This document shows, one piece after another, positions 1-24,000 of a DNA stretch of 24,000 nucleotides (positions are counted from its first letter, which is position 1; each line of letters opens with the position of its first letter). Position numbers and translations under genes: made by a program. The notes beneath the pieces were generated by a model, which saw only the letters and a list, made by a program, of their open reading frames with translations, had not been told where the DNA came from and ran no database searches. This DNA is from Thermoplasmatota archaeon (lineage in GTDB: Archaea > Thermoplasmatota > E2 > DHVEG-1): assembly GCA_025457885.1 (NCBI GenBank), contig JALOTN010000015.1, positions 1-24,000 on the forward strand. The letters run 5' to 3'.

Positions 1-76
1 CATGAGTAATTTAATAAATTCTTAAAACCTCCTACTATTATAGAGAGGAAGAACAGAAAAAAATTAGGGGTCCAAT

Positions 77-382
77 ATGAAGAATCGTTTAATCAAAAAC
101 ATCGGAGGGTTGTCATACGACAACACTGCTAGTACATTCCTCGCTGCAGACACATCTGATACAACCCCCCGCCATCACGATTCAGTCATGATAACGACAC
201 TAGTGGTGAAGGACCTTGGAAGAAGCCTCCTTATAATACCTCCGGAGACGACATCACGACCTGCAGAGCAAGGAAATACGATACTTCCCGCGATCACGCG
301 TGTATTTCCTGTCCCCTATCGCTCTTCGAAAAAAACCTTGCAGGTCAGATATTCCAAATCATATCTGATGTCACTCTCCTAA
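77..382 (+). CDS. hypothetical protein, 101 aa (coding status doubtful; may instead be a structured non-coding transcript)
   Basis: This is the only ORF of 60 aa or more on either strand in a ~300-nt block that is visibly more GC-rich than its AT-rich flanks. ATG 77 is preceded by TAGGGG (65-70) and a TATA-like ctattata (35-42). It is followed by a pyrimidine tract and T6 (415-420). The product is S/T/P/R-rich with no motif I recognise. Confidence 0.25.
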   Translation: MKNRLIKNIGGLSYDNTASTFLAADTSDTTPRHHDSVMITTLVVKDLGRSLLIIPPETTSRPAEQGNTILPAITRVFPVPYRSSKKTLQVRYSKSYLMSLS

Positions 383-513
383 CACCTTCTCTTCATTTCC
401 TTCACCCCTTCCCCTTTTTTCTTCATACTTATAATGATAGATATTGATTTTAAGAAGAATGATGAAAAGAAACTATTTTTTAAAAAAAAAGAAAAAAAAA
501 GGAGAAGATAGGG

Positions 514-2190
514 TTAGGCAGGGATGACCCAGACACCTAACAGTAGTCGCTGGGTGATGATACCCCGGAAATCACTGTAGGGGAGATACCCGCAGCACGG
601 GTACTCACCATAGGTTTCTGTGAGGATTTGTGTCGATCGGTCTTGTCCGATGATTGCACTTACTTCAAGGACTTTTATGGGGAGGAACCGGAAACCAATG
701 GAGGCGGATTTATCCAGACTTGTGATCGAGCCGACCAGCCAGATTCGAGACTTCCCAAGAAACGGGATTTTCACGGGAAGCGTCGCCCATTCGCTCTCTG
801 CTCCCCGGGAATCCTTCGCTTTGGCTTTCACCGTGAATGTCTGCTTGGTATCCCAGGTGTGATTCACAACAAGTGCAGTTCCAGAATCAAACGGCCCCAG
901 CCAGTCGGTGGTCGTTCCATCACCCCAGTCCACAAAATAGGACACCTGCTGGTCCTCCGGGTCGAGAGATACAAGAGTATATTCATAGGTGACCCCTGGT
1001 TTTCCCTTCGCTGGTCCGCTGATTGATGGTTTGGCAGGAGCAGAGTTATTCGTTATCCCCAGATATTCCCTTAGAAACTCATCCCAGTGGGTGTTCATAG
1101 CAAAATTCGTCTGTTCATAGGGCGATGGTAATGTCTCATATCGCAGACTATCATTATAATCCCCGGCGCGTCGTGGGAAGTAGATGCTTAACCCATGAAC
1201 AGGATCACCAGAGAGATGATTATTGGCAATCACCGCGGTGTCCATGGTGGTTTGTATTTCTTCCCGGATGCTGGTAAACTCTGGGTCACTGATGGTGCAC
1301 AGATCAAGAAAATCATAAAAATCAATATAATAATCAATGTACCATAACCGGGCATACACCCGTGCACTCTCAAGAGCCGTGGTTATTTGCTCTTGATATT
1401 CATCTAAATGATCCAGGAGGTAAACCGCTAATCCATCGACTGATTCTTCAAGACTTGATACATAACTCAGGTTCGTCGCCGCCATCGTCGTCTTCATCCG
1501 GTCCTGTGTATAATCATGGGGGACGAAATGATCCACCATCGTAACACAAAATTCAGAGGGAGTCATACTTGGGTCATTCTTCAGATCGGTGAATGCGAGC
1601 ACATAAGGCCAATCATACAACATCCCGCATTCTGGGTAAGCGATAAAGTAACGGACACAGGAGTTGATCTGATAGGCTACCTCCATATTCCCCGTCATGC
1701 AGGTCTCAATCCCAAGGATGTCCAGTTTGTCTGCACCGTTGCTGGTGATCTGATTTAATGCATCCAACAGCTCAGGCATGGTGATCATCTGACCCCGTCC
1801 ATGTTCATCCCAACAGACTCCTTGCCAGCCACACCCCTTGTTACTTGAGATGAACAATGCGTAATTCTCTGCAGAAAGCTCATCTTTAATCTTAGTGACG
1901 AACTGGACAAGCGTGGCAGGATCATCCATGCTCGACTCCGCAGGCCATGTCTGTTGCACGAGAGTCGTTCCATCCAGATAATACAGCTTGGTATCCGAAG
2001 CGGTGTTCTGATCGATGAGCACAGAGATTGCAACCTGCTCAGAGGCTCCACATGCTCTGATGTTCTGCAGCACCTGACCTTGCGCTGCTGAGAGATTGTT
2101 AGTGGTAATAGCAGCCTGGCCTACACCACTGACAAACACAGTGATGAGGATCATACAAAACAATTGTTTTCCAAGATGGTTCTTCTTCAT
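514..2190 (-). CDS. secreted clostripain-like (peptidase C11, clan CD) protein with a C-terminal PKD cassette and tail domain
   Basis: 558-aa ORF with an N-terminal signal-like MKKNHLGKQLFCMILITVFVSGVG. It has the C11-like layout: YALFISSNKGCGWQGVCWDEHG, then LDILGIETCMTGNMEVAYQ (Cys codon 1699-1701). The PKD cassette is GPAKGKPGVTYEY...YFVDWGDGTTTDWLGPF...KAKAKDSRGAESEW (nt 763-1038). A TAGGGG SD-like motif lies at 2198-2203, and an oligo-T run follows the stop on the coding strand. Confidence 0.8.
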   Translation of the reverse strand: MKKNHLGKQLFCMILITVFVSGVGQAAITTNNLSAAQGQVLQNIRACGASEQVAISVLIDQNTASDTKLYYLDGTTLVQQTWPAESSMDDPATLVQFVTKIKDELSAENYALFISSNKGCGWQGVCWDEHGRGQMITMPELLDALNQITSNGADKLDILGIETCMTGNMEVAYQINSCVRYFIAYPECGMLYDWPYVLAFTDLKNDPSMTPSEFCVTMVDHFVPHDYTQDRMKTTMAATNLSYVSSLEESVDGLAVYLLDHLDEYQEQITTALESARVYARLWYIDYYIDFYDFLDLCTISDPEFTSIREEIQTTMDTAVIANNHLSGDPVHGLSIYFPRRAGDYNDSLRYETLPSPYEQTNFAMNTHWDEFLREYLGITNNSAPAKPSISGPAKGKPGVTYEYTLVSLDPEDQQVSYFVDWGDGTTTDWLGPFDSGTALVVNHTWDTKQTFTVKAKAKDSRGAESEWATLPVKIPFLGKSRIWLVGSITSLDKSASIGFRFLPIKVLEVSAIIGQDRSTQILTETYGEYPCCGYLPYSDFRGIITQRLLLGVWVIPA

Positions 2191-2349
2191 GGTCTTTCCC
2201 CTAATACTCTGTTATGAGGCGTATTTCATATAAGACTTCTTTTGGTTTTTTTGTACAAAAACCCACTCCAATATCCTTTTTGTTAAAAAGAACAAAAAAC
2301 AGATACGCCTGTTTTTTTTCCAACCAAAATGACTTTGAATGATGAAAAG

Positions 2350-2357
2350 TTATATAT
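2350..2357 (+). promoter_or_regulatory. TATA-box-like element upstream of the tRNA-Gln(CUG)/glnS unit
   Basis: ttatatat is preceded by purine-rich gaaaag (BRE-like). It lies about 40 nt upstream of the mature tRNA 5' end at 2397. It is the only promoter-like element available for glnS. Confidence 0.4.
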
Positions 2358-2396
2358 GAATCATTTTCACTTCTGGTTCGGCGAGGGGAACAGCCT

Positions 2397-2468
2397 AGCC
2401 CCGTAGTGCAGCGGTTAGCACAAGAGACTCTGGATCTCTAGACACCAGTTCGAATCTGGTCGGGGCTG
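2397..2468 (+). tRNA. tRNA-Gln (anticodon CUG)
   Basis: Hand-folded cloverleaf. Acceptor AGCCCCG/CGGGGCT, D-stem GTGC/GCAC, anticodon stem AGAGA/TCTCT with loop CTCTGGA (anticodon CTG). T-stem ACCAG/CTGGT with loop TTCGAAT, discriminator G, no encoded CCA. Confidence 0.93.
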
Positions 2469-2472
2469 TCCA

Positions 2473-4173
2473 ATGAGTGTGGGGACCATGGAGTCAACAG
2501 AGCAAGTAACCAAGGATTTTATCCGGGAAATCATTGATGAGGACAACAAAACGAATAAGTACAATGGTAGGGTCCATACCCGATTTCCCCCGGAACCGAA
2601 CGGGTACCTCCATATCGGTCATGCGAAATCCATCTGCCTGAATTTCGGAATCGCTGAGGAATACAAAGGCTTCTGTAACCTCCGGTTCGATGACACAAAC
2701 CCAGCCAAAGAGGAGCAGGAGTACGTCCAGTCCATCATCGATAACGTTAAATGGCTTGGCTTTGACTGGGAGGATCGTTTGTTCTTCGCATCCGATTATT
2801 TTCCTCAGATGTACGAGTATGCCCTGCAACTGATAAAAACAGGGAAAGCGTATGTCGATGATCTCCCTGCGGATCAGATCACGGAATATCGTGGGAACCT
2901 GACAAAACCTGGGAAGAACAGCCCGTTTCGAGACCGCTCCATCGAGGAGAACCTTGATTTATTCCAACGGATGAAGGCAGGGGAGTTTGCTGATGGTCAG
3001 AAAGTCCTGCGTGCGAAAATCGACATGAGTCATCCGAACCTGAACATGCGCGATCCTGTGATGTATCGGATCCTGCATGCGAGCCATCATCGGTCTGGTG
3101 ATGCTTGGTGTATTTACCCGATGTACGACTGGGCGCATGGCCTGGAGGATTCTCTCGAAGGGATTACTCATTCTATCTGTACTCTTGAGTTTGAGAATCA
3201 TCGACCCTTATATGATTGGTTCCTGGATGCCCTGGGGGTGTATCATCCGCAGCAGATTGAGTTCGCCCGGTTGAATCTGACTTATACCGTGATGAGTAAG
3301 CGGTTGCTGCTGCAATTGGTGGATGGTAACTTTGTCTGTGGCTGGGATGATCCTCGTCTGCCCACCATCAGTGGGATGCGTCGTCGAGGCTACTCCCCGT
3401 CAGCGATCCGGTTGTTCTGTAAACGCATTGGTGTTGCAAAATTCAACAGCATCGTTGATTTCGAGTTCCTGGAGCATAACATTCGGGAGGATTTGAATAA
3501 AACAGCCCCTCGGTTCATGGGAGTCCTTCGTCCATTAAAGATCATCATCGATAACTACCCAGCGGGTCAGACCGAGGAGCTAGAGGCGGTCAATAACCCG
3601 GAAGACCCAGGGATGGGATCCCGGAAGATACCCTTCTCACAGACATTGTATATCGAGCAGGATGATTTCATGGAGAACCCACCTAAGGATTATTACCGAC
3701 TCGCGCCAGGTCGAGAGGTTCGTCTCCGATACGCCTATTTCATCAAATGCACCGACGTGATCAAGAAAGATGGAAAACCAATCGAGCTGCATTGCACCTA
3801 TGATCCTGCTACGAAAGGAGGGTACGCACCGGATGGTCGGAAAGTGAAATCCACGATTCATTGGGTGTCAGCATCCCATGCGATACCTGCGGAAACACGG
3901 CTGTATGACCGGTTGTTTACAATTGCGGATCCCGCCGGACAGAAAGGCGCTGATTTCAAAGAGTTCCTCAACCCACATTCCCTTGAAGCGCTTCGTGATT
4001 GCCGTGTCGAACCAGCGATTGCAACCCTCAACGCGTTTGATCGTTTCCAGTTTGAACGTCTGGGGTATTTCTGTGTCGACCCATCGACAACGAAGAACGC
4101 ACTGGTGTTGAACCGCACGGTTGAACTGCGTGACTCCTGGGCGAAACACCAGAAAACCGCACAAAAGAAATAA
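2473..4173 (+). CDS. glnS: glutamine--tRNA ligase (GlnRS), bacterial-type class I aaRS
   Basis: 566-aa ORF. HIGH signature LHIGHAK (CAT ATC GGT CAT at 2611-2622) and KMSKS-type VMSKR (3289-3303). The N-terminal block [10 protein letters not shown]...[44 protein letters not shown] and the C-terminal ELRDSWAK are near-colinear with E. coli GlnS as I recall it. An alternative in-frame start lies at 2488. Confidence 0.95.
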
Positions 4174-4234
4174 CCAAGAATTACTCGAATGCATATCCTT
4201 AAATAAAATCAAAGAATCCCGGTATGAGTCACCT

Positions 4235-4305
4235 AGCCCCGTGGTGTAGTGGCAACATTTTGGCCTTTGGAGCCAACGTCGGCGGTTCAAATCCGCCCGG
4301 GGCTG
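4235..4305 (+). tRNA. tRNA-Gln (anticodon UUG)
   Basis: Hand-folded cloverleaf. The acceptor AGCCCCG/CGGGGCT is identical to the upstream tRNA. Anticodon stem TTGGC/GCCAA with loop CTTTGGA (anticodon TTG). T-stem GGCGG/CCGCC with loop TTCAAAT, discriminator G, no CCA. Confidence 0.93.
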
Positions 4306-4306
4306 C

Positions 4307-4312
4307 TTTTTT
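4307..4312 (+). terminator. oligo-T terminator closing the tRNA-glnS-tRNA unit
   Basis: A T6 run starts 2 nt after the tRNA-Gln(UUG) discriminator. This is the archaeal-style terminator seen after most genes in this window. Confidence 0.5.
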
Positions 4313-4425
4313 CACACTCCATACTAAATGATGAGATGGGAGCCTGTTTTTTAGACATAATTAGGCAAAGTATATGTTTAAATACAGCATGATGAATACA
4401 ACCGCAATATTAGGAAGTCATAAAT

Positions 4426-4593
4426 ATGTATAGAGAAGAAGGACGCGGTCGTTATGGGGGCGCACCACGAGAAATGCATAAAGCGACCTGTGCAGATTGT
4501 GGGAAAGAATGTGAAGTTCCGTTTAAACCGAATGGTACAAAACCTGTGTACTGCAGGGATTGTTATCAGCAACACCGACCACAACGATACTAG
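4426..4593 (+). CDS. small zinc-ribbon protein with a CxxC-x17-CxxC domain (55 aa)
   Basis: Absent from the ORF track because it is under 60 aa. Translation: MYREEGRGRYGGAPREMHKATCADCGKECEVPFKPNGTKPVYCRDCYQQHRPQRY. CADC and CRDC are separated by exactly 17 residues. A taggaag SD-like motif lies upstream, a TATA-like aaagtatatgtttaaat about 50 nt upstream, and a long T-rich tract downstream. Confidence 0.75.
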   Translation: MYREEGRGRYGGAPREMHKATCADCGKECEVPFKPNGTKPVYCRDCYQQHRPQRY

Positions 4594-4714
4594 TAAAAAA
4601 ATAAATGTAATATTAAATTCATAATTTTTTTACTATCTCTTTTCTTTTTTTTTTGTTACTCGAAAATTCTCCTTAATAGAAGATTTTTTATAACAATGAC
4701 TGCTAGGTGCCTGC

Positions 4715-5755
4715 ATGGCGATATTCACCGGGTTTGGAAGCGATAATCATTCAGGTGTGCATCCGGAGATACTTCATGCCCTTCAGAGCGTCAACGACGG
4801 GTATGTCATCGCCTATGGGGACGATGAATACACCATTCAAACTATTAAAAAACTCAAGCAGGTGTTCGGCAAAGACACCGCTATTTTCTTCGTCTATAAT
4901 GGGACTGCGGCAAACATTTTGGGGCTTCGTAGTGTGACTGACTCGTTCCATTCGATTCTTTGTGCAGAGAGTGCGCATCTTACGGTCCATGAATGTTGCG
5001 GTCCAGAGAATTATATTGGTACAAAACTCGTCAATATCCCTACCTCTGATGGGAAACTCACGGTGGACCTGGTGCAACCGTATTTGATTGGAGTAAATGA
5101 CCCGCATATGGCTCAGCCGCATGTGATGTCTATCACCCAGGCGACCGAGCGGGGGACCACCTATCGACCAAAAGAGATTCAGGCGCTAGCGAAATTTGCG
5201 CATCAACATCAGATGTTGTTGCATATGGATGGTGCCCGGTTGTGTAACGCGGCCGCCTTCCTTAAGACGGGTCTGCGTGAGATCTCTGGTGCCTGCGGGG
5301 TGGACGTCTTGTCCTTTGGGGGAACCAAGAACGGGATGATGTATGGAGAGGCAGTGGTGTTCTTCAACAAGGATCACGCGAGGTATTTTGAGTTCATCCG
5401 CAAACAAGGGATGCAGCTGACCAGTAAGATGCGGTACATCTCCGCACAGTTCAGCGCGTTTCTTAGAGATGAGCTTTGGTTGCGCAATGCCTCGCATGCT
5501 AATGAGATGGCGCACCTGCTGGCCCAACAGCTCCAAGAGATCCCCGGAATAAAGATTTCTCAGAAGGTGGAGGCCAACATGGTCTATGCCATTATCCCGA
5601 ATCAGAGTATCCTACGGCTGCAGAAACAGTATTATTTCCATCGGTTCAATGAACGCACATGCGAGGTGCGGCTTATGTGTTCGTTCACCACGCAACCTGA
5701 GGATATCCTGCGGTTTGCTCAGGCGATACGTCGTTCCATGATGCAGAAAAAATAA
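4715..5755 (+). CDS. low-specificity L-threonine aldolase family protein (PLP-dependent, beta-eliminating lyase fold)
   Basis: 346-aa ORF. The N-terminal FGSDNHSGVHPEIL and the PLP-lysine block DVLSFGGTKNGMMYGEAVVFF are typical of the LtaA/LtaE-like family. AGGTG SD lies 7 nt upstream. Confidence 0.85.
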   Translation: MAIFTGFGSDNHSGVHPEILHALQSVNDGYVIAYGDDEYTIQTIKKLKQVFGKDTAIFFVYNGTAANILGLRSVTDSFHSILCAESAHLTVHECCGPENYIGTKLVNIPTSDGKLTVDLVQPYLIGVNDPHMAQPHVMSITQATERGTTYRPKEIQALAKFAHQHQMLLHMDGARLCNAAAFLKTGLREISGACGVDVLSFGGTKNGMMYGEAVVFFNKDHARYFEFIRKQGMQLTSKMRYISAQFSAFLRDELWLRNASHANEMAHLLAQQLQEIPGIKISQKVEANMVYAIIPNQSILRLQKQYYFHRFNERTCEVRLMCSFTTQPEDILRFAQAIRRSMMQKK

Positions 5756-5760
5756 ATCGT

Positions 5761-6627
5761 TTATGGTTCCTTTTTTGAGAGGAGATATACTCCGCCGATG
5801 AGGAGAAGAGTCCCGATGAGTTGCAGAGGGGTGATCATCTCATCAAGGAAGAGATAGGCGAGGATTGCTGCGAAGAACGGAGCGGTAAGCTCCAGTCCTG
5901 ATACCTGTGCTGCTTTTAAGCGTTTTAATCCTTCATAGTACAGAATAGTTCCGATTCCGATGATTATCCCAATACAGACTTGGTAGATGTTTGCGATGAA
6001 CAGCGAGGACGTTAGGCCAAGATACGTTGCAAAGAGGAGCGCAGGGAAGAAGAATCGATAGAAGGTAATCAGCCCAGCATCCATTGTGGTGAGGTATTTT
6101 TTCATGACGATAGCGGAGGTCGCCCAGGCAATGGTGGCGGACAGGACAATCAGATCTCCCAGAGTGCCAATCCTAAGCGAAAGAAGGTTGTCCAGGGTCT
6201 TGGTTGTGACCAGTATCCCTGAGAAAATCATAAGGGTGATACCGAGGTAGTCAAACCTGGTAAGCTTGTCTGTTTTTAGGATGAAAAATCCTATGGCGAT
6301 GATGAAGATCGTCTGCATATGTCCGATGATGACCGCGTTAACGACAGGGATTTGAGATAATGCGACGAAGTACATGAAATCCGCGATGAGGGTGCCGACC
6401 ATTGCGATGTAGAGCAGAGGGGGGAGCTGACGTCGTGGGACTTTCAAGGGAGCTTTTCTGGTAAGGATGAGGTAGAGAAATGCGGTGAGCGCTGCAACCA
6501 TGGCTCGTATCGCAGAGGTCTGCAGGAAATCAGAGTTCTCAAAGGAGAGTTTAGCAAGGATTGGTTCGATCGCCCATATGATACTTGCAAGTAAAATAAT
6601 AAGGACGCCGAGGTGTTTTGAGTTCAC
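5761..6627 (-). CDS. EamA/DMT-superfamily transporter
   Basis: 288-aa ORF with about 10 hydrophobic helices in two EamA-like halves (SIIWAIEPILAK..., ATIAWATSAIVMK...). GTG start. Convergent with the aldolase gene, whose stop ends 5 nt before this gene's stop codon. Confidence 0.85.
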   Translation of the reverse strand: MNSKHLGVLIILLASIIWAIEPILAKLSFENSDFLQTSAIRAMVAALTAFLYLILTRKAPLKVPRRQLPPLLYIAMVGTLIADFMYFVALSQIPVVNAVIIGHMQTIFIIAIGFFILKTDKLTRFDYLGITLMIFSGILVTTKTLDNLLSLRIGTLGDLIVLSATIAWATSAIVMKKYLTTMDAGLITFYRFFFPALLFATYLGLTSSLFIANIYQVCIGIIIGIGTILYYEGLKRLKAAQVSGLELTAPFFAAILAYLFLDEMITPLQLIGTLLLIGGVYLLSKKEP

Positions 6628-6680
6628 AAAGACTGCAAACCGGTCAGGTTCTTAAATCGTTTGTTACAGAGGTTTTCTCC

Positions 6681-7262
6681 TCATGGTTTTTCTGTTGGTA
6701 TAAAAACGGTAAAGGATTGTATCGGGAGAAAATCATAGGAGGCTGAGACGGTGAACCCGGCGTTCTTCATCTCTTCGATGATGGTTTCCTGTGGAACGTT
6801 ATGACCACATCGTCGATGGAAGCTGAGCCGACTGCCTTGCTTGGTATATTCGATGATAGCGATCCGACCCTCTGGTTTTAAGAGTTTTTTTGCTTCTGAG
6901 AAATATCGGGGTCGGTTCTGAAGATGATGGTACACACTGCGAACGAAGAGGAGGTCGATAGAAGCTGGTGGGAGCGGAATGGTTTGTTCTGTGGTCTGTA
7001 TCGTAGAGATGTTCGTCAACCCTAGTCGTATTGCTTGGGTATCGATGAACTCAAGGAAGTCTTTGTTTGTGTCGACTGCATAGACTTTTCCTTTCTCTCC
7101 AACCATCTGGGAGAAAAGAAAGGTGAAGAATCCACCACCGGATCCGATGTCAGCGATGGTTTGGCCAGGATGGATATTCATTGTTTTTATGATTTCATTT
7201 GGTCTGCTTTTTTTGCTCGCTGCCTTTCTGTTGAACATTTTTGCTTTGGAGTATTTACCCAT
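6681..7262 (-). CDS. class I SAM-dependent methyltransferase
   Basis: 193-aa ORF. Motif I is IADIGSGGGFFTF, followed by the acidic post-I VYAVD and LLKPEGRIAIIEY. GGTGA SD upstream of the ATG. Confidence 0.85.
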   Translation of the reverse strand: MGKYSKAKMFNRKAASKKSRPNEIIKTMNIHPGQTIADIGSGGGFFTFLFSQMVGEKGKVYAVDTNKDFLEFIDTQAIRLGLTNISTIQTTEQTIPLPPASIDLLFVRSVYHHLQNRPRYFSEAKKLLKPEGRIAIIEYTKQGSRLSFHRRCGHNVPQETIIEEMKNAGFTVSASYDFLPIQSFTVFIPTEKP

Positions 7263-7368
7263 ACGTCACCATCGGTGGAATGTCGTAGGAAAACAAATAG
7301 CTATTAAATTATTTTTCCTGCTGACAAATTTGCAAAAAATAATTTTTTCATTTCGTAATTTTATAAAG

Positions 7369-7382
7369 ATATTTTTATATAC
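7369..7382 (+). promoter_or_regulatory. TATA box/promoter of the first PKD-array gene
   Basis: The 14-mer atatttttatatac is identical to the one upstream of the paralogous gene (9192-9205). It lies 51 nt upstream of ATG 7433, with GGAGGT SD at 7419-7424. Confidence 0.5.
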
Positions 7383-7432
7383 GTCCTGAAGTCAAAGGAG
7401 AATGTAGAGTAAAATTTTGGAGGTAGGCAGAG

Positions 7433-9103
7433 ATGTTAATCCAAAAGAAAAAAAGAGTAATTTGTACAGGCATGATGCTGGTGCTTACGGCATTTGTTGG
7501 GATATCGACAAATGTAGGTGCGACAGGATATCCACCCGTTGCTGAAGCTGGTGGTCCATATTTTGGTTATGAGTGTGATCCGGCTATTGATTTTGATGGA
7601 TCACTATCATACGACCCAGATGGAACGACATTACAGTATCGTTGGAATATCGATGGGACCTGGTCAGAATGGGGCTATGGACCTGAATATGATTATACCT
7701 ATTTCGATGACTTTTCAGGTTCAATTAGTCTTAATGTAACTGATGGGGATTTAGAGAATGTCGATACTGCTGATGTCGTCATTTTGAATAAACCACCATA
7801 TCTAGATTCAATGTATGGGCCTACAGCACCAATTGGTATTGGTGAGCCCGTCACCATTATCGTAAATTTTTTTGATGGAGCTCCAGATCCTCGTGTTGGA
7901 CCGTCTTCGACAGATACTTTTATCGCTACTTTTCAATGGGGCGATGATACCACTAACGATCCGATTTTATTAGGGGTGGGGGAATTTACAGTTCAGGATT
8001 CCCATACGTATACAGTGCCTGGTTTCTACGATGTTCTTGTTACCATTATCGATGATGATGGCGGAGTATTAGTTGTGAATTGGTACATATGGGTTGGTGG
8101 TGAAAACAGTCCTCAACTGTTTGCTGGACCGGATCGAATCATCGATGAAGGCTCCTGGATTATGAGTTATGCTTTCTTCGCCTTACCTGAGGAAGAAGGA
8201 TTATTCACTGCATTGGTTGATTATGGTGATGGAAATGAGCCACAAGAGGCGAATATTGAATATCTATCCTTGAATCATCAATATCTCGAAAATGGAATGT
8301 ACACCTTAGTGGTTACCATATTTAAAGATGGATCGTTTTATCTCTCTGATGACTCAATTATTACTGTTGTAAATGTTCCACCGACTATTAACTGGATGCT
8401 AGGCCCACCTGATGTTCCTATCCAAATCGGCAGCACGATTGATTTATATGCGATGTTTTCCGACCTTGGTATCCTAGATAACCAAGTCGCTCTTGTTGAT
8501 TGGGGCGATGGGCAGAGCACTCTATTGGATTTCTATGCCAATGAATTGGGGAGATATGATGTCTCTGAAAATCATCAGTACACAACCGCTGGAGTGTACA
8601 TGATAACCCTTACAGTAACCGATGATGATGGTGGTTCTGACTCTGAAAGTCTCGCATACTATGTTGTAGTGTATGACCCGACCGCTGGATTTGTCACTGG
8701 TGGTGGATGGATTATGGCTCCTGCGGGATCCTATCCTTCAGATCCGACCCTAACTGGAAAAGCCACGTTTGGTTTTGTCTCAAAATATAAAAAAGGACAG
8801 AGTTACCCGACTGGTAACACCGAATTCCAATTCCACGTGGCAGGTATGAATTTCCACTCGCACACATATGAGTGGTTAGTCATTGCAGGTCCATTGGCCA
8901 AATATAAAGGAACTGGAACAATAAACGGTGAGGGTAATTACGGGTTCCTGATCACGGCTAGAGACGGTCAGATTACCGGAGGCGGCGGTATCGATACATT
9001 CAGAATAAAAATCTGGGATGAAAATAATCCTGATCTGATTGTATTTGACAACATTGATGACACCGCATTAAATGGCGGTCAGATAACCATTCACAAAGCC
9101 TAA
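7433..9103 (+). CDS. secreted PKD-array protein (four PKD-like domains plus a C-terminal GGGW...GGQITIH beta-sandwich module)
   Basis: 556-aa ORF with a signal peptide (MLIQKKKRVICTGMMLVLTAFVG). PKD-type motifs: AGGPYFG...FDGSLSYDPDG, FQWGDDTT...HTYTVPGFYDVLVTIIDDDGG, VDWGDGQS...HQYTTAGVYMITLTVTDDDGG. It is colinear with the next gene over about 410 aa. Confidence 0.85.
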   Translation: MLIQKKKRVICTGMMLVLTAFVGISTNVGATGYPPVAEAGGPYFGYECDPAIDFDGSLSYDPDGTTLQYRWNIDGTWSEWGYGPEYDYTYFDDFSGSISLNVTDGDLENVDTADVVILNKPPYLDSMYGPTAPIGIGEPVTIIVNFFDGAPDPRVGPSSTDTFIATFQWGDDTTNDPILLGVGEFTVQDSHTYTVPGFYDVLVTIIDDDGGVLVVNWYIWVGGENSPQLFAGPDRIIDEGSWIMSYAFFALPEEEGLFTALVDYGDGNEPQEANIEYLSLNHQYLENGMYTLVVTIFKDGSFYLSDDSIITVVNVPPTINWMLGPPDVPIQIGSTIDLYAMFSDLGILDNQVALVDWGDGQSTLLDFYANELGRYDVSENHQYTTAGVYMITLTVTDDDGGSDSESLAYYVVVYDPTAGFVTGGGWIMAPAGSYPSDPTLTGKATFGFVSKYKKGQSYPTGNTEFQFHVAGMNFHSHTYEWLVIAGPLAKYKGTGTINGEGNYGFLITARDGQITGGGGIDTFRIKIWDENNPDLIVFDNIDDTALNGGQITIHKA

Positions 9104-9191
9104 TCAAACGACCCCCAACTCTCTTCTTTTTTTAATATTTTTTTGACATTTTCTCATTTTGCTGTTTTGCTTGTTCTGTCAATATCCTAGA

Positions 9192-9205
9192 ATATTTTTA
9201 TATAC
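9192..9205 (+). promoter_or_regulatory. TATA box/promoter of the second PKD-array gene
   Basis: Carries the same 14-mer atatttttatatac as at 7369-7382. It lies 42 nt upstream of ATG 9247, with GGAGGT SD at 9234-9239. Confidence 0.5.
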
Positions 9206-9246
9206 TTTCCAAGACAAAAGAGTACATTGTGGTGGAGGTAGAAACA

Positions 9247-10740
9247 ATGGTTTTTGAGAAGAAAAAAACAAGTTTTCTGATTGCGCTACTCTTTCTGTTG
9301 ACCGCTTTTGTCGGTATGCAGACATCTGTTGTTGCAGCAGGAGAACCCCCTATACCTGAAGCCGGTGGTCCATACATCGGTGAGGAATGTTATCCGATGC
9401 TGCTGGATGCATCAGGGTCCTATGACCCTGAGGGAGATTTGTTGACATATCGATGGTGCATCGATGGAGTATGGATAGAGAATGGGAATTATCCGTATAT
9501 CGAATGGACCTGGCATGATGAGTTCTCTGGTGAACTTATCCTAGAAGTCTCTGATGGAAGCACCATTGTTTCTGATACAGCCTCCGTCTCCATCGTCAAT
9601 GTACCCCCTGTGATTCTCGCTTTTAATGCTCCCTCAGAGGTAGATGAAGACACCGAGTTTCTCGTCCAAGTCAACTTCTTTGATGGATTACCTGATCCCC
9701 GTTCTCAGACCGCGTCTATGGATTCGTTCATGGTTACCTTCTCTTGGGATGATGGGACTTCCGATGAGTTATTTTTAGGTGCAGGGGAGTTTTCTACTGG
9801 GATGTCCCATGTCTATGAAGAAGCAGGGATCTATCAGGTACTGATCATACTTGCTGATTCAGATGGAGGAGAAACCCGCGCTGAATGGACCGTCGTCGTC
9901 GGGGAGGTAGCTTCTGTCGACGCTGGGCCTGATGCCATCATCGATGAAGGATCGATGTTTGTCAGCTCAGGGTTCCTTGGTGATTCAGATTCAGTAACCT
10001 ACACTGCTTTTGTTGATTACTATGATGATTCTGGAGCGATTCCCCTTGAGTTGTATCCGGGGAACACCTTTGATTTACGCCACCAGTACCTTGAGGATGG
10101 AATATATACCGTTCTTGTTATGGTTTTCAATGATGGGATGGAATATGGGGAGGACACCGTCGAGGTGACTGTTAACAATATTGATCCCTCGTTTGAGTCT
10201 CTTTCCTTGTCTACGAGTGATGCTGTGCAGCCCAATACTGCTGTTCAAGTGACTGGGTTGTTTTCTGATCCTGGAATCCTTGATGCCCATACGATAACAT
10301 TTGATTGGGGGGATGGGTCTTCTGTTGCGACAGATCTTGATGGCGGTGACTTTGTTCTGAGTGGGTCTCATAGCTATGCGAAGGCAGGGAACTATACCGT
10401 TCTCGTCACTATCCTGGATGATGATGGTGGGATGTGTAGTCGATCGGTGTTGGTGGTGGTCAAGGCTCCCCCGGCTCCATCGTCTCCTCCATCAACTGAC
10501 AGCATTAAAGGATATATCGCTGGTTTGAAGATCCCGCTTGGTCTGAAATTTAGTTTGTTCTCAGCTTTGGATATCGTTCCGCATCTTTTAAAACATCATA
10601 TGATTAGAGCTGCGATGAATCAATTACGAGCATTTATTCATTTTGTCGATGCACAGAGCGGGAAGCGGTTGACACAGGAGCAGGCTCATATTTTGATGAA
10701 CGCTGCTCGTTCGATCATCCAATCATTGAACGTACGGTGA
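9247..10740 (+). CDS. secreted PKD-array protein, paralogue of 7433..9103, with a proline linker and an alpha-helical C-terminal tail
   Basis: The track ORF starts at GTG 9229. I prefer ATG 9247, which has GGAGGT 7 nt upstream and begins with the signal peptide MVFEKKKTSFLIALLFLLTAFVG. Same four-domain order as its neighbour (AGGPYIG..., FSWDDGTS..., FDWGDGSS...HSYAKAGNYTVLVTILDDDGG). It then diverges into KAPPAPSSPPS plus a helical ...AAMNQLRAFIHFVDAQSGKRLTQEQAHILMNAARSIIQSL. Confidence 0.85.
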   Translation: MVFEKKKTSFLIALLFLLTAFVGMQTSVVAAGEPPIPEAGGPYIGEECYPMLLDASGSYDPEGDLLTYRWCIDGVWIENGNYPYIEWTWHDEFSGELILEVSDGSTIVSDTASVSIVNVPPVILAFNAPSEVDEDTEFLVQVNFFDGLPDPRSQTASMDSFMVTFSWDDGTSDELFLGAGEFSTGMSHVYEEAGIYQVLIILADSDGGETRAEWTVVVGEVASVDAGPDAIIDEGSMFVSSGFLGDSDSVTYTAFVDYYDDSGAIPLELYPGNTFDLRHQYLEDGIYTVLVMVFNDGMEYGEDTVEVTVNNIDPSFESLSLSTSDAVQPNTAVQVTGLFSDPGILDAHTITFDWGDGSSVATDLDGGDFVLSGSHSYAKAGNYTVLVTILDDDGGMCSRSVLVVVKAPPAPSSPPSTDSIKGYIAGLKIPLGLKFSLFSALDIVPHLLKHHMIRAAMNQLRAFIHFVDAQSGKRLTQEQAHILMNAARSIIQSLNVR

Positions 10741-10752
10741 GAAAAGAACATC

Positions 10753-10786
10753 TTTTTTTTTTACCCCTTTTTTTTATTTATTTTTT
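10753..10786 (+). terminator. oligo-T terminator cluster
   Basis: T10 (10753-10762), T8 (10768-10775) and T6 (10781-10786) lie directly after the stop at 10738-10740. Confidence 0.55.
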
Positions 10787-10816
10787 GAATAACGCTAATA
10801 AGGTGAAATCAGATAC

Positions 10817-11173
10817 ATGGTCATGACGAAAACAGCGTTAGGGTTAGAGGAGAATTTTGAGGCGATGCTATGCTATCTCTTACTTTGGATCTCCGGATTG
10901 TTTTTTTATTTTGTTGAGGATAAGAACAAGTTCATCCGTTTCCATGCGATGCAGTCTATCCTGGTGTTTCTCCCGTTGATGATCCTTGCCTGGATTTTCG
11001 GCGGGTTTTTTGGAGTGTTTTCGTACGGGTCTGGATGGTATTTCTTAGCCTGGATCAGCTGGGTGTTCTGGGGTATCGTGTTTGTCATGTGGCTTGTGCT
11101 CATGGTCAAAGCGTATCAAATGGTGAAATTTAAGTTACCGATTGTTGGGGATATCGCGGAGAAAAACTCGTAA
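10817..11173 (+). CDS. DUF4870-family small membrane protein
   Basis: 118-aa ORF. EENFEAMLCYLLLWISGLFFYFVEDKNKFIRFHAMQS matches the DUF4870 signature as I recall it. Three to four TM helices. AAGGTGA SD upstream. Confidence 0.75.
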   Translation: MVMTKTALGLEENFEAMLCYLLLWISGLFFYFVEDKNKFIRFHAMQSILVFLPLMILAWIFGGFFGVFSYGSGWYFLAWISWVFWGIVFVMWLVLMVKAYQMVKFKLPIVGDIAEKNS

Positions 11174-11232
11174 TCATCCCACATCGTGAATAAAATAATT
11201 ACTAATTCTTTTTAATATATTTAAAAGAAAAA

Positions 11233-11240
11233 TTTATAAA
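11233..11240 (+). promoter_or_regulatory. TATA-box-like element upstream of the DUF4382 gene
   Basis: tttataaa lies 46 nt upstream of ATG 11286. GGAGGT SD at 11275-11280. Confidence 0.4.
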
Positions 11241-11285
11241 TCATAGATTCATTGGAATTCTCAAGAGATAACATGGAGGTTGTGT

Positions 11286-11810
11286 ATGAAAAAGATTTTC
11301 TTTCTAGGTATCTGTGCAGCATTGATTGTTGTTACAGTGTTTAGTGGTTGCTTACAGCAAGGAACAGGGGAGTTGGTGCTTCGGATAACCGATGCTCCTA
11401 GTGGTTTGAATATCACTCATGCGAACGTCACTATCTCTCAGGTCCAGGTGCATAGGAGCGCTGGTGGGGGGAATAACACGACCGCTGGGTGGTATACGGT
11501 GGTGAATGAATCACGGACGTTTGATTTGATCGCATTGACAAACGTCACTGAGTTTTTCGGTAGTGCGAACCTCAGTGTGGGGATGTACACGCAGATTCGG
11601 CTCACCGTAGAATCCTGCATCATCACGGTGAATGGAACGGAGTATGATTGTAAAGTCCCCTCAGAAAAGATCAAACTCATCAAGCCGTTTGTGTTACGAG
11701 CCAATGAGACGTTGGTCTTGACGTTGGATTTCGACGCACAAGAATCAATCTCGGAGACTGGAAGCCATACCTACCTGTTCCAACCGGTCATCAAAGTGAT
11801 TCAGGAATAA
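11286..11810 (+). CDS. DUF4382 domain lipoprotein
   Basis: The track ORF begins at TTG 11280. ATG 11286 sits 5 nt after GGAGGT. Signal plus lipobox VFSGC. LVLRITDAP...VQVH...W...FDLIALTN...GMYTQIRL...VPSEKIKL is the DUF4382 pattern. Nine N-x-S/T sequons. Confidence 0.8.
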   Translation: MKKIFFLGICAALIVVTVFSGCLQQGTGELVLRITDAPSGLNITHANVTISQVQVHRSAGGGNNTTAGWYTVVNESRTFDLIALTNVTEFFGSANLSVGMYTQIRLTVESCIITVNGTEYDCKVPSEKIKLIKPFVLRANETLVLTLDFDAQESISETGSHTYLFQPVIKVIQE

Positions 11811-11889
11811 TCACTTTTTTTTCCTTTTTTTCTATTGATATTTTTTTATAGTGCGATTCTTTATTGAATAATCAGTACGGTGGGTATCT

Positions 11890-12285
11890 ATGAAAACGAA
11901 AACCCTTCATCAGTCCGTTGTCTTTGAGGCAGAGCCTCATCAGGTATTTGAGATGTTGATGGATTCGAAAAAACATGCGGCATTCACTGGTGCGAAAGCG
12001 AAAATCGGTCGGAATGTCGGGGACAGCTTCAGTGTCTGGGATGACTGGGCAACTGGTTCGAATGTGCAGATTGTTCCTGATAAGAAGATTGTGCAAAAAT
12101 GGCGGGGTGCTGATTGGCCGAAGGATCATTTTTCACAGGTGATGTTTGAATTAAAAAAAATCGATCGGGGGACTCGTTTGGATTTTACGCAGACGTTTAT
12201 CCCTGAGGCATTGTATGAGGAGATTGCCCAGGGGTGGAAGGAATGGTATTGGGAGAAGCTTCGGGCTTTTTTTGCGAGAAAATAA
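11890..12285 (+). CDS. SRPBCC-superfamily protein (AHSA1 / activator of Hsp90 ATPase homologue-like domain)
   Basis: 131-aa ORF. LHQSVVFEAEPHQVFEMLMDSKKHAAFTG... and the C-terminal GWKEWYWEKL are typical of the family. Confidence 0.8.
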   Translation: MKTKTLHQSVVFEAEPHQVFEMLMDSKKHAAFTGAKAKIGRNVGDSFSVWDDWATGSNVQIVPDKKIVQKWRGADWPKDHFSQVMFELKKIDRGTRLDFTQTFIPEALYEEIAQGWKEWYWEKLRAFFARK

Positions 12286-12340
12286 ATTCTTAAATGAGTA
12301 TTAAATTATTTGGAGTGTCGGTTTTTTTTATTTTTAATTA

Positions 12341-13006
12341 TTATTCGACACTGAAAAGGCTGTCTGCGAGGTCCTCGAAGGAGTAGTTTGTGTAGGTTGA
12401 TGTGATTGTCACAATACTTCCTTCGGCAGTGGAGGTGTATTGCTCTTTGAGTGGTACGCCTCTGTCGTTCCAGAGCCAGAGGGTGACCGTCGTGGTGTTT
12501 CCACCTTGGTTGGGATGGTATTGGATGATGGTGGTAGGAATACCGCTAAGATTCTCGGTTCCTGTGATGGTAAGGGTCTGGTTGTTGAGGAGGTTTTGAA
12601 CCATGTCGGTGGTGGTTGGTTGAGGGATGATCTGTTGTGAATTGAGTTGATAGGAATTCGTGGTGTTGTCATAGACGTAGATGCCTTCTGGTCGTTTGAT
12701 GATGGAAAGGTTGGTGGTTATATTTCCGATGGTGCTGTTGGTGTTGATAGTGGTGATGGTGACGTCTTCTTTGAGGTAGGGTGTTTTTTGCCAGATTTTC
12801 ATAGTAGTGGTTTGGGGGATGATCCCGTCGATGACGAACGTGGTGTCAATCTGGTAGGAGACGGTTTCGAGGATCGCTGCTTTTTCTAGGATTGTTTGGA
12901 TGGTTTCTTCTGGTGTTGGGGTTTGTTGTTGGGTGCAGCCGCTGTTTAAGAGGATGATACAGGTGAGTATGGTGATGATTCCAAGGAGTCGTATGGGTTG
13001 ATTCAT
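12341..13006 (-). CDS. Thr/Asn-rich lipoprotein, possibly a LolA-like fold
   Basis: 221-aa ORF. Signal plus lipobox LLNSGC. MKIWQKTPYLKEDV...IYVYDNTTNSY resembles outer-membrane lipoprotein-sorting/LolA-like families. Eight N-x-S/T sequons. GAAGGAA SD. Confidence 0.65.
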   Translation of the reverse strand: MNQPIRLLGIITILTCIILLNSGCTQQQTPTPEETIQTILEKAAILETVSYQIDTTFVIDGIIPQTTTMKIWQKTPYLKEDVTITTINTNSTIGNITTNLSIIKRPEGIYVYDNTTNSYQLNSQQIIPQPTTTDMVQNLLNNQTLTITGTENLSGIPTTIIQYHPNQGGNTTTVTLWLWNDRGVPLKEQYTSTAEGSIVTITSTYTNYSFEDLADSLFSVE

Positions 13007-13247
13007 GATATTCCTTCTTTTTTTCTCAGTTGCACAAGCCCTTGTTCCTTAAAAAGTTTTTCAAATTCTCAGAGGAGGGTAGATGATTTTTTTCTGTTGA
13101 CTCATAGAGTATTTCTCGGGTATTTTTTCTGTTGTTCTCTGAGTTTTTTTGGATGTTAGAACCATAGATTTAAATATTATATAAGTTAATATATAAAATA
13201 TAAAGATTTAAAATTAGATATTAGGAAGAAACAATGAGTTGTGATTT

Positions 13248-13541
13248 ATGACCGAGCAAGAAAGCGTTTCCATCAAAAAGGCAATCGACGACCTCATGCA
13301 GACCCACATCTTCAAAGAACTCGCAAAGCAGAACGACCCAGAGTTCACCAGACAACTCGCCCTCTGGCTCATCAGATATATCCTCGTGCTTGTCACCATG
13401 AAAAGCTCCTTTAAAATCAGCTTCGAAGAAACCCTGTTAAACCTCCACGGGGAAAGCTACCAGAAGATCATCGAAGTCACCAATCAGACCTTCCAAAACA
13501 AACAAGACCAACCAGAAAACGATAACACCTACATCCAATAA
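13248..13541 (+). CDS. hypothetical protein, 97 aa
   Basis: ORF with coding-like codon bias (C-ending codons). An AT-rich TATA-like region lies upstream and an A-rich stretch follows the stop. No recognisable motif and only a weak SD. Confidence 0.45.
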   Translation: MTEQESVSIKKAIDDLMQTHIFKELAKQNDPEFTRQLALWLIRYILVLVTMKSSFKISFEETLLNLHGESYQKIIEVTNQTFQNKQDQPENDNTYIQ

Positions 13542-13594
13542 AAAAAAACAAAAGAAAGGTAAGAGAGGACGTCTCCTACCGTCTATCTCCTTTT

Positions 13595-14155
13595 TTAATA
13601 CTTCCGAGTCTTCTGCCAGTATTCTTTTAACTCATGAAGCGCCTGATCAAGTGTAATCGTTGTCTTCGCGGTCGTAATATGATTTGGCTCGATCGGGAAG
13701 GTCGTGTTATGCGGCAGATGCCAGGTCTCACAGATATAGGGGTCCAGCAGGACACCAATGTTGTTAATGGTCCCATTGCTTTCCACCCAGGTGGTAAAGG
13801 TCCCTACCCGGGAGTGGAACTTGTCATAGACCGGCATTTCGATGAGCTCATCGATAGGGCAGGTCATTGGACCGCAGGGCAGTGTCTTGTTCCAGTATCT
13901 GGTCAGGTCATCCATGGTTTTCGTCAAGGTGACCGTGTTGCCGACCGTGCGGATATAGTCGTTATAGACCGGTATTAATTTGTTTGCGCCACGGAAATAG
14001 GTGTTCCGTGCGAAGTCGTTTAACTTTATCCCGAAGAAATACCCGGGATAATCGTCGTTCCAGCTGTTCCATGTTTTGTCTATCCAACCGACTGCGTTTC
14101 CGGTGGCGTCAAAAACTTCTTTTCCAATTAACTCATTAGAGTTCCATATTTTCAT
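13595..14155 (-). CDS. tandem PRC-barrel domain protein
   Basis: 186-aa ORF. ELIGKEVFDATGNAVGWIDK is a PRC-barrel opening motif. A second copy follows (ELIEMPVYDKFHSRVGTFTTW). Strong GAGGTGGA SD 6 nt upstream. Confidence 0.7.
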   Translation of the reverse strand: MKIWNSNELIGKEVFDATGNAVGWIDKTWNSWNDDYPGYFFGIKLNDFARNTYFRGANKLIPVYNDYIRTVGNTVTLTKTMDDLTRYWNKTLPCGPMTCPIDELIEMPVYDKFHSRVGTFTTWVESNGTINNIGVLLDPYICETWHLPHNTTFPIEPNHITTAKTTITLDQALHELKEYWQKTRKY

Positions 14156-14257
14156 CTATTTCCACCTCACTACCTAGTGTAGTTTAATATCTCCTAGTGT
14201 TTTTTTGATATGTAATTATTTAATTTAAAGTTTTCTATCAGAGAAAAATCTTTTATG

Positions 14258-14285
14258 AAAAAAAATCACAAAAAAAGAAAAAAAA
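14258..14285 (-). terminator. oligo-T terminator (on the minus strand)
   Basis: A8/A7/A8 runs on the plus strand are T-runs on the coding strand, immediately after the TAG stop at 14295-14297. Confidence 0.5.
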
Positions 14286-14294
14286 GAGAGGAGT

Positions 14295-15566
14295 CTAGGA
14301 GACCCCGATGACGAAGAACAACAGAACTGTCCCCGAACTGGCTGTCTCTGTCACACCGACTGCTGCAGTGATATCCGCTTTTCCAAAACCAACGACGATA
14401 TCCTTGACGGTGACAGATTCACCAGCAGGAATGCTGGGGATTGTTCCGGTTTTGTCTTTTCCCACAAAAATCAAGTTCCCATCAACGGTGATGGACCAAG
14501 CGACATCGGTTAACTCAGTTGTTCCGATGTTCTTGATTTCAGCTGAAACCCCAAAACCACCCTTTATTGTGATCTGCACCGGTAACGCATGTTCGATGGT
14601 AAAGACACTTGTTTTTTCCGTTTCTTGGTTTCCTGCGTTATCCACCGAATAGAAGCGGATTGTATGAGCCCCATCCGTAGTCACCACAAAGGAACTAGTA
14701 TATGCTGTCCATTCCCCATCATCAAGTTTGTATTGGGTATAGTTCACACCAGATTGAGCATCCGTCGCACTCAGTGAGACGGTGACATCGCTTGTATAGA
14801 TATCACCAACCAAGCTTCCCTCCAGGGTACAGGTGGTGACTGGTGGGGTGGTGTCTTCAGTACCAGAGCCGGTGACTTCGAAATCATCCATGAAGAACGC
14901 GTACACATCATAGGAAAAGACATGGATAGCGATGTAAATGGATTGTCCTGAATACGCGGAGATGTCAAAGCTGTATTCTGTCCAGGTGACAGGTGCATCG
15001 TTATTCACCTGTAGAATGGTGAAGCTTGTCGGATCGGTATCCGTTGTCGAGACGCCGATTTCGAAATCCTCAAGACCGTATTGGTCATCCAATGATCGAG
15101 CCCATAGAGAAACCGCATCATAGGATGTTGCGGTCAGCTGCGGGGTGAACAACCAATCATCATTTGGCGCCATCGCAGTCACCGTATCCCAACAAGAGAT
15201 GTATTTTTCCCCGGTATGAGCGTCAAAGGTCTCATCGAGTGGTGGTGTGGTCTGCGTTGGGTTGAAGATCATATACGACCCAGTGTAATACTCATTGGGC
15301 CAGTCAACACCCTCCATGCCCCAGGTCTGACCGCCTTCACCATCAAAGGTCGTCCATGGTGGGAAATCATCAACAATGAAATCCTCATAGGTCTCAAAAC
15401 TATCGGAGAACAAGATATCCCGGTCTGATATGGCGGTGTTTTGTCGACTCTGGTTCTCAGGATTTGTTTTTGTGATTGTGTTCATTGCCGATGCTGGTAG
15501 GATGAGGGCACAGGCGATACAACAGACGAAAGCTGCCTTTCCAATATTCTTCTTATATTTTTTCAT
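14295..15566 (-). CDS. secreted choice-of-anchor-J domain protein with an Ig-like (OmpL47-type) domain and a CARDB-like C-terminal domain
   Basis: 423-aa ORF with a signal peptide. FSDSFE...DDFPPWTTFDGEGGQTW...NDDWLFTPQL...FEIGVST...SAYSGQSIYIAIHV is the choice-of-anchor-J pattern (nt 14868-15419). SATDAQSGVNYTQYKLDDGEW...IRFYSVDNAGNQE is the Ig-like domain (14592-14855). The C-terminal IKGGFGVSAEIKNIGTTELTDVAW...VGFG...LLFFVIGVS lies at 14298-14585. Confidence 0.8.
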   Translation of the reverse strand: MKKYKKNIGKAAFVCCIACALILPASAMNTITKTNPENQSRQNTAISDRDILFSDSFETYEDFIVDDFPPWTTFDGEGGQTWGMEGVDWPNEYYTGSYMIFNPTQTTPPLDETFDAHTGEKYISCWDTVTAMAPNDDWLFTPQLTATSYDAVSLWARSLDDQYGLEDFEIGVSTTDTDPTSFTILQVNNDAPVTWTEYSFDISAYSGQSIYIAIHVFSYDVYAFFMDDFEVTGSGTEDTTPPVTTCTLEGSLVGDIYTSDVTVSLSATDAQSGVNYTQYKLDDGEWTAYTSSFVVTTDGAHTIRFYSVDNAGNQETEKTSVFTIEHALPVQITIKGGFGVSAEIKNIGTTELTDVAWSITVDGNLIFVGKDKTGTIPSIPAGESVTVKDIVVGFGKADITAAVGVTETASSGTVLLFFVIGVS

Positions 15567-15786
15567 ATATGTATTCCCCTAGTATAACAAATCTTATCAG
15601 ATTAATAATAATATTTAAAGAAATCTTGGACAAAACATAATATTTTATATCTTTATTTTACAGATGACAAAAAATATGGAATTATGGTGGAAAGGCTTGT
15701 TTTTACAGCTCCAAGTAAAAAAAAGAAGGACTCTTCCCAATGAACAACAGAAAAGCCCCTGAAAGAGTCAATCCAATGGGATATTC

Positions 15787-16197
15787 TTACAGTATCACAA
15801 ACAAGTAATCCCGGTACACAATCTGTCCTGTTTGCATATACATCGAATTAATTTTCGTATGCAGCAAATCCGCTGGTGGGATACTCACTTTGATGAAATA
15901 CAGTTTCGGTCGGAACAATCGAGAATGAAGCTGAAACAGACAATCTCCTCGCTCATCAGTTTGCCCGGTATATTTATGGAAAAACCCTTTCACGCTGATA
16001 TTTGCCCCCATGTAAGGATGCAGCCCCTCTCCTGGGGTGTAGACCGAGACATGGATAAGGAGATATCCTTTCAACTCCACCGGTGTTGCAGACTCCTCAG
16101 AAGGTTTTTGATCCACATTATATCCAGATACTGAGACGACCGGCAGAACCAGCAGCAATAGAAACAAAACACCAAATACTACTTTATTTTTTTTCAT
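15787..16197 (-). CDS. small secreted protein, possibly a carboxypeptidase-regulatory-like beta-sandwich
   Basis: The track start is 16209. I prefer ATG 16197, which has GGTGAT SD 4 nt upstream and the canonical signal MKKNKVVFGVLFLLLLVLPVVSVSG. GANISVKGFFHKYTGQTDERGDCLFQL resembles the CarboxypepD_reg motif. Confidence 0.55.
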   Translation of the reverse strand: MKKNKVVFGVLFLLLLVLPVVSVSGYNVDQKPSEESATPVELKGYLLIHVSVYTPGEGLHPYMGANISVKGFFHKYTGQTDERGDCLFQLHSRLFRPKLYFIKVSIPPADLLHTKINSMYMQTGQIVYRDYLFVIL

Positions 16198-16321
16198 GAT
16201 TATCACCATATCTACAGATTTATAAGAGATAGATGTATAAAAACCTACCTCCCGAGAGCGTAATATTTAAGCCTAAAACATTGTTTCTGCATTAATAACT
16301 ATCTTAGAGGAGAGAAAAGCT

Positions 16322-16927
16322 ATGTCGAAAATAGGCCAAGCAAAAATATTAGGTGGAATAGGAGCACTTTTATCGCTCTTGACCGTTGTCCCAAGCGTGG
16401 GGTTCATCATCGGTCTTGTGGGACTGATTCTGGTGTTTATCGCTGTTAAATACATCGCAGAGGAAACAAAAGACCATGCGATATTCCAAAACTATTTGAT
16501 GAATTTCATCTTCAACATTATCGCGATTGGTGCCGTGATCGGCATCATGATCATGGCTTTCGGTATTTCAGGTGGTATGTCCTGGGTCAATGCCATGCAA
16601 GGCAAAGATTTCACTGATTTTAGTTCATTTTGGGATACCTTTGGTTCTATGATTGTCGGCTGCGCACTCGCCCTCCTCGTCGCATGGATAATGTTACTCA
16701 TCGGAGCTCTCTATCTACGAAAAAGCTACAACAGCATCGCAGATCACACCAAAGTCGACCTTTTCAAGACCACAGGACTAGTCAATCTGATTGGTGCAGC
16801 AACCCTCATTATCGTCATTGGAATCTTTATTATCCTCATAGCAAGAATCCTTGAGATCGTCTCGTATTTCTCCCTCCCCGAGAACCTTCCAACCGCACCA
16901 GAACCACCAAAACCAATGACACCCTAA
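16322..16927 (+). CDS. DUF996-family membrane protein
   Basis: 201-aa ORF. QAKILGGIGALLSLLTVVPSVGFIIGLVGLILVFIAVKYIAE is the DUF996 N-terminal signature. Multi-pass membrane protein with a Pro-rich C-terminus. GAGGAG SD. Confidence 0.8.
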   Translation: MSKIGQAKILGGIGALLSLLTVVPSVGFIIGLVGLILVFIAVKYIAEETKDHAIFQNYLMNFIFNIIAIGAVIGIMIMAFGISGGMSWVNAMQGKDFTDFSSFWDTFGSMIVGCALALLVAWIMLLIGALYLRKSYNSIADHTKVDLFKTTGLVNLIGAATLIIVIGIFIILIARILEIVSYFSLPENLPTAPEPPKPMTP

Positions 16928-16943
16928 TACAACAAACACCAAC

Positions 16944-16959
16944 TTTTTTTTTTTTTTTT
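16944..16959 (+). terminator. T16 oligo-T terminator
   Basis: An uninterrupted run of 16 T starts 17 nt after the DUF996 stop. Confidence 0.6.
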
Positions 16960-17047
16960 CATTATCTTACGAAGGATTTCTCTGTGAGGATATCAGACCA
17001 CAAAAACCGGATATTCTAATCAAGTACTTTCCATAGCTCTTACACAC

Positions 17048-17064
17048 AAAAAAAGAAAAAAAAA
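17048..17064 (-). terminator. oligo-T terminator (on the minus strand) of the C25 peptidase gene
   Basis: A7-G-A9 on the plus strand is T9-C-T7 on the coding strand, 19 nt after the TAA stop at 17083-17085. Confidence 0.55.
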
Positions 17065-17082
17065 GAGAAGGGAGGTTGGTTT

Positions 17083-19797
17083 TTAATATCCAACCAGGTG
17101 GCGGAGAATGGGGAAGAGGTTCGGGAACATCCCGAGCAGCTGCTGGATGAACCCAAGCAGCGTGAATTTGTATTCCGTTGGCATGGCAACGGTGAGTTCT
17201 CCCCAGTCGCTTTCCGAGTTCATCGAGTCCTTTGCTTTGACCTTCACGGTGTAGGACCCCTCGTCTGCCCAGGAATGGGTCTGATGGATCTGGGTGCCTG
17301 AGAGATACGGTCCTAGCCAGTCCGTGGTGGTCCCATCGCCCCAGTCCACAAAGTAGTAGATGGTCTGATCCTGAGCATCAGTTGAGACCATGTTGAACAA
17401 ATAGGGGTTTCCTGGTTTTCCCTCTGCAGGTCCAGTGACCTCAGGGACCGTTGGTGGTGTGTTATCGGTGATGGTGACGGGTAATTCCTCAGACCAGCCG
17501 CTGCCAGCTCCCCAGACGTCACGGGCTTTGACTTTCACGGTATAGGACCCAAGCACCGTCCAGGTGTGTTTCCCGGTCGCGGTCGCCCCAGAAGAATATG
17601 GTCCAAGCCATCCGCTGTTGCTGCCATCGCCCCAGTCGAACAGGTAGAAGATCTCCTCATTGTCCGGCTCAGTGGCTTGAGAGGTATAGCTGTATTCGAC
17701 GTTCCAGATCCCCAGGGTTGGTCCCACGGGTTTCGAGGGTGTTGTCGGAGGGAGACTTGGATGAGGTGTCCGAAGCATCTGAGCGGGGTCGCCGAAGAGG
17801 AGGCAGCATTGGACGATCTCTCGCCATGTTCCACCATCCCAGTCGATCATCGGTGCCATCATGTCCTTTGAATGAGCATGGGACCGGCCGATCTGCCAGT
17901 TCCCAAGATCAAGGGAGAGGTTCTCCACATCAAGGAAGAATCGCCAGAACTCTTTGGTCTGGAACGCGCTACTGGAATTTGTGCAGTAGAGGTTTCCCCA
18001 GCCGTAGCCTGTGTTATAGACACAGCCGAAGGCAAGCTCGACATCAGAGTGGAACAGCATGGTTTCCAGCACCCCGTCATCGCCATCGTTGAAATCACCG
18101 CAGTGGCAGCCGTAATCATGGATGAAGAACGGACGGGTATTATGGTAATCAGATTCCCAGTCATCCGCGTAGACATCCAGGGACATCTGGTTATCTGCAT
18201 GGGCGATCCCACTGATGATTGTGACAAGGTCGTTGTTGATTGCATCTCTGAATCCGGAGACTCCTGCTCCGTTCCATCCAGGGTTTGGTGAGGGTGCCTC
18301 GGTGTATTTCACGGAAAGGTTATACATATTCCCGGGGTTGACAAGGTTCCAGGTCTCAAAACCATACTGGAAACCAACCCAGCTGGGGAATTGATCCGGA
18401 TCAGGGCCAAGCCATTCATTCGTCCCCTTTATCGCGCTGTAGTCCATGAAATCATCACCCTGGCAGCTCCACCCAGTGTTCCCACCATAGAAAGCGGCGT
18501 TGTCCAGGTATTCCCAATCCGCGCTGTTTGCATAGAAGAAACTCTTCGTCAGCCAGTTAGAGACATCCTGAGGAACATCACAAGTGACTCGACCAACGAA
18601 CAGTTCTGCATAAAAGTCAAACCCACTATCTCCTTCCTCGCCCCATGAGCCATCGGAATCACCATTGAAGTTGTTGTCAAGGTTGCTCCAGTATAAATCG
18701 GAGTCGACGTTTGACTCACCACCTGAGGACATCAGACGAGCAGGGATGTAGTTGGAGTCACCAGCGACAAGGATATACTGTGTTCCCCAGTCCTCGTATG
18801 CGTCTTTACAGAACTCACGGACATGGGCTTGTTGGTCATTGAAGGGGGTTGTCCCAAAGTAATCAGGACATGCGTCGATGTCCTGGACGGTGACTAACGT
18901 GCTGCTCAACCCATCACCCGCATGTTGATCCATGAGACTTTCCCAGTTATAGGGCGTCTCTGTGGTGACGTCCCAGTAATCCAGACCGCTTTGGGTGGTG
19001 GTGATAATCACATAATCATAATTCCCACTTGGGTCACATAACCCACCAGGGTACTCAAGGATCGGCATATCAGCGGTCTCATACAGTGGTAGTATCTCCG
19101 GATTGGCGACAAATGACTGCACGTAGCTAGCATCAGCAGGACTGTCCCGGAAGAATTCACTGACGTAACCAGTCTTCTCAAGAGTAATTGTTACCGTCAT
19201 CGTCGGGTAGAACATCAACGCTCCTGTGCCAGGGGTGTACTGCAACGGGCTTAATCCAAAATCAAGGATTGCATACCCATGGGAGTACCCAACATGATGT
19301 TGCGTGCGAATCTCGGAAGGATAGGGAGTGCTTGCGGAGTAGATCTCTAGATTTTTTTCAAACACCTGTGGCTCAGTACTGCCGAACGGAACAGATTTCT
19401 GATAGGGAAGAACCGGGTGCGTGAGTAAATCGACTGGTGGTGAAACCAATACCGGTGTCCCAGTGACGTGGATGTTGATAACTGCTGTCTTAGGTGGGAG
19501 GAGCAGTTGTATCATCTTCATGGGTAACTGAGGGGCGCCTACTTCGGTGCCTCTCCCAATTAATCCTTGCATGTTCACCAAAGTATATTCGGAACCATCC
19601 GTAGCGATTGTTTGATACTCTGGCTCACGGAAACTCCAGGTATACGTCAATTGAGAGCTGCTTATTAGTCCTTGATTGTTCAAATCCTTTGGGTCAACAA
19701 GTGCTGTTGTTACCGATGTAGTGAGCATCAATACACAAATTGCTACACCAACAACTAGTCTGCCTACTTTAAAATTATGAGTTGTTGTTCTCTTCAT
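17083..19797 (-). CDS. secreted gingipain-like peptidase (family C25, clan CD) with two PKD cassettes and an amphipathic C-terminal tail
   Basis: 904-aa ORF with a signal/anchor (MKRTTTHNFKVGRLVVGVAICVLMLTT). C25 hallmarks: YVIITTT, YILVAGDSNYIPAR, DLYWSNLD, ELFVGRV. The His block is IISGIAHADN (His codon 18199-18201). The Cys block is FIHDYGCHCGDF (Cys codon 18106-18108). PKD cassettes at 17470-17730 and 17182-17442; tail at 17086-17181. Confidence 0.85.
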   Translation of the reverse strand: MKRTTTHNFKVGRLVVGVAICVLMLTTSVTTALVDPKDLNNQGLISSSQLTYTWSFREPEYQTIATDGSEYTLVNMQGLIGRGTEVGAPQLPMKMIQLLLPPKTAVINIHVTGTPVLVSPPVDLLTHPVLPYQKSVPFGSTEPQVFEKNLEIYSASTPYPSEIRTQHHVGYSHGYAILDFGLSPLQYTPGTGALMFYPTMTVTITLEKTGYVSEFFRDSPADASYVQSFVANPEILPLYETADMPILEYPGGLCDPSGNYDYVIITTTQSGLDYWDVTTETPYNWESLMDQHAGDGLSSTLVTVQDIDACPDYFGTTPFNDQQAHVREFCKDAYEDWGTQYILVAGDSNYIPARLMSSGGESNVDSDLYWSNLDNNFNGDSDGSWGEEGDSGFDFYAELFVGRVTCDVPQDVSNWLTKSFFYANSADWEYLDNAAFYGGNTGWSCQGDDFMDYSAIKGTNEWLGPDPDQFPSWVGFQYGFETWNLVNPGNMYNLSVKYTEAPSPNPGWNGAGVSGFRDAINNDLVTIISGIAHADNQMSLDVYADDWESDYHNTRPFFIHDYGCHCGDFNDGDDGVLETMLFHSDVELAFGCVYNTGYGWGNLYCTNSSSAFQTKEFWRFFLDVENLSLDLGNWQIGRSHAHSKDMMAPMIDWDGGTWREIVQCCLLFGDPAQMLRTPHPSLPPTTPSKPVGPTLGIWNVEYSYTSQATEPDNEEIFYLFDWGDGSNSGWLGPYSSGATATGKHTWTVLGSYTVKVKARDVWGAGSGWSEELPVTITDNTPPTVPEVTGPAEGKPGNPYLFNMVSTDAQDQTIYYFVDWGDGTTTDWLGPYLSGTQIHQTHSWADEGSYTVKVKAKDSMNSESDWGELTVAMPTEYKFTLLGFIQQLLGMFPNLFPILRHLVGY

Positions 19798-19879
19798 GTA
19801 ATTTTTCCCCTATATAAAGCATGGTGGTCCTGTGATTTAAATCTTGTGGTTATATAAATAAAAAACAAAGGTTCTTTCC

Positions 19880-21919
19880 TTAGAGGGGATGTATTCCAAA
19901 AACAAAGACGAGGAATAGTTTTGCTGGAACCGTGGTATTATACGTGATTCCCTCATCACACCCGATGAACAGATTCAGGGTCATTGAGCCAAATCCGACA
20001 GGAGTGATTCTTACAGATTTCGTCAACCCCGGAGGAATTGTTTCCGTTGGTTGAGTAATAAAAACATGGAAGAGGGTTCCACCTTCAAATGAAGTGTTCC
20101 ATTGGATGATGGTCGCTGGAGCATCTCCCCTGTTGGTAATTGAAACGGTAAACCCCAGCCCGCCGGTAACATCCAGAGAAAGCACAGGTGCGATGATGGA
20201 AAGAGTAAAGGGTTCTGACCAGGTGCTCTCTGCACCATGCCAATCCTTTGCCTTCACCAGGATCTCATAGGTTCCGCGGTTAGCCCAGGTGTGGTTCAGA
20301 TGAACCGCTTCGTCTCCAGCGAACGGTCCAAGCCACCCGCTGGTCGTGTTATCCCCCCAATCAATGAAATAAAGGATTTTATCATCGTTCTGATCAGTGG
20401 TTGTGAAGACAAACTCATAAGACACCCCTGGTTTCCCACTTGTTGGCCCCTCAATGAGGGGAATCTGTGGTGGAATGTTTGGGACTTCAATAAAGACCTG
20501 AGTACCATCAGTCGCTATTTGACCAAGATTGTCAATGACGGTGAGGCTGACCGGGTATTCCCCCACCGAAGTATAGGTATGAGTTGGGTTCTGCAGCGGT
20601 GACGTCGTTCCATCCCCAAAGTCCCAGAACCATGAAAACCCTGGGTCACCACCGTAGACGGAGCCGGTGAATTGCACTGGTGAATCCTCAAAACCATAGT
20701 ACGGGCCGTTTGCATCAGCAAGATATTGAATATCACCAAAAGCATAAATAGTCCCATCCCCGGAACCAACAAACAGTTTTCCTGCTGCTAGTGCTGGTGA
20801 TGACTTCGTTGGAAACTGCGTGTTAAAATTATAACTCCAGATCAATGCCCCAGAGTACGCATTCAGACAGACCAGGTAGCTTGTATACCCGCAGCAGGGA
20901 TCAGAGTCAAAATAGAGTTTCCCGTCAGCGATACCCGGTGAGGATTCGACACTCCCGTTGACAAGATAGCTCCACAGAAAACCTCCTGTTTCCTTATCAA
21001 GACACAACATCCTCCCATCGCTCGTCCCAATGTAGACACATCCGTATGCAACCGATGGGGAAGCATGCACTTCACATCCCGCATCATAGCTCCATAGGAT
21101 CCCCCCGGTTTGTGCGTTGAGGCAATAGACGTTGTTATCATTCGCACCAAAGTAGACCTTGCCGTCGTCAATAGTTGGAGAGGAATAAATACCAGAGGTT
21201 GTTACGAACACCCAGAGGAGTTCACCGGTCAGACTGTTCAGACAGACGAAATCTCCATTCACGATACCAGTATATAACCTTCCATCTGCAATCGCTGGTG
21301 AGGAGACAAAAGCACTGTTGGTTTCATATTCCCAGAGGAGACTTCCATCTGCGACATTCAGACTATACAACGATCCGTCACTTGAGCCGAAGAACACCTG
21401 TTCATCGACAACGAGTGGAGAGGTATCGATGATAAAACCAGTTTTAAAAACCCATAAAAGTGAACCATTGACTGCATCCAGACAATACAGATAGGTGTCT
21501 TGTGAGCCGAAAAACACTCTGCCGTTTACCACTGCAGGTGATGAGGTTATCTCACTATTGGTTGAATAGTTCCAAAGCACAGTTCCACTATCCATCTCAA
21601 GACAATAGAGGCTTCGGTCCCATGCTCCGATATAGACTCTCCCATGCGAGACTGCTGGGGAGGATGAAATGATAAAATCGGTCTGATATGTCCAGAGAAT
21701 ATCCGCTGCCTCTGGGGCGGTCGTGGTTGATGCACCTGTATGTGTTGTATCGTGGCGGAACATTGACCACCAATCGTTTCCCACCGGATTCCTCAAATCT
21801 TCAATCTCGGAGGATGATGACAGTAAAGGACTCGCAATCGAAGAACTAGTTAAAATAGTGAAACACAGAAGAGTCAAAGAACATGTTACAAGAGAAATCC
21901 GTCGATGTTTTCCAATCAT
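19880..21919 (-). CDS. secreted PQQ-like beta-propeller protein with two PKD domains and a CARDB-like C-terminal domain
   Basis: The track ORF starts at TTG 21931. The first ATG is 21919 (MIGKHRRISLVTCSLTLLCFTIL). There are eight repeats of ..SSPAV..GRVYFG..D..LYCL....G..LW. These are followed by a classical PKD (FWDFGDGTTS...HTYTSVGEYPVSLTVID), a DWGD-type PKD (YFIDWGDNTTSGWLGPF) and the C-terminal VTGGLGFTVSITNRGDAPATIIQW...VGFG...LFLVFVFGIHPL. Confidence 0.85.
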   Translation of the reverse strand: MIGKHRRISLVTCSLTLLCFTILTSSSIASPLLSSSSEIEDLRNPVGNDWWSMFRHDTTHTGASTTTAPEAADILWTYQTDFIISSSPAVSHGRVYIGAWDRSLYCLEMDSGTVLWNYSTNSEITSSPAVVNGRVFFGSQDTYLYCLDAVNGSLLWVFKTGFIIDTSPLVVDEQVFFGSSDGSLYSLNVADGSLLWEYETNSAFVSSPAIADGRLYTGIVNGDFVCLNSLTGELLWVFVTTSGIYSSPTIDDGKVYFGANDNNVYCLNAQTGGILWSYDAGCEVHASPSVAYGCVYIGTSDGRMLCLDKETGGFLWSYLVNGSVESSPGIADGKLYFDSDPCCGYTSYLVCLNAYSGALIWSYNFNTQFPTKSSPALAAGKLFVGSGDGTIYAFGDIQYLADANGPYYGFEDSPVQFTGSVYGGDPGFSWFWDFGDGTTSPLQNPTHTYTSVGEYPVSLTVIDNLGQIATDGTQVFIEVPNIPPQIPLIEGPTSGKPGVSYEFVFTTTDQNDDKILYFIDWGDNTTSGWLGPFAGDEAVHLNHTWANRGTYEILVKAKDWHGAESTWSEPFTLSIIAPVLSLDVTGGLGFTVSITNRGDAPATIIQWNTSFEGGTLFHVFITQPTETIPPGLTKSVRITPVGFGSMTLNLFIGCDEGITYNTTVPAKLFLVFVFGIHPL
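20735..21703 (-). repeat. eight tandem ~40-aa PQQ/BamB-like propeller blades (intragenic)
   Basis: The blade-terminal Trp codons (cca on the plus strand) fall at 21694, 21574, 21454, 21334, 21214, 21094 and 20974. That is an exact 120-nt period. The next falls at 20839, a 135-nt spacing. Confidence 0.8.
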
Positions 21920-22169
21920 TGTGGTACCCAACTTGAATGATGTTCCATCCTATGTGATATTACCGATGTCCCCTATATAATCTTAACGATTGTTAATACC
22001 GTATTGATGCGATAAAATAAATGGGGATTTTGGTTAAAGATGTACTAAAATGGATGTCCCGACAGAACGGTTTTCCCTTCAGACGAGTAAATGATGTTTT
22101 TAAATGGTGATATCAACCTATTTATAGGAGAACATTGTTATAAAATATGTAACGGAGGAATGAAAAAGT

Positions 22170-23366
22170 ATGAAGAAAGGGATAATTTGTATTTTTATTA
22201 GTGTGGTATTGATTGCGACAATAATCCCAGTAACAAGTCATATCACAAAAAACACCTTGAGAGATAAAACGGAGGAGATTCAATCATCAGGGACGACAAC
22301 GACATGGATGAAGATCATAGGTGGAGATGATAGTGATAGTGGTTTTTCAGTTCAGCAAACATCCGATGGAGGATATATTTTCACGGGTGATACCCATAGT
22401 TATGCTGTGGGTGGAGATGACGTATGGTTAGTAAAAACAGATACCATAGGGAATGAAGTTTGGAATAAAACTTTTAGTATTTCGAACAATTCAAAAGATA
22501 TTGAACGAGGGACAGATATCCTTCAAACTTCTGATAACGGATATATCATCATTACAGACATAGGGTTGATTAGAACTGATGAAAATGGAAATGAACTTTG
22601 GAGAAAAAATCTCACTAATGATGGATCATCGATGTGCCTTACCGATGATGAATGTTATGTGATAGCAGGGTATAATTTCACAGGTAATTGCTTGTGGATC
22701 GTGAAGGTTGATACAGACGGAAATGAAGTCTGGGAAAAAAATTATGGACCTATTAGATTTGATGGATGTTCCATTAAGCAAACTACTGACCATGGGTTTA
22801 TCACTGTTGGGTGGAACTGTATTGTAAAAACTGATGAAAACGGAGAAAAAGAATGGAATATCACCTTTGCCGTTGGAACATGGTGTATGGATGTTGTTCA
22901 AAGCAATGATGGTAATTATACAGTCATTGGTTGGAAAGGAGCTTGGGCTCATAATAACACTGGTTGGTTTCTGAGGATAGATGCAAAAGGGCAGATACTG
23001 TCTATAAAGAATTATCCAAGGTTTTTCACTGGATATGTGTTGAATAAATGTGTCCAAACACCGGAGGGTGGTTATCTAATAACCGGAGAAGCGGATAGCG
23101 AACTAAAAAATTGGGGGCATCTCCATTTCAGACTTCTCGTGTTAAAGACTGATGGAAAAGGAAATGTTCTCCGGAGAAACACCTTTGGGGGTGGAGAACA
23201 CTTAGAGTGCGGTCTTGATATCCAGGAAACCTCTGATGGTGGTTACATCGTCCTTGGGAGTACCAATAGATATGGACCACGCAACACGGACGCATGGCTG
23301 ATAAAAACAGATTCAAATGGGAACGTCCCATTCGTATATCGATTCCTAAGTTTATTCCGGAATTGA
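22170..23366 (+). CDS. secreted repeat protein, predicted 7-bladed beta-propeller-like (SDGGY...WL.KTD..GN..W repeats)
   Basis: 398-aa ORF with an N-terminal signal/anchor (MKKGIICIFISVVLIATIIPV). There are seven ~45-57-aa repeats, e.g. QQTSDGGYIFTG...DDVWLVKTDTIGNEVWNKTF and QETSDGGYIVLG...DAWLIKTDSNGNV. GGAGGA SD lies 11 nt upstream. Confidence 0.8.
   Translation: MKKGIICIFISVVLIATIIPVTSHITKNTLRDKTEEIQSSGTTTTWMKIIGGDDSDSGFSVQQTSDGGYIFTGDTHSYAVGGDDVWLVKTDTIGNEVWNKTFSISNNSKDIERGTDILQTSDNGYIIITDIGLIRTDENGNELWRKNLTNDGSSMCLTDDECYVIAGYNFTGNCLWIVKVDTDGNEVWEKNYGPIRFDGCSIKQTTDHGFITVGWNCIVKTDENGEKEWNITFAVGTWCMDVVQSNDGNYTVIGWKGAWAHNNTGWFLRIDAKGQILSIKNYPRFFTGYVLNKCVQTPEGGYLITGEADSELKNWGHLHFRLLVLKTDGKGNVLRRNTFGGGEHLECGLDIQETSDGGYIVLGSTNRYGPRNTDAWLIKTDSNGNVPFVYRFLSLFRN
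22302..23363 (+). repeat. seven tandem degenerate protein repeats (intragenic)
   Basis: The repeat anchors [TS]-[DS]-[DN]-G-[GN]-Y...(W/L)-[LI]-[VI]-[KR]-[TI]-D-x-x-G-[NE/KQ]-x-x-W recur seven times in the translation. Confidence 0.7.
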
Positions 23367-23409
23367 AAGAATAATGATCTAATTCATAATTTTGTCAAGG
23401 GAAGATAAT

Positions 23410-24000
23410 ATGAATAAGGAACCTCTGATTAGTAAATGGTTAGTGGTTGGAATCATTCTCTTATTTGTTACAATGGCATTTTTACAAACAGGTACAAGCC
23501 AAACGTTAACGGCATATAGAGATATAGTTACAAAAACCTCATACGAGAAACACGCAAATAATATGAATGATATTTTTATCAATTATTCCATCAATAATAA
23601 AGGACGCATACTGAGATTCAATGTTCTTCTTCTTGGAACAAACATCATCTCTTTACCTACACAAAAAATAGAGAAACCCCCAGCCCCAACATCGAAGGGT
23701 AATTGGTTGTTTGTTGGCGGTATTGGACCTGAAAACTATACAAGGATTCAGGATGCGATTAATGCTTCTTCTGATGGTGATACAGTATTTGTCTATAACG
23801 GTATTTATCAGGAAGAACGAATTACGATAAACAAATCTATCACGTTATTTGGTGAGGATAAAAATAATACTATTCTTGATGGACAATATAGTGAAGGTAT
23901 GATCCTTCTTGTGTCATCCTCTGATGTCGTAATTCGTTGTTTTACGTTGAAAAATTGTAAGAGCGGTGGTTTTTATCAGGCAATCTATCTCTGGGGTAAT
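23410..24000 (+). CDS. secreted right-handed parallel beta-helix (NosD/pectin-lyase-fold) protein, 5' partial; runs off the window
   Basis: Not in the ORF track because no stop falls within the window. The frame is open from ATG 23410 to 24000 (197 codons). Signal/anchor KWLVVGIILLFVTMAF. NYTRIQDAINASSDGDTVFVYNGIYQEERITINKSITLFGEDKNNTILDG is the canonical start of NosD-like beta-helix proteins. Confidence 0.75.
   Translation, partial: MNKEPLISKWLVVGIILLFVTMAFLQTGTSQTLTAYRDIVTKTSYEKHANNMNDIFINYSINNKGRILRFNVLLLGTNIISLPTQKIEKPPAPTSKGNWLFVGGIGPENYTRIQDAINASSDGDTVFVYNGIYQEERITINKSITLFGEDKNNTILDGQYSEGMILLVSSSDVVIRCFTLKNCKSGGFYQAIYLWGN

What the first reader, a model, noticed from the sequence alone, without database searches (positions are those of the whole stretch)
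2397..4312. Bacterial-type GlnRS bracketed by both tRNA-Gln isoacceptors in an archaeal-looking genome
Seen in the sequence: tRNA-Gln(CUG) at 2397-2468, glnS at 2473-4173, tRNA-Gln(UUG) at 4235-4305, then T6 at 4307-4312. This forms one compact unit. The synthetase has HIGH and VMSKR signatures, and its N-terminal block is nearly colinear with E. coli GlnS as I recall it.

Both tRNAs share an identical acceptor stem with A1:U72. From established knowledge, that is the archaeal tRNA-Gln hallmark used by GatDE. They also carry G73, G2:C71 and G10, which are identity elements used by bacterial GlnRS, together with a weak 1:72 pair.

Established knowledge: characterised archaea lack GlnRS and make Gln-tRNA-Gln indirectly, using non-discriminating GluRS plus the GatDE amidotransferase.

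Inference: a laterally acquired direct-charging enzyme sits exactly between its two substrates. It forms a self-contained glutamine-decoding module that could replace or bypass the transamidation route. The genomic context looks archaeal (oligo-T terminators, TATA boxes, DUF996, tRNAs without CCA).
Basis: partly seen in the sequence, partly recalled or inferred. Interest (0 to 1): 0.75.

Follow-up and report, generated by a model that had tools for sequence, protein, structure and literature searches.

The report
Bacterial GlnRS between archaeal tRNA-Gln genes
A sediment archaeon of the Thermoplasmatota (MBG-D/Thermoprofundales group) carries a glutaminyl-tRNA synthetase captured from bacteria, set between its own two glutamine tRNA genes, whose discriminator base is the G that the bacterial enzyme uses. 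This contradicts the review statement that archaea never have this enzyme, although the older two-step GatDE route is kept too.

Summary
tRNA-Gln(CUG) lies at 2397-2468, a 561/566-aa GlnRS at 2473/2488-4173, tRNA-Gln(UUG) at 4235-4305, and a T6 run at 4307-4312.

The contig is archaeal. The protein is MCU0850400.1 from a Thermoplasmatota MAG, and close relatives occur in the MBG-D MAGs M11B2D and M9B2D.

The enzyme is an intact bacterial-type GlnRS:
- glnS equivalog score 731 bits
- 58% identity to E. coli GlnRS
- all catalytic and anticodon-reading residues kept
- dN/dS about 0.04

The archaeal sequences form one clade (100/100 bootstraps) nested inside bacterial GlnRS (98/100). This fits a single old transfer followed by vertical descent.

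The tRNAs are native archaeal genes. They are 82-85% identical to archaeal tRNA-Gln and have A1:U72 and no CCA. Both carry G73, whereas archaeal tRNA-Gln found elsewhere with the same acceptor stem carries A73.

The tRNA-glnS-tRNA order holds in 15 of 15 archaeal loci while the flanking genes vary. The 19-40 nt gap leaves no room for a promoter, which implies tRNA(CUG)-glnS co-transcription.

GatD, GatE or both are retained in at least two GlnRS-bearing MAGs. GlnRS therefore adds to the indirect route in those genomes and has not replaced it. Reviews up to 2022 state that no archaeon has GlnRS.

The parts
2344..2357 (+). Archaeal BRE/TATA-like promoter element (gaaaag ttatatat) about 40-50 nt upstream of tRNA-Gln(CUG)
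   Evidence: The sequence 'gaaaagYtatatatga' is conserved at the same distance in all archaeal loci whose upstream flank is available. Its function as a promoter is inferred from the consensus only.
2397..2468 (+). tRNA-Gln(CUG): A1:U72, G2:C71, C3:G70, G10, G73, no encoded CCA
   Evidence: Rfam RF00005 67.8 bits and ARAGORN Gln/ctg. It is nearly invariant across 15 loci. It is 77-82% identical to archaeal A73 tRNA-Gln(CUG) and 62-64% identical to bacterial glnS-adjacent tRNA-Gln.
2469..2487 (+). 19-nt spacer, probably the 5' UTR of glnS, with a purine-rich SD-like GGGGA at 2481-2485. It contains no TATA box and no T-run.
   Evidence: The spacer is 19 nt in the window type and 33-40 nt in L089-L091. 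None is AT-rich or has room for a promoter. Co-transcription with the tRNA is inferred.
2488..4173 (+). glnS, a bacterial-type glutaminyl-tRNA synthetase (561 aa from the conserved ATG; 566 aa if read from 2473)
   Evidence: Pfam tRNA-synt_1c plus two anticodon-binding domains. NCBIfam glnS equivalog 731 bits against a cut-off of 426. PDB matches: 720 bits to P. aeruginosa GlnRS, about 698 to E. coli GlnRS and about 463 to eukaryotic GlnRS. Key residues are conserved. dN/dS is 0.03-0.05.
4197..4209 (+). Second BRE/TATA-like element (ccttaaataaaat) in the 61-nt glnS-tRNA(UUG) spacer
   Evidence: It is conserved as 'gcttaaataaaatcaaag' in L001 and L084-L086 and as 'aattaaattcaatc' in L089. Promoter function is inferred.
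4235..4305 (+). tRNA-Gln(UUG): A1:U72, G2:C71, C3:G70, G10, G73, no CCA
   Evidence: Rfam 63.2 bits and ARAGORN Gln/ttg. It is 81-85% identical to archaeal A73 tRNA-Gln(UUG). A compensatory C6:G67 to U6:A67 change occurs in L082/L083 and L216-L218.
4307..4312 (+). Oligo-T run (T6), an archaeal-type terminator for the unit
   Evidence: T4-T8 runs directly follow G73 of tRNA(UUG) in the window, L001, L084-L086 and L089. L082/L083 and L216-L218 have only TT or T there.

Best explanation
An ancestor of a clade of Thermoprofundales (MBG-D, Thermoplasmatota) archaea acquired a bacterial glnS once. The gene now lies between the host's own tRNA-Gln(CUG) and tRNA-Gln(UUG) genes.

Proposed operation:
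- A BRE/TATA promoter upstream of tRNA(CUG) drives a tRNA-mRNA co-transcript.
- RNase P and tRNase Z release the tRNA and leave a glnS mRNA with a 19-40 nt leader.
- A second promoter in the glnS-tRNA(UUG) spacer, plus read-through, gives tRNA(UUG). An oligo-T run ends the unit.
- The enzyme charges both tRNAs directly with glutamine. It uses the bacterial recognition set that these tRNAs offer: a weak 1:72 pair opened by the Leu136 wedge, G73, G2:C71, G10, and U35/G36.
- The step that made native archaeal tRNA-Gln usable was A73 to G73 in both isoacceptor genes.
- The indirect route (GluRS plus GatDE) was not discarded. The A1:U72 determinant read by GatDE is kept in most sub-lineages, so the same tRNAs are probably competent for both routes.

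Shown: gene identities, the bacterial origin of the enzyme, the archaeal origin of the tRNAs, G73 in every GlnRS-linked tRNA, conserved order, purifying selection, and GatD/GatE genes in the same MAGs.

Inferred: the direction and role of the A73-to-G73 change, co-transcription and processing, actual glutaminylation, and use of both routes.
For: - Enzyme: glnS equivalog 731 bits. Bacterial GlnRS structures score about 700-720 bits against about 463 for eukaryotic ones. R30, Y211, C229, Q255, HIGH, MSK, L136, R341, R402, R410, Q517 and R520 are all conserved in 7/7 archaeal sequences. dN/dS is 0.03-0.05 with dS saturated.
- Transfer: the archaeal clade is recovered in 100/100 bootstraps and is nested among bacterial sequences in 98/100. 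The best bacterial identity is 72%. GC3 is 0.566, within the 0.33-0.59 range of neighbouring genes.
- Host: MCU0850400.1 is named Candidatus Thermoplasmatota archaeon, and relatives come from M11B2D and M9B2D, which are treated as MBG-D MAGs in PMC6461988.
- tRNAs: they are 82-85% identical to archaeal tRNA-Gln and 51-64% identical to bacterial tRNA-Gln. The two isoacceptors are only 67% identical to each other, yet both have G73. All 25 pattern-matching tRNA 3' halves in the GlnRS loci have G73, and the other five, whose 3' halves differ from the pattern, were read directly and also have G73; the tRNA(UUG) of the truncated L088 is not available. All 122 pattern matches elsewhere have A73, by design of the scan, and none of the 80 scanned loci tested (L092-L171) encodes a GlnRS.
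- The review PMC9499178 gives A73 as the archaeal state and G73 as the bacterial state.
- Synteny: 15/15 loci keep the order while the flanking genes differ.
- Promoter and terminator motifs are conserved, and the tRNA-glnS spacers lack a promoter.
- GatDE: GatD HUS99797.1 and GlnRS HUS99808.1 lie on DATLAF010000141 and DATLAF010000143 of GCA_035527635.1. That GatD is intact. M11B2D has GlnRS (MUGE01000080), GatD (MUGE01000036) and a transcribed gatE.
Against: - No biochemical or transcript evidence exists for charging or for the co-transcript.
- Co-occurrence of GlnRS and GatDE rests on MAG binning. No GatD was found on a contig that also carries GlnRS.
- I could not census all tRNA-Gln genes of any genome. 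A second, A73-type set serving GatDE cannot be excluded.
- The A73 scan fixed the acceptor 3' strand and asked for A73. It therefore does not measure how often G73 occurs in archaea without GlnRS.
- C3:G70, G37 and A38 differ from the E. coli identity set. The Asn at the position of E. coli D235 is inherited from the donor clade and is not an archaeal adaptation.
- The tree is neighbour-joining only, and the donor is unresolved.
Confidence: 0.7

Rival explanations
1. GlnRS has functionally replaced the indirect route. The GatD and GatE genes seen in the MAGs are relics, are mis-binned, or serve another purpose.
For: In one sub-lineage (L082/L083) both tRNAs have G1.U72 instead of the A1:U72 that GatDE reads (the determinant is described in PMC2330236). 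No GatD could be tied to that assembly. GatD and GlnRS were never seen on the same contig.
Against: GatD is full length with its catalytic motifs. It spans 67-100% identity over more than 120 clusters with a conserved neighbourhood, which indicates vertical retention. gatE of M11B2D is among the listed transcribed genes. Two MAGs hold both genes, and a third assembly (GCA_002900555.1, probably M9B2D) holds GatD. GC content matches between the GatD and GlnRS contigs.
Confidence: 0.15
2. There are two orthogonal systems. The G73 tRNAs are charged only by GlnRS, with G73 acting as an anti-determinant for the archaeal GluRS. GatDE serves a separate, unseen set of A73 tRNA-Gln genes elsewhere in the genome.
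For: GatDE is retained. A73-type tRNA-Gln is common in Thermoplasmatota relatives. In L190 such a tRNA lies next to gatD.
Against: Archaea normally carry one gene per isoacceptor (general knowledge), and both isoacceptors are already accounted for beside glnS. L190 is a different lineage: its tRNA has an intron and its GatD is only 54% identical to that of the GlnRS-bearing MAG. No A73 tRNA was seen in any locus of the GlnRS clade.
Confidence: 0.1
3. The arrangement is an artefact: a bacterial contig, a chimeric assembly, or a bacterial glnS-tRNA cassette binned into archaeal MAGs.
For: Four of 40 bacterial glnS loci have a tRNA-Gln(CUG) within about 250 bp. The enzyme is up to 72% identical to bacterial GlnRS.
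Against: Fifteen loci from JGI, ENA, NCBI and Logan assemblies, including contigs of 961, 240 and 200 kb, show the same unit. The tRNAs are archaeal in type (A1:U72, no CCA, 82-85% identical to archaeal tRNA-Gln). The bacterial tRNAs have U1:A72, G3:C70 and an encoded CCA (3 of the 4). Flanking genes (DUF996, PKD-domain proteins, C11/C25 peptidases) and BRE/TATA motifs are archaeal and typical of MBG-D.
Confidence: 0.02
4. The protein is a GlnRS-derived paralogue with another activity, for example a tRNA-Gln-specific GluRS-like enzyme that feeds GatDE, or a tRNA-modifying enzyme like GluQRS.
For: GatDE is retained, so an enzyme that makes Glu-tRNA-Gln would fit it. The family contains such offshoots, for example H. 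pylori GluRS2 (PMC2777447, listed) and GluQRS (weak hits).
Against: The residues that specify glutamine and tRNA-Gln in E. coli GlnRS (R30, Y211, C229, Q255, and all anticodon-contact residues) are invariant. The protein scores 731 bits on the glnS equivalog but stays below the cut-offs of the GluRS models. It has both anticodon-binding barrels, unlike GluQRS.
Confidence: 0.03

Closest known systems
Bacterial glutaminyl-tRNA synthetase (E. coli GlnRS, PDB 1GTR/1QTQ; P. aeruginosa GlnRS, 5BNZ)
   Same: The domain order and length are the same, with about 58% identity to E. coli GlnRS. HIGH, MSK, the glutamine-pocket residues, the Leu136 wedge and the anticodon-reading arginines are all conserved.
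   Different: The host is an archaeon. The substrates are archaeal tRNA bodies with A1:U72, C3:G70, G37 and A38 instead of U1:A72, G3:C70, A37 and U38. Six positions that are conserved in bacteria are fixed differently in the archaeal clade, for example R130T next to I129 at the acceptor-end hairpin.
Archaeal indirect route: non-discriminating GluRS plus GatDE (M. thermautotrophicus, PDB 2D6F; PMC2943598, PMC2330236)
   Same: The same tRNA-Gln family with A1:U72. GatD and GatE genes are present in the same MAGs.
   Different: Here a direct-charging enzyme is added and the discriminator is G73, not A73. One sub-lineage has G1.U72.
Bacteria with both GlnRS and an amidotransferase (Deinococcus, Thermus, Bdellovibrio; PMC1865053, PMC4206432)
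   Same: A direct synthetase and a tRNA-dependent amidotransferase occur in one genome.
   Different: In those bacteria GatCAB is explained by Asn-tRNA synthesis. GatDE is specific for Glu-tRNA-Gln (PMC2330236), so the overlap here concerns the same product.
pylT-pylS cassette (tRNA-Pyl next to PylRS)
   Same: A synthetase gene adjoins its tRNA gene(s), forming a compact decoding unit.
   Different: In pyl, tRNA and enzyme travel together. Here only the enzyme is foreign, and the tRNAs are native and retuned. This comparison rests on general knowledge and was not tested here.
GlnRS genes mentioned in Asgard archaea (Hodarchaeales/Kariarchaeaceae; bioRxiv 10.1101/2024.07.04.601786)
   Same: Another report of a gene annotated as GlnRS in archaeal MAGs.
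   Different: It is mentioned only as a neighbour of cox genes, with no analysis of its type, its tRNAs or GatDE. Its relationship to this clade was not examined here.

Membership tests
Glutamine--tRNA ligase, bacterial type (NCBIfam TIGR00440 glnS) | Scores above the curated equivalog cut-off over the full model | tested here: met
   730.8 bits against a cut-off of 425.8, covering model positions 1-524 of 524.
Glutamine--tRNA ligase, bacterial type (NCBIfam TIGR00440 glnS) | Class I signature motifs HIGH and (K)MSK | tested here: met
   H47/H50 and M274-S275-K276 align with E. coli H40/H43 and M268-S269-K270 in 7/7 archaeal sequences.
Glutamine--tRNA ligase, bacterial type (NCBIfam TIGR00440 glnS) | Glutamine-pocket residues (E. 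coli R30, Y211, C229, Q255) | tested here: met
   All are identical in 7/7 archaeal sequences. The roles of these residues are taken from memory of the E. coli structural literature.
Glutamine--tRNA ligase, bacterial type (NCBIfam TIGR00440 glnS) | Two beta-barrel anticodon-binding domains; no eukaryotic N-terminal domain and no YqeY tail | tested here: met
   PF03950 and PF20974 are present. The protein is 566 aa and covers only positions 7-564 of the 769-position fusion model. It aligns with eukaryotic chains from about residue 250 onward.
Glutamine--tRNA ligase, bacterial type (NCBIfam TIGR00440 glnS) | Glutaminylates tRNA-Gln | not testable with these tools
   Needs an aminoacylation assay.
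E. coli-type tRNA-Gln identity set for GlnRS (from memory: Jahn, Rogers and Soll 1991) | G73 discriminator | tested here: met
   G73 is present in both tRNAs of all 15 loci where the gene is available.
E. coli-type tRNA-Gln identity set for GlnRS (from memory: Jahn, Rogers and Soll 1991) | Weak 1:72 pair (U1:A72), G2:C71, G3:C70, G10 | tested here: inconclusive
   The 1:72 pair is weak but reversed (A1:U72, or G1.U72 in L082/L083). G2:C71 and G10 are present. The 3:70 pair is C:G, not G:C.
E. coli-type tRNA-Gln identity set for GlnRS (from memory: Jahn, Rogers and Soll 1991) | Anticodon U35 and G36, plus A37 and U38 | tested here: inconclusive
   U35 and G36 are present. Positions 37 and 38 are G and A.
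Canonical archaeal tRNA-Gln (GatDE substrate) | A1:U72 first pair | tested here: met
   Met in 13 of 15 loci. L082/L083 have G1.U72. The determinant is described in PMC2330236.
Canonical archaeal tRNA-Gln (GatDE substrate) | A73 discriminator | tested here: not met
   G73 throughout. A73 is given as the archaeal state in PMC9499178 and is seen in about 35 archaeal tRNA-Gln genes with the same acceptor stem.
Indirect Gln-tRNA pathway present in the same genome | gatD and gatE genes in the GlnRS-bearing genome | tested here: met
   GCA_035527635.1 has GatD and GlnRS. GCA_002900545.1 (M11B2D) has GatD and GlnRS, and its gatE appears in PMC6461988 Table S5. All of this evidence is at MAG level.
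Indirect Gln-tRNA pathway present in the same genome | A non-discriminating GluRS that charges these tRNAs | not tested
   No GluRS from the lineage was retrieved.
tRNA-mRNA co-transcription unit | No promoter or terminator between the tRNA and the ORF; one transcript spans both | tested here: inconclusive
   The spacer is 19-40 nt with no TATA box and no T-run, and a conserved BRE/TATA lies upstream of the tRNA. The transcript itself cannot be tested here.

The most novel reading that the evidence does not exclude
This clade is a living intermediate in the switch from indirect to direct Gln-tRNA synthesis, in the one domain thought never to have made that switch. The proposal has four parts.
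- A bacterial GlnRS became usable because both native tRNA-Gln genes changed A73 to G73 in parallel.
- The tRNAs now carry a dual identity: A1:U72 for GatDE and G73 for GlnRS.
- Both routes act on the same two tRNAs.
- The tRNA-glnS-tRNA operon keeps the enzyme and its retuned substrates together.

The G1.U72 sub-lineage would be a further step towards dropping GatDE.
Probability: 0.4. Interest if true: 0.85.

Novelty: new variant of a known kind. Interest (0 to 1): 0.72.

Why it matters
For about 25 years reviews have held that no archaeon has GlnRS. The explanation of Tumbula et al. (2000) is that archaeal tRNA-Gln, shaped by GatDE, cannot be charged by GlnRS and so blocks its lateral acquisition (PMC2330236, PMC9499178).

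This abundant sediment lineage is a natural counter-example, and it makes that hypothesis testable. The enzyme, the two tRNAs and a candidate single-base switch (A73 to G73 in each tRNA) are all defined. The old pathway is still present for comparison.

It also offers two further uses:
- an archaeal case of a synthetase gene apparently co-transcribed with its own tRNA
- a naturally evolved GlnRS/tRNA pair with a hybrid identity set, of possible use in orthogonal-pair engineering

Tried and rejected
It was useful for the donor side but gave no named archaeal genomes.
2. I compared 'longest contig' lengths to find GatD on the same contig as GlnRS. No match was found.
3. Look-ups of GatD P0463 and P0492 to reach the G1.U72 assembly GCA_002634275.1 landed in other assemblies.
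4. I considered Asn at E. coli D235 as an archaeal adaptation to C3:G70 and rejected it. The same 'LEFENHR' motif occurs in the nearest bacteria, and the same Asn occurs in bacteria whose adjacent tRNA-Gln has G3:C70.
5. I considered co-transfer of a bacterial tRNA-Gln with glnS, prompted by 4/40 bacterial loci with an adjacent tRNA-Gln, and rejected it on tRNA sequence.
6. ARAGORN's alternative frame for tRNA(CUG), with U73 plus CCA, was rejected. The CCA is not conserved and Rfam supports 2397-2468.
7. The supplements of PMC9585477 are not held.
8. Literature searches for archaeal GlnRS in Thermoplasmatota or MBG-D found nothing. One paper's 'GlnRS' in Pyrodictiaceae is a mislabel, since it cites K01883 and EC 6.3.5.7.
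9. The review's C12:G23 archaeal feature did not hold in the archaeal tRNA-Gln sequences I retrieved, so I did not use it.
Full report
**Observation.** The Rfam tRNA model matches 2397-2468 (67.8 bits) and 4235-4305 (63.2 bits). ARAGORN reads the anticodons as CTG and TTG, both glutamine. ARAGORN's frame for the first tRNA (2396-2472) absorbs a downstream 'tcca'. In that frame both tRNAs read A1:U72, G2:C71, C3:G70, G10 and G73, with no encoded CCA. The ORF 2473-4173 has the class I Glu/Gln catalytic domain and both anticodon-binding domains. The first ATG is TTG in L084-L086 and most homologues are 561 aa, so the real start is probably 2488. A T6 run follows at 4307-4312.

**Host.** The protein is identical to MCU0850400.1 from a 'Candidatus Thermoplasmatota archaeon' MAG. 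More than 120 clusters (at 90% identity) are 84-98% identical to it, and every named one is Thermoplasmatota, Thermoplasmata or Euryarchaeota, including MAGs M11B2D and M9B2D. Zhou et al. 2018 treat M11B2D as Marine Benthic Group D, or Thermoprofundales (PMC6461988). The window's other genes fit this assignment: clostripain-like C11 and gingipain-like C25 peptidases with PKD domains, DUF996, and PQQ propellers. From memory, C11 and C25 peptidases are the MBG-D signature described by Lloyd et al. 2013.

**The enzyme.**
- It scores 731 bits on the NCBIfam glnS equivalog (cut-off 426) and stays below the cut-offs of the GluRS models.
- Against solved structures it scores 720 bits with P. aeruginosa GlnRS, about 698 with E. 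coli GlnRS, about 463 with eukaryotic GlnRS and at most 273 with GluRS.
- It has no YqeY tail and no eukaryotic N-terminal domain.
That sequence gave the expected letter at every literature-numbered position checked.
- In that alignment the glutamine-pocket residues (R30, Y211, C229, Q255), HIGH, MSK, the Leu136 wedge that opens the 1:72 pair, and the anticodon readers (R341, R402, R410, Q517, R520) are identical in all seven archaeal sequences compared.
- Among archaeal lineages dN/dS is 0.03-0.05 while dS is saturated at 1.4-2.7. The gene has been under strong purifying selection for a long time.

**Origin.** I built a neighbour-joining tree from 197 sequences and 525 columns. It included 7 archaeal sequences, 81 bacterial sequences (80 from named genomes plus E. 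coli), 109 database representatives, and eukaryote-like sequences with N-terminal extensions.
- The archaeal clade is recovered in 100/100 bootstraps.
- In 98/100 it lies at least three nested splits deep among bacterial sequences.
- The sister group is unresolved. Planctomycetota are the most frequent sister, at about 28%.
- The best bacterial identities are 68-72%, from Pirellulales, Anaerohalosphaeraceae, Anaerolineales, Acidobacteriia and Nitrospiraceae.
- glnS GC3 (0.566) falls within the range of its neighbours.

Together these results indicate one old bacterium-to-archaeon transfer followed by vertical descent.

**The tRNAs are native, but retuned.**
- Each window tRNA is 82-85% identical to archaeal tRNA-Gln of the same anticodon and only 51-64% identical to bacterial tRNA-Gln genes that lie beside bacterial glnS. 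The bacterial genes have U1:A72, G3:C70 and, in three of the four, an encoded CCA.
About 35 of the hits are archaeal tRNA-Gln genes with the identical AGCCCCG/CGGGGCU acceptor stem followed by A73. No GlnRS was found in the 80 scanned loci tested (L092-L171).
- Across everything fetched, every copy in a GlnRS locus has G73 and every copy elsewhere has A73. The A73 result is by design of the scan.
- The review PMC9499178 gives A73 as the archaeal rule and G73 as the bacterial one. It cites tRNA incompatibility as the reason why GlnRS never entered archaea. PMC2330236 adds that E. coli and yeast GlnRS cannot charge archaeal tRNA-Gln.
- The two isoacceptors are only 67% identical to each other, and each is closer to its A73 counterpart. 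G73 was therefore most likely fixed in both genes in parallel, which points to selection (inference).
- From memory, G73 is a major identity element for E. coli GlnRS because it stabilises the hairpinned acceptor end.

Six positions conserved in bacteria are fixed differently in the archaeal clade. They include R130T beside I129 at the acceptor-end hairpin, and K399D, A510L and G513F near the anticodon site. These are leads only.

**Architecture.** The order tRNA(CUG)-glnS-tRNA(UUG) holds in 15 of 15 archaeal loci. One of these is truncated after glnS. The loci come from JGI, ENA, NCBI and Logan assemblies, including contigs of 961, 240 and 200 kb. The outer neighbours change. Upstream they are a C11 peptidase, an I42 inhibitor or a molybdopterin oxidoreductase. 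Downstream they are a zinc-ribbon ORF, a beta-eliminating lyase or PKD proteins.
- A BRE/TATA-like 'gaaaagYtatatatga' is conserved 40-50 nt upstream of tRNA(CUG).
- The tRNA-to-ATG spacer is 19 nt (33-40 nt in L089-L091), is GC-rich, and has no TATA box and no T-run.
- A second TATA-like element lies in the 61-nt glnS-tRNA(UUG) spacer.
- An oligo-T run follows tRNA(UUG) in most loci, though not in L082/L083 or L216-L218.

I infer a tRNA-mRNA co-transcript that is processed by RNase P and tRNase Z. This is not shown.

**The indirect route is still there.** I verified GatD and GatE sequences recalled from memory against PDB 2D6F. tblastn with them picked out a Thermoplasmatota GatD next to an A73 tRNA-Gln on contig L190, and I used that GatD to walk into the lineage.
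- GatD HUS99797.1 and GlnRS HUS99808.1 lie on contigs DATLAF010000141 and DATLAF010000143 of one MAG, GCA_035527635.1. They also occur together in one ENA assembly.
- That GatD is full length with its catalytic motifs.
- M11B2D (GCA_002900545.1) has GlnRS on MUGE01000080 and GatD on MUGE01000036. Its gatE appears among the transcribed genes in PMC6461988 Table S5.
- GatD of this lineage spans 67-100% identity over more than 120 clusters and keeps a conserved neighbourhood.

GlnRS therefore coexists with GatDE in these MAGs. This evidence is at MAG level, and no single contig carries both genes. A plausible reason for retention, which is inference, is that the archaeal GluRS still mischarges tRNA-Gln, so GatDE remains necessary. 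In the L082/L083 sub-lineage both tRNAs have G1.U72, which alters the GatDE determinant. I could not establish whether that genome has GatDE.

**Novelty and limits.** Full-text searches found no description of GlnRS in Thermoplasmatota or MBG-D. Reviews deny archaeal GlnRS outright or say 'almost all archaea' lack it. One preprint mentions GlnRS beside cox genes in Heimdallarchaeia in passing. The sequences are public and machine-annotated, and subscription literature was not searched.

The enzyme is a member of a known family. What is new is the combination of an archaeal host, retuned native tRNAs, conserved tRNA-glnS-tRNA linkage, and coexistence with GatDE. Not tested here: enzymatic activity, the transcript structure, the full tRNA complement, GluRS specificity, and a maximum-likelihood phylogeny.

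Noticed in passing
L190:120-1554 (metagenome contig Ga0164318_10045245): In a different Thermoplasmatota lineage, gatD is divergently adjacent to an intron-containing tRNA-Gln(UUG) with A73, which is followed 3 nt later by a tRNA-Glu(UUC). This is the indirect-pathway counterpart of an enzyme sitting beside its tRNA substrate. L101 also has a tRNA-Gln(UUG)-tRNA-Glu(UUC) pair.
   Followed up: partly
L082:9910-9981 and 11754-11824; L083:219-290 and 2063-2133: Both tRNA-Gln genes of this GlnRS sub-lineage begin with G, giving G1.U72 instead of A1:U72, while G73 is kept. This tRNA(UUG), like that of L216-L218, also has a compensatory U6:A67. It may mark relaxation of the GatDE determinant.
   Followed up: partly
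window:4426-4593 (+): A 55-aa CxxC...CxxC zinc-ribbon ORF lies just downstream of the module. The equivalent small gene (Pfam zf_Tbcl_2) follows tRNA(UUG) in L082, L084 and L087.
   Followed up: no
window:514-2190 (-), 17083-19797 (-); L001, L084, L216 flanks: Secreted cysteine peptidases (C11 clostripain-like, C25 gingipain-like, and C1 papain-like in relatives) with PKD domains, plus a chagasin-type inhibitor (I42), cluster around the glnS module. This is the protein-degrader signature of MBG-D. Abundant free glutamine from peptide catabolism could favour a direct GlnRS (speculation).
   Followed up: no
L012, L018, L019, L028: Four of 40 bacterial glnS loci (Chloroflexia, Desulfobacteraceae, Thermodesulfobacteriota, Anaerolineales) have a tRNA-Gln(CUG) within about 120-700 bp of glnS. 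Synthetase-tRNA linkage therefore also arises in bacteria.
   Followed up: partly
L122:3245-8061 (Ga0207764_100228): An array of 36 tRNA genes is packed into about 5 kb of a 9-kb contig. It was pulled in by the tRNA pattern scan and its origin is unknown.
   Followed up: no
window:12001-13006: GC skew is very strong here (0.44). It coincides with a 221-aa Thr/Asn/Gln-rich lipoprotein-like ORF (12341-13006, minus strand) that has no Pfam match.
   Followed up: no
window:22001-24000: GC drops to 0.37 from a window mean of 0.45, and a 398-aa ORF (22170-23366) has no Pfam match. This may be a foreign or fast-evolving segment.
   Followed up: no
P0514; PMC6461988 Table S5: GatD and GatE, regarded as exclusive to archaea, carry bacterial names in some records: 'Petrotogales bacterium' for a GatD, and 'Clostridiales bacterium oral taxon 876' for the best hit to GatE. 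This reflects either mis-binning or archaeon-to-bacterium transfer.
   Followed up: no
PMC13140500: A 2026 paper lists 'GlnRS' in Pyrodictiaceae but cites K01883 and EC 6.3.5.7, which are not GlnRS identifiers. It should not be counted as an archaeal GlnRS report.
   Followed up: yes

Follow-up and report, generated by a model that had tools for sequence, protein, structure and literature searches.

An uncatalogued CARDB-like C-terminal domain, probably a cell-surface retention tag, on exported proteins of Thermoprofundales-type archaea

In the type IX secretion system (T9SS) of Bacteroidota, exported proteins carry a C-terminal domain (CTD; TIGR04183 / Por_Secre_tail) and the sortase, PorU, belongs to the C25 peptidase family. 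In the PGF-CTERM/ArtA system of archaea, secreted surface proteins carry a C-terminal tag, and under the NCBIfam convention the name "choice-of-anchor" is given to cargo domains that are found with alternative C-terminal anchors. CARDB domains, a further point of comparison for what follows, typically occur as internal tandem repeats. The Thermoprofundales (MBG-D) rank among the commonest archaea of marine sediments, where they presumably feed on detrital protein with the help of extracellular C25 and C11 peptidases (PMC6461988; PMC9123169). Here we describe a domain, CTD-A, that ends about 55 unrelated exported proteins of such an archaeon, and we compare it with these systems.

The window, by which we mean the whole stretch of 24,000 nucleotides that was analysed (contig C8:1-24000), belongs to a genome of 2.07 Mb in 100 contigs that is 92% complete. 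Three signal-peptide proteins are encoded on the minus strand within its 14.3-21.9 kb region (Table 1). The signal peptide of the PQQ/PKD protein is visible in the sequence, and its length of 683 aa is counted from a TTG, the start being likely an ATG four codons in. Orthologues of the choice-of-anchor J protein are present in Thermoplasmatota MAGs when the whole protein is used as query, and the gene order C25, DUF996, small ORF, choice-of-anchor J, PRC barrel is syntenic in one relative, in which the PQQ gene is absent. The first-pass annotation of this DNA had claimed that the PQQ/PKD and choice-of-anchor J proteins end in one shared domain, that this domain could be a sorting or attachment signal, and that the adjacent C25 peptidase could process it. 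The first of these claims is borne out below, the second in part, and the third is not supported.

Table 1. Secreted proteins of the window and their terminal modules, with positions in the 24,000-nucleotide stretch.
Feature	Position	Strand	Basis or remarks
PQQ-like beta-propeller + 2 PKD + CTD-A protein (P0001), secreted	19880..21931	-	Pfam PQQ_2, Beta-prop_ACSF4, PKD_4
CTD-A of PQQ/PKD protein, 103 aa	19883..20191	-	HMM envelope 581-683 of 683; AF2 all-beta, pLDDT 89.9
Choice-of-anchor J + OmpL47-type barrel + CTD-A protein (P0002), 423 aa, secreted	14295..15566	-	NCBIfam NF038128, NF047446
CTD-A of choice-of-anchor J protein, 96 aa	14298..14585	-	residues 328-423; HMM envelope 327-422 of 423
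C25 (gingipain-family) peptidase, propeptide + 2 PKD + tail-B, secreted	17083..19797	-	Pfam Peptidase_C25 1.6e-18, Propeptide_C25
Tail-B: PKD domain end + ~30-aa C-terminal tail (...FPxxFPxLRHLxGY-COOH)	17086..17229	-	terminal module
C11 (clostripain-like) + PKD protein, secreted, tail ~95 aa	514..2190	-	weak clostripain match

BLASTP aligns the two tails, with the boundaries listed in Table 1, along their entire length (E 1e-8, 26% identity); they thus share one domain, as proposed. We scanned the six-frame ORFs of the whole genome with a hidden Markov model built from the pair and then iterated the search, which extended the family well beyond the original two proteins, to 56 ORFs in the first pass and 59 at convergence. 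The weakest member scores at about 1e-17 and the next ORF at about 6e-4, and because of this gap we consider the family clearly bounded. Its conserved columns (N20, G22, G37, G66 and G68 among them) coincide with the anchors that had been picked out by eye in the two tails, namely GG-x-G, I-x-N-x-G, W, GFG and the hydrophobic end. All 59 proteins have a signal-peptide-like N-terminus and a single copy of the domain, with no tandem arrangement, and in 55 of the 59 CTD-A is the last domain, ending no more than 12 residues from the stop codon. The conserved ending reads ...FVLGV[K], with lysine as the final residue in 19 of these 55. At about 55 exported proteins per genome, CTD-A marks roughly 3% of genes. 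The C11 protein of the window had been said to end in the same style, and we tried its tail as a third member of the family; phmmer and iteration recovered the query alone, with no relative in the genome, and the tail, being a genome singleton, therefore does not extend the shared style to a third protein.

The AF2 model, computed from a 54-sequence alignment, is a nine-strand beta-sandwich (pLDDT 89.9) whose final strand is the hydrophobic ending; the ending is thus predicted to be part of the fold and not a membrane anchor. That none of the three proteins, the C11 protein included, ends in a transmembrane helix with a basic tail, as had been noted, is correct, and the PGF-CTERM proteins of the genome are a separate set. 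CTD-A tails have a mean maximum 19-residue hydropathy of 1.18 and a hydrophobic run of about 11 residues, and they show no basic cluster. Hydrophobic and polar residues alternate in all strands but the last, every position of which is hydrophobic, and this hints at some further interaction. Among orthologues that are 73-81% identical to the choice-of-anchor J protein, the last strand hardly varies. The domain also differs from its carriers in charge, with a near-neutral median pI of 6.3 against a very acidic 4.15 for the cargo.

Comparison with catalogued families places CTD-A near CARDB. Of 54 members, 27 give weak CARDB (PF07705) matches in Pfam, the best at E 2.7e-5; the choice-of-anchor J protein scores 20.1 bits against a gathering cut-off of 22.7, and the CTD-A of the PQQ/PKD protein has no match. 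A few members give weak CBM_2 and DUF11 matches. NCBIfam release 20 holds no model that matches CTD-A, and a sequence search of the PDB gives nothing below E 0.26; 2L0D, a domain of a Methanosarcina cell-surface protein, is among its four weak matches and is the nearest solved sequence match. Foldseek against the PDB finds no match at E<1e-3; what it returns are generic Ig-like sandwiches, with no T9SS CTD in the top 50. Of the structural kinships that the first-pass annotation had raised, the Ig-like sandwich seen in CARDB therefore stands and the likeness to T9SS CTDs does not. Since the Pfam matches are weak, NCBIfam and the PDB sequence search blank and the Foldseek matches generic, CTD-A is a divergent, distinct and uncatalogued branch of CARDB-like beta-sandwiches for which neither Pfam nor NCBIfam has a model. 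Searches for weak matches between CTD-A and the S-layer-like PGF-CTERM proteins found none.

The proteins that carry CTD-A have little in common beyond export and this domain. Fifty-one of the terminal copies are spread over at least 28 unrelated cargo families, and the cargo of the domain includes PKD proteins (15), PQQ propellers (6), FG-GAP, BNR/sortilin and arylsulfotransferase proteins, and peptidases of families C25 (3), M14 (3), S8, C1, M28 and M20. For 35 of the 51 the nearest CTD-A belongs to another cargo family, and often to the gene next door, which indicates domain shuffling; orthologues keep CTD-A as strongly as they keep the cargo. No cleavage motif or linker precedes the domain: PKD or OmpL47-type barrels abut it directly, and the residue composition upstream of it is unremarkable. 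Two further C-terminal modules mark other proteins of the genome. Tail-B, for which AF2 predicts two short helices (pLDDT about 70-76), is found in 28-36 ORFs and is always terminal, and PGF-CTERM is found in 11 canonical proteins. The three modules are mutually exclusive, and no protein of the genome bears two of them.

Four proteins depart from the terminal rule and carry a complete CTD-A, with the hydrophobic strand kept, immediately behind the signal peptide: a glucose/sorbosone dehydrogenase, an SBP_bac_5 substrate-binding protein and two arylsulfotransferases. Because these N-terminal copies keep the last strand, we take it to be structural, and they speak against any signal that works through an unblocked C-terminus. 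The suggestion that CTD-A is a sorting or attachment tag has indirect support, as the architecture of its carriers fits such a role. An ABC-type substrate-binding protein carries the domain; proteins of this type must stay cell-associated, although this one may be held instead by an uncleaved N-terminal anchor. There are also stand-alone ORFs that consist of a signal peptide and CTD-A, which we count against retention as the function of the domain.

Searched against 1.84 billion representative proteins, the profile matches 3,882 clusters at E<=1e-3, of which 2,242 remain at the stricter E<=1e-10. Among the top database matches with one full-length match, CTD-A is C-terminal (no more than 5 residues from the end) in 137 of 140. 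Two database matches hold two full tandem copies, and five long proteins hold 4-44 matched stretches each; these stretches are incomplete matches to the profile (about positions 10-100 in most) and look like ordinary CARDB repeats. The concern that CTD-A might simply be a CARDB repeat that turns up at any position in a protein is answered by these counts, as the domain is single-copy, terminal in 55/59 and 137/140 cases and joined to at least 28 cargo families. Among 40 relatives, every genome of the same family has CTD-A (24/24, with 9-52 matches each), and some genomes of sister families have 1-4 matches. In an even sample of 300 genomes across the phylum, CTD-A was found in families f1 (35/35), f2 (3/4), f4 (11/11), f9 (9/9) and f20 (1/2), and searches of the other ~240 genomes of that sample did not detect it. 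Only a few related families of Thermoplasmatota carry CTD-A, and in public databases its members are named "hypothetical protein" or after their cargo. Our literature search found no description of CTD-A or tail-B, and like CTD-A, tail-B is without a Pfam or NCBIfam model.

CTD-A is probably an uncatalogued cell-surface retention tag. On balance, the architecture of its carriers leads us to favor a retained, non-covalent envelope-retention module: Thermoprofundales-type archaea would fuse CTD-A, almost always as the last domain, to many kinds of Sec-exported proteins, the domain would bind some envelope component non-covalently and so keep exoproteins at the cell envelope, and it would stay on the mature protein rather than being cleaved off. 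Against this reading stand the stand-alone ORFs, the all-hydrophobic last strand and the failure to find any recurrent non-secreted gene among the neighbors of CTD-A genes. The proposal that the DNA itself first suggested is a different one, in which CTD-A would be a T9SS-like sorting signal, recognized and cut by the C25-family enzyme encoded between the two genes. A C-terminal beta-sandwich on Sec cargo that includes three C25 peptidases does recall the gingipains, the catalytic His and Cys are conserved in the window's C25, and every CTD-A genome examined also holds C25 genes. This last association is nonetheless not specific to the domain, as C25 is also present in five of eight related genomes without detected CTD-A (G029, G032-G034 and G036). 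The genome has 33 C25 ORFs, the window's among them, and its relatives have 18-39 matches each, which fits the published abundance of extracellular C25 in MBG-D (PMC6461988). CTD-A genes lie beside a C25 gene without the domain in 10 of 58 cases against 6.1 ± 2.4 expected (p about 0.09), so adjacency is not enriched, and at E<=1e-60 the window's C25 has orthologues in genera g1, g3, g4 and g14 alone, with none found in the CTD-A-bearing genomes G016 and G022 or in families f2 and f3. The best match to the PorU model NF033707 reaches 81.9 bits against a cut-off of 420, with the generic C25 core alone matching, and the 30 ORFs that match that model do not include the window's C25. On the side of the signal, TIGR04183 matches nothing in the genome, PF18962 matches none of 54 CTD-A members at E<=1, and hhalign gives a probability of 0.07% for CTD-A against a bona fide T9SS CTD. 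The host, moreover, is an archaeon, assumed from its group to have no outer membrane to cross, and the four N-terminal copies are hard to place in such a scheme. Some 20 of the genome's C25 proteins stop right after the catalytic domain, three end in CTD-A, and six, including that of the window, end in tail-B. Because of the paralogues, the adjacency and phyletic results, the missed PorU cut-off and its own tail-B, we best read the window's C25 as one more tagged exo-peptidase, ordinary cargo rather than a dedicated processing enzyme. The model is largely refuted for this specific enzyme, and we regard it as highly improbable as an account of CTD-A.

A dedicated archaeal sorting or attachment pathway could also work without C25, with CTD-A as the signal for covalent linkage or for assembly onto an envelope receptor. 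The strong C-terminal bias, the exclusivity with PGF-CTERM and tail-B, the conserved ...FVLGV[K] ending and the last strand, hydrophobic on both faces, are all consistent with this, as is the sharp clade restriction, which resembles that of sortase-type systems. The difficulty lies with machinery: ArtA, the small exosortase-like gene and recurrent neighbors yielded no partner for CTD-A. ArtA, whose gene adjoins that of archaetidylserine decarboxylase, serves its own 11 PGF-CTERM proteins; the exosortase-like gene, which lies beside a NodC-like glycosyltransferase, occurs sporadically, in 9 of 41 genomes; and clustering of 241 CTD-A gene neighbors gave more secreted-protein families and no recurrent non-secreted gene. 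Together with the N-terminal copies and the lack of a conserved cleavage motif or linker, this makes us think such a pathway unlikely. It is likewise improbable, in our judgment, that CTD-A has no role in localization and acts instead as a substrate- or particle-binding module of the CBM-like adhesion kind, or, in the manner of PPC domains or of C-terminal extensions in archaeal subtilases, as a folding or stabilizing module of exoenzymes. Adhesion is a frequent role of CARDB-like and Ig-like folds, and the weak CBM_2 and DUF11 matches, the placement of the domain at either protein end and the stand-alone copies would all suit such a function. The cargo, however, includes non-enzymes and a transporter substrate-binding protein, PPC (PF04151) matches none of the 54 members at E<=1, and a terminal bias of 93-98%, coupled with exclusivity toward two other terminal modules, is hard to explain for a binding or stabilizing domain.

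If CTD-A is a retention module, as we favor, its importance would lie in the economy of these archaea, since the release of C25 and C11 enzymes or their retention at the cell decides who benefits from the products of hydrolysis. Being present on about 55 exported proteins, CTD-A is an obvious candidate for the control of this choice, and tail-B marks about 30 more. Defining the domain should also improve the annotation of thousands of "hypothetical" metagenomic proteins, and CTD-A fusions would offer an experimental handle on the envelopes of uncultured archaea. A bolder hypothesis, which we put forward as a speculative and rather doubtful possibility, is that CTD-A and tail-B, each on its own, serve as address labels for surface-display pathways in Thermoprofundales, with a dedicated receptor or enzyme to read them. 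Were this true, about 3% of the proteome would be routed to the envelope and held on it, the cell-bound exo-peptidases of abundant sediment archaea would be explained, and the pathways would be functional analogues of T9SS CTD and sortase systems to which they are evolutionarily unrelated.

Set against the described systems, CTD-A resembles the T9SS CTD in general design, as both are beta-sandwiches of roughly 70-100 aa that form the last domain of varied Sec cargo, gingipain-family peptidases included, on dozens of proteins per genome; CTD-A differs in its archaeal host and in being sometimes N-terminal. With PGF-CTERM it shares its place as a C-terminal tag on exported archaeal proteins, but it is a folded domain of 100 aa without the PGF motif, transmembrane helix or basic tail, and it marks five times as many proteins. 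Like CARDB it is an all-beta Ig-like sandwich, but it differs from CARDB as a single-copy, terminal domain that ends in a fully hydrophobic strand. In Bacteroidales, a homologue of the choice-of-anchor J cargo bears a T9SS type A CTD in the place that CTD-A occupies in the archaeal protein, and although it is not among the anchors of NCBIfam release 20, CTD-A behaves as one more of the alternative anchors with which choice-of-anchor domains are found.

At least five distinct C-terminal endings are represented in the window, which forms a secretome island. Tail-B, which ends the window's C25 (gingipain-family) peptidase, is a second C-terminal module without annotation, apart from the ~100-aa beta-sandwich domain CTD-A. 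Tail-B comprises the end of a PKD domain followed by a tail of ~30 aa, with the consensus ...MPYSY..P...F...LLERFP.AFP.LRHLLGY-COOH, and is predicted by AF2, with modest confidence, to fold as two short helices. It recurs on 28-36 ORFs of the window's own genome (G000), six C25 peptidases among them, and at 12-46 copies in each same-genus genome; we found none in G022, a related genome bearing CTD-A, and the two modules never occur on one protein.

The genome encodes 33 C25 ORFs in 2.07 Mb, of which ~20 share the conserved ending ...GDPSL.IGGY and terminate right behind the catalytic domain. CTD-A is also found away from the C-terminus, standing complete and directly after the signal peptide in four proteins (L015, L051, L056, L057): a glucose/sorbosone dehydrogenase, an SBP_bac_5 substrate-binding protein and two arylsulfotransferases.

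Features in the window and elsewhere in its genome
Feature	Location	Strand	Remarks
Glutaminyl-tRNA synthetase, bacterial-type	window 2473-4173	+	NF011291, 865 bits
PKD-rich secreted protein	window 7433-9103	+	paralogue of 9229-10740
PKD-rich secreted protein	window 9229-10740	+	paralogue of 7433-9103
Tail-B	window 17086-17229	-	further copies at loci L073-L092
ORF with third recurrent ending	window 23392-24000, on to C8:25209	+	runs past window's end
Small exosortase/archaeosortase-family gene + NodC-like glycosyltransferase	G000:C74:284-1980 (L071)		186 aa (exosortase/archaeosortase-family gene)
Archaeosortase A + archaetidylserine decarboxylase	G000:C89:21773-23361 (L072:1274-2862)		128.8 bits vs 75-bit cut-off (archaeosortase A)

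A third recurrent ending, ...[FI]DW.P...PY[DE]IP..., is common to five secreted ORFs, all adjoining CTD genes, one of which runs off the end of the window. The endings of the two PKD-rich paralogues differ from the others noted: one carries a C-terminal post-COAP-1 domain (NF041523, 1e-10), and the C-terminal region of the other has a weak FIMAH match, under the cut-off (E 0.0034). The host genome is archaeal, yet the window's glutaminyl-tRNA synthetase is bacterial-type.

Two archaeosortase-type genes lie elsewhere in the genome. The small family member overlaps the end of a NodC-like glycosyltransferase gene and, among 41 related genomes, occurs in no more than 9. The archaeosortase A gene lies directly upstream of the archaetidylserine decarboxylase gene, and canonical ...PGF[ED]-TM-basic C-termini, of the PGF-CTERM type that belongs to archaeosortase A, occur on 11 ORFs elsewhere in the genome.
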